A DNA stretch of 30,428 nucleotides from an uncultured Fibrobacterota bacterium (lineage in GTDB: Bacteria; Fibrobacterota; OXYB2-FULL-49-7; JAEUSG01), in the NCBI GenBank assembly GCA_963831235.1, contig CAWHPS010000066.1, forward strand, positions 1 through 30,428, in the 5' to 3' direction. The notes below the pieces were generated by a model. That model had not been told where the DNA came from. It saw nothing but the letters and a program-made list of their open reading frames with translations, and searched no databases. Made by a program: the position numbers and the translations under genes. Shown in pieces: positions 1-30,428 of this stretch. Within the stretch, counting starts at the first letter, position 1. The number at the start of each line of letters is the position of its first letter.

Positions 1-133
1 CACAATCCGATGGCGAACCTTTGGCAACAGCAACCAGGGGCTTTTGCGCCTCTGCGCTCACTTTGATTCCGGTCAAGGCCGCTGCTGAAACCATATATGC
101 GCCAGCTGTAACGAAGTTTCTTCGTGTAAACAT
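1..133 (-). CDS. partial CDS (N-terminus only, continues off the window) of a Tat-signal exported protein
   Basis: Reverse-strand ATG at 133-131 translates to MFTRRNFVTAGAYMVSAAALTGIKVSAEAQKPLVAVAKGSPSDC... This has a T-RR-N-F-V twin-arginine motif, a hydrophobic h-region and an AEA cleavage site. AAAGGA lies about 5 nt upstream. It is absent from the ORF track only because there is no in-window stop. Confidence 0.35.
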   Translation of the reverse strand, partial: MFTRRNFVTAGAYMVSAAALTGIKVSAEAQKPLVAVAKGSPSDC

Positions 134-263
134 TCATATCCTTTCATGTAATTATTATAAGTCAAAATAGGTAAAGCAAAACACATATTTCAAGCACCTG
201 TTCCAGTGTTTCCACTGTTTTATAATCTTGCTCCTGATTTATTTAAGGGACTATCTTATTATC

Positions 264-779
264 ATGAGTATTAAGAAACCCTATTCCACCAATGCCAAAT
301 CCAAGGCACTAAACCCGACCCAAGCATCAGAGATAATCCGTTGTCTCGGTCTTAGAAAGCATCCTGAAGGCGGGTATTACCGCGAAATTTTCCGGTCAAA
401 GCAAAAAGTCCAATGGCAGAACCAGATGCTTTCCGCTGGCACAGCCATCCATTTCCTTCTTAGGGAGGGAGATAAAAGCTGGTGTCACCGAATCCCACAG
501 GATGAAGTGTGGCATTTTTATGAAGGCGACCCTTTGGAATTGGTCTGTTTCAATGAAACCACTTTGAACCTGAAAAAAATAGTTCTTTCTTCCAAGAACA
601 GGACGTATATTGTACCTGGAAACTTTTGGCAGGCAGCAAGACCCCTTGGGAAATATTCTTTGATTGGATGCACTGTTTCCCCTGGTTTTGAATTCAGTAT
701 GTTTGAGATTTTAAGCCACTTTCCGGAAAAGAAACTTCTGTTTAAAAAAAAGGTAAAAGGTATAAGTAAATTTATTTGA
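264..779 (+). CDS. DUF985 / cupin_5 family protein
   Basis: ORF 228..779. It carries the motif block HPEGGYYRE...TAIHFLL...SWCHRIPQDEVWHFYEGDPLEL...YIVPGNFWQAA...YSLIGCTVSPGFEFSMFE typical of the DUF985 cupin family. The likely start is the internal Met (MSIKKP...) at 264. Confidence 0.75.
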   Translation: MSIKKPYSTNAKSKALNPTQASEIIRCLGLRKHPEGGYYREIFRSKQKVQWQNQMLSAGTAIHFLLREGDKSWCHRIPQDEVWHFYEGDPLELVCFNETTLNLKKIVLSSKNRTYIVPGNFWQAARPLGKYSLIGCTVSPGFEFSMFEILSHFPEKKLLFKKKVKGISKFI

Positions 780-1138
780 AAGCCCCATATATGAATAACG
801 AATCAGACAAGTCTAACAAGTTCAGCCCCCTTTTTACCACTCTAAAGGAGAAGCTGGTCGTTTTCAGTCTGTTGATGATTATAATTTTCATATTGGATTT
901 GAACCATGGCTCGCCTTTTGCGACAAAACTAATAATGATTCAATTTAAATTAAGGGGCATTGATCCGCTTATGCATAATTTCAGGTTAAGTTCAATCTTT
1001 GGCATATACGACAGCATCCCTGCCCTGGCACATGTTATTGACAAAGCCGGAGCAATATTCTTTTTTGTAATTTCATCAATCAATGTAATCCGTGGACTAC
1101 TTCTCTCTATTGCAAACAAGCCGCTTGAAGACATGTAA
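776..1138 (+). CDS. hypothetical small protein with one predicted TM segment (LVVFSLLMIIIFILDL)
   Basis: 120-codon ORF whose ATG overlaps the cupin stop (ATGA-type overlap). I recognise no family. Composition is AT-rich. Confidence 0.3.
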   Translation: MKAPYMNNESDKSNKFSPLFTTLKEKLVVFSLLMIIIFILDLNHGSPFATKLIMIQFKLRGIDPLMHNFRLSSIFGIYDSIPALAHVIDKAGAIFFFVISSINVIRGLLLSIANKPLEDM

Positions 1139-1358
1139 GAAGAAAAAATAATACTTAATTAAATATTGGACAATTTCAATGTTTTTGTTGCGATGGTGCT
1201 GTCTTGTTTGAATAGCATTGTTAACACAAAATTATTTTAAAATAATAAGTAAATATGCTAATAAATTGATTTCAAATCAGTTGATGTTAACAAGCTGGTA
1301 ACACTTTGTTGAATTTTGCCTTGCTATTCTGGTAGGAATAGCTTAAATTTATGTGCAT

Positions 1359-2189
1359 ATGAAACCAATTTTTGAATATACTAATTACCGGGTCTTTCTA
1401 AAGGACTACTATGCCCACATGAAGGAGAGTACGCATTTTTTCTCCTTCCGTTTTTTTTCCAAACGGGCGGGCTTCAATTCCCCGCAAATCCTTAAGTATG
1501 TCATGGAGGGGGAACGTAACCTGGGCACTGAAAGTATCGAAAAATTCATTGTTGCCCTTACTCTCAAAAACCGAGAGGCGGATTATTTCCGGGCTCTGGT
1601 GAATTTCAACCAGGCTGGAACGGAAAAGGATAAGAGCATCCATTTCAAGGAACTCATCCGCGCCTCGGAAGGTGGGGATATCAAACAGTTGCATAAGAAT
1701 CAATATGAGGTTTTTAGCAATTGGTATTATGTCCCTATCCGGCAAATGGTCTCGCTTAATGGTTTCAAGGAGGATCCACAATGGATTGCCTCCAGTCTGA
1801 AGCCCGCCATCAAACCGGCCGAAGCCCAAAAAGCGCTTGATCGCCTCAAGGAACTGGGCATATTGCGGTACGATGGACAAGGCAAGTTGGTCCAATCGGA
1901 CGCCTTCATCAAAACCGAGGATGAAGTCCAATCCTTATGGCTCAGGAAGTTCCATAATCACATGATCCGGCTTGCCCAGGAATCCATTGAGCGGGTTCCA
2001 AAAGAGGAAAGGGAGATTAGCTCCGTTACGCTTAGTGTTCCAAAATCGGAAATTCAAAATATCAAAACCATGATTTCGGCCTTTGAAGACGAGATAATGG
2101 AAATGCTTGCAAAAAAGCCTGATGAGGCGGAAACCGTTTATCAACTTAATTTCCAGTTCTTCCCCCTAATGGAAAGGAAACCGGAATAA
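1359..2189 (+). CDS. TIGR02147 family protein (Fibrobacter succinogenes paralogous family; putative HTH regulator), copy 1
   Basis: ORF 1353..2189. The N-terminus reads MKPIFEYTNYRVFLKDYYAHMKE..FSFRFFSKRAGFNSPQILKYVMEGERNLGTESIEKF...ADYFRALVNFNQAGT. This matches the conserved N-terminal signature of TIGR02147 proteins as I recall it (YxDYRxFLKDYY ... FSYRxFAxKAG..SP..L..V..GKRNLT). It is paralogous to 10824..11642. The likely start is the ATG at 1359, since 1353 is a GTG. Confidence 0.8.
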   Translation: MKPIFEYTNYRVFLKDYYAHMKESTHFFSFRFFSKRAGFNSPQILKYVMEGERNLGTESIEKFIVALTLKNREADYFRALVNFNQAGTEKDKSIHFKELIRASEGGDIKQLHKNQYEVFSNWYYVPIRQMVSLNGFKEDPQWIASSLKPAIKPAEAQKALDRLKELGILRYDGQGKLVQSDAFIKTEDEVQSLWLRKFHNHMIRLAQESIERVPKEEREISSVTLSVPKSEIQNIKTMISAFEDEIMEMLAKKPDEAETVYQLNFQFFPLMERKPE

Positions 2190-3853
2190 TGCGACTACTT
2201 AAAACCTGTGTTGTACTCTCAATATTGTTATGGGGCTGCGGTTCCCAACCAGGGAATGTTGCGGGTAACAGTGGTACCAAGGCTGGAAACGCCATAGTGA
2301 CTGGGTTCATACGGGATCCGGGCGGTCGTATGGCTGCCGGAGTTGATGTCGTTTTGCGGGACAGGGATTTCCTCCCTGCAGGCACGCCCGGAACACCTGC
2401 GGGGTTTGGACATCAGTATTTCGCGAAAACAGATAGCAATGGCGGGTTCCATTTTTCAGATCTGGAAACCGGTCTTTATCTTTTAGAAGCCCGTAGCGGG
2501 GACACTCTCGGCACCGTGCGCGATTCCATTGACTGCAAAGGCAAATCCGGAACGGATATTAATATTGAAGATACCCTGAAGCCCGTTGGCGGAATGACGG
2601 GTATCCTGGAATTCCCGGATTCCATAGTTTATACGGCCATTACCATAGGCCTGCCGGGTTATTCCTTCCAAATAACCCCGGACTCCACGGGCTTCTTCCG
2701 ATTCGCTGGACTCTCTCCGGCAAGTTACCGGCTCCGTGTTTTCGTTCAAACGGATACGTTGGCAAGTTGGGATACGGTCCAAATCCAAATCACGGTGAAA
2801 ATCACAATTTCACTTGATACGATTTCGCTTATCAGCCATTGGCGGAGTACGAATACCTCTGGTTTCTCTCCGGCAAGCAACGGACGGATCTCCCTTACCG
2901 CATGGGATGCGTCGCCCTCGCTTGCCTACCAGCATTCCTCTCCTGATAATGGTATCAATGTCCTTGGGTTTCACCATGGAACCTGGAACAGTCTGGGTAA
3001 TTCAACCGTTTCCGGTAGCACTGCCGCGCATCCAATCTTGATACCATGGGGCCGGAATCTATTCATGTGCTATATCGACGGGGATAATGCAAACCGCCTT
3101 ACCGCCTTTATTTGGAATGGCGCCCAATGGCAACCCGCCGGTGTTCCAGGCTTCACGCCTCCGGGAATCGCCATATACGCTTTAACCGGTGATTCCTCCC
3201 AGGCGTGGGTTGGGTATGCGGACCCGGGACAGGGCGGTCGTATTACCGTGCAACGGTACTTTGGCGGGCAATGGCAGGTTCTGGGAAATCCTGGCTTCAG
3301 TTCCGGCGTTGCCAATGAAATAGCCATGGCTGTTCTGAACGGTGCGCCCATTCTTGCGTATACGGATGCCACACAGGGGAATCGAGTCACGGTGCTCCGC
3401 TTCTCCGGCGACGACTGGCAGCATCTTGGACCGGCCATTGTCTCCGATGGCCCTGTTGGTTCGCTTTGTCTGCGGGAATTCCATCAGGCGCCTGTGCTCG
3501 CCTATTGCGATTCTGCTCACGGCGCGGCGATTTCAGTCCGCTCCTGGTCGAACAACAGCTGGGCTTATCTTGATTCTCCGGGTTTCACCAATTCCCCCGC
3601 AGGCCTTGTCCGGTTGGCTGCGGATGAAGAGAAATTGGTATTAGCCTATCTGGACAATGATTTTATGAACCAAGCGCGGGTTTGTGAGTGGAATGGAAGG
3701 GAATGGAAAATGCTGAGCATCCGCAAACTACCTTATTTGCCGGCAAGGGAGTTGGATATCGCCCTGGTGAAGGGAACGCCGTGGCTCGCGGTTCTGGATA
3801 CGAAATTTACCAATAATGTTTCCGTGCTGCAATACATTAAAAGGCTTTTTTAA
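2189..3853 (+). CDS. lipoprotein with N-terminal carboxypeptidase-regulatory-like domain followed by tandem ~47-aa W/G-rich repeats (beta-propeller-like)
   Basis: Signal peptide plus Cys (MRLLKTCVVLSILLWGC). A CarbopepD_reg-like block follows (AIVTGFIRDPGGRMAAGVDVVL...TDSNGGFHFSDLETGLYLLEA). Then come at least 6 repeats of the pattern LAY.D...G.R.TV.R.....W..LG.PGF(S/T). The start ATG overlaps the upstream stop (TAATG). This gene is GC-rich relative to its neighbours. Confidence 0.85.
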   Translation: MRLLKTCVVLSILLWGCGSQPGNVAGNSGTKAGNAIVTGFIRDPGGRMAAGVDVVLRDRDFLPAGTPGTPAGFGHQYFAKTDSNGGFHFSDLETGLYLLEARSGDTLGTVRDSIDCKGKSGTDINIEDTLKPVGGMTGILEFPDSIVYTAITIGLPGYSFQITPDSTGFFRFAGLSPASYRLRVFVQTDTLASWDTVQIQITVKITISLDTISLISHWRSTNTSGFSPASNGRISLTAWDASPSLAYQHSSPDNGINVLGFHHGTWNSLGNSTVSGSTAAHPILIPWGRNLFMCYIDGDNANRLTAFIWNGAQWQPAGVPGFTPPGIAIYALTGDSSQAWVGYADPGQGGRITVQRYFGGQWQVLGNPGFSSGVANEIAMAVLNGAPILAYTDATQGNRVTVLRFSGDDWQHLGPAIVSDGPVGSLCLREFHQAPVLAYCDSAHGAAISVRSWSNNSWAYLDSPGFTNSPAGLVRLAADEEKLVLAYLDNDFMNQARVCEWNGREWKMLSIRKLPYLPARELDIALVKGTPWLAVLDTKFTNNVSVLQYIKRLF

Positions 3854-3874
3854 ACTTTCACAAAAGGAGTTCAC

Positions 3875-5365
3875 ATGTTCAACAAAATCCGTGTCATTCT
3901 CGGGAACCTCAGTGGTTTGGGATACTCGCCACTGGTGATGATCGCACTCTTCGTCCTCGTGGTGCGCACTTCAGGGGGGCTCACAGATTGGGTTTATGTC
4001 AAGTCCTTAAGCCAGCCGGGACCCAACCCTGGAATGTGCAATGTCAAAAACATCGCCATCAAAGGCGACTCGCTCTGGGCAAACACCTCCGGCGGTTTAA
4101 TGCTCTACCGCATATCCACCGGGGAAAAAAAGTTCTTCAAAAAGATCGTGGATGATAATGGCGGTGAACGCTTGACGCTGGACAGTAGTGGCGGTCTCTG
4201 GCTCATGCGCACCAACATGGGGAATGCGAGTGACTCATCGTATTACCTCAACTTGAAAACCGGTGCTTGGTCAACTTTATCAAAATTCAGTCAGAATATT
4301 ACTACGGACAAAGACGGATATGTCTGGATTCAAAAATCCGTGTGGCCGGACACGTTTGGAGGTTTGGAGCGTTTCGATGGAACGAGGTGGAAATCTTTTG
4401 ACAGACGCAATACGACTTTTCCTGCAGGTTGGAAGTCAACCAACCCGAATCCGTTTGTCGTTAATTCGATTTGTCCCTCACCCGACGGCAATCTCTGGGT
4501 TGGCTCGCAAACGCAGGGATTGTGGAAGTTTGATGGCGACTCCTTGGCTGTTGCCTTTACAACGGCAAACTACGGACTATTATCGGATGCTTATATCAGA
4601 AAAATTATCGTGGATAATGAAAGCAATATCTGGTTCACATGTGCGGAAGGTCTCATGTGTTATGATGGAATTCAAATGAAGGCTTTCCCTTTTGGGGCGG
4701 ATCTTCCCGGAAATAATCTTCTGTCCATACTATTCGGTCCCGGAAATAAAATATATGTGGGAAGCGCCACCTATGGAACCGTTTCCGGTGGTTTAGGGGA
4801 AGGCTTATCCGTTTATGATAAAAATACGAGGGGTTGGCAGAACCTGAATGCCCTAAACTCCGGATTGCCGGACAATTTCATCAACTGCCTGGCCAAGGAC
4901 AACGCAGGGCGGATCTGGATCGGCACAAAAAACGGCGGTTTGGTAAAGTTGGAGGGTGGTGTCTTTCAGACAATGTTCTTGCCCTCCATACCGAATTATA
5001 ATCTGGACGATTTTGTTTCTGACGGGCAGGGCGGCTTTTGGTTCAAGGGCCAGGGCTCTGCTCAGGGCTTAATTCATTGGGATGGTCGATCCGCATGGAC
5101 ACAGTCTTCTTCAATTATCTATCCATGGTCAATCGCAAAGGGGCCGGATAAACAACTTTGGGTTAGCGCCTATAAGCAGGGTATTACAAGTTTCGATGGA
5201 ATTTCAAAGTGGACCTCTTATGGGGAGTCCGACGGCTTGACCTGGAATACGGCGACACAGATTGCTGTTGACAAAAAAAAGGATTTGTCTGGACCAATTC
5301 GAAATATTGTGTGGGGGGCGGGACGCCCATACAAAATATGGGATTGGTTTTTTTTAACGGGGTAA
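3875..5365 (+). CDS. two-component regulator propeller (Reg_prop) repeat protein, N-terminal part (frame broken near 5273-5280)
   Basis: N-terminal signal/TM (LVMIALFVLVV). Multiple Reg_prop-like blades (DGNLWVGSQTQGLWKFDG; NESNIWFTCAEGLMCYDG; AGRIWIGTKNGGLVKLEGG). AAAGGAG RBS 6 nt upstream. The 3' end overlaps the next ORF in another frame. Confidence 0.8.
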   Translation: MFNKIRVILGNLSGLGYSPLVMIALFVLVVRTSGGLTDWVYVKSLSQPGPNPGMCNVKNIAIKGDSLWANTSGGLMLYRISTGEKKFFKKIVDDNGGERLTLDSSGGLWLMRTNMGNASDSSYYLNLKTGAWSTLSKFSQNITTDKDGYVWIQKSVWPDTFGGLERFDGTRWKSFDRRNTTFPAGWKSTNPNPFVVNSICPSPDGNLWVGSQTQGLWKFDGDSLAVAFTTANYGLLSDAYIRKIIVDNESNIWFTCAEGLMCYDGIQMKAFPFGADLPGNNLLSILFGPGNKIYVGSATYGTVSGGLGEGLSVYDKNTRGWQNLNALNSGLPDNFINCLAKDNAGRIWIGTKNGGLVKLEGGVFQTMFLPSIPNYNLDDFVSDGQGGFWFKGQGSAQGLIHWDGRSAWTQSSSIIYPWSIAKGPDKQLWVSAYKQGITSFDGISKWTSYGESDGLTWNTATQIAVDKKKDLSGPIRNIVWGAGRPYKIWDWFFLTG

Positions 5366-6195
5366 AGTGGCAGTGCTATGACACGACGAATTCGTCCCTC
5401 GTTAATAATGATTTCGTGGGGCCATGCCTTGACACAAATGGAAATGCATGGATAATATGTAAGAACGCAACCAAGAACTATTGCCTTGTCAGTTTTAACG
5501 GGACTCAATGGACAGACCCAGTAGATCTCGGGCCCATTCAAAACCCCACTTGCCTCACTGTGGATAATCAGAATAATATCTGGATCGGAACTTCTGGTTA
5601 TGGACTTTTGAAATTTACCGGAATTAGCAGCCCGCTCCAATATTTTTCCATGACCGGGACCCCGCTCCTTACAAATGATATCGCGGCATTAACAGTAGAC
5701 GGTTCTGGCAAGATTTGGTGCGGGGTGACGGATATATCCCTTAACGGCAAAGGGGGTGGGATCGCCGAATATTCAGAGGGCAACTGGACTTATTATACCA
5801 AAGACAATTCAGGATTGCCCGCCAACCAAATCGGCCAAATTTGGGCCGGCGACTCCGGGCGGATTTGGGTACTGAGCGGCGACGGGTTCTGCTCTTTCCG
5901 AGAGGAGGCTATCACAGGGTCCGAACATGCATCCCCCGCAACGCATCCGGCTTTTAATCTTGAACTGAATCCTAATCCATTCAATCCGTCTACAGTCATT
6001 TCCGTAACGGGAGCGGACCGTCCTATTGACATATCGATATTCGGTTTGGACGGCAGGAAAATCTACCATTATCCGAATCTGGCGCCGGAGGTTGAGCTGA
6101 CTTGGAACGCCCGAGGGTTCGCCTCTGGGGTTTATATTGTCAAAGCCACAGCCGGAAACCGCGTCTGCTTAAAAAAGATTTTACTTCAAAAATAG
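5311..6195 (+). CDS. Reg_prop repeat protein C-terminal part with T9SS (Por) C-terminal sorting domain; probably the continuation of 3875..5365
   Basis: More blades (NNIWIGTSGYGLLKFTG; GKIWCGVTD; GRIWVLSGDGFCSF). A C-terminal T9SS tail follows (NPNPFNPSTVISV...IFGLDGRKIYH...ASGVYIVKATAGNRVCLKKILLQK). This frame is open from 5272, and the listed start is a GTG. Confidence 0.75.
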   Translation: MGGGTPIQNMGLVFFNGVKWQCYDTTNSSLVNNDFVGPCLDTNGNAWIICKNATKNYCLVSFNGTQWTDPVDLGPIQNPTCLTVDNQNNIWIGTSGYGLLKFTGISSPLQYFSMTGTPLLTNDIAALTVDGSGKIWCGVTDISLNGKGGGIAEYSEGNWTYYTKDNSGLPANQIGQIWAGDSGRIWVLSGDGFCSFREEAITGSEHASPATHPAFNLELNPNPFNPSTVISVTGADRPIDISIFGLDGRKIYHYPNLAPEVELTWNARGFASGVYIVKATAGNRVCLKKILLQK

Positions 6196-6222
6196 GCTTA
6201 CGGGAAACCTAAAGGAGGGCAC

Positions 6223-7887
6223 ATGAAACTTACCTTAAAAGTCCTTTGCTTCGCGGCAATCATTGTGTTGAGCATGAGCGCTTATATCTCTGCCGCGGAT
6301 GTCGATTCCATCAGTTTTGATACTACTGTTATAGGAATGATGCCCATCGCAACTACCGTGGACATCTATCTCAACAAATACATTGCCGGAATAAGCATGA
6401 AAGTAATAGATGGATTTCTCATCACAGCATTGGAAGTTGTAAAATATGACGCTTTCGGTAATCTGGCATGGCGATACAAACGTGATTATCCGGACACTTT
6501 GGGAGACATACATCAGGCCGTAAACCCGGTAAAGGTTTTGTCGGATCCGAAGGGCAATCTCTATTTAGTTGGATATTATGCATACTGGACAGACACCTGG
6601 TCTGACACAACGGGTGTGAACCAGAACTGGCTTTACCTGCTAAAAATCGACTTATCCGGGAACTTGAGTTGGGAACGTCTCTGGCGCAAGAACGACAGTA
6701 GCTCCGTAATACCAGCGGATGCCGCTCTTGATGGGGCAAACAACCTTATTATTGGAATTAACTCCGATAATGGTATTGACGGAAATGCCGCACACTTCTC
6801 CGCGCTTATAAAATACAGCTCCAGCGGTCAGTTTCTCTGGTCCAGTTTCTATGATTTTGCGGCCACAAATAATCTGAGTTACTATTTCAACGGAATTCGG
6901 AAAGTTATTGTTCGAAACAACACCATCGGCGTTGGCGGGGATTATACCAAGTCGAGTCATTGGCTTGCCAGGGTTTCACTGGATTCGGGGCATGTCATTT
7001 GGAACAGTCAACAGACGGCAGGCGGAAGCGGCACTTTTATAGACATGGCAATGGGTCCGCAACGCGAGTTTGTCAGTCTTTCCAGAAGCGACCTGGGATT
7101 GGGGATAATGGAAAGATACGATTCCAGTGGAACGCTAAGCTGGCAAAATAATGATGACAGCACGCTCTATTTCACAACTTGCGTTGATTTTAAGGGAAAT
7201 TCCTGGGTGGCTGGAACCAAAGGCGGTAAAGCCATAGTGTCAGTCTGCAAATATAGCCCGAATGGTACAAAGCTCGCCGAAGCGAATGAACCTTTATTGC
7301 GCAATACGACTAGCTCCATTATCAAATGCGATGATTTTGGCCATGGGGTTCTTTTAAGTGAAAGCGCCAATTCTGACACTCTTTTCATTTGTTGTTACGA
7401 TACAGCGCTTAATAAAATCGTGACCTTTGCCAAACGTGTTGAAGGAGGCGTCAACGACGCACAGATTTACATCCAGGCCTTCGATAAGTTGTTGAAAAAC
7501 GGCCGGACAAAGGCAGAAACGCCTACCCGGGTTATTGTGATTGCCCAGAACTCCGTATTGGCCTCTTTTGTACAATACACTTTGCCGGACAACATTGCGA
7601 TAGACAAGAATACGTTATCTAATGCAATGAATTTGGAGCTTATGTGTGAACCCAACCCGTTCAATCCGATGGCCGTAATATCCTTCGATCTCCCGCATGC
7701 GTCTCCCGTGACGCTCAAACTCCTCCGCGTGGATGGCCAGGTCATCCGAACCCTGGTGAGAGGCATATACGCCGCAGGCCGGTACCGATTTTCTCTCAAC
7801 GGCACAGGTCTTGCCAGCGGAACCTATTTTTGCCGTATGCAGGCGGGAACACATTCATTGAGCAAGGCAATCCTATTGCAAAAATAA
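6223..7887 (+). CDS. secreted repeat protein with T9SS C-terminal sorting domain
   Basis: Signal peptide (MKLTLKVLCFAAIIVLSMSAYISA|AD). C-terminal tail CEPNPFNPMAVISFDL...LLRVDGQVIRTL...ASGTYFCRMQAGTHSLSKAILLQK. AAGGAGG RBS upstream. Confidence 0.85.
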   Translation: MKLTLKVLCFAAIIVLSMSAYISAADVDSISFDTTVIGMMPIATTVDIYLNKYIAGISMKVIDGFLITALEVVKYDAFGNLAWRYKRDYPDTLGDIHQAVNPVKVLSDPKGNLYLVGYYAYWTDTWSDTTGVNQNWLYLLKIDLSGNLSWERLWRKNDSSSVIPADAALDGANNLIIGINSDNGIDGNAAHFSALIKYSSSGQFLWSSFYDFAATNNLSYYFNGIRKVIVRNNTIGVGGDYTKSSHWLARVSLDSGHVIWNSQQTAGGSGTFIDMAMGPQREFVSLSRSDLGLGIMERYDSSGTLSWQNNDDSTLYFTTCVDFKGNSWVAGTKGGKAIVSVCKYSPNGTKLAEANEPLLRNTTSSIIKCDDFGHGVLLSESANSDTLFICCYDTALNKIVTFAKRVEGGVNDAQIYIQAFDKLLKNGRTKAETPTRVIVIAQNSVLASFVQYTLPDNIAIDKNTLSNAMNLELMCEPNPFNPMAVISFDLPHASPVTLKLLRVDGQVIRTLVRGIYAAGRYRFSLNGTGLASGTYFCRMQAGTHSLSKAILLQK

Positions 7888-7970
7888 GGAAGTGCCGGAA
7901 AAACAGAATTTTCGGATAGCACGCAGTAAAGCAAAACGAAGAGTTTTAACTTTTACACGGGAGGTCTCTT

Positions 7971-8099
7971 ATGGATTCTGTTCTCAGAAATATCAAATCA
8001 GCAACCCTTCCCTTTTTCCCTCAAGAAAAAGGGAAGGGTTGGGATGGGTTTGGTAATTTGATAAATGGTTTTATCCAACATATAGTAGGTACCCCATGA
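7971..8099 (+). CDS. candidate 42-codon small ORF with strong SD (MDSVLRNIKSATLPFFPQEKGKGWDGFGNLINGFIQHIVGTP)
   Basis: GGGAGG sits 6 nt upstream of the ATG at 7971. The ORF is not in the track, presumably because of a length cut-off. A perfect 17-bp hairpin is embedded in its coding sequence. No homology support. Confidence 0.25.
   Translation: MDSVLRNIKSATLPFFPQEKGKGWDGFGNLINGFIQHIVGTP
8002..8041. terminator. perfect 17-bp inverted repeat / stem-loop (CAACCCTTCCCTTTTTC-cctcaa-GAAAAAGGGAAGGGTTG); candidate terminator or attenuator
   Basis: Read directly: 8002-8018 pairs perfectly with 8025-8041, with a 6-nt loop. It lies in a 350-bp intergenic region between two + strand genes. It lacks a clean U-tract, so an intrinsic-terminator call is tentative. 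Confidence 0.35.
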
Positions 8100-8215
8100 A
8101 AAATCATGATGCCCCATTTTTCCATGCATATCATTGGTCTTATGTATAAAAAAGAACTATTTTATGCGTATGCTGAAACAACAATCGGTTGATTTCAATC
8201 AAACTCTATTTTTAC

Positions 8216-8239
8216 CAAGGAAGATATCAAGGAAGATAT
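8216..8239 (+). repeat. perfect 12-bp tandem duplication (CAAGGAAGATAT x2) immediately before the ATG of 8241
   Basis: 8216-8227 is identical to 8228-8239. It duplicates the AAGGAAG ribosome-binding-site-like sequence. Confidence 0.6.
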
Positions 8240-8240
8240 A

Positions 8241-8615
8241 ATGAAAAAGCACATTGACCTTTTGGGGATTTTGCAAATTGCATTTGGAATTGTCCTTTTA
8301 TTTATTGGAATTGCAATATTTACCGTTTTACAAGGTACTGGATTGATAGCTGCAATTTGCGAAAGAAGTGGAGACGGTGTTTTGGCAATGAAAGTATTGA
8401 GCATAATAGCGGTTGTTGTTTTAATTTTTGCTGTTGTCGTGGCTTTACCTGTCATAATTGCCGGAATAGGACTGTTAAAGAGAAAGAGCTGGGCAAGATT
8501 ATTAACCCTTATTTTCTCTGCAATAAATTTAGTTAACGTACCATTCGGAACAATGCTTTCTGTTTATTCCTTCTGGGTTTTATTGCACGACGAATCAATT
8601 GAATACTTGAAGTAA
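8241..8615 (+). CDS. small integral membrane protein (about 4 predicted TM helices), unknown function
   Basis: 124 aa. Hydrophobic segments GILQIAFGIVLLFIGIAIFTVL, VLSIIAVVVLIFAVVVALPVIIAGIGLL and LLTLIFSAINLV. RBS-like AAGGAAG upstream. Confidence 0.65.
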   Translation: MKKHIDLLGILQIAFGIVLLFIGIAIFTVLQGTGLIAAICERSGDGVLAMKVLSIIAVVVLIFAVVVALPVIIAGIGLLKRKSWARLLTLIFSAINLVNVPFGTMLSVYSFWVLLHDESIEYLK

Positions 8616-8716
8616 GGGTAATATTGAAATGCAGAGCGAGATAACATTATGAAAAAATCGGAATCAATAAGCTCAGAGTTTGAAGATCGGACATTGATCT
8701 TGTAATTGGCTTGTCA

Positions 8717-8741
8717 AGTATATCATCAGGGATGATATACT
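8717..8741. terminator. 11-bp perfect palindrome with 3-nt loop (AGTATATCATC-agg-GATGATATACT) between convergent genes; candidate bidirectional terminator or operator
   Basis: Read directly. It lies between the 3' ends of 8241..8615(+) and 8808..9752(-). The stem is AT-rich, so it is a weak terminator candidate. Confidence 0.3.
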
Positions 8742-8807
8742 GCCACACCTTTGTTTGTGGCAAAATAAACAGAGCCCTTTGAATCGAATTTTATGTCAAC
8801 TACATGA

Positions 8808-9752
8808 TCATCCGGCAATCCGTCTGTTCTCAGAATTTAAAACCTTCCATGAACTCCCATCCTGCATGTACACTCCCATCCCCCATGTTCCGGCCCAAAC
8901 ATGGCCCAAATCATCCGTCCTTAAGACAACAACAGGCTTTCCAACAGCAGCAATTTGTTCCCAACATCTTCCATTAAAATAATCCAGACCACCATCCCAT
9001 GAGCCTACATATCGTAAAGTACTGTCACAAAGGATTGCACGTATATAATTACCTGAAATCCCCGTGCCTCGATGCACACGTAACGTGTCAGTATTCAATA
9101 TTCCGCATAATCCGCTGCGTGCTGTTCCAATCCATAACCGATTACTTTTATCTGTTTCCGCAAGGGTAACTTCATTGTCTGGTAACCCTGAATGATTACC
9201 AATGCAGACACTTGAATTTCCATTCCATTGCGTGATGCCGCTGTACCTGGAGCAGAAAAGTATCTCTTCATTCTGTCTGAAACATATATCCCACACATTG
9301 TTCCCACAAAGCCCTGACGAGGTGTCCATGTGAAGAAAACCATTGTCCTTGAAACACCACGCGCCATCACGGGCAGTGCCTATCCAAAAAGCCCCTTTGT
9401 TCTCTTTTAGCGTCAATATGTATTCTCCCCTGAAAATATTGCCAACCTTGCCCCACCTGTTGCCGTTGACTTGATAAAGCCCGTCTCCATAAGTCCCGAC
9501 CCATGATAGTCTGTCTTTTTGCAGAATAATTTGACGTATAAGGTCTGTTTTAATCGGCGTATTTTTCGTATTGTAAATCACCCAAACCGGATTGGAACTG
9601 CAGGTTAAAATTAAGGTGGGAATAAACAGAAATAATATTTTGTGTAATTGCAATCTTTTCAAATGCGTACACCACCAATCTGGGTTGTAGATGTCATATG
9701 CTTCTCCTTTAGCCGTGATAAAGAAAGAAAACATACGGATAGAATTTTCCAA
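8808..9752 (-). CDS. two-component regulator propeller (Reg_prop) repeat lipoprotein
   Basis: Six blades of the type D..G.LWIGT..GL (RLSWVGTYGDGLYQVNG; GAFWIGTARDGAWCF; NRLWIGTARSGLCGI; GHVWAGTWGMGVYMQDG). Lipoprotein-like signal ILFLFIPTLILTC. The true start may be the internal TTG at 9653, giving MQLHKILFLF... Confidence 0.8.
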   Translation of the reverse strand: MENSIRMFSFFITAKGEAYDIYNPDWWCTHLKRLQLHKILFLFIPTLILTCSSNPVWVIYNTKNTPIKTDLIRQIILQKDRLSWVGTYGDGLYQVNGNRWGKVGNIFRGEYILTLKENKGAFWIGTARDGAWCFKDNGFLHMDTSSGLCGNNVWDICFRQNEEILFCSRYSGITQWNGNSSVCIGNHSGLPDNEVTLAETDKSNRLWIGTARSGLCGILNTDTLRVHRGTGISGNYIRAILCDSTLRYVGSWDGGLDYFNGRCWEQIAAVGKPVVVLRTDDLGHVWAGTWGMGVYMQDGSSWKVLNSENRRIAG

Positions 9753-9792
9753 AGATAACCAGTTTGGGCAGAGGAATCCCTGAACTTATCCT

Positions 9793-10095
9793 TCAGGCAT
9801 GGGCGAGACTGCGGTTCCGTTTTATAGGTTCAAGGGATAACCGATATCCAATAGCACGGCTGGCTTTGAGGTAGGTCATTATATTACAATTCTCGCCTTT
9901 CTCAAGCCTGGAATATTGTTGCTGGGTTAGGTGTGCTTTCTTTGCAACGTCTGTTTGAGTTTCCCCTCTTTTCTCACGCTCTTCATTCAGCCGGTATGCC
10001 AGTTCAAGAAGTTCCTTTTCTTCTTCATGGTATTCTTTGAATTTGGGGTATTTAAGCTGTTCTTTCAGGTACTTATCAAATGATGTCATGGTCAA
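9793..10095 (-). CDS. higA: XRE-family HTH DNA-binding protein; HigA-like antitoxin
   Basis: The HTH segment TQTDVAKKAHLTQQQYSRLEKGE is typical of Cro/C1 (XRE) proteins. Its start overlaps the 3' end of the upstream toxin gene by 20 bp. Confidence 0.8.
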   Translation of the reverse strand: MTMTSFDKYLKEQLKYPKFKEYHEEEKELLELAYRLNEEREKRGETQTDVAKKAHLTQQQYSRLEKGENCNIMTYLKASRAIGYRLSLEPIKRNRSLAHA

Positions 10096-10489
10096 GCCTC
10101 CTTATCGTATTTACATTGTAGTGCTTGAGGAAATCATTTCTGTATTCCTTTGCGCGAACAATCTCTTTCTTTGGAACCTTGTCTGTTGTTTTCACAAAAT
10201 CATGCGTCAGAATAATGTAGTCCCGATAACAGAAAAAATAGAGAATTCGAGTCTGCTCACCGGATAGCTTCATTCTCAGTTCATGGATACCATCTTCAAG
10301 AATGTCTGCGAATGGACGATGCAGGCTGATTCCATGTTCCTTGAGCAACCCTATCCACGATACTGCTTTGGCACGCTCCCGTATATCCAAAGAATCGAGA
10401 AATTTGCGAATAGGACATTCTCCTTCCTCTGATTTGTAAAAATGCACCTTCCATTGTCGTTCCACTTGATAAATATACACCTTATTCAA
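10076..10489 (-). CDS. higB: type II toxin, RelE/ParE superfamily, phage Gp49-like (HigB-like)
   Basis: 137 aa. ...CPIRKFLDSLD..RAKAVSWIGLLKEHGISLHRPFADILEDGIHELRMKLSGEQTRILYFFCYRDYIILTHDFVKTTDKVPKKEIVRAKEYRNDF matches the Gp49-like (DUF891) toxin family. Toxin-first order with overlap onto an XRE antitoxin. Confidence 0.8.
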   Translation of the reverse strand: MNKVYIYQVERQWKVHFYKSEEGECPIRKFLDSLDIRERAKAVSWIGLLKEHGISLHRPFADILEDGIHELRMKLSGEQTRILYFFCYRDYIILTHDFVKTTDKVPKKEIVRAKEYRNDFLKHYNVNTIRRLDHDII

Positions 10490-10823
10490 CGTAAACGCAA
10501 ATTATTGTTTAATTGATATTGAAAATGATAACCTTTCCCGCTATGAAACCAATCATGCTGAACTCCTCAAACATTTCTCAGGTCTACTCCACCTAAAAGA
10601 TACCGGTTGAGGATAAAATAATCCATCAAAGATTAATTCACTCATTTTGTCCTGGATTCTTTTGGCTCATTTTTGAATACAATCTGGAAAAAAAGTTGTG
10701 TCGTAATTGCAGTTTGTCTTGTTTACATTTTAGAACGATTTTTTTTAATAATAGCTAATTAAACTTGTTTTATTACCTTATATTCTTTATTTTTTGTTCA
10801 CATTTATCAAGGAGTTTATTGTT

Positions 10824-11642
10824 ATGGATACACTTTATGAGTATTCAGATTATCGAAAATACATCAAAGACTACTATGAAAATAATAAAGCACGAACCCC
10901 GAATTTTTCTTTCCGTTATCTTTCTATGAAGGCTGGCATCAATTCAGCCTCCTTCTTCAAGTCCATCATGGATGGAACACGAAACTTGACAAAAAATACT
11001 ATCCTCAAAACCTGTCTTGCTCTCAAACTTGCCGACAAAGAAGCTGAATATTTTGAGAATCTGGTGTTTTTTAATCAGGCGAAAAGTATAGCAGATAAAA
11101 ATGTTTATTTTGACAGACTCGTTGGATTTCAGAAACTGAAGAACCTTAAACTTGTTAAAGAAGAAGAATATGATTTTTACGCCGAATGGTATCATTGTAT
11201 TATCAGGGAATTGGCAGTCAACTTGGATTTTAAGGACAATTTTGCTTTGCTTGCCAGTAAGATATTGCCTACCATAACAGCCAAACAGGCTGAAAAATCA
11301 GTGAGCCTTCTACTGAAGCTTGGTTTCTTAAAAAAAGAAAACAACCGATACGTACAAAGAGATCCTGTTATTTCATCTGGGAATTCAATTAAATCTCATC
11401 AGATTACCCAGTTTCAGATAAAGATGTTGCAGCGTGCAATGGAAGCCTATGACCGCAGTCAAACCGATGAGCGAATGATGTCCTCTACCACATTCAATAT
11501 ATCAAAGGAGTCCTTTGAATACTTCAAGAAGAAAATCCGTGAAATTCGATCACATCTGCTGGAAATCGCACGCACAGACGACAAATCAGACAGAATATAT
11601 CAAATGAACATTAACCTTTTCCCTGTTTCCAAAACTAATTAA
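10824..11642 (+). CDS. TIGR02147 family protein (putative HTH regulator), copy 2
   Basis: ORF 10794..11642. MDTLYEYSDYRKYIKDYYENNKARTPNFSFRYLSMKAGINSASFFKSIMDGTRNLTKNTILK...AEYFENLVFFNQAKS is the same signature as copy 1. AAGGAG RBS 9 nt upstream of the ATG at 10824. AT-rich codon usage, unlike copy 1. Confidence 0.8.
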   Translation: MDTLYEYSDYRKYIKDYYENNKARTPNFSFRYLSMKAGINSASFFKSIMDGTRNLTKNTILKTCLALKLADKEAEYFENLVFFNQAKSIADKNVYFDRLVGFQKLKNLKLVKEEEYDFYAEWYHCIIRELAVNLDFKDNFALLASKILPTITAKQAEKSVSLLLKLGFLKKENNRYVQRDPVISSGNSIKSHQITQFQIKMLQRAMEAYDRSQTDERMMSSTTFNISKESFEYFKKKIREIRSHLLEIARTDDKSDRIYQMNINLFPVSKTN

Positions 11643-11652
11643 GGAGGCTGTC

Positions 11653-13155
11653 ATGACAAGGCTATTCACGGCAATCACTCTCTTTGCTGCTCTGCTATTT
11701 CTGAATCAGTGTAACAAGAACACGCCCATTATGGCAGGTGGAGGATCGGATACTGAGAATGCGTTTGTGCAGGGTTACCTATATGATGACATCGGAAAGG
11801 TGGCTGCCAATGCCGGTGTTGTGCTGTATGCAAAACAATATAATCCCGTTGGTAATTTCCTTGATACCATTGCTGTCACGACTACGGATTCTAACGGGTT
11901 TTACAGCATTAAAAATGTGACTGCCGACGAAACCTATTTACTAAAGGGCAGCGACACTCAAAAAGAAAAGATGTATTTCGATACCCATGTCGCTCAGGCG
12001 GGATATTACCACGACACTTTGCGGATTCCGGACACTTGCATTTTTAATGACGTCCCCGATCGTGATTCTGTATATCTGTATTTCCCACGTCAGGATATAA
12101 GGTTGCCTCTGGATTCTCAGACGATAGTTTATATCAGCAATCTGCCGAAAAGAACTTATATTTTTATAGACAGAATTCCCAACGAAAGTCTTCCTGCTTT
12201 CACCGCAATCTGCAATCGGAGCTTGCTCGAGGATCTGGTTATCCTGTTAATTTATAAGATTCGTGGATCCCTTTATGCCCCTTTCAGCTTTCAGGAGGAC
12301 GCTCGCAAGGCAGGGTACGAATATGTTACATGGTTTCCGCGCAGTCCGGATACCAGCGAAATCAAATGTATGGCCATAGATGAGTACAACCAACGGATAT
12401 TGATCTGCTATCGAAACAACATTAAAGCTTTTTCCAAGACCGGTGAATTGTTGGGAGTAGTTATTTCGGATAGTAATATTAATTCATTGACTCTGACGGA
12501 TAGAAGTACGATATTCGCAAGTTGCAACCAAACATTTCCAGTGTCCATCATCAGGAAATATACGAACGGTGTATTGTCAATGCAGATATCGAATTATGGA
12601 GATAGCGTTTCGCCCCTGCCTTGGGGACATGCTGCAACAGATAAAAACGGCAATATTTATGTTATGCCCCATACTTTTTTTAATGGTGAAAGACCATTCA
12701 TACAGAAGTTTGATCCTTCAGGCAAGCCTATTGCACGATGGGACGATACAAATGCTGTACATTTTGAAAATACGAATTATTTGGACGGCTTGAATATAGG
12801 GTATCAGTTGGATGTGGATAAAGTCCGAGGCATTGTTTACATGCTTAATCCCGGAAATTCCAGAATACTACGTTTCGATACAGCAGGGAGTTATCTTGGC
12901 GACATAACAGGTTTGCCTTATTGTTCTTTCAACGTCATGCGGTTGGCTCCTAATGGCAATATTTATGTGGCGACCTATACTCAAATAACGGCTTGGTCTC
13001 CCGACGGACGCCTGTTGATTTCCCTGCCAAGCCACTTTTTTGGTCCCGGTGATATGTGTATCAGCAGTGAAGGGGTGATTTACTTGGTCAATGGTGTTGG
13101 AAACTGGATAGATATCTATTATCCGGAAAGTTTACATTACGTACTGCCTAAATAG
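11653..13155 (+). CDS. lipoprotein with carboxypeptidase-regulatory-like N-domain and NHL/SMP-30-like beta-propeller repeats
   Basis: Signal plus Cys (MTRLFTAITLFAALLFLNQC). CarbopepD_reg-like block (AFVQGYLYDDIGKVAANAGVVLYAK...TDSNGFYSIKNV). NHL-like blades (NGNIYVMPH; RGIVYMLNPGNSRILRFD; NGNIYVATY; EGVIYLVNG). GGAGG RBS 6 nt before the ATG. Confidence 0.85.
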   Translation: MTRLFTAITLFAALLFLNQCNKNTPIMAGGGSDTENAFVQGYLYDDIGKVAANAGVVLYAKQYNPVGNFLDTIAVTTTDSNGFYSIKNVTADETYLLKGSDTQKEKMYFDTHVAQAGYYHDTLRIPDTCIFNDVPDRDSVYLYFPRQDIRLPLDSQTIVYISNLPKRTYIFIDRIPNESLPAFTAICNRSLLEDLVILLIYKIRGSLYAPFSFQEDARKAGYEYVTWFPRSPDTSEIKCMAIDEYNQRILICYRNNIKAFSKTGELLGVVISDSNINSLTLTDRSTIFASCNQTFPVSIIRKYTNGVLSMQISNYGDSVSPLPWGHAATDKNGNIYVMPHTFFNGERPFIQKFDPSGKPIARWDDTNAVHFENTNYLDGLNIGYQLDVDKVRGIVYMLNPGNSRILRFDTAGSYLGDITGLPYCSFNVMRLAPNGNIYVATYTQITAWSPDGRLLISLPSHFFGPGDMCISSEGVIYLVNGVGNWIDIYYPESLHYVLPK

Positions 13156-13195
13156 CGATAGTTCAAAGCGTCAAATTTAAATAAAGGATTTTCCA

Positions 13196-13624
13196 ATGCT
13201 TTTCTTCCATTCAAAAAGAAATGGTCATCCTGTAAACATATATTTATCTGTTTTTATTACCCTATTGGGATTCTTGATTCAGAATTGCAAAATAGGTCCC
13301 GTGATTCCGGAGACCGTGAGCGGGTGCAATGTGACCATCACTATGAATAAATCCATTTATGGAGCAGATTCTGTTTCTCAATCAATACAGGCAATATTTA
13401 CCAATGTTGGAAGTACTTATATTGAAAACAATAAATGTCACATCCGCGTGGACGGTTTGGACATGGTGCGCATCCATGCTGATGAGAACACTGCCACTTT
13501 TAATATTGCTTCAGACCGGTTGGCGATCTTACCTGATTCGCTTTATGTATTTGTAGCTGCACTTGATAATGGATTGACTGTCGAAACATCCACGGATTCT
13601 CTTAGAACACTTAGATTTATTTAA
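13196..13624 (+). CDS. small hypothetical lipoprotein
   Basis: 142 aa. Signal LSVFITLLGFLIQNC. AAAGGA 7 nt upstream. No recognisable family. Confidence 0.55.
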   Translation: MLFFHSKRNGHPVNIYLSVFITLLGFLIQNCKIGPVIPETVSGCNVTITMNKSIYGADSVSQSIQAIFTNVGSTYIENNKCHIRVDGLDMVRIHADENTATFNIASDRLAILPDSLYVFVAALDNGLTVETSTDSLRTLRFI

Positions 13625-13719
13625 AACGTTCAGGGCGTTGGAAAACTGGATCAAATTATTTGCTGGTGCTTCTGCGAAATGTTTTGTGGACGGCAACTAC
13701 ATTTTACCCCTTCAGTTCC

Positions 13720-14670
13720 TTATGTCCTGACATTTCCCTTAAAAGGGGTCTCCTTGTTGAAATCAGGAAAGAATTCATTGTCACTATCATCAGACTGACA
13801 AAACATATTCTCAAAGCCCAAATCCAAAGCCGCATCCAGTACCTTATGATATTCATCCGATGAAACAGGCCTTTCAAAAGCACTCATACCTTTACAATAA
13901 ATCGTTGGATAATATTGGTTCATAAGCGATATTGGAAGGTATTTTCCAAAACGTTCCCGCAGTAATTTGAGCGCATCGATGGAGTTTTGAACAGCGCCAG
14001 GCAACACAAGATGACGCACCAATACTCCACGGCTTGCAGGCTTGATTTCCTTGTCATCAAACGAAGAATCAAGAAATCCTTTTGCGTCAATCATAATCTC
14101 AATTGCACTCAGCGCGACTTCCTTGTAATCTCTTTTGCCCATGCAATAGGATGCAAGATTGTTATCCGCAAACTTGAAATCAGGTAAAAAGATATCAACA
14201 TATTCCGCCATTTCTTTTATAATCTCAATTCGCTCATATCCTGAGCTATTTATCAGATTTGGTACAACTATGTTCCGGCTTTTCATCCATTTGATGAGTT
14301 CCCTGATATGGGGCCAGAAATGGTCGGGTGTGACATAATTGATATTGTGAACACCTTGCTTGGCAAGTAATTCAACCTTTTCGCAGAACAAGTGAAATGA
14401 ATAAGGCGAACCTATTCCATCGCGGGAAATTTGATGGTTCTGACAAAAGAAACAGCCCGTAGAACAACCGGAAAAAAATACGGTTCCGGATCCCTTAAAA
14501 CCTGAAATAGGCGGCTCTTCTCCGAAATGTGGCGCAATTGAGGATATTAGCAATTGATCTGATTGACCGCAAAAGCCTATGTTCCCGGCTGTCCGATGAG
14601 CCCCGCACTTACGGGGACAAAGAAAACAATGACGATAATCAGTCAATGAGAAACCAGACTCGGAAATCAT
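13720..14670 (-). CDS. radical SAM protein, PflX-like (homolog of pyruvate formate-lyase activating enzymes, COG1313-like)
   Basis: CSTGCFFC (CxxxCxxC) radical-SAM cluster motif. About 316 aa, with PflA/PflX-like overall layout. Starts 4 bp after the upstream band-7 gene. Confidence 0.8.
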   Translation of the reverse strand: MISESGFSLTDYRHCFLCPRKCGAHRTAGNIGFCGQSDQLLISSIAPHFGEEPPISGFKGSGTVFFSGCSTGCFFCQNHQISRDGIGSPYSFHLFCEKVELLAKQGVHNINYVTPDHFWPHIRELIKWMKSRNIVVPNLINSSGYERIEIIKEMAEYVDIFLPDFKFADNNLASYCMGKRDYKEVALSAIEIMIDAKGFLDSSFDDKEIKPASRGVLVRHLVLPGAVQNSIDALKLLRERFGKYLPISLMNQYYPTIYCKGMSAFERPVSSDEYHKVLDAALDLGFENMFCQSDDSDNEFFPDFNKETPFKGNVRT

Positions 14671-14673
14671 CCC

Positions 14674-15525
14674 TTAATTCGAATTAAGTATCAAAGGCAA
14701 ACCATCCTTGCCGCCCACAATTACAACCTTTGTATTGCTGGAACCGGCAATCTTTTCAGTTGCCTCGATCCCTTTCCAACGAAGCAATTGATCGCTTATA
14801 CCTTTGGAAACTATTGTCTGGAAATCTGAAATACCCTGGGCCTCGATGCGTTTGCGCTCAGCCTCCTGCTTTTCCTTCATGAGAATGAATTCCATTCGCT
14901 GACTTTCCTGTTCTGCCTTGAGTTTCTCTTCTATGGCTTCGGTTACGCGCTGAGGAAGGCCTACACTGCGAAGAGGGGTTGATTCAACAAAAATACCACG
15001 AGGTTCGACAATTTTTTTTATATCATCAAGAACCGTTTTTGCAAGAATCTCCCGTTCAGCAGTATAAAGGGCCCTTGCGTCATAACTTGACGTAACGCTT
15101 CTTGCAACAGAGCGAATCTGTGGTTCAAGAATCACCTCAAGATAATTCGGGCCAATTGTTTTATAAACATCCGCCGCTTTTTCAGGATCAAGGTGATAAA
15201 GCACGCTTAATTCAAGGGTGACCGTGAGGCCTTCTTTTGACGGCACAGCCATTGTTTCCTTGAGTTCTTCGGTCTTGATCGAAAACTTTATAACGCGTGA
15301 AAGAGGGTTTACGATATTTATCCCGGCTTTCAGGGTTTTATCTGATACTGAACCAAAAAAATCAACAACACCTACATTACCCGCGGGTATTACCCTGAAG
15401 CATTGCGCAAACCCGAGAAGGACGGCCCCTGCTGCCACCAGGCTTGCGACTTGTTTATTGGCTTCAGCATAGCGCATCGCAATAAGTGATCCGATAAGGG
15501 CGAGTACACATAATAGAAACAGCAT
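14674..15525 (-). CDS. SPFH/band-7 (prohibitin/HflK-C-like) membrane protein
   Basis: N-terminal TM. SPFH core (AGNVGVVDFFGSV...TLELSVLYHLDPEKAADVYKTIGPNYLEVILEPQIRSVARSV). Charged coiled-coil region (EEKLKAEQESQRMEFILMKEKQEAERKRIEAQG). Confidence 0.85.
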   Translation of the reverse strand: MLFLLCVLALIGSLIAMRYAEANKQVASLVAAGAVLLGFAQCFRVIPAGNVGVVDFFGSVSDKTLKAGINIVNPLSRVIKFSIKTEELKETMAVPSKEGLTVTLELSVLYHLDPEKAADVYKTIGPNYLEVILEPQIRSVARSVTSSYDARALYTAEREILAKTVLDDIKKIVEPRGIFVESTPLRSVGLPQRVTEAIEEKLKAEQESQRMEFILMKEKQEAERKRIEAQGISDFQTIVSKGISDQLLRWKGIEATEKIAGSSNTKVVIVGGKDGLPLILNSN

Positions 15526-15684
15526 GATACCTCCGGTTTTAGGTTTATTTACAAATCCTGATTAAAATAAAATATTGTGGGTCATTTAAAACAGGAGTAT
15601 CTTGGATGGGGCCAATTTATTATATTAATTCCTTAAATTTATTCATAGTTGACAATTTGACCACATAGAAACACAGGACAAATC

Positions 15685-16533
15685 ATGCATTATTATATTC
15701 TGCTCAGCTTTTGTTTTTTCCTGATATTCTCCGTTCCATGCAATGCCCTTAAAGCCGAGTGTGATAAATTTGCGCCATCGGACAGCATTGTAATGGACTA
15801 CTTCTTCAATGATGAAATAACACGTCACAAGGCCTATTATAAAGACGGAGAGATAAATGTTCTATTAGGTTATAAAAAAGCCAAACAGATATGGTTTAGA
15901 AAATTCTACAGCTCAAGTGTTGCAGACAGCATTGTTTATTACGACGATGTTGGAAACATTGACTTCAAGGTAAGGTACAATTACACTCCCAAGCGAAAAA
16001 TTCTTATGGGCAGACAGTTCAATACCCAGGAAGATGTCAGATCAAGGTTCATAGGAAACCCTGATGATGTGGCTGTCAAGACCGTTGAGTTATACAAATA
16101 TGGGGCCAAAAGCATGGAACTGGTTTTTAACAACGACAACATGAGCCATCTTATTGTTTATGATTACAAAGGTCCGCATAAATTCACAAAGAAAGAAACC
16201 GTTGACTCAATACTTCGCTATACTTATATGCCGAGCCTTGATGAAGACCTGACAGGCCGTCCACCATCTGAAATATCTTCATTTATCAAGTCCAGCCGGG
16301 AAATGCGCGATATTGTTTCAAAATGCATGTCGCGCTATCGAGATGCAAGCGGAACAATATTCGTTGAATTTTCCATTAAACGCGATGGAACAGTGCCGGA
16401 TGCCTTAATCCTGAAAAGTACCGTATCATGCAAGAATATCGGCATCGAGCTTATGAATGTAATAAAAAACATTACCTTTCCGAGTAACAGCAAATATGGC
16501 ACAGCCACGGTCATGTACCCGTTTCAGTTTTAA
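15685..16533 (+). CDS. secreted protein with TonB-C-terminal-like domain
   Basis: Signal peptide MHYYILLSFCFFLIFSVPCNA. The C-terminal ~80 aa (TIFVEFSIKRDGTVPDALILKSTVSCKNIGIELMNVIKNITFPSN...ATVMYPFQF) resembles the TonB_C fold signature. No Pro-rich spacer, so this is not a canonical TonB. Confidence 0.5.
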   Translation: MHYYILLSFCFFLIFSVPCNALKAECDKFAPSDSIVMDYFFNDEITRHKAYYKDGEINVLLGYKKAKQIWFRKFYSSSVADSIVYYDDVGNIDFKVRYNYTPKRKILMGRQFNTQEDVRSRFIGNPDDVAVKTVELYKYGAKSMELVFNNDNMSHLIVYDYKGPHKFTKKETVDSILRYTYMPSLDEDLTGRPPSEISSFIKSSREMRDIVSKCMSRYRDASGTIFVEFSIKRDGTVPDALILKSTVSCKNIGIELMNVIKNITFPSNSKYGTATVMYPFQF

Positions 16534-16544
16534 GCAAGACTATA

Positions 16545-17447
16545 ATGCTGAGATTAAAAAAATATTTCCTTGAAACCAGGCCCCATTTTTTGATTTTATC
16601 CATAATACTGGTATTGCTTGGAACAGCCATTGCCCACAACCACGGTTCTCTCAATTTATTCCATGCCTTTCTTTGTCTTGTTGGCCTTATACTTCTTCAT
16701 TCCAGCACCAATGTTCTTAATGATTATTTCGATTACACATCAGGAATAGACCTTAACACAAAACGAACGCCATTCAGCGGAGGAAGCGGGATTATAAATG
16801 CCGGCATCATGACTCCAAAAGAGACGATGGTTTTCGGGTTTGCCTGCTTTCTTCTTGCAGCCCCAATCGGCGGCTACTTTGTTTATGCGATTGGTATCAA
16901 ACTGCTTCCTCTTTTTATTGTCGGCTCTCTTTTTGTGCTGCTTGGAACAAGCCACCTTTTTAAGGCTGGTTTCGCTCTTGCGGAATTAGCCGCAGGACTT
17001 GGCTTGGGCTCGCTTCCCGTCCTCGGGACCGCATGGATTCTGGAAGGCCGCATAGATTCCAGGACATTATTTGCATGCGTTCCATCTGGCATCCTTGTGT
17101 TCAATCTGCTTTTTTTAAATGAGTTTCCTGATTTCGAAGCTGATGCGAGAGGCGGCCGAAAGACCCTTGCAATTGTAATGGGGCTTAATAGGGCCTCAAA
17201 ACTTTATGCAATCCTTTGTATCAGCGTTTATCTTTGGATAATCGCCGGGGTAATCTTAAAGATTATCCCATGGCAGGCGCTTCTTTCCCTGCTAAGTATT
17301 CCCCTTGCAATAAAAGCCATAAAGGGATCCGGACAATTTAATACACCGGAAAAACTCATACCTGGTTTAGGCGCCAACATTGGGATGATTCTTGGGACCC
17401 AGGCATTGATGGCAGTAGGATATTTCTTAAACAGCTTTATGCGGTAA
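16545..17447 (+). CDS. menA: UbiA-family prenyltransferase, MenA-like (1,4-dihydroxy-2-naphthoate polyprenyltransferase)
   Basis: NDYFDYTSGID (NDxxDxxxD) motif. 300 aa with about 8-9 TM helices. Second Asp-rich region FPDFEADARGGRKTLAI. Confidence 0.75.
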   Translation: MLRLKKYFLETRPHFLILSIILVLLGTAIAHNHGSLNLFHAFLCLVGLILLHSSTNVLNDYFDYTSGIDLNTKRTPFSGGSGIINAGIMTPKETMVFGFACFLLAAPIGGYFVYAIGIKLLPLFIVGSLFVLLGTSHLFKAGFALAELAAGLGLGSLPVLGTAWILEGRIDSRTLFACVPSGILVFNLLFLNEFPDFEADARGGRKTLAIVMGLNRASKLYAILCISVYLWIIAGVILKIIPWQALLSLLSIPLAIKAIKGSGQFNTPEKLIPGLGANIGMILGTQALMAVGYFLNSFMR

Positions 17448-17470
17448 TTCTTGCGGAGCCGATACGCAGA

Positions 17471-18517
17471 TTATTCACAAAACAGATGAACGGACGCGGC
17501 TGAAAATTCCAAACAGATTGAATCACCTTTTTTAATACCTGATTTTTCTAGTTCTCTGAATGACAAATAAAAAGTAACCGGCGTACTTTGATCTGTTTTG
17601 ATCTTCGCATAAGCACCTGAAATATGGATTTCTGAAACTATTGTTGTGATTCTGTTTTCGGACTTAAGGTTATTGGGATTTGCAATTGATATCTCCCATG
17701 GAGGAAGATATACCATTAACTGCACTCCTGCCTTTTTTCCGGTTTTTATGCGTATGTTTCCTATTGCAGTTATAACATTTTCCCTGTTGTCATCCGTTGA
17801 CTCACCCTTGAAGATATTATCAAGCCGCAGTATCCTGGCTACTGAAAGTGATGAAGGAGACCTGTAAAGTTCAGCCGGTGTCCCTGTTTGAATTATCCGG
17901 CCTTTGTGCATTATCCCCACCCTGTCGGCAACAAGCCCCGCCTCATCAAATGAATGGCACACGTGGATGACGGACAGCCCGAATTCCCTTTGGACCTTTT
18001 TAAGCTCCTCGCAAACAGCCTGACGTGTATATTCATCCAGTGCGCTTACAGGTTCGTCAAGAATCAGGGCCCGGGGTCTGCTCACAATGGCCCTGCCGAG
18101 GGCAACCCTTTGGCGTTCACCACCGGATAAACCTCGGATGCGTCGATCCAGCAAATGACTTATGTGAAGGATTCCGGCGACCTTTTCAACAGCGGAGTTG
18201 CATTCAGGTTTGGAAACACCTTTCACATTCAGTGCAAAACCGATATTGTGTCTTACGTCAAGATGGTCGAATAGCGCACCATCCTGCGGAACATATCCGA
18301 TTCCCCGATCACGGGGTTCAGATGTAGTAATATCTTGTCCATCCACAAAAATATTTCCACCGGCCGGTTTACGCAACCCGCAGAGGTTCTCAAGAAAAAG
18401 AGTTTTACCGGAGCCGGTCATGCCAAGGAGCACAAAATACTCATTGTCAAGAACATTAATCGTCACGTTAAGGTCAAACGAACCAATTGAATAAGCTAAT
18501 CCTTCCATTCTAATCAT
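17471..18517 (-). CDS. modC: ABC transporter ATP-binding protein with C-terminal TOBE domain (ModC/TupC/WtpC type, molybdate/tungstate)
   Basis: Walker A GMTGSGKT. Signature LSGGERQRVALGRA. Walker B LILDEP. C-terminal ~110 aa TOBE-like extension. Confidence 0.85.
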   Translation of the reverse strand: MIRMEGLAYSIGSFDLNVTINVLDNEYFVLLGMTGSGKTLFLENLCGLRKPAGGNIFVDGQDITTSEPRDRGIGYVPQDGALFDHLDVRHNIGFALNVKGVSKPECNSAVEKVAGILHISHLLDRRIRGLSGGERQRVALGRAIVSRPRALILDEPVSALDEYTRQAVCEELKKVQREFGLSVIHVCHSFDEAGLVADRVGIMHKGRIIQTGTPAELYRSPSSLSVARILRLDNIFKGESTDDNRENVITAIGNIRIKTGKKAGVQLMVYLPPWEISIANPNNLKSENRITTIVSEIHISGAYAKIKTDQSTPVTFYLSFRELEKSGIKKGDSICLEFSAASVHLFCE

Positions 18518-19236
18518 CGGCTGCCCCCTGAACCGAATATGTTGCCGCCGGAAAAGATTCGAAGTAAAAGCAGTGTAATAAAGGCTGCGACAATCATAAC
18601 AAGAGAGACTGCAAGGGCTGTTTCAAGCCTGCCAATTGATATTTCAAGATAGATTGAGGTTGACAAAACTTCTGTTTTCTGGCGGACAGCCCCGGCAACA
18701 ATGGCAACAGGTCCAAAAAGCCCGAAAGATCTTGCCCAGCTTAAAACCGCTCCGGCCATAATCCCCTGTTTTGCAAGAGGCAGTGTAATCCGCCTGAAAG
18801 CTCCGGCGCGTGTGCAGCCCAAAGTCATGGCAACCTGCTCTGTGCGCGGATCTATGTGGTCAAAAGCCGCTTTTATCGTGCGGATTGCGAATGATATTGA
18901 ACAAAAGAACTGCGCCAAAACAATGCCTGACCTGTTGTAAATAAAGAAATCTCCAAGATAGGTCATTATTCTTCCAAACCATGCGATTAAAGCAACATGC
19001 GAACCTGAAAGGTCTGCCCCCATCCTGAAAAGCACAAGGAGACTTACTCCAATTACAAGCACAGGAAGAATAATTAATAGATCCACGATAACATCCAGAA
19101 CATCCGAACCCTTGAACGGGTAACGGCTGAGCCCGTAAGCTGAAAACACGCCGATTACAAGGCATAGCCCGGTAGTTACTATTGATGTCCAAAGGGTTAG
19201 AATAAAAGCAGCACGAATATCAGGAGATAAAAGCAC
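18514..19236 (-). CDS. modB: ABC transporter permease (ModB/TupB type)
   Basis: About 5-6 TM helices. EAA loop EQVAMTLGCTRAGAFRRITLPLAKQGIMAG. 4-bp overlap with modC. Confidence 0.85.
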   Translation of the reverse strand: MLLSPDIRAAFILTLWTSIVTTGLCLVIGVFSAYGLSRYPFKGSDVLDVIVDLLIILPVLVIGVSLLVLFRMGADLSGSHVALIAWFGRIMTYLGDFFIYNRSGIVLAQFFCSISFAIRTIKAAFDHIDPRTEQVAMTLGCTRAGAFRRITLPLAKQGIMAGAVLSWARSFGLFGPVAIVAGAVRQKTEVLSTSIYLEISIGRLETALAVSLVMIVAAFITLLLLRIFSGGNIFGSGGSR

Positions 19237-19365
19237 TTCCAGTATCGAGGATTTGCCGATATATGCTGCGTCAGTCTGCGATGATTAAAATTACAGACCC
19301 TGAAAAGGCAAGGAGCACGGATGTTACAATAATTCTGAAAAGAGGCAATCGTTTAAATAAATTGT

Positions 19366-20142
19366 TCACTTAACCGGCTTCTCCGTATCATATCCCTCTT
19401 TCTTTAAAACATCTTTTGATTTGTCTGATGCAAGAAAATCAAGAAACATTCCAGCTTCGGCCTTATTGTTTGAAAAGGACAGCACCGCGGCCCCGACAAC
19501 AGGTATTACATTCTTTTGAACAGGAATGGCTATGCAATCGGAAACATCCTTATACGGCTTTGCAACAGCGCTCCATACAATTGCAGCGTCAATGGTACCA
19601 AGTTTCAAGGCAATCCCAAGTTCATTTACAGTCGGTGTTGACAAAGCAATATTCTTCTTCCATGCCAGGGAATCAACATTATTTAGAAAAAGAATCTGAG
19701 GCATGATCCTGCCTATTGCAGCGGCCTTTTCATCACCTTGACCGATTTTAAATCCCTTGACAGCCAAATCCTGAAGGGTTTTTATCCCCTTAGGATTGTT
19801 TTTCTTTACCATTATAACCGGGACAAAATAGCATACAGTAACGGATTTACCCACAAGTGATTCCTTACGGGCCATATCAATATATTCAGCATCGCCTGGA
19901 ATATAAACATCGCCCTTACGGGTAAGTTTTATCTGGCCGAGAAGCCTGTTGGAGCCGTCAAAGGTAAGCTCAACCTTTGAGCCCTTCTCTTTTTCATAAG
20001 TCTTTGCCAGCGTTTCAATGGGTTTTCGCATACCCGCAGCGCAATAGACCAGAAGCTTTTTAGAACTCCCGGGAACAGCCGTCTCTTGTGCATTAATGAC
20101 GCTTATTAAAAAAAGCAAGATACTGAAAATAACAGCCTTCAT
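19366..20142 (-). CDS. modA: molybdate/tungstate-binding periplasmic protein (ModA/WtpA-like), copy 2
   Basis: ORF 19366..20199. Likely start at the internal Met (MKAVIFSILLFLISVINAQ signal) with AAAGGAA RBS. LLVYCAAGMRKPIETLAKTYEKEKGSKVELTFDGS resembles the ModA N-terminus. Confidence 0.8.
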   Translation of the reverse strand: MKAVIFSILLFLISVINAQETAVPGSSKKLLVYCAAGMRKPIETLAKTYEKEKGSKVELTFDGSNRLLGQIKLTRKGDVYIPGDAEYIDMARKESLVGKSVTVCYFVPVIMVKKNNPKGIKTLQDLAVKGFKIGQGDEKAAAIGRIMPQILFLNNVDSLAWKKNIALSTPTVNELGIALKLGTIDAAIVWSAVAKPYKDVSDCIAIPVQKNVIPVVGAAVLSFSNNKAEAGMFLDFLASDKSKDVLKKEGYDTEKPVK

Positions 20143-20162
20143 AGTTGGTTCCTTTTCAAAAT

Positions 20163-20987
20163 TTAATTGGTTGGAACTCCAAACCCGAACTTTTTCCATA
20201 TTTCACGTGCTTCCGGTGATACTGCAAATTCAGCAAACGCTGTTGCCTCTTTCAGGTTCTTTGAACACTTAAGGGTGGAGATTGTCACACGAATGTCGCC
20301 CATATCGATTTTCCCGAAAGTAGCCGCGGTAATCACATCAACACCGCTTTTGAGACGGTAATCGGATTCAATGGACACAGTATCAAGTTTATCCGTTCTT
20401 AAATATGCTACCGCATTCCAGACAATGGCTGCATCAGCAGTACCAATGCTGACGGCATTCGCAGCTTCACCGCCGCTGCGCGTTTCTGAAATAACATTGG
20501 CCTTGATTGCATCCCATACGCCAGCCTTTTTTCCCATTTCAGGAACAATATGTCCCATTGTAGAGTACAATGGATGGGTAAGAATCAGCTTTAACCCTTT
20601 TTCCCCAAGACTTTTAAGACCTGTAATTTTCTTTGGGTTGCCTTTTACCACTACGATTACCGGGCTCAAGCTTGCCATGACCCAGAACTTTTCTTCCAAC
20701 CCTTTTTTATTCAGGTCCATTTGAAAGGGATCGTGACATACAAAGAGGTCGCCTTTTTTTGTTTCAGTGATTCGAATTGTTAATTGTCCACTTTCACCCT
20801 GATCAAAATCAACTTTATTTCCGGTTTTTGCTTCGTATTCTTTTTGTAGGGCCTCCATTGCAGGACGCATTGTTCCACCAACATAACATAACAAATGCTC
20901 TTTAGCTGCTTTCTTGCCACATGAAAGCAGCATGAAAATCAGACACAGCCCAATGAAACCTGATGTTTTTAATACGTACTTCACCAA
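20163..20987 (-). CDS. modA: molybdate/tungstate-binding lipoprotein (ModA/WtpA-like), copy 1
   Basis: Lipoprotein signal IGLCLIFMLLSC. LLCYVGGTMRPAMEALQKEYEAKTGNKVDFDQGESGQL is ModA-like. Paralogous to 19366..20142. Confidence 0.8.
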   Translation of the reverse strand: MVKYVLKTSGFIGLCLIFMLLSCGKKAAKEHLLCYVGGTMRPAMEALQKEYEAKTGNKVDFDQGESGQLTIRITETKKGDLFVCHDPFQMDLNKKGLEEKFWVMASLSPVIVVVKGNPKKITGLKSLGEKGLKLILTHPLYSTMGHIVPEMGKKAGVWDAIKANVISETRSGGEAANAVSIGTADAAIVWNAVAYLRTDKLDTVSIESDYRLKSGVDVITAATFGKIDMGDIRVTISTLKCSKNLKEATAFAEFAVSPEAREIWKKFGFGVPTN

Positions 20988-21088
20988 ACCTCCCTTTTTT
21001 TTATGATGAAATCTTCTTTTGAATAAAATATCTTATGTTTAAGACTTAAAACAATTTCAATATTAAATTACGTGTAGAAGGTTCAAAA

Positions 21089-21640
21089 GTGACAACAGGA
21101 CCTGAAATTTTTGATGAAGAACTCATGTCCCGGTTTATTAAAAACAATGATGAATCAGCTTTTAAATCGCTAGTTAACAGACACACAACCCGAATGTACA
21201 GGATCGCTTGTGCAATGCTCGGCTCTTCTCGGAACGCGGAAGATGCTGTTCAGGAATGCTTTATCCGTATTGTTTTTAGGCGACGTACGTTTCAGGATGG
21301 AACAACCTTCGCACCCTGGGCCTATACAATACTGCGCAATTTATGCATTGATGAAATCCGAAAAAATAAGGGCCGCTATTTCGAAGTTCTATCGCACGAA
21401 ACAATTGCCTCAAAAGATGATAGTGGGGTTTATGTTGAAGAAAAGGAAAAGATAAAGGCTGTTAGAAATGCAATCAAAGAATTGCCTGAAATAGAACAAA
21501 CAGCAATCACATTACGTATTTATGGTGAAATGGATTTTAATGCAATCGCAACTATTTGCAAAACCTCGCCTGATGCAATAAAAAAAAGATTTTACAGGGC
21601 ACTGGAAGAACTTAAAAAGTCTTTGTCCCTTTTCGAATGA
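21089..21640 (+). CDS. RNA polymerase sigma factor, ECF (sigma-70 group 4) family
   Basis: Region 2 (FKSLVNRHTTRMYRIACAMLGSSRNAEDAVQECFIRIV...APWAYTILRNLCIDEIRK) and region 4 (ELPEIEQTAITLRIYGEMDFNAIATICKTSPDAIKKRFYRALEELKK). GTG start with GAAGG RBS. Confidence 0.85.
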   Translation: MTTGPEIFDEELMSRFIKNNDESAFKSLVNRHTTRMYRIACAMLGSSRNAEDAVQECFIRIVFRRRTFQDGTTFAPWAYTILRNLCIDEIRKNKGRYFEVLSHETIASKDDSGVYVEEKEKIKAVRNAIKELPEIEQTAITLRIYGEMDFNAIATICKTSPDAIKKRFYRALEELKKSLSLFE

Positions 21641-21670
21641 TAATTCGTATATATGGTATAATGAGGTTTT

Positions 21671-22012
21671 ATGAATAATGATGATCAATATAATCAGATT
21701 ATAACCAGTCTTAAATCAGCCATTCCGGAAAATGCTCCATCGCATCTGGCTGAAAAAGCCTGCTTAGTAGGTCTGCAAGCGCTTAAAGCTGATAACCATA
21801 AGCATATCTTTACTCGTATTGCATTGCCACTAGCAGTCTGCATTCCTAATCCTGATCAGCGCATGGATTTTTATAACGCTTCACAAACCCGCTTTAAAGT
21901 CCCAGGCCGACTGCGGAGGTTGCTGGAATTTTGTCGGGTACGATGCTGCAAACAGCCGTCACAGCAGTTCCACATGCGCTCCTACCTCACTTTTATGGCA
22001 AACCTCTGTTGA
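21671..22012 (+). CDS. probable N-terminal (cytoplasmic) fragment of an anti-sigma factor; frame appears broken near 21834-21845
   Basis: It immediately follows the ECF sigma gene. The first ~55 aa look protein-like. The remainder (…CCKQPSQQFHMRSYLTFMANLC) looks like out-of-frame read-through over sequence that codes sensibly in another frame. Confidence 0.45.
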   Translation: MNNDDQYNQIITSLKSAIPENAPSHLAEKACLVGLQALKADNHKHIFTRIALPLAVCIPNPDQRMDFYNASQTRFKVPGRLRRLLEFCRVRCCKQPSQQFHMRSYLTFMANLC

Positions 22013-22067
22013 TAATCCTTCCGGCGCCTATAAACCGCTTGCCTGGAAAAATCTTATAATTGCAGGC

Positions 22068-22994
22068 ATGTGGCCTACCAATAGCAGAATAGGCGGCAGT
22101 ATTGTGGCATACAGCACCATTAATGGCAATGTTTTATGGAAACTTGATTTTAATCAGGGTGACATGTACAAGTCACGGCGTTTTCCTGATCGCTGCATAC
22201 ACAAACGCACTCTTTATGTAACAGATGGTGATGTTTGTCATGTTATTGACCCTCTTACAGGCAAACCTTTGGATGACATCACCCCTCCCCTTCCTGATGA
22301 CGGCTGGTCGTATCTTACTGCTGATGAAGGAAAATTGTTTGGGGCTTCACGGGATGGCCGTATGCTTTTTGGAATGGATGCTATATCTAAAAAAACAATC
22401 TGGACAAGAAAACTTGATTCACCAATATTCATACCCGCATTGCTAAAAGGTGTTCTGTATTGTCACGAACAATCCGGTACTTCTCGCGCAATAAATCTTA
22501 TTGATGGAAGAGATCTTTGGCAAAATACATCCGTCGGTATAAATGCCAAAGCCGGAGTGCATGCCTATAACAACAACATCCTTGTTCTCGGGCAGGACGA
22601 TTCTCTCGCGCTGATAGATTCAAAAACAGGTGCCTTGAAATGGAAGACCGGTGGCCCAGGTTATTATAACACAGGTCTTGCGCTTGGGGATTCGGCAGTC
22701 TATTTAAAAGGCGGCACACTGGCCCTCTCCATGAATAACGGCTCCATAATATGGGATAATGCAGGTTCAGGCATTGTACTTTGTGCTGCACCAACATTGA
22801 TAAAGGAAAACCTGATTAGCACATCAGGTCTTGGAGGCGGGAAACTGGGCGTATTGTCTCTCTCAGGAGACAAAGTCAGCAGTCTTAATTTTAATGATAA
22901 CGGTGTTTGTGACGGGGCAATTACATCAGGCGGACAGATTTATACTGTTGGTTCAGGTCGTGTCGTGGCATTTTCGTGCGGTTATGGTGGTTAA
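22068..22994 (+). CDS. PQQ-like beta-propeller repeat protein (BamB-like fold); probable periplasmic domain of the anti-sigma factor, frame open from 21834
   Basis: Repeats of the type G.LW......G.........G.LY.....G.L.A.D..TG...W (DGRDLWQNTSV; SKTGALKWKTGG; NNGSIIWDNAG). The same frame upstream of the first ATG encodes a TM helix (SAFLILISAWIFITL) and further PQQ-like sequence (LLWQTSVDNPSGAYKPLAWKNLIIAG) with no ATG/GTG/TTG. Confidence 0.8.
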   Translation: MWPTNSRIGGSIVAYSTINGNVLWKLDFNQGDMYKSRRFPDRCIHKRTLYVTDGDVCHVIDPLTGKPLDDITPPLPDDGWSYLTADEGKLFGASRDGRMLFGMDAISKKTIWTRKLDSPIFIPALLKGVLYCHEQSGTSRAINLIDGRDLWQNTSVGINAKAGVHAYNNNILVLGQDDSLALIDSKTGALKWKTGGPGYYNTGLALGDSAVYLKGGTLALSMNNGSIIWDNAGSGIVLCAAPTLIKENLISTSGLGGGKLGVLSLSGDKVSSLNFNDNGVCDGAITSGGQIYTVGSGRVVAFSCGYGG

Positions 22995-23016
22995 GAATTA
23001 AAACAGCCCTTTACTT

Positions 23017-24951
23017 TCACTGTGAAAGTATTTTAACAAGTTTTTCTTTGTGTTCAAAATACTCTTTTGACATTCCGTAAAGCAGTGCCTTAAGATGCAC
23101 ATCAGGAAGGGGAATCTTCCGTTGAAGGTCAGTAATCTGTGGTCTGCCTTTGACCAGAATTTTCAACACCTTTGTTTCATGAGCGACATCCGGGTTACTT
23201 GTATCTTTGAGCACCTTACTGTGGTAGACCGCTATTTTTTGGGCTATCTTAACCAACAATTCCTGGATGGTTTCCAGGCATCGTATGTTAATTGAAGTTT
23301 TTGTTTCAGTCCCGGAGTTCCTAATAAAAATAGCACCAACACTCTTTTTCTCCGAAAGCACTGATAGATAAAGCATGTCTATGTCGTCCTTGAAGATACA
23401 CTCTTCAATACTACCCTTAAAGCCCTGCTCTTTTTTCAGTTGGCTAAACTCTTTTATTGCAATGGCCTTGTCGGCATTAAAGACAGGGCTCCCGCGTTGA
23501 AAAAGCTTTTTATTCACGAGGTAGGTGTAAAATGTCTTCTTGTAGCCTTCTTTATACGGACTGCAGATATCCTTGACAGAAATCTCGTATTTCCTTATGC
23601 ACGCCAGTGCAGTGAGCCCCGTAAGAAGGCCATTACCGCAAAAAACTGTTTTCCCGTTGACTTTTATGGGGATGATTACGTGCCCTGATTCCTCGGCACC
23701 AATAACCAGCTTGTCTTTCTTACCCACTGCTTTGACCACCCACTTGTCTCCCACACAGGCAAGCCTGGTTTTAATTTTCAGATCCCTGCTAACTGAGTAT
23801 CCTGCCATCAAGTCACTCTCCACAGTATTCACAAATACCTGATTTTTGACTCCCTGTTTTCTTAGGCACCTGGCAAGGATATAACTGAGCTTATCTCCAT
23901 TCAGGACATAAACCATGCCTTCAGGCTGGTTATGAACAAGCAGGTAGCATCTATCACCGTCACCGTCAAGAACTAGACCGTAGGAACATTTTTTCTGCAG
24001 CATTTCCCTGACCGATAGCGGGAGAGAGGTTAATTCTTCGCGTAAAACATCGAATTTCTCAAGGCCTTCCAGCATTGCCACACCGCCGCCCTGGTTGATA
24101 TTCTTGCCGTTAGGGACATCATTGATACAGGCCGCTTTTATTTTCAGGGTCCAACATATCTGCTTTCCAAATACTGTGCCTGCACCATTCGCAGGATCAA
24201 ATACAAGATTTGTCCCTTTCAAAGAGGAGGCAAAGGGAATGTTCAAGATAGTTGCATTCTTTAGGGCTGTCCCGGCTTTTTCCGCAACATAATGGTTTTT
24301 TCCTCTGACCTCATAGTTTTTCTCTTCTAGCAGCTGCCTGTACATATACGCGGTAATGCTGTAATCCCCAAACATGCCTTCAGGTAGCACCTTAAAACCA
24401 TTAACAAAAAACTTCATCCCGTTCTGGTTACTCGGATTATGCGAGGCGGTTAAAGCAACAGCTGCTTTGAGCCCGGTAGCTGTCATGAAGATCGGAACAC
24501 CCGGGGTCATCATGACACCTGCATCATGGACATCAAGTCCAGCGAGGTTTATCCCGGCTGAAAGCGCGGATTTGAAAGGTTTGCCTTTCATATAGTCCCT
24601 TCCATCCTCACCAATAAGCACTCCATCTCCGATTTTCAGCACACCTGTGTCTATAAGCACCTGTGAAAAAGCATAAGCCGCATTCCTTACAAAATCAGGC
24701 GTTAATTTGTTCTCGCAGGAAAATATCTGCAGGAAATTTCTTCCGGGCGATTGGCCTTCCAACGATACAACGCCGCGAATACCGTCAGTACCGTGGACTT
24801 TCACGCGGCTCTGCAAGAGCCGATAGTCCATGTTTTTGATGAGCTTTGCATTCTCCCTGACTTTTGCAAGATCTATCACGCACGGGGCAAGCTGCTTCTG
24901 AAATATTTTGCTTTTAAGCAGCTCTTTCAATTCTGCGTTTTCAAAAAGCAC
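23017..24951 (-). CDS. alpha-D-phosphohexomutase family protein (phosphoglucomutase/phosphomannomutase/phosphoglucosamine mutase-like) with N- and C-terminal extensions
   Basis: GTDGIRG N-terminal motif. Active-site phosphoserine loop TASHNP. Sugar-binding loop GAEESGH. Phosphate-binding IRNSGTE. 644 aa, against about 450 for typical members. Confidence 0.85.
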   Translation of the reverse strand: MLFENAELKELLKSKIFQKQLAPCVIDLAKVRENAKLIKNMDYRLLQSRVKVHGTDGIRGVVSLEGQSPGRNFLQIFSCENKLTPDFVRNAAYAFSQVLIDTGVLKIGDGVLIGEDGRDYMKGKPFKSALSAGINLAGLDVHDAGVMMTPGVPIFMTATGLKAAVALTASHNPSNQNGMKFFVNGFKVLPEGMFGDYSITAYMYRQLLEEKNYEVRGKNHYVAEKAGTALKNATILNIPFASSLKGTNLVFDPANGAGTVFGKQICWTLKIKAACINDVPNGKNINQGGGVAMLEGLEKFDVLREELTSLPLSVREMLQKKCSYGLVLDGDGDRCYLLVHNQPEGMVYVLNGDKLSYILARCLRKQGVKNQVFVNTVESDLMAGYSVSRDLKIKTRLACVGDKWVVKAVGKKDKLVIGAEESGHVIIPIKVNGKTVFCGNGLLTGLTALACIRKYEISVKDICSPYKEGYKKTFYTYLVNKKLFQRGSPVFNADKAIAIKEFSQLKKEQGFKGSIEECIFKDDIDMLYLSVLSEKKSVGAIFIRNSGTETKTSINIRCLETIQELLVKIAQKIAVYHSKVLKDTSNPDVAHETKVLKILVKGRPQITDLQRKIPLPDVHLKALLYGMSKEYFEHKEKLVKILSQ

Positions 24952-25114
24952 TATATTGTTATCTTGCCAACTATCTATAAAAAAAAATATTCTTGTTTTT
25001 CAAATCCTGCAGGCTAGGTATATGCATCTATTTTTAACCCCTTTTAGCTTGGTTTGGGAATAATCTGATCATAAATAAACTTATATGTTTTTGTGAAAAA
25101 CCTTAAACAAGTAT

Positions 25115-26071
25115 TTACGCGGGTTTTACAACAAGCCGCTTGCTCCAGTAATCAAGCAGGCTCTGCAATGTGTCCTTAAAAGCTATTTGCGGCTTCCATC
25201 CGATATCAACATTGATTTTATCGTTGCTGCCGACAAGCAAAGGCATATCATATTTGCGCGCAAGGTTCATGTCCATGCGGACTTCCACCTTGACATCAGA
25301 CATGCGGATAAGTTCCTCAAGCATCCACCGTAGCGAAAGCGCACCGCCGGAACAGACATTGTAAGCCTCACCGGGTTTTCCATTTTCAATCAGCATGGAA
25401 TAGGCATGGGCAACATCCCGCACATCAAGAAAATCCCGTTCAACCTCAATGTTGCCGGTGTAAATCACGGGTTCGCTGTTAAGAAGTTTCACCTCCATAA
25501 GCCTTCGAGCAAAACCTGAAAGTACAAATGAATCGCTTTGCCCTGGCCCTGAATGGTTGAAGGATCGTGCTATTATAATCTTTTGTCCATAAGTAATAAA
25601 ATACTGCCTTGCCAGGAGTTCGCAGGCTGCTTTGCTCACTGCATAAGGGGTTTCGGGTTTAACTGGGTGGGTTTCTAGCCGCATTATATTGTCGTGATCC
25701 GGGAGGCCATAAACCTCTCCGCTTGAAATAAAAAGAATGCGCGGTGTAAGGTTTTCAAGTCGGACAGCTTCGATTAAATTAAGCCATGACATAACATTTG
25801 TCTGAAATGTATCGTAAGGTTTCTTTACTGATTGGGATACGGAGGTAAGTCCTGCCAGATGAATGATTTTTCTAGGTCGTTTATCCCGTATAATATCCCT
25901 TATTTTTTCCGATGACAATAAATCAGCCTCAATAAATTGTATTCTATCCTCTTTTGGCATATCAGACGCTGCAATATCCAGGCAATGAATCTGGTATGAA
26001 GTGTTTTTCAGGAAATAATCAACCACATGCCGGCCAACAAACCCATTTGATCCTGTTATTAGAATGGACAT
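25115..26071 (-). CDS. NAD-dependent epimerase/dehydratase family protein (nucleotide-sugar epimerase/reductase)
   Basis: Rossmann motif ILITGSNGFVGRHV. Catalytic YAVSK (YxxxK). SFNHSGPGQ motif typical of sugar-nucleotide 4-epimerase/4,6-dehydratase/reductase members. Confidence 0.85.
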   Translation of the reverse strand: MSILITGSNGFVGRHVVDYFLKNTSYQIHCLDIAASDMPKEDRIQFIEADLLSSEKIRDIIRDKRPRKIIHLAGLTSVSQSVKKPYDTFQTNVMSWLNLIEAVRLENLTPRILFISSGEVYGLPDHDNIMRLETHPVKPETPYAVSKAACELLARQYFITYGQKIIIARSFNHSGPGQSDSFVLSGFARRLMEVKLLNSEPVIYTGNIEVERDFLDVRDVAHAYSMLIENGKPGEAYNVCSGGALSLRWMLEELIRMSDVKVEVRMDMNLARKYDMPLLVGSNDKINVDIGWKPQIAFKDTLQSLLDYWSKRLVVKPA

Positions 26072-26148
26072 GATTTTTTCCCCTGTTTATGAATTTAAAA
26101 CACGTAAAGATAACATTCTATCTGAATACCCGCAAATAGTATATTTGT

Positions 26149-27600
26149 GTGACAATCATGTTTGATCATATAAAACGACTGCTTACGCACACCATCATAT
26201 ATGGCCTTGGAAATTTTATTTCCAAGGCAATCATGTTCCTTCTTGTGCCTCTTCTTACAAATACCATCAACCCCATTGAGTTCGGTAAATTCAGTATTGC
26301 CCAAACCTTTATCGGCCTTGCCGAGGTATTCTTCATGCTCGGCATGCGTCAAGCCATTCTGCGCTATGCTGTAAAAGACGAATACTCGCGATCTCAGGTA
26401 TTTTCAGCCGGTGTTGGCTGGATAATACTTGCCTCAACTTTTTTCTTCGGAATACTTTACGCAACAGGTGGTCCGCTTAATCGACTTCTAACGCTTAATT
26501 CCGACACCATATTCAGAAACATGATGTACATCCTTGTTCTTGATGCGCTTTGCAATGCACCTTTCGCGGAATTACAATCAGAACAGAAATCGGGTTATTA
26601 CATCATGCTCAGGTTCGCCCATGTAATCGTATATTTCGGATTAAGCCTGTATTTCGTGCTTGTCCTTAAAAGAACCGACGTCAATGCGATATTGGAGGCC
26701 AATATCGCAGCATCTGCATTTCAATTCCTATGCAGCCTTCCTGTTTATTTTCGTCTCTTCAGGCCTGGTTTTAACAAGCCCCTTATGAAAGGAATGGTAC
26801 ATTTCGGCCTGCCCTATGTGCCAAACCTTATCTTTGTAATCATCATTGACTTAATTGACAGGGTGCTTGTAAGCCGATGGCTCAGTCTTGAAGCAGCAGG
26901 ATATTACAGTGCAGCATATAAATTCGCCAACCTTATGTACACACTTGTGACTGCTTTTCAGACAGCCTGGCAGCCTTTTTTTCTTTCCCATCTCAAAACA
27001 CAGGAGGGAGACAAGCTCTTTTCCCGTGTTTTAACTTATTACTGCCTGACTGCTGCACTCATTTTCATTGGCATGGGACTGTTTTATCGCGAGATAGCTG
27101 CAATCCATGTGCATGGATTTTCTGTAATTGGGCCAAGCTACACAAAAGGCCTGTATGTGGTACCGGTCCTTCTTCTGGCTTATGTTTTCTGCGGTGTTTA
27201 CTACAACTTTCTTGTAGGGATTTATGTCAAAGAAAAAACCTTTTACACCCCGATAATTACTTTTATTGGAGCTGCACTAAACGTTGGGGCCAACTATTAT
27301 GCAATCCCCAGGTTCGGTATTATGGGAGCGGCTCTTGCGACACTATTATCTTATGCGGCCATGTCTTTTATTCTCTATCCGATCTCTATGAAATTGCGGC
27401 AAATAAATTATGAATGGGGCCGCATAGTCAAAATCATTGTGGCTGTTGTAATAATTTATATGCCAGGTTTCATTATTGGCACATTGGTTTTAAAAATAAT
27501 CTGCGCGCTTCTTTTCATACCCGTGCTTTATTTGATTAAGTTTTTTACAAAAGATGAGATTGAAAGAATGAAGCAACTTGTAAAACGCACATCCCATTAA
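26149..27600 (+). CDS. polysaccharide biosynthesis protein / oligosaccharide flippase (Wzx-like, PST family)
   Basis: 483 aa with about 12-14 TM helices. N-terminus (IIYGLGNFISKAIMFLLVPLLTNTINPIEFGKFSIAQTF...) typical of the PST/Wzx family. Confidence 0.8.
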   Translation: MTIMFDHIKRLLTHTIIYGLGNFISKAIMFLLVPLLTNTINPIEFGKFSIAQTFIGLAEVFFMLGMRQAILRYAVKDEYSRSQVFSAGVGWIILASTFFFGILYATGGPLNRLLTLNSDTIFRNMMYILVLDALCNAPFAELQSEQKSGYYIMLRFAHVIVYFGLSLYFVLVLKRTDVNAILEANIAASAFQFLCSLPVYFRLFRPGFNKPLMKGMVHFGLPYVPNLIFVIIIDLIDRVLVSRWLSLEAAGYYSAAYKFANLMYTLVTAFQTAWQPFFLSHLKTQEGDKLFSRVLTYYCLTAALIFIGMGLFYREIAAIHVHGFSVIGPSYTKGLYVVPVLLLAYVFCGVYYNFLVGIYVKEKTFYTPIITFIGAALNVGANYYAIPRFGIMGAALATLLSYAAMSFILYPISMKLRQINYEWGRIVKIIVAVVIIYMPGFIIGTLVLKIICALLFIPVLYLIKFFTKDEIERMKQLVKRTSH

Positions 27601-27657
27601 ATTATATTACAAAACCTGGAGAATTATGAGAATTCAAAAATAAACTGATAAAAATTC

Positions 27658-29397
27658 ATGACCCCGATTGAACGCTTAAATACTGTTGACGATAAGATAA
27701 CAAGTTTTGAATCATCATTTGTTCCAAGCGCCACTTACGAACAAAAGGTCCTCTGGCATGATTTAAAAGGCAGCATTGACGAAATACTAAGGGAGCGCAA
27801 GGCTCCGCACATCATGCGGATTATACAGCTACCCCTCATACTTATAGCCACTCCTGAAATTGTTTCCCTGCCGAAAAATATGGGTAACCTGGCTAATGTC
27901 ATTGCCACAGGAGATGGCGGCGGTCTGGCGGATATTTCATCAGCACTTGTAAAAGAACTTGATCGTCAAGGTGTCAATGTACATGTCGCGCTTCCCGAAT
28001 ATAAACACCTTTTCGAAGACCTTGCGCACATCAGCCATAAGAACTATGAAATGCTTAAAGCAGAGATTGATGATCAGAACCGGATACACCTTATTGAGGA
28101 CGGTATTTTTGAAGTTGCCACAAGAGTATATAATGATGCGCATGATCATCTTGATAAAATAGACTTGCGACGGGCAAATGCATTTCAGCGCGGAATCATA
28201 CACAGGCTCTTTCCGCTTTTAAAACGCGCGCATAACCATATTCTTGTGCATTGCAACGACTGGATGACAGGAATTATTCCAGCTGCTGCAAAATATAATG
28301 GCATAAAAAGCCTTATGACCTTTCACAATATATTCACGCAATTTCAATGGCCCAAAGGCCTTCACAAGCATGGCATTAATATCGAACCGTTCTGGACATA
28401 CCTTTTTTTCAGGCACCATCCACATACTTTCGGACAATCATTTGAAGCCAACTACGAAAACAATGACGTTGATTTTATGACATCAGGGCTATTTGCTGCT
28501 GATTTCATAAACACAGTAAGCCCCACTTTTCTAAAGGAGATAGTGGAAGGGTATTTCGAGGAACACTACATGATCCCAACTTCCATGCGCGAAATGATCA
28601 GGGCGCGTAACAAGGAAAGTTCGGCAGTCGGAATCCTGAATGCACCGGAACATATGGCGGATCCGCGCCTTGACCCTTTGATTGTCCAGAAATACTGGTA
28701 TGAGGACACAAACGACCCGGCAATCGTGAACATTACGGAAGGGAAAAAACGAAATAAGGAGCATTTCCAGAAAGCCATGGGACTTGAGGTTGCATCGGAT
28801 AAGCCCTTGTTTTACTGGCCATCCAGGATTGCAAAGCCTCAAAAAGGATTTGAACTCCTTTTGCACCTTATCCCCCATCTGATGCACCATTTCAACATGC
28901 AAATTGCAGTGGTCGCCAATGGAGATCTTTCTCTAATACCAGGAATAGAACATTGGCAGAGAACATTCCCCGGCCGGATAAGCTACAGACCATTTAACCG
29001 TTCCTTAAGTCAAATCGGCAAAGCTGCTTCTGATTTTCTTTTGATGCCTTCTCTTTACGAACCCTGCGGTATACCCCAGGTCGAAGCTCCTCGCTATGGT
29101 ACTCTGCCGATTGTACGCCGCACAGGCGGCCTTGCAGATACTGTTGAACAGCTTAGCAATAACGGCATCATGGGTAATGGATTCGTTTTCCAGGATTTCA
29201 TACCAAGCGGTTTATGGTTTGGTATTCAAAGGGCTATTTCTTTTTATAAAAGAAAAGATGAGTTTAAACTCAATGTTCAAAAGAGGATCATGAAGGAAAG
29301 TTTCGCCCGTTTCAATATCCAGGCGACTGCCAAGAAATATATTGAGGTTTATGAACAAGTATTCCGCAGAACCGAACCTGGACTCAAGGTGATTTAA
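27658..29397 (+). CDS. glycogen/starch-synthase-like glycosyltransferase (GT5-type N-domain plus GT1-type C-domain) with N-terminal extension
   Basis: Glycogen-synthase N-terminal signature (GDGGGLADISSALVKELDRQGVNVHVALPEY, compare KTGGLADV...LP.Y). C-terminal EPCGIPQVEAPRYGTLPIVRRTGGLADTV is nearly identical in pattern to GlgA EPCGLTQLYALRYGT.P.VR.TGGLADTV. Confidence 0.8.
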   Translation: MTPIERLNTVDDKITSFESSFVPSATYEQKVLWHDLKGSIDEILRERKAPHIMRIIQLPLILIATPEIVSLPKNMGNLANVIATGDGGGLADISSALVKELDRQGVNVHVALPEYKHLFEDLAHISHKNYEMLKAEIDDQNRIHLIEDGIFEVATRVYNDAHDHLDKIDLRRANAFQRGIIHRLFPLLKRAHNHILVHCNDWMTGIIPAAAKYNGIKSLMTFHNIFTQFQWPKGLHKHGINIEPFWTYLFFRHHPHTFGQSFEANYENNDVDFMTSGLFAADFINTVSPTFLKEIVEGYFEEHYMIPTSMREMIRARNKESSAVGILNAPEHMADPRLDPLIVQKYWYEDTNDPAIVNITEGKKRNKEHFQKAMGLEVASDKPLFYWPSRIAKPQKGFELLLHLIPHLMHHFNMQIAVVANGDLSLIPGIEHWQRTFPGRISYRPFNRSLSQIGKAASDFLLMPSLYEPCGIPQVEAPRYGTLPIVRRTGGLADTVEQLSNNGIMGNGFVFQDFIPSGLWFGIQRAISFYKRKDEFKLNVQKRIMKESFARFNIQATAKKYIEVYEQVFRRTEPGLKVI

Positions 29398-29419
29398 TCA
29401 AGGTAAGTCAGATAGGACT

Positions 29420-29884
29420 TTAATTCAATCGTTTTCCGGCAATAAACCCTGCCAGTTGTTTCTCGTATTGTCCTGTTGTCATGCAATCAAGGCGGCGATC
29501 CATTCGCCCTGTCTTATTTTTATGTTCACCTGTAAATTTCGTATTAAAGCTTACCACGCCATTACTGATTACAATTGACAGAACAATTCTTATGCTTGAT
29601 GCCGGGTCTTTTATAAACGGCTTATTATAATAAGTGCCACAGTCGCACTCCTCTTCCATAAATTTTGCTTCATGTGGGGCGGTCGTGATGATTCCCTCAT
29701 TGGGGTTCTTTGATTCCAGTTCATACCCGAGCGAGGTCAAAACCTGCACAGTCTTATTGAATAAAATCTCGCGCGTACCTGCAATTTCAAAAATAAATGT
29801 TGTTGGGTTTTGCATGGGAGGCCTGTAGCCGCCGGTGCAAGAAATAAGCATCGCAAATAAAACAAGACAAAGTAATATTCTCAT
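29420..29884 (-). CDS. hypothetical lipoprotein
   Basis: ORF 29420..29923. Likely start at the internal Met, giving MRILLCLVLFAMLISC (lipobox). No recognisable family. Confidence 0.5.
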   Translation of the reverse strand: MRILLCLVLFAMLISCTGGYRPPMQNPTTFIFEIAGTREILFNKTVQVLTSLGYELESKNPNEGIITTAPHEAKFMEEECDCGTYYNKPFIKDPASSIRIVLSIVISNGVVSFNTKFTGEHKNKTGRMDRRLDCMTTGQYEKQLAGFIAGKRLN

Positions 29885-30018
29885 ATACCTCTCCCCCGGT
29901 TTAACCTGAAATTTATTTGACAAATATACATTTTACAGAACTGTGCTGCAATAATATGGAAAAACTATTGATGTTTATATTATTTAATGCCTAAAAGCAG
30001 AATCTAAGGGCAAGGCAT

Positions 30019-30428
30019 ATGGTCCAGAAGAAAAATACAATCAGCATGCCGGTAATCAACCAGTCCTCTTCACATGAAAAGGCGTCTGTTGCTTTATTAT
30101 CAGTTATCTCAAATTCGCTGCTAGTTGCACTCAAGGTTTTAGTTGGAGTTTCAATAGGTTCAGTTTCTGTCTTATCCGAAGCCATCCATTCCGGAGTGGA
30201 TTTGCTTGCGGCATTTATAGCGCTACTAGCTGTACGGGCTTCGAGCAAGCCTGCGGATAAAGATCATCCATTTGGACATGGCAAGTTTGAAAACCTGTCC
30301 GGTACCATAGAAGCTCTTTTGATTTTCTTTGCTGCGGCCTGGATTATTTACGAAGCCATTAAACGGCTAATCCATCCTGCTCCGCTTGACTATCCGGAAT
30401 GGGGCGTTTTAGTGATGCTCATCTCATC
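30019..30428 (+). CDS. cation diffusion facilitator (CDF) family metal efflux transporter, 5' partial (runs off window end)
   Basis: Translation MVQKKNTISMPVINQSSSHEKASVALLSVISNSLLVALKVLVGVSIGSVSVLSEAIHSGVDLLAAFIALLAVRASSKPADKDHPFGHGKFENLSGTIEALLIFFAAAWIIYEAI carries the CDF TM1-TM3 signature (…SEAIHSGVDL…DKDHPFGHGKFE…). It is absent from the ORF track because there is no in-window stop. Confidence 0.7.
   Translation, partial: MVQKKNTISMPVINQSSSHEKASVALLSVISNSLLVALKVLVGVSIGSVSVLSEAIHSGVDLLAAFIALLAVRASSKPADKDHPFGHGKFENLSGTIEALLIFFAAAWIIYEAIKRLIHPAPLDYPEWGVLVMLIS

Follow-up and report, generated by a model that had tools for sequence, protein, structure and literature searches.

A probable two-gene module of TIGR02147-family regulators and tagged envelope lipoproteins in Fibrobacterota, Bdellovibrionota and Myxococcota

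TIGR02147/DUF4423 is a large protein family (16,399 clusters at 50% identity with E <= 1e-10) without a characterised member. The window analysed here, a 30,428-nt stretch of DNA from an uncultured Fibrobacterota bacterium, contains two genes of this family, each closely followed by a gene for a predicted lipoprotein. What links a putative cytoplasmic regulator to an exported protein, and is the arrangement peculiar to this locus or a property of the family? We favour, at a probability of around 0.6, a two-gene module in which a DNA-binding regulator is encoded together with a dedicated, tagged envelope lipoprotein.

Two cassettes and their neighbours

The genes and protein features of the two cassettes are as follows.

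1359..2189, + strand: TIGR02147/DUF4423 regulator, copy 1 (276 aa; alternative GTG start at 1353)
2189..3853, + strand: partner lipoprotein 1 (554 aa; start overlaps the regulator 1 stop by one base, TAATG)
2237..2239, + strand: lipobox Cys17 codon of partner 1 (L-W-G-C), predicted lipidation site, in a column invariant in alignment A2 (74 partners)
2273..2293, + strand: tag motif GTKAGNA, residues 29-35 of partner 1, fitting G-[TSI]-x-[TVIAS]-[GDE]-N-[PGA]
3875..6195, + strand: Reg_prop repeat protein with T9SS C-terminal sorting domain (two ORFs, 3875..5365 and 5311..6195)
6223..7887, + strand: secreted protein, encoded last in the putative operon, whose probable T9SS C-terminal domain is sub-threshold
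10824..11642, + strand: TIGR02147/DUF4423 regulator, copy 2 (272 aa; AAGGAG ribosome-binding site 8 nt upstream)
11653..13155, + strand: partner lipoprotein 2 (500 aa; starts 10 nt past the regulator 2 stop; AGGAGG ribosome-binding site)
11710..11712, + strand: atypical lipobox of partner 2, L-N-Q-C, Cys20
11743..11763, + strand: tag GSDTENA, residues 31-37 of partner 2 (motif match)

Both regulators belong to TIGR02147, as the initial annotation had proposed. The profile covers each protein at full length, with 280.6 bits for regulator 1 (profile positions 1-271 of 272) and 270.7 bits for regulator 2 (positions 3-271) against a cutoff of 50, and Pfam DUF4423 (PF14394) gives 154.9 and 119 bits, respectively (gathering score 30). 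The two proteins are 33% identical to one another and fit the uniform family length of ~280 aa. Their C-terminal tails follow the pattern [VI][YVC]QxN[FIL]Q[FL]FP, taken from regulator alignment A1, which is matched exactly by regulator 1 (VYQLNFQFFP) and with one deviation by regulator 2 (IYQMNINLFP). The QLNFQFF stretch of the tail has some likeness to sliding-clamp-binding motifs, but the invariant Q, N, Q, F and P are unlike that motif and the comparison was dropped.

Where a winged HTH had been suspected, the predicted structural model of the regulator consists of an Xre-type HTH, a winged helix and a helical hairpin, and supports the regulator reading. In this model the first domain has the five-helix fold, with recognition helix, of Xre/cI-type proteins. 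The Pfam families HTH_3, HTH_31 and HTH_19 find no match in the regulators at E <= 0.01, the HigA HTH is matched only marginally at profile level (E 0.056), and a Foldseek comparison of the model with the PDB returned no full-length analogue and nothing at E <= 0.001. The regulator has no membrane segment, nor does it match any TPR family in Pfam.

In cassette 1 the TAA stop of the regulator gene lies at 2187-2189 and base 2189 is common to the ATG of the next ORF, so that the TAATG overlap noted earlier can be read directly in the sequence; the database call for regulator 1 begins at the alternative GTG (1353). Partner 1 has a signal peptide, MRLLKTCVVLSILLWG-C17, with a positively charged n-region, a hydrophobic h-region and a canonical lipobox, from which we infer lipidation of the cysteine. 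Asn34 of its tag falls in a column at least 90% conserved among the 74 partners. CarboxypepD_reg (PF13620) matches residues 37-126 (42.7 bits, above the gathering score of 32.3), and residues 217-554 comprise seven gap-free 48-aa repeats; from these repeats, and from these only, a beta-propeller seems plausible. As a homolog search with partner 1 returned no match, its structure could be predicted from the single sequence only, giving an unusable model (pLDDT 38). PDB sequence searches with both partners gave no useful match.

The same two-gene architecture recurs 9.5 kb downstream with the spacing and coordinates originally described. Partner 2 has Gln at position -1 of its lipobox, and Gln or His at this position recurs in relatives. 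Its match to CarboxypepD_reg (19.8 bits, E 1e-3) is under the gathering score of 32.3 and an NHL-like match is marginal (E 1.3e-3). Since the partners of regulator 2 orthologs have PF13620 matches, distant homology to this domain is likely. The two partners had been said to share only an N-terminal carboxypeptidase-regulatory-like domain: BLASTP does align them over residues 2-65 only (E 2e-5), but the domain itself is sub-threshold in partner 2. In ortholog L086 the partner keeps the tag (GGGSDTENG) and has a different C-terminal domain, an FGE-sulfatase.

Two further genes follow cassette 1, at intergenic gaps of 21 and 27 nt. The first is split by a frame change at an A8 run (5273..5280), and addition of one A yields an uninterrupted 773-aa ORF. 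It carries Reg_prop matches of 69.7 and 28.1 bits, and its C-terminal ORF (5311..6195), alone or fused, scores 28.5-28.7 bits with the Por_Secre_tail model TIGR04183 (cutoff 23) and 26.6 bits with PF18962, just below the cutoff of 27. With the repaired 773-aa protein the score of the PorZ model (NF052228) rises to 77.5 bits, far below the equivalog cutoff of 260, and the likeness is limited to the Reg_prop repeats and the tail, short of membership. In the second gene (6223..7887) TIGR04183 and PF18962 reach 18.6 and 20.1 bits at the extreme C-terminus, against cutoffs of 23 and 27, and the protein ends in ILLQK, like that of the preceding gene. Of the two T9SS-tailed cargo proteins in the initial annotation, one tail thus passes TIGR04183 in a gene that is frameshifted, whilst the other is sub-threshold.

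T9SS-tailed genes follow the pair in the window and in loci L081, L082 and L085, and this downstream cargo is specific to the window's sub-clade. A family-wide association with T9SS cargo did not emerge, Por_Secre_tail being present in only 7 of 91 following genes; these genes are heterogeneous, and the notion of a universal third gene was rejected. No conserved transporter or protease adjoining the pair was found among them. The neighbours of the cassettes in the window are ordinary chromosomal genes, and neither Rfam nor tRNA scans gave a match in the window. A genuine HigBA-like pair lies between the cassettes (9793..10489).

Gene coupling and a short tag across the family

The survey of the pairing covered 82 TIGR02147 loci of Fibrobacterota, Bdellovibrionota and Myxococcota, 80 of them being those closest to regulator 1 among at least 569 matches, with genes and signal peptides called by simple custom scripts. 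The next gene lies no more than 20 nt from the regulator in 74 of the 82 loci, with a 4-nt ATGA overlap in 48 and a 1-nt overlap in seven, and even at an identity of only 27% a member retains the 1-nt overlap, together with a degenerate tag. What had been seen in one window as a conserved regulator with variable lipoproteins is thus a family-wide rule in three phyla.

Such regular pairing argues against incidental adjacency of the two genes, and a mobile, toxin–antitoxin or defence module is likewise scarcely credible. The regulator HTH is indeed like those of HigA antitoxins and restriction–modification controller proteins, and the cassettes flank a HigBA-like pair. However, PADLOC models found no match in any of the four module proteins (E <= 0.01), the partner, exported as a lipoprotein and equipped with domains of binding type, is not a toxin, and the surrounding genes are ordinary chromosomal ones.

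Judging by their alignment, what the partners have in common is the lipobox cysteine and a short tag, not CarboxypepD_reg. The cysteine is invariant in 74 of 74 aligned partners, and 0-17 residues later comes G-[TSI]-x-[TVIA]-G-N-[PGA], with the Asn at least 90% conserved. The strict motif is present in 59 of the 74 (~72 by eye, variants included) compared with 4 of 1863 other ORFs of the loci. All four of these extra matches adjoin a regulator gene: one is a true partner missed by ORF choice, two belong to divergently transcribed genes and the last is a further copy upstream. Within the window, the N-terminal motif is found in the two partners only.

CarboxypepD_reg, the candidate shared element in the initial annotation, occurs in only 25 of the 74 partners. 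Their Pfam content is diverse and includes CBM_4_9, Laminin_G_3, LRR and repeat domains, and sequence comparison suggests that the mature domains are mostly non-homologous. The possibility that the tag caps, at its N-terminus, a beta-sandwich common to the partners was rejected, hhalign giving less than 1% probability for most subfamily pairs over the 160 residues past the tag. Two comparisons are exceptional, that of the short Fibrobacterota partners, with GTDVGNP as tag, and the CarboxypepD_reg partners (99.5%) and that of two groups of Myxococcota partners (81%). A DNA or RNA element was also rejected: synonymous codons vary freely and all are used, indicating that the tag is conserved as protein.

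As regulator and tag occur one-to-one, the tagged lipoprotein may be regarded as the regulator's dedicated envelope partner. Another view, which we consider somewhat unlikely, takes the regulator for a simple repressor or activator of local action and the lipoprotein for ordinary cargo. The tag would then be recognised by envelope machinery as a signal for sorting, tethering or processing (e.g. surface export, avoidance of Lol or release from the anchor), without feedback to the regulator, and coupling would ensure co-expression only. Lipoprotein sorting signals, such as those for Lol avoidance and for export in Bacteroidota, do reside in the N-terminal tether, the region of the tag, and unrelated mature domains are what a portable sorting tag would be expected to carry. 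Against this, a general sorting signal should also be found on lipoproteins without a dedicated regulator, whereas the extra motif matches all adjoin TIGR02147 genes (the DNA covered being 841 kb of locus flanks and not whole genomes) and the window has none beyond the two partners. We think that the tagged lipoprotein acts in sensing, feedback or processing and is not a mere passenger.

A candidate operator upstream of the regulators

A palindrome, YGTATTC-N4/5-GAATACR or subfamily variants of it, is found ~60-240 nt upstream of regulator genes. Allowing one mismatch at most, GTATTC-N4/5-GAATAC has 52 matches in the 841 kb compared with 3.3 +/- 2.1 in shuffles; 28 of the 52 lie 60-240 nt upstream of a regulator start, and the other 24 are mostly intergenic, upstream of neighbouring lipoprotein genes. 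In generalised form the palindrome occurs upstream in 31 of 88 loci (~1.4 expected), or in 31-45 of the 88 only with 0-1 mismatch, and among the 88 scanned many Fibrobacterota loci with CarboxypepD_reg partners have none. The subfamily-specific half-sites track a recognition-helix residue, a covariation confounded by phylogeny.

The corresponding sites in the window, none with an assigned strand, are these.

1219..1226: distal palindromic box TGTTAACA, ~141 nt before ATG 1359
1285..1303: candidate operator of regulator 1, TGTTAAC-AAGCT-GGTAACA, an inverted repeat ~74 nt before the ATG
1325..1344: GCTATTC-N6-GAATAGC, a perfect inverted repeat (7 bp) of uncertain role, 15 nt before the ATG
10720..10739: upstream footprint of regulator 2, TGTTTACATTTTAGAACGAT, with one canonical half-site (TGTTTAC)
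10795..10802: proximal half-site-like box TGTTCACA, ~29 nt before ATG 10824

Apart from one inner mismatch, the repeat at 1285..1303 conforms to the family architecture GTnnnC-N5-GnnnAC. Upstream of ortholog L083 (73% identical) stands a perfect CGTTAAC-GGACT-GTTAACA at -82, and upstream of ortholog L081 (60% identical) TGTTAACA at -75; both orthologs also have a GTTAAC box at the distance (-150) that matches the distal box of cassette 1, the latter being one of only two copies of its sequence in the 30-kb window (0.42 expected). The repeat at 1325..1344 resembles the consensus (GTATTC..GAATAC) but is not conserved in L081 or L083 and was left uncertain as an operator; it also appears as a weak hairpin in a terminator scan. 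Upstream of cassette 2 there is no clean palindrome but one good half-site and a footprint common to L086 (73% identical), in which TGTTTACATTTTAGAACGAT aligns with TGTTCACAAAATAGAACGAT at a similar distance. The perfect version, CGTTTAC-AATC-GTAAACA, is seen at -97 in the relative L088, and TGTTCAC, the same box as TGTTCACA, lies ~25 nt before the start codon in L086. Promoter- and terminator-like sites are not enriched.

With an Xre-HTH and winged-helix model on the one hand and a conserved upstream palindrome on the other, the regulator reading gains support, and the position of the sites suggests that the regulator may bind the palindrome and regulate its own expression. Fold and operator evidence of this kind needs no partner input, a point in favour of the lipoprotein as ordinary cargo.

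The proposed module and known systems

Under the preferred reading of a regulator with a dedicated tagged partner, each cassette would be a single copy of a conserved module of two genes. Gene 1 would encode a cytoplasmic DNA-binding regulator, probably a dimer, with an N-terminal Xre-type HTH, a central winged helix, the helical hairpin and the VYQLNFQFFP tail. It would bind a 16-17-bp palindrome, YGTnnnC-N4/5-GnnnACR, ~60-240 nt upstream of its own start codon, and through it control its own operon; in cassette 1 the operator would be the repeat at 1285..1303, with a second box at 1219..1226. Gene 2, translationally coupled through the overlapping or abutting stop and start, would yield a Sec/SPII-exported lipoprotein in which the invariant Cys and the tag G-[TS]-x-[TV]-G-N-[PGA] precede a freely exchangeable extracytoplasmic domain (CarboxypepD_reg plus the 48-aa repeats in copy 1, CarboxypepD_reg-like plus NHL-like in copy 2). 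The putative operon of cassette 1 would run on into the two T9SS-type secreted proteins (1359..7887). A functional link between regulator and tag is what we infer from their co-occurrence; as the regulator is cytoplasmic and the lipoprotein exported, the two have no common compartment once export has taken place and a direct link would lack an obvious mechanism.

One such mechanism, distinctly improbable to our minds, is trans-envelope signalling, in which an external ligand is bound by the variable domain and the regulator is informed by the tag region, or by a lipopeptide released from it, possibly after cleavage at Asn-Pro or Asn-Gly, by a logic like that of RRNPP or membrane-sequestered repressors. 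It would fit the one-to-one co-occurrence, the differences at variable tag positions between paralogs of one genome, partner domains that are typical ligand binders, the Xre-type HTH (as in RRNPP regulators) and the invariant Asn with Pro, Gly or Ala after it; self-cleavage of Asn-Pro bonds is known from the NPTH motif of FlhB/YscU. On the other hand, neither a TPR nor any other recognisable peptide-binding domain is present in the regulator, no conserved transporter or protease adjoins the pair, and the tag, being past the Cys, remains on the mature exported protein.

A bolder proposal, rather doubtful at present, is that these pairs are a new type of trans-envelope sensor in which the exchangeable domain detects a ligand and the tag is the point of processing or hand-over to the cytoplasmic regulator, for example by Asn-dependent cleavage or recognition by a conserved envelope factor. 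If so, such sensors, with at least 16,000 protein clusters, would be spread widely through Fibrobacterota, Bdellovibrionota and Myxococcota, each paralog with its own operator would be an insulated circuit for surface or secreted proteins, and in Fibrobacter such circuits could be the missing regulation of the glycan-degrading apparatus.

That the system was undescribed, as first supposed, agrees with the searchable literature, in which we found TIGR02147 nowhere, DUF4423 only as a table entry for Bd3700 (PMC12546842), and no description of an obligate lipoprotein partner, of its tag or of a palindromic upstream site. The pairing of regulator and tagged lipoprotein with an upstream palindrome in three phyla therefore appears to be undescribed. 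The family gains three testable properties: a DNA-binding fold with a predicted palindromic operator whose half-sites differ between subfamilies, an obligate and translationally coupled lipoprotein partner, and a new short N-terminal tag marking partners in three phyla whatever their mature domain. The tag may reveal an undescribed step of lipoprotein sorting or processing. Bd3700, the Bdellovibrio member, is up-regulated during growth inside prey (PMC12546842), and Bdellovibrio is genetically tractable. According to the genome paper of F. succinogenes (PMC3079729), the transcriptional control of its cellulases is unresolved and the genes in question have few recognisable regulators close by. 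In TIGR02147 loci the regulators adjoin genes for binding-domain lipoproteins, glycoside hydrolases and T9SS cargo, and multi-copy local regulators beside such genes offer an entry point to this question.

Amongst known systems, the nearest is TIGR02147 (NCBIfam 'Fsuc_second')/DUF4423 itself, of which both window regulators are full-length members and which has a name but consists of uncharacterised paralogs. Xre-type autoregulators encoded by a gene that overlaps their target gene are familiar as controller C proteins such as C.AhdI and as HigA antitoxins. TIGR02147 proteins, however, are about three times larger, with a winged helix, helical hairpin and conserved tail in addition, have no match to Pfam HTH_3 or in PADLOC, and are paired with an exported lipoprotein where C proteins and HigA control an endonuclease or toxin.

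The RRNPP regulators PrgX, PlcR and Rgg sense peptides from exported precursors, including lipoprotein signal peptides, and the likeness lies in an Xre-type HTH regulator encoded beside an exported protein with a conserved short N-terminal peptide. TIGR02147 proteins fall outside this group: they have a winged helix and helical hairpin in place of a TPR sensor domain, the tag of the partner lies past the lipobox Cys, outside the signal peptide, neither an Opp-type importer nor an Eep-type protease is found near the pair, and the hosts are diderm.

In the polysaccharide utilisation loci of Bacteroidota, SusR, hybrid two-component or ECF/anti-sigma regulators accompany SusD-like lipoproteins. 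TIGR02147 loci differ in having no SusC/SusD, sigma-70/anti-sigma domains or histidine kinase, and their regulator has no membrane segment. The likeness, a functional analogy only, is that of one dedicated regulator per locus with a carbohydrate-binding-type lipoprotein and secreted enzymes or T9SS cargo, in many paralogous copies per genome.

The two cassettes and their surroundings

The contig, whose closest relatives bear source names that indicate Fibrobacterota, carries two copies of a module in which a TIGR02147/DUF4423 gene (the regulator) is followed by a lipoprotein gene (its partner):

1359..2189, +, regulator 1 (the database call starts at GTG 1353)
2189..3853, +, partner 1
10824..11642, +, regulator 2
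11653..13155, partner 2

Both regulators match NCBIfam TIGR02147 end to end (280.6 bits for regulator 1 and 270.7 bits for regulator 2, cutoff 50) as well as Pfam DUF4423, and they are 33% identical to each other. In cassette 1, base 2189 is both the last base of the regulator stop codon (TAA, 2187-2189) and the A of the partner 1 ATG (TAATG), a 1-nt overlap, and in cassette 2 the partner begins 10 nt past the regulator stop with an AGGAGG site ahead. In partner 1 we recognise a signal peptide and the lipobox LWGC, together with a CarboxypepD_reg match of 42.7 bits (above the threshold of 32.3); the corresponding match in partner 2 is sub-threshold at 19.8 bits, and alignment of the two partners is confined to residues 2-65. 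Since the ORFs and TAATG, the TIGR02147 scores, the partner features and the partner spacing all check out, the overlapping pair described in the initial annotation, and its recurrence as cassette 2, are confirmed. Residues 217-554 of partner 1 (nt 2837..3850) form seven gap-free 48-aa repeats (W-x-x-L-G-x-x-G-F-S ... P-x-L-A-Y-x-D ... V) with no Pfam or PDB sequence match; these may fold as a 7-bladed propeller and belong to a repeat family so far undescribed.

Two T9SS cargo genes had also been placed after cassette 1, and one of these stands in modified form: ORFs 3875..5365 and 5311..6195 (both +) are a single gene with a frame shift in an A8 run (5273..5280). Inserting a single A restores one open frame of 773 aa that combines Reg_prop repeats with a T9SS sorting domain passing TIGR04183. 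The repaired protein falls far under the PorZ cutoff. The frame change might reflect an error in the assembly, mark a pseudogene or belong to a phase-variable tract. The second cargo, 6223..7887, did not hold up to the same degree, its C-terminal T9SS domain being correctly positioned and sub-threshold. The genes after partner 1 are set off by gaps of 21 and 27 nt, and we saw no convincing terminator within 1359..7887; the genes may be co-transcribed. T9SS-tailed genes follow the pair in its nearest relatives too (loci L081, L082 and L085), make up 7/91 of following genes across the family and are absent from cassette 2.

Between the cassettes lies a HigBA-type pair (9793..10489, −) whose genes overlap by 20 nt:

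9793..10095, −, HTH_3 antitoxin
10076..10489, −, Gp49/HigB-like toxin (PF05973, 69.7 bits)

Further along, 15685..16533 (+) encodes an AgmX/PglI-type (TonB_C-like) C-terminal domain (NF033768, 42.2 bits, cutoff 40), of a type typical of Myxococcota gliding-motility proteins.

Regulator–partner pairing and a shared tag

A TIGR02147 scan of one genome per species returned at least 569 loci, of which we analysed the best 80, those most similar to regulator 1, calling gene starts and lipoprotein signals with our own heuristics. These 80 derive from Fibrobacterota (including Chitinispirillaceae and Chitinivibrionales), Bdellovibrionota and Myxococcota, several genomes supplying two or three loci apiece. 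With the two window cassettes included, a same-strand next gene starts no more than 20 nt from the regulator stop at 74/82 loci, and the proposed coupling of a conserved regulator to variable lipoproteins is thus borne out in three phyla. Among the tightly spaced pairs, a 4-nt ATGA overlap occurs in 48 and the 1-nt overlap of cassette 1 in 7; a divergent partner directly upstream of the regulator accounts for two exceptions. Even at 27% identity to regulator 1, one TIGR02147 member still overlaps a lipoprotein gene by 1 nt. The family amounts to 16,399 clusters at E <= 1e-10, and the TIGRFAMs description reportedly gives F. succinogenes about two dozen paralogues. The L082 contig holds two modules (3475..4302, −; 9001..9846, +), between which lie transposases (IS110 and ISL3) and a PIN toxin-antitoxin pair, with a rhamnogalacturonan-lyase-like gene after one module and T9SS-tailed genes after the other.

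In an alignment of the 74 partners, only the initiator Met and one Cys are invariant; the latter is taken as the lipobox Cys, and hence the probable lipidation site, because a positively charged n-region and a hydrophobic stretch precede it. An Asn column reaches at least 90% conservation, and anchoring on it uncovered a tag, G-[TSI]-x-[TVIA]-G-N-[PGA], 0-17 residues past the Cys (GTETGNP, GTDTGNP, GIEIGNP and GSQAGNG are examples). Partner 1 has GTKAGNA (residues 29-35) and partner 2 GSDTENA (residues 31-37). The strict pattern is found in 59/74 partners, with a variant visible by eye in all but about two. The tag is exclusive to this setting: among other ORFs in the same 841 kb (at least 100 aa, first 70 residues searched) it occurs in 4/1863, all four adjoining a TIGR02147 gene. 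Synonymous codon use is free at every tag position, and conservation therefore acts at the peptide level. A peptide conserved so close to the lipobox could serve envelope sorting or processing alone, without feeding back to the regulator; this is the main rival of the reading favoured below, and given the tag's restriction to TIGR02147 neighbourhoods in the loci sampled we consider it rather unlikely.

Beyond the tag the partners diverge, the profile-profile probability over the next 160 residues being <1% for most pairs of subfamilies.

Pfam domains among the 74 partners
CarboxypepD_reg: 25/74
DUF2341: 11/74
Laminin_G_3: 10/74
CBM_4_9: 8/74
LRR families: 4/74
Serpin: 2/74

Many small partners have no Pfam match and no NCBIfam model covers the partners. 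The initial annotation took CarboxypepD_reg as the shared partner element; because partners are mostly unrelated past the tag, that domain proves lineage-specific, and the general signature is lipobox plus tag. Mature domains are exchanged even between close orthologues: the partner of L086, whose regulator is 73% identical to regulator 2, keeps the tag (GGGSDTENG) and has an FGE-sulfatase domain where partner 2 has an NHL-like region. We disfavour the idea that modules with such partners are toxin-antitoxin, defence or mobile elements.

Two other window ORFs have lipobox-like sequences and lack the tag. One, of 142 aa (13196..13624, +; IQNC), lies 40 nt past partner 2 on the same strand and has no family match; the other (8808..9752, −; LTC) encodes a Reg_prop repeat protein, its repeat type related to that of the cassette 1 T9SS cargo.

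Candidate operators

Modelled with AlphaFold2 from 39 sequences, the regulator reaches a mean pLDDT of 84.6, rising to 95-97 in the N-terminal 80 residues, and a Foldseek search with this model against solved structures gave no full-length analogue. The regulator sequence contains no signal peptide or hydrophobic segment. That the pair forms a trans-envelope sensor, a more novel reading, is improbable in our view; we can offer no verified route for a signal from a lipoprotein to a cytoplasmic protein.

Counting k-mers over 220 nt upstream of regulator genes yielded GAATAC and GTATTC, which combine into a candidate operator, the palindrome YGTATTC-N4/5-GAATACR. When up to one mismatch is allowed, the 841 kb of loci contain 52 copies, where shuffles that preserve composition give 3.3 +/- 2.1; 28/52 copies, from all three phyla, lie 60-240 nt upstream of a regulator start codon. 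Most of the remaining 24 are intergenic and near the module, often directly past the partner stop and ~130 nt upstream of another lipoprotein gene, which suggests small local regulons. In Polyangia loci L035, L053, L057, L060, L077 (~7616..7647) and L040 (7125), a second perfect GTATTC-N4-GAATAC directly past the partner stop precedes, by ~73-131 nt, a conserved gene for a lipoprotein (MKYLPW...GCS) without the tag, suggesting that there the regulon exceeds the two-gene module.

A generalised form, GTnnnC-N4/5-GnnnAC with complementary inner bases, is perfect upstream at 31/88 loci (~1.4 expected), its inner triplet differing by subfamily (ATT, ATA, ATC, ACA, TTA, TAA). In the predicted recognition helix, the residue following a conserved 'LK' co-varies with this triplet:

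Leu: ATT or ATA
Phe: ACA or TTA
Tyr: TAA

Within one clade, L031 (LKLV) has GTATAC and L041 (LKFV) GTTTAC. The covariation is suggestive, though confounded by phylogeny.

Candidate sites in the window are as follows:

1219..1226, second box of cassette 1, TGTTAACA
1285..1303, candidate operator of regulator 1, TGTTAAC-AAGCT-GGTAACA
1325..1344, perfect 7-bp inverted repeat, GCTATTC-N6-GAATAGC, 15 nt ahead of the regulator 1 ATG
10720..10739, cassette 2 upstream stretch, TGTTTACATTTTAGAACGAT
10795..10802, cassette 2 proximal box, TGTTCACA

Only two copies of TGTTAACA occur in the window, both in cassette 1 (0.42 expected), and orthologues of regulator 1 carry these boxes equally far from the regulator start: L083 (73% identical) has CGTTAAC-GGACT-GTTAACA at -82 and GTTAAC at -150, and L081 (60% identical) has TGTTAACA at -75 and -150. 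The more distant L082, L084 and L085 have GTACAC-N5-GTGTAC. The repeat at 1325..1344, absent from orthologues of cassette 1, resembles the family GTATTC..GAATAC, unlike the clade's own GTTAAC boxes, and might be a paralogous regulator's site or a 5' UTR hairpin. The cassette 2 upstream region has no clean palindrome; its two sites align with their equivalents in L086, and the relative L088 has a perfect CGTTTAC-AATC-GTAAACA.

A proposed autoregulatory module and its nearest known systems

We favour, at a probability of roughly 60%, a reading in which each TIGR02147 protein binds DNA to autoregulate its own operon and is obligately co-expressed with a tagged lipoprotein whose extracytoplasmic domain is exchangeable. 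The regulator fold, the coupling, the exclusivity of the tag and the palindrome enrichment come straight from computation; DNA binding, lipidation, co-transcription and a link of any kind between regulator and tag are inferred. TIGR02147 was not found in the searchable literature, where DUF4423 appears in a single paper, as a table entry for Bd3700, a protein up-regulated in growing Bdellovibrio (PMC12546842). The F. succinogenes genome paper left cellulase regulation unresolved and found recognisable regulators scarce (PMC3079729).

The window regulators belong to TIGR02147/DUF4423, itself only a label. Membership tests for two better-known classes failed: Xre-type controller proteins, which are closest in working in that they control themselves through a palindrome and their genes overlap the target gene, and the local regulators of Bacteroidota polysaccharide utilisation loci, which resemble the module in genomic logic. 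What is new here by comparison is a local HTH regulator whose obligate partner, tag and candidate operator are all undescribed.

Follow-up and report, generated by a model that had tools for sequence, protein, structure and literature searches.

A recurrent TIGR02147/DUF4423-lipoprotein gene pair of Fibrobacterota with a candidate operator and a partner-specific peptide motif

INTRODUCTION

TIGR02147/DUF4423 is a large paralogous protein family that is characteristic of Fibrobacterota, which are important fibre degraders. No function has so far been assigned to this named family, and its definition includes neither an obligate partner nor a peptide motif nor a candidate operator. The NCBI class of the TIGR02147 model is that of a "paralog" family. 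In the literature, we found no paper on TIGR02147 beyond a proteome table listing the DUF4423 protein Bd3700 of Bdellovibrio, and none on the gene pairing, the lipoprotein peptide motif, or the probable target sequence of the regulator, which are described below.

The closest described regulators are the XRE/Cro-type autoregulators, such as P22 C2, the 434 repressor, HigA antitoxins, and C.AhdI-like restriction-modification controllers. TIGR02147 proteins differ from these in that their predicted helix-turn-helix continues into a winged helix and a helical hairpin, and in that their partner is an exported lipoprotein and not a toxin, a phage function, or a restriction-modification enzyme. A similar logic is found in the polysaccharide-utilisation loci of Bacteroidota, which belong to the same superphylum as Fibrobacterota: many paralogous loci per genome have their own regulator and a lipoprotein with binding modules. 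The Fibrobacterota partners resemble these lipoproteins in carrying CBM, LamG, LRR, and propeller modules, but a SusC/SusD pair, a membrane-spanning sensor, and an ECF sigma/anti-sigma pair are all missing from the unit, and the regulator contains no recognisable sensor domain. In Bacteroidota, the lipoprotein export signal (LES; SDDDD, SDDFE, or K-(D/E)2) occupies positions +2 to +6 relative to the Cys, a placement that is critical (Lauber et al. 2016, PMC5080379).

We analyzed a window of 30,428 nucleotides, namely, contig CAWHPS010000066.1 (assembly GCA_963831235.1) of an uncultured Fibrobacterota bacterium, which contains two TIGR02147-lipoprotein pairs, termed copy 1 and copy 2. Copy 2 exemplifies a two-gene unit of which Fibrobacterota genomes throughout the phylum contain many copies each. 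With a probability of roughly 0.6, we consider this unit an operon that regulates itself: its first gene would encode a transcription factor specific to the locus, and the target would be a modular envelope binding protein. What is new is a testable function for TIGR02147/DUF4423 as a locus-specific transcription factor, together with a candidate operator that has clade-specific variants, an obligate modular lipoprotein target, and a highly specific short peptide motif. If correct, this reading would permit genome annotation at the level of cassettes, and the C-terminal modules (CBM, LamG, LRR, and propellers) would mark a regulated envelope-binding repertoire in a phylum without Sus-type loci.

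RESULTS AND DISCUSSION

The regulator gene and its predicted fold

The first gene of copy 2 (positions 10824..11642, + strand) encodes a 272-residue protein that is a full-length member of TIGR02147/DUF4423 and scores above both curated cutoffs. It matched TIGR02147 (NCBIfam) with 270.7 bits (cutoff of 50), residues 3-270 corresponding to model positions 3-271 of 272, and DUF4423 (PF14394) with 119 bits over residues 111-268 (gathering threshold of 30). The ATG at 10824 was preferred over the TTG at 10794 as the start because it fits the family alignment. The copy-1 protein (278 residues; 1353..2189, + strand) matched TIGR02147 with 280.6 bits (E 1.3e-83), and the two proteins share 33% identity (BLASTP E 2e-51), in agreement with the original prediction of a second TIGR02147 gene at 10824. 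A plasmid tblastn search with the regulator as query gave no match.

In the predicted structure, we recognized a helix-turn-helix DNA-binding fold that comprises an XRE-type helix-turn-helix (residues ~10-100), a winged helix-turn-helix (~113-180), and a helical hairpin (191-251), and that resembles HigA-type antitoxins. The Pfam models HTH_3, HTH_31, and HTH_19 did not match the protein at E <= 0.1; the assignment is thus based on the predicted structure, and the family is also set apart from the XRE/Cro-type autoregulators by the missing HTH_3 match. We infer that the product binds DNA, and it would act as a cytoplasmic transcription factor. The designation as a regulator, proposed earlier from the DNA letters, is supported by this fold and by the conserved palindrome described below.

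A putative -10-like element, TATATT, is located at 10779..10784 (+ strand), and TAnnTT was present at the equivalent place in many related upstream regions. A scan for sigma-70 consensus promoters and terminators gave nothing above chance.

A conserved upstream palindrome as candidate operator

A simple repeat search of the upstream region gave nothing useful, and the candidate operator was detected by comparing loci. In 39 of 72 loci, a 16-bp palindrome, GTTNNC-N4-GNNAAC, precedes the regulator start by ~85-130 nt, compared with 0.35 expected (looser pattern). The strict pattern had 49 matches in 689 kb, as against ~3 in shuffled sequences, and 33 of the 49 fell between -905 and -964 relative to the lipoprotein start. 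A few copies were distant from any cassette.

In copy 2, the corresponding site is O1 (GTTTAC-ATTT-TAGAAC; 10721..10736), an imperfect 16-bp inverted repeat situated 88-103 nt upstream of the regulator ATG. O1 is degenerate, with three of the six arm positions complementary, and on its own is within chance for the window. Its position at -932 from the lipoprotein start is the same relative position as that of the palindromes in the 39 loci, and it forms a conserved island in the alignment of orthologous upstream regions, being kept in L005 (GTTCAC AAAA TAGAAC) and L001 (GTTTAC AAAT ATAAAC) while the flanks diverge. Copy 1 has a candidate operator with a 5-nt spacer (GTTAAC-AAGCT-GGTAAC; 1286..1302) at -903 from its lipoprotein start, which was the single match in the window (0.12 expected). 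Furthermore, copy 2 has a proximal half-site, GTTCAC, at 10796..10801, past the -10-like element and ahead of the Shine-Dalgarno site. In the copy-2 clade (L005, L006, L007, L008, and L010) and at some other loci, TGTT[TC]AC was found 10-30 nt ahead of the ATG.

These data are consistent with a TIGR02147 dimer that most likely binds GTTNNC-N4-GNNAAC upstream of its own start, with half-sites one helical turn apart, and the regulators of the copy-2 clade would probably also contact the proximal half-site by the -10-like element. Binding would control the regulator's own operon, by activation or by repression.

Alternatively, TIGR02147 may regulate the cassette while the palindrome belongs to the promoter or is recognized by a different factor common to the loci, which we regard as unlikely. 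Such a reading would account for the core GTT...AAC that is common to all clades, for the 33 of 72 loci in which the simple pattern revealed no clear palindrome, and for the copies remote from cassettes. Against it stands the fact that the inner positions differ by regulator clade. The variants track the clades and the predicted recognition-helix sequence, a match that is not independent evidence because it follows phylogeny. In addition, a second palindrome is present in 10 loci, 8 of which repeat both arms of the first site unchanged. The fixed distance to the regulator start and the half-site spacing of one helical turn, which suits a helix-turn-helix dimer, likewise favor a site of the regulator itself.

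The partner lipoprotein

The adjacency of regulator and lipoprotein genes is far beyond chance: a TIGR02147 gene was followed by a partner lipoprotein in 76 of the 77 usable Fibrobacterota loci, which came from many metagenome-assembled genomes. In 39 loci, the overlap between regulator stop and partner start is 4 nt, and an overlap also exists in most of the others. We defined the partner family by a location directly downstream of TIGR02147, a leader with an invariant Cys, and the motif GG-x-[ST]-[DE]-T-[EG]-[TVN] within ~25 residues; a second criterion was an N-domain that, after removal of the signal peptide, is homologous to the family profile.

The copy-2 partner (11653-13155; 500 residues) agrees with this definition in all respects. 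It begins 10 nt past the regulator stop, its hydrophobic leader (11653..11712, + strand) ends in Cys20, and AGGGSDTEN occupies residues 28-36; a signal-peptide/Cys protein directly behind the regulator had indeed been anticipated. On inspection of the pattern [LVI][ASTVI][GAS]C, its L-N-Q-C is a non-canonical lipobox that contains the invariant family Cys. This Cys was present in 73/73 partners, and position -1 was G, S, or A in 55 of them. The product is presumed to be lipidated at Cys20 and located in the envelope.

The leader is followed, after the motif, by a predicted beta-sandwich (residues ~37-100; 11761..11952, + strand) with beta strands and a pLDDT of ~80. Its direct match to CarboxypepD_reg (PF13620) was below threshold (19.8 bits, E 1e-3; threshold of 32.3). 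The N-domain without signal peptide matched the profile of partner lipoproteins from other genomes with an hhalign E of 6.6e-15 (probability of 98.4%). Because the copy-1 partner (42.7 bits, above threshold) and 51 of 73 homologous partners match CarboxypepD_reg at E <= 1e-3, sequence comparison indicates that the copy-2 N-domain owes the designation CarboxypepD_reg-like to homology and not to the score that it reached itself. A profile search with the N-domain alignment, the reach of which is limited by its word index, gave at least 14 matches and is not a census. The middle region (residues ~101-235; 11953..12357, + strand; pLDDT <50) is partly shared with other partners, up to residue ~190, as residues 1-190 matched them in tblastn and phmmer searches.

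In an autoregulated operon, the second gene would be translationally coupled, or nearly so, and its exported product anchored via the invariant Cys. Past this Cys, the order would be a flexible tether with the motif, a CarboxypepD_reg-like stalk, and a cassette-specific C-terminal binding module, so that in each cassette a dedicated regulator would govern a single modular envelope binding protein.

A peptide motif confined to TIGR02147 partners

The alignment revealed [AS]GG-x-[ST]-D-T-E-[TVN] or GG-[ST]-E-T-G-N after the Cys in essentially all partners. In copy 2, A-G-G-G-S-D-T-E-N (11734..11760, + strand) lies in a predicted flexible tether (pLDDT <50 for residues 24-35). The Gly-Gly before the S/T is invariant, and the S/T is located 4-22 residues past the Cys (median of 11; +12 in copy 2). 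Among 2648 long open reading frames in 689 kb, the strict motif had 53 matches, and in all 53 cases the gene immediately preceding was a TIGR02147 gene. Neither this motif nor the candidate operator, the two features that tell most about the unit, figured in the original prediction.

The motif codons vary freely at synonymous sites, and conservation as a DNA or RNA element was rejected on this basis. With the LES, the motif shares a short polar-plus-acidic stretch (S/T-D-T-E) near the mature N-terminus, but it is farther from the Cys, follows an invariant Gly-Gly, and occurs only in TIGR02147 partners. In copy 2, positions +2 to +6 are N-K-N-T-P, which is not an LES, and the acidic motif begins at +12. 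Given these differences in position, Gly-Gly, and occurrence, and with 53/53 strict matches following TIGR02147, a role as a general lipoprotein sorting signal was rejected within the 689 kb. Nor does the motif fit the TonB box or the Bacteroidota O-glycosylation sequon D-[ST]-[AILMTV].

A plain local regulator leaves this strict tie of an exported peptide motif to TIGR02147 unexplained. It would be explained if the pairs were self-contained sensory units, in which the exported N-terminal motif links back to its own cytoplasmic regulator or docks the cassettes onto a shared envelope machine that is read by the regulators. In one variant, the winged-helix part of DUF4423 might be bound by a precursor that has not been exported or by an N-terminal fragment after its release. 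We consider this possibility speculative and improbable.

The same tie could also reflect a TIGR02147 protein that is mainly a cytoplasmic partner (a chaperone, targeting, or antitoxin-like factor) recognising the lipoprotein precursor via its N-terminal motif. Translational coupling would then fix the ratio of the two products, the motif is exclusive to TIGR02147 partners and selected at the peptide level, and the fold is antitoxin-like. We judge this quite improbable in view of the two DNA-binding-type folds of the TIGR02147 protein, the conserved clade-specific palindrome upstream, the location of the motif in the exported part, beyond where the signal peptide is cleaved, and the partners' lack of any toxin-like feature.

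Exchangeable C-terminal modules

The last ~260 residues of the copy-2 partner may form a propeller like the six-bladed NHL ones of TRIM2/3/71, Brat, and Thin. In a phmmer search, the C-terminal half (residues ~210-495) had 727 matches, mostly to NHL-repeat proteins that carry PF01436, and the best Foldseek matches were the NHL domains of Thin, TRIM2/3/71, and Brat (E ~1e-8), obtained with a poor, low-confidence model of the 500 residues (mean pLDDT of 55). The likeness does not extend to a direct Pfam match: PF01436 was not detected in the copy-2 partner, for which Pfam gave just sub-threshold Reg_prop and SBBP. Both searches are in line with the NHL-like module that had been proposed for the C-terminus of the 11653..13155 product, and we place the predicted propeller at residues ~236-495 (12358..13137, + strand). 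An exact-sequence look-up of the 500-residue protein returned no record, and all window proteins looked up were singleton clusters. Since no full-length orthologue was found among 1.84 billion cluster representatives, the domain combination of copy 2 is so far unique.

The Pfam domains among the 73 partners were CarboxypepD_reg (51), LRR (15), DUF2341+LamG (12), CBM6/35 (3), Kelch (1), and FGE-sulfatase (1). The nearest relatives of the copy-2 regulator have partners with differing C-terminal modules. Within most regulator clades, a single partner type is found from genome to genome, which indicates that the diversification of the partners is mostly old and not ongoing shuffling. The proposal of module swapping behind a conserved regulator and N-domain holds phylum-wide. 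The surface location suggested for these proteins and the targeting role of their N-domain are putative.

Module differences between close regulator relatives would also be expected if the cassettes were mobile or recombining units, with the end palindromes as recombination sites for an integron-type exchange of cassettes or C-terminal modules. Palindromes bracket the unit in several loci, and GC content is markedly different between the two window copies. We nevertheless hold this to be very improbable: neither window copy has a recombinase or integrase beside it, most regulator clades have a single partner type, and the module junctions are not at palindromes. Moreover, in six loci the second palindrome lies 4-40 nt past the lipoprotein stop and ~65-95 nt before the next gene, a geometry that equals that of the upstream palindrome and the regulator, as for a promoter-linked operator.

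Comparison of the two copies in the window

The copy-1 partner (554 residues; 2189..3853, + strand) overlaps the regulator stop by 1 nt and carries the motif variant A-G-N-S-G-T-K-A-G-N. Its N-domain matched the partner family profile with an hhalign E of 8.5e-16. The homology of the two N-domains, proposed earlier on the understanding that a lack of similarity to each other or to CarboxypepD_reg models would refute it, has thus stood, since both match the partner profile at ~1e-15. A mere coincidence or local tandem duplication without functional link, for which one might invoke the presence of two copies in one window and the weak BLASTP similarity of their partners (E 2e-5, partly in the signal peptide), is already refuted by the recurrence of the same pair in 76/77 loci and by the occurrence of the strict motif, and the profile matches likewise speak against it.

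The downstream ORF, ribosome-binding sites, and base composition

The pair is followed by a 142-residue ORF with a leader ending in LIQNC (13196..13624, + strand), which is probably co-transcribed with it. This ORF had no Pfam or NCBIfam match, no relative in the 84 fetched loci, and formed a singleton cluster. The third gene after the pair varies from locus to locus, and a conserved third gene was rejected. The small lipoprotein assigned to the cassette therefore exists as a downstream ORF but is outside the conserved two-gene unit.

No Rfam match was obtained in the window. A weak match to TIGR04134, "radical-SAM-associated lipoprotein" (E 0.024) and the presence of a convergent radical SAM gene were judged coincidental.

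The three genes of copy 2 are preceded by the Shine-Dalgarno sites AAGGAG (10809..10814), GGAGG (11643..11647, adjoining the TAA stop of the regulator), and AAAGGA (13183..13188), all on the + strand and read from the DNA. These sites and the AT richness of copy 2 were as predicted, its GC content being 0.34-0.42, compared with 0.48-0.54 in copy 1.

Cassette architecture and copy 2

The cassette consists of a regulator gene of the TIGR02147/DUF4423 family and, next downstream, the gene of its partner lipoprotein. It is best supported as an autoregulated bicistronic operon with a predicted locus-specific transcription factor. An XRE/winged-helix factor specific to its locus would control, by activation or repression, a modular Cys-anchored envelope protein, in which a conserved front end (tether motif and beta-sandwich stalk) would bear an exchangeable binding domain. 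In its working, this arrangement resembles many XRE-type local autoregulators. Its logic also recalls the Bacteroidota loci in which surface lipoproteins have a regulator of their own, but the cassette is without the defining parts of those loci. TIGR02147/DUF4423 is a named family without assigned function; a full-text literature search on it returned nothing beyond a Bdellovibrio proteome table listing a DUF4423 protein, and a phylogenomic study of the phylum treats TIGR02145 and TIGR02148 only. The cassette family, the peptide motif behind the partner's Cys and the candidate operator appear to be undescribed.

All three ORFs of the original prediction for the second cassette of the window (copy 2) were present. 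The first (10824-11642) encodes, as had been claimed, a TIGR02147 protein; it has 272 aa, is full-length (270.7 bits against a cutoff of 50) and contains DUF4423 (119 bits; cutoff, 30), and the family alignment favours ATG 10824 as its start over the upstream TTG 10794. Pairwise alignment with the copy-1 regulator (1353-2189) gave 33% identity (E 2e-51). Orthologues of the copy-2 regulator with 50 to 73% identity are common among Fibrobacterota metagenome bins, and proteins related to those of the window, itself a complete contig of 30,428 nt, derive from Fibrobacterota MAGs. A probable, divergently oriented toxin-antitoxin pair (9793-10489, minus strand) immediately precedes the copy-2 promoter region; it is formed by an HTH_3 gene (9793-10095) and, overlapping with it, a Gp49/HigB-like gene (10076-10489, minus strand; PF05973, E 2e-19).

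The second ORF (11653-13155), which starts 10 nt past the regulator stop and is preceded by AAGGAGG, encodes the expected signal-peptide/Cys protein of 500 aa, with a hydrophobic leader to Cys20. Its CarboxypepD_reg match is below the Pfam threshold (19.8 versus 32.3 bits). BLASTP aligned it with the copy-1 lipoprotein (2189-3853) over residues 3 to 67, signal peptide included (E 2e-5). After removal of the signal peptides from the window queries, hhalign matched both N-domains to a family profile built only from other genomes (E 6.6e-15 for copy 2 and 8.5e-16 for copy 1); the proposed homology of the two N-domains is thus sustained through this shared profile. The C-terminal ~260 residues are NHL-like, as predicted, in both phmmer and Foldseek. 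A phmmer search of 1.84 billion representatives returned 727 proteins, nearly all matched via residues ~210 to 495, and no full-length orthologue, and the domain combination is so far unique. Fold prediction gave a poor AF2 model (mean pLDDT 55); with the propeller part of this low-confidence model, Foldseek retrieved the NHL domains of Thin, TRIM2/3/71 and Brat (E ~1e-8). Residues 8 to 105 (11674-11967) weakly match TIGR04134, "radical SAM-associated putative lipoprotein" (E 0.024), and a convergent radical SAM gene (13720-14670, minus strand) lies just downstream of copy 2, which is probably a coincidence.

The small lipoprotein stood in part: the 142-aa ORF (13196-13624) has a leader ending in LIQNC and a Shine-Dalgarno site, but a third gene is not a conserved cassette member across loci, and this ORF had no family match, and none of the fetched loci contains a relative. 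The AT-richness and Shine-Dalgarno sites of copy 2 are as originally described. The GC content is 0.34 to 0.42 in copy 2 (10500-13500) versus 0.48 to 0.54 in the copy-1 cassette (2000-4000), with a contig mean of ~0.43; the contrast may reflect amino-acid composition or a different origin.

Candidate operator

A palindrome emerged from upstream regions placed side by side. In 689 kb, its strict form, GTT[TCA]AC-N4-[GT][GTA][ACG]AAC, has 49 occurrences, versus ~3 in shuffles, and 33 of the 49 lie at -905 to -964 from the partner start, that is, ~85 to 130 nt upstream of the regulator ATG. Over a 121-nt interval at this position, 39 of 72 loci contain the looser form GTTNNC-N4-GNNAAC (0.35 expected), 24 of the 39 being perfect palindromes. 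The inner arm bases vary by clade together with the predicted recognition helix: GTTTAC/GTAAAC accompanies ..FFKF.., GTTCAC/GGCAAC ..FYKY.., both GTTCAC/GTGAAC and GTTCTC/GAGAAC ..FL[YF]YV.., and GTTTCC/GGAAAC other helices. Since this match tracks phylogeny, it is not independent proof. We regard it as unlikely, if still worth weighing, that the palindrome belongs to a factor other than TIGR02147.

A second palindrome was present in 10 loci, and in 8 of them both arms repeat those of the first palindrome. In L009, L012, L026, L045, L046 and L048 it lies 4 to 40 nt past the partner stop and ~65 to 95 nt ahead of the following gene, a layout matching that at the promoter of the regulator itself; the arms are identical to those of the first site in five of these six loci, and one arm differs in L046. 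The regulon may thus reach neighbouring genes, which in L045 and L046 encode fasciclin-like lipoproteins.

The copy-2 candidate site (10721-10736, GTTTAC-ATTT-TAGAAC) is degenerate, with 3 of 6 positions pairing, and within chance when judged in the window alone. It is placed at the family position and forms a conserved island in the alignment with the two closest loci (L005, GTTCAC-AAAA-TAGAAC; L001, GTTTAC-AAAT-ATAAAC). The site is followed, as in related loci, by the -10-like element TATATT (10779-10784) and the proximal half-site GTTCAC (10796-10801). The copy-1 candidate is GTTAAC-AAGCT-GGTAAC (1286-1302). Three copies of TG[TG]TAACA (1219-1226, 1285-1292 and 1296-1303) precede the copy-1 regulator, so that this candidate can also be read as direct repeats instead of an inverted repeat.

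The exported motif

The Cys is invariant in all 73 aligned partners, with G, S or A at position -1 in 55. The S/T of the motif follows 4 to 22 residues later (median, 11), in the form [AS]-G-G-[GASW]-[ST]-D-T-E-[TVN] or, in other clades, G-G-[ST]-[EH]-[TV]-G-N-[PA]; the variant is AGGGSDTEN in copy 2 and a degenerate AGNSGTKAGN in copy 1. Among 2,648 long ORFs in all fetched DNA, 53 carry the strict motif at most 26 residues after a Cys, and all 53 are directly behind a TIGR02147 gene, one of them behind a second cassette in L076. The synonymous sites of the motif codons vary freely, which indicates selection at the peptide level. In the model, the motif falls in a low-confidence, probably flexible segment that links the anchor to the first beta-sandwich. 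One regulator clade (L067, L068, L070, L072, L074, L078 and L084) has partners of ~450 to 490 aa with a GGTHTGNP-type motif, followed by another type of domain, unlike CarboxypepD_reg and without noted Pfam match; the motif, not the sandwich, is thus the universal feature. The motif is distinct from the lipoprotein export signal of Bacteroidota, which is position dependent and occupies residues +2 to +6 relative to the Cys (PMC5080379).

A plain local regulator does not explain the strict tie of an exported motif to a cytoplasmic protein family, a gap that a feedback or chaperone-type link could fill. That the regulator is instead a precursor-binding partner of the lipoprotein is, in our view, improbable.

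Partner modules

The proposed module swapping behind a conserved regulator and N-module is seen family-wide. Pfam detected CarboxypepD_reg in 51 of 73 partners, with C-terminal LRR (15), DUF2341+Laminin_G_3 (12), CBM6/35 (3), Reg_prop (2), PKD (2), Kelch (1) and FGE-sulfatase (1) modules. The N-terminal region common to the partners is matched by no NCBIfam model; one partner matches TIGR02171, another Fibrobacter lipoprotein family. Partner type is mostly constant per regulator clade, and regulator identity correlates with N-domain identity (Pearson r, 0.62). Within the copy-2 clade the C-terminal modules differ, being NHL (copy 2), FGE-sulfatase (a 73%-identical relative), DUF2341-LamG or none. 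That the cassettes are recombining units is judged very unlikely.

Pairing across Fibrobacterota

We fetched 80 genome loci, in 3 of which the regulator runs off the contig. In 76 of the 77 usable loci, the downstream gene encodes a protein with leader, Cys and motif, and chance adjacency can practically be dismissed. The sole exception, L037 (5824-6012), keeps only the first few partner codons; its downstream ORF starts like the L036 partner (MKTRN...) and diverges within a few codons; this points to gene disruption or a break in the assembly. Regulator stop and partner start share 4 nt in 39 loci; in most others the two genes overlap as well. Several MAGs contributed 3 to 5 different loci each; the cassettes are thus paralogous within genomes. 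In the first three contexts of copy-2 regulator orthologues, the next gene always encodes a lipoprotein that begins with CarboxypepD_reg; the rest differs (nothing more, at 129 aa; DUF2341+LamG; or PKD+FGE-sulfatase).

Some clades have a third gene of their own and many have none. The ~210-aa "SDTETLTG" partners of L016, L025, L028 and L052 are accompanied by a conserved ~300-aa third gene product with a twin-arginine-type leader, and in the related L011, L017 and L019 a ~410-aa protein follows the pair instead. Directly after the copy-1 cassette, two overlapping plus-strand ORFs (3875-5365 and 5311-6195) both have Reg_prop repeats and partial PorZ-like matches, and a T9SS sorting domain closes the latter; the two may be a single gene broken by a frameshift or sequencing error. 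The 554-aa protein encoded at 6223-7887 (plus strand) has a weak, sub-threshold match to a T9SS C-terminal sorting domain as its only family match.

Follow-up and report, generated by a model that had tools for sequence, protein, structure and literature searches.

Our analysis of the window (the whole stretch of DNA analyzed, 30,428 nt) supports the view, put forward in the initial annotation, that the segment spanning positions 21671–22994, although written as two reading frames, encodes the two halves of a single ECF anti-sigma factor gene. The best explanation for this arrangement, in which we place about half of our confidence, is a two-gene operon encoding an ECF sigma factor and a membrane anti-sigma factor, in which the frame of the latter gene has been broken by a one-base indel within the codons of the transmembrane (TM) helix. 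The features of this region are listed in Table 1.

Table 1. Features of the putative sigma/anti-sigma operon, and a further frameshift identified in the window
Feature	Position	Strand	Remarks
Second frameshift (A8 run)	5273..5280		splits a Reg_prop/T9SS-tail surface protein
Candidate ECF-type promoter	20954..20978	+	TGAAAC-N15-CGTA, SigW-like; 110 nt before the GTG of the sigma gene
ECF (group 4) sigma factor gene	21089..21640	+	183 aa; GTG start, GAAGG 8 nt upstream
ORF-A	21671..22012	+	113 aa; ATG preceded by GAGG (good SD)
Cytoplasmic N-terminal domain of the putative anti-sigma factor	21671..21817	+	residues 1–49, frame A
Segment encoding the TM helix	21818..21881	+	first part in frame A, rest in frame B; split by the frameshift
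Frameshift site	21836..21839	+	a single extra base, or another lesion with the same 3n+1 effect (two-base deletion)
Out-of-frame tail of ORF-A	21840..22012	+	approx. 58 codons, R- and C-rich, shift in composition
Periplasmic part, frame B	21882..22991	+	linker, then predicted 8-bladed BamB-like propeller; stop 22992..22994
First start codon of frame B	22068..22070	+	ATG; residue 79 of the frame-B translation

The first gene of the putative operon encodes a sigma-70 factor of the ECF group (group 4). Its predicted product contains the Pfam domains Sigma70_r2 (64.3 bits) and Sigma70_r4_2 (37.9 bits), with neither r3 nor r1, and its score with the sigma70-ECF model TIGR02937 (84.2 bits) is well above the cutoff (42.9). 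None of the equivalog-level NCBIfam cutoffs was passed by this protein, the best results being those obtained with PRK12513 (119.5/206) and sigma_PG0214 (110.5/130). A candidate for the ECF promoter that had been anticipated upstream of position 21089 could be found (Table 1), but the number of SigW-like motifs in the window (2 vs 0.62 expected, with at least two in 12 of 100 shuffles) is not significant, and a scan of the loci of the relatives showed that the motif is absent from all of them. We therefore rejected an autoregulated promoter at this site as anything other than a weak lead. A scan for sigma-70 promoters and terminators gave nothing useful.

ORF-A follows the sigma gene on the same strand, after a gap of 30 nt. 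Frame B, which is shifted by +1 with respect to ORF-A, is open from stop to stop over 386 codons (21834–22994), and a TAG codon lies just before it (21831–21833). Its first 78 codons include no ATG, GTG or TTG, which is the longest such run among the real genes of the window, and this start-less stretch encodes SAFLILISAWIFITL and ...LLWQTSVDNPSGAYKPLAWKNLIIAG. We found no SD sequence at a usable distance from the ATG codon at 22068, and none in frame B before this position. Neither product as written, i.e. ORF-A or the protein starting at ATG 22068, has a TM helix or a signal peptide. The initial description of this region (an ECF sigma gene, an ORF at 21671..22012 and a frame without a start from 21834 leading into an ORF at 22068..22994) proved accurate in all of its coordinates and quoted peptides. 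The possibility that the tail of ORF-A represents a second real frame was examined and dismissed, the length of its stop-free run being unremarkable (empirical p approx. 0.05). An alternative genetic code was rejected as well: upstream of 21834, frame B contains several different stop codons and carries no coding signal, so recoding offers no rescue.

The coding character of the start-less part of frame B is more than a matter of chance, since homologs align within it far upstream of ATG 22068. In tblastn searches the alignment with P0002 (435 aa; from a Fibrobacteres MAG) begins at window position 21924, i.e. 144 nt upstream of this codon (E = 4e-100), and that with P0003 (481 aa) at position 21873, 195 nt upstream (E = 6e-82). 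The homologs had been retrieved using the conceptual fusion of the two halves as the query, and the related loci inspected were L001/L003 (Fibrobacteres MAG), L004 (Planctomycetota MAG), L002/L006, L005, L007–L009, L010, L011 and L012/L013. The comparison with orthologs had been designated beforehand as the test that could overturn the one-gene interpretation, by revealing two separate ORFs in the relatives. The result was the opposite: in 9 of 9 distinct related loci the gene is a single, uninterrupted ORF of 430–492 aa, whose product consists of a short N-terminal domain in the cytoplasm, a single TM helix and an 8-bladed, BamB-like (Pfam PQQ_2) propeller. This supports the proposal that a frameshift or a sequencing error lies within one gene. 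BLASTP of the conceptual fusion against its closest relative, P0015, gave one segment (residues 1–441 vs 1–438) with 44% identity, and the alignments with P0016 and P0022 are also near end-to-end.

An orthologous ECF sigma gene lies directly upstream of the anti-sigma gene in eight of the nine distinct related loci, and the window sigma factor shares 37–56% identity with those encoded directly upstream of the fused homologs. The adjacent, co-oriented sigma/anti-sigma pair of the window, with its gap of 30 nt, is thus a conserved one. The exception is L005, which has no adjacent sigma gene and carries a gene for a large PQQ_2 protein upstream instead. The other flanking genes vary between the loci, and for this reason no conserved neighbors could be proposed as target genes of the regulon.

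The change between the two frames is +1 (one base extra or two missing), and the removal of one base at 21836–21839 restores a protein of 440 aa, collinear with P0015, as predicted from the expectation that a single-base change near 21834–21845 would fuse the halves. The surplus base was placed at these positions because the junction is flanked by two alanines that are invariant among the orthologs, Ala55 (GCA at 21833–21835, frame A) and Ala57 (GCA at 21840–21842, frame B). With one base removed, the TM segment showed no gap when aligned with those of the orthologs that have short-type N-termini. No homopolymer or slippery motif is present in the context of the junction (CTAGCAGTCTGCATT). The frameshift interrupts the codons of the TM helix: the Kyte-Doolittle value of the fusion is 2.43 (residues 51–69), in contrast to a peak of only 0.63 in ORF-A as encoded, and the model of the frame-B translation retains a helix at its beginning (H2-16). 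The TM prediction that had been advised for the conceptual fusion yielded one strong segment, present only in the fusion and matching that of P0002 in position. An N-terminal domain, a TM helix and a C-terminal domain are therefore not combined in one polypeptide as encoded, but are so combined in the conceptual fusion and in all of the relatives.

The part of frame B located behind the TM helix begins with a linker containing the motif CGGCW-x-FV-x-x-D-x-x-N-S-R and continues as a propeller, which matched Pfam PQQ_2 with 67–68 bits (cutoff 27.6). An AF2 model of the frame-B translation (pLDDT 87.2, pTM 0.85) predicted three strands, E49-58, E65-71 and E74-79 (pLDDT 86–92), which precede or reach residue 79, the position of ATG 22068; the model of P0002 contains 32 strands, i.e. 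eight blades of four strands. A protein starting at ATG 22068 would thus lack three strands of blade 1 as well as the W-x-FV..D..NSR segment, since both are encoded upstream of this codon. This, together with the missing SD sequence and the lack of a TM helix or signal peptide downstream, means that ATG 22068 is not a genuine gene start.

Two further readings accept the sequence as written and have to be weighed against these data. According to one of them, which we regard as very improbable, both frames are genuine genes, with ORF-A encoding a small soluble anti-sigma factor and the propeller being translated from a non-canonical start or from ATG 22068. The good SD sequence, the ATG codon and the complete cytoplasmic domain of ORF-A would fit such an arrangement, and the source pipeline did call both pieces as proteins (of 113 aa and 296/308 aa from this contig). 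However, the two-ORF layout was found in none of the relatives, the propeller frame would have to be read without a start codon or an SD sequence, or else without its first blade and without any signal for export or anchoring, and the TM helix is divided between the two frames. Moreover, the 58-codon tail of ORF-A has the composition of an out-of-frame sequence and no homologs beyond noise in Pfam and NCBIfam. Programmed +1 ribosomal frameshifting, by which the full-length anti-sigma factor would be made from the existing sequence, we consider more improbable still. The shift needed is indeed +1, and at the junction neither frame contains a stop, but the site offers neither a slippery nor a hungry-stop codon context and no upstream SD-like stimulator, ORF-A continues for 58 codons past it, and such an event is needed at none of the nine orthologous loci. 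The features of a prfB-type shift (a conserved frameshift with a slippery codon plus a stop or rare codon) are thus absent. Orthologs, on the one hand, and the missing start, SD sequence, export signal and slippery features, on the other, contradict both readings, which even jointly account for a very small share of the probability.

The interpretation as one broken anti-sigma gene leads to the following model. The intact gene would encode a protein of approx. 440 aa, in which a single TM helix connects a 49-residue cytoplasmic domain to an 8-bladed BamB-like propeller in the periplasm. The cytoplasmic domain presumably binds and holds the sigma factor, the propeller may sense a signal in the envelope and, upon this signal, the sigma factor would be set free and its regulon transcribed. 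The assignment as an anti-sigma factor is based on the conserved pairing with an orthologous sigma gene, the N-in single-pass architecture and the zinc anti-sigma domains present in many members of the family. In its present form, ORF-A would give a soluble 113-aa product consisting of the full cytoplasmic domain and a nonsense tail, and the transmembrane signalling link would be lost, since the propeller part has no start, SD sequence or export signal and its first blade is incomplete. De-repression of the ECF regulon, which had been suggested as the consequence of the frameshift, does not follow, because ORF-A keeps the whole cytoplasmic domain and could inhibit the sigma factor in a signal-blind manner.

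What this MAG contig shows is a gene split by a frameshift, an ordinary situation that reflects either a broken gene or a mistake in the assembly. An erroneous assembled consensus seems to us slightly more likely than a true recent mutation, its probability being a little above even; the anti-sigma gene of the organism itself would then be intact and ordinary. This slight preference stems from two observations. The anti-sigma gene shows no other decay, as there are 386 open codons and 29 of 29 family-invariant residues are kept, and a second frameshift is present in the same 30 kb, within a run of eight A residues (Table 1), where the addition of one A restores an ORF of 773 aa, 92–94% of which is covered by homologs of 697–845 aa. 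A point against an error is that indel errors usually arise in homopolymers, and there is none at the focal site.

A genuine recent mutation, to which we assign a probability somewhat below even, would make the anti-sigma gene a young pseudogene that has lost its sensor and its membrane anchor. The soluble 113-aa fragment could then either still bind the sigma factor, resulting in permanent, signal-blind repression, or be unstable, leaving the sigma factor constitutively active. Frameshifted regulators and surface proteins are common among real pseudogenes, the focal site has neither a homopolymer nor another typical error context, and the A8 frameshift in a T9SS-sorted surface protein could represent genuine phase variation by slipped-strand mispairing; the lack of further decay would also fit a very recent event. 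On the other hand, two broken genes out of approx. 28 in 30 kb is a high number for a healthy and accurately assembled genome, no second lesion is found in the 386 codons, and no independent contig confirms the first. Scans of genomes and metagenomes revealed only distant relatives, with no near-identical contig in the collections against which the site could be compared. If the frameshift is real and the 113-aa fragment binds the sigma factor, a single step would have turned a membrane sensor anti-sigma factor into a small soluble one that is blind to the signal, within a previously undescribed family whose BamB-like propellers are combined with a zinc ASDI in some members and with a short, class-II-like domain in others; we view this combination as unlikely.

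The anti-sigma factor was compared with the single-pass anti-sigma factors of class I (ASDI/ZAS), represented by RsiW, RslA, ChrR and RseA (as defined in PMC7406223). The fusion and its relatives resemble them in the location of the gene directly downstream of that of its ECF sigma factor and in the N-in topology, in which a single TM helix is followed by a sensor domain outside the cytoplasm, and some of the relatives carry, on the same propeller, the Hx3Cx2C motif or zf-HC2. In contrast, the N-terminal domain of the window protein (approx. 49 aa) lacks Hx3Cx2C and matches no anti-sigma domain profile, including the four-helix class I profile, and the sensor of this family is a BamB-like propeller. 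The designation as a classic N-in anti-sigma factor thus holds for the architecture of the fusion and its relatives, but not for the N-terminal domain, which is not of the ZAS/ASDI type as judged by profiles.

Searches of Pfam and NCBIfam with this domain gave no match (none to zf-HC2 at E ≤ 1, with the same result for P0002). The zf-HC2 profile (PF13490; cutoff 22.2 bits) was passed by relatives of the planctomycete type, encoded at L004 (27.9 bits) and L005 (23.3 bits), and the Hx3Cx2C (HxxxCxxC) motif occurs on the same propeller at these two loci and in P0017, P0019, P0024, P0026, P0027, P0031 and P0036. The N-terminus of the window protein is collinear with those of P0015, P0016, P0022, P0014, P0002, P0030 and P0032, which together with it form a subgroup with a cytoplasmic domain of approx. 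45–50 residues and no zinc motif. The AF2 model of the ortholog P0002 contains two helices in this region, H5-22 and H26-41, predicted with low pLDDT (43–53). MAFFT gave two conflicting placements of the short domain relative to the ZAS domain, and an alignment of the two types of N-termini with hhalign covered 17 columns, with the second helix on the helix-4 region, and was non-significant (E = 0.03, probability 1.6%).

Anti-sigma domains of fewer than 50 aa have been set aside as possible class II domains (PMC7406223), and by these definitions the short domain of the window protein would be class-II-like in size. The predicted, very short cytoplasmic sigma-binding region, with its two helices in P0002, is reminiscent of CnrY, although CnrY itself, unlike this family, lacks a large periplasmic domain. 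Since other members of the propeller family seem to belong to class I, the short domain may be a reduced class I domain, probably derived from a class I ancestor, rather than a relative of CnrY.

The best match of the propeller among solved structures was BamB (PDB 8orr, 3q54; Foldseek E approx. 1e-19, TM-score 0.73). Like BamB (YfgL), a lipoprotein of the BAM complex, it is a PQQ_2-type propeller with eight four-stranded blades, but only the fold is common: the identity is 16–18%, a lipoprotein (lipobox) signal is absent, anchoring being provided by the TM helix of the anti-sigma factor, and the family is marked by invariant residues and motifs of its own, i.e. D-R and the downstream G..C in RFPDRC...TDGxxC, as well as W-x-FV..D..N.R and C(D)G. 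Scores with the BamB models were far below their cutoffs (TIGR03300, 49.9 vs 285.2 bits; PRK11138, 33 vs 423). With PQQ-dependent alcohol and glucose dehydrogenases the propeller shares a remote similarity at the level of the repeats, and PF01011 is faint or weak in the relatives; however, the domain has approx. 330 aa (vs approx. 550 aa), shows no sign of a PQQ site and reaches only 25.8–27 bits with TIGR03075 (cutoff 480). The label "PQQ-like" given to the propeller in the initial annotation is therefore correct as regards its BamB-type PQQ_2 fold, but is a name of a fold and a clan only and does not denote a quinoprotein enzyme.

When 1.84 billion cluster representatives were searched exhaustively with HMMER, the true family proved to comprise approx. 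20 clusters (at 50% identity), whose full-length members have 430–490 aa, the remaining matches being generic multi-propeller proteins. For this family, the description as uncommon in the initial annotation is therefore correct. A literature search for anti-sigma factors with PQQ or BamB-like sensors found nothing relevant, and neither PQQ nor propellers are mentioned in the main text of two ECF/ASDI classification papers. The family, in which sigma binding is presumed, can thus be defined as a small, uncharacterized group of ECF anti-sigma factors whose periplasmic sensor resembles BamB; it is rare, but its architecture is conventional, and known ECF signalling is not overturned. A zinc anti-sigma domain and a two-helix domain of approx. 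45 residues alternate in it on the same sensor and with the same orthologous sigma factor, an observation of possible relevance to the origin of short anti-sigma domains.

For annotation purposes, the "proteins" of 113 aa and 296/308 aa should be flagged as frameshifted, since together they represent one anti-sigma gene split in two, and neither should be taken as a representative of the family. The three products of the window form singleton clusters, and one family member has elsewhere been named generically as a "PQQ-binding-like beta-propeller repeat protein".

Comparison of the window's anti-sigma/propeller protein with its family (alignment A6) revealed conserved, family-specific positions at residues 31-42, 119-135, 317 and 359 of frame B, the reading frame encoding most of the TM helix and the propeller. 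These positions, which BamB lacks, include (i) W-x-FV..D..N.R, just past the TM helix, (ii) the D-R and the downstream G..C of the motif RFPDRC...TDGxxC, and (iii) two further cysteines, C359 (invariant) and C317 (nearly invariant). The family-specific positions may make disulfide bonds in the periplasm or constitute a site for a ligand.

Upstream of the ECF sigma factor gene, we identified a candidate promoter similar to SigW-type ECF promoters, TGAAAC-N15-CGTA, situated 110 nt 5′ of the sigma start and within the 5′-end of a divergent binding-protein gene. The motif did not reach significance when scored across the window, and it was not found in the relatives' loci of the anti-sigma family. 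The divergent genes, which include those for two tandem SBP_bac_11 paralogs that are solute-binding proteins, resemble those of a ModABC/TupABC-like oxyanion transporter; related loci do not conserve this neighbourhood. At L005, the only relative's locus without a sigma gene alongside, the fused anti-sigma/propeller gene is flanked by two ORFs, one of which appears, by eye, to encode a TonB-like C-terminus.

Features in the window and at the relative's locus L005
Feature	Sequence	Coordinates	Strand	Remark
DUF4423 protein gene	window	1353..2189	+	
Frameshift-split gene, second in window	window	3875..6195	+	frameshift at A8 run 5273..5280
HTH_3 antitoxin gene	window	9793..10101	-	
Gp49/HigB-like toxin gene	window	10076..10489	-	
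DUF4423 protein gene	window	10794..11642	+	
Tandem SBP_bac_11 pair, permease, ABC ATPase	window	17471..20987	-	transporter genes
Candidate promoter	window	20954..20978	+	
Multi-PQQ_2 protein	L005	12..3383		1123 aa
ORF with TonB-like C-terminus (by eye)	L005	5115..6038		307 aa

The second split gene of the window, called as a pair of ORFs (3875..5365 and 5311..6195), encodes a propeller protein of the Reg_prop type that carries a T9SS sorting domain (Por_Secre_tail) at its C-terminus. Lengthening the A8 run by a single A restores one ORF of 773 aa, which is 92-94% covered by homologs of 697-845 aa. Phase variation and an erroneous indel in the homopolymer are the two candidate explanations of the frameshift. 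The block with Reg_prop, CarboxypepD_reg and T9SS-tail genes (2000..8000) has a GC content of 0.46-0.54, the remainder of the window approx. 0.38-0.44.

The overlapping antitoxin and toxin genes probably constitute a type II toxin-antitoxin pair. The two DUF4423 proteins, the T9SS tails and the ortholog from a Fibrobacteres MAG jointly point to a source organism that is Fibrobacterota-like. Each of the two DUF4423 genes is followed by genes for large proteins, secreted or unknown.
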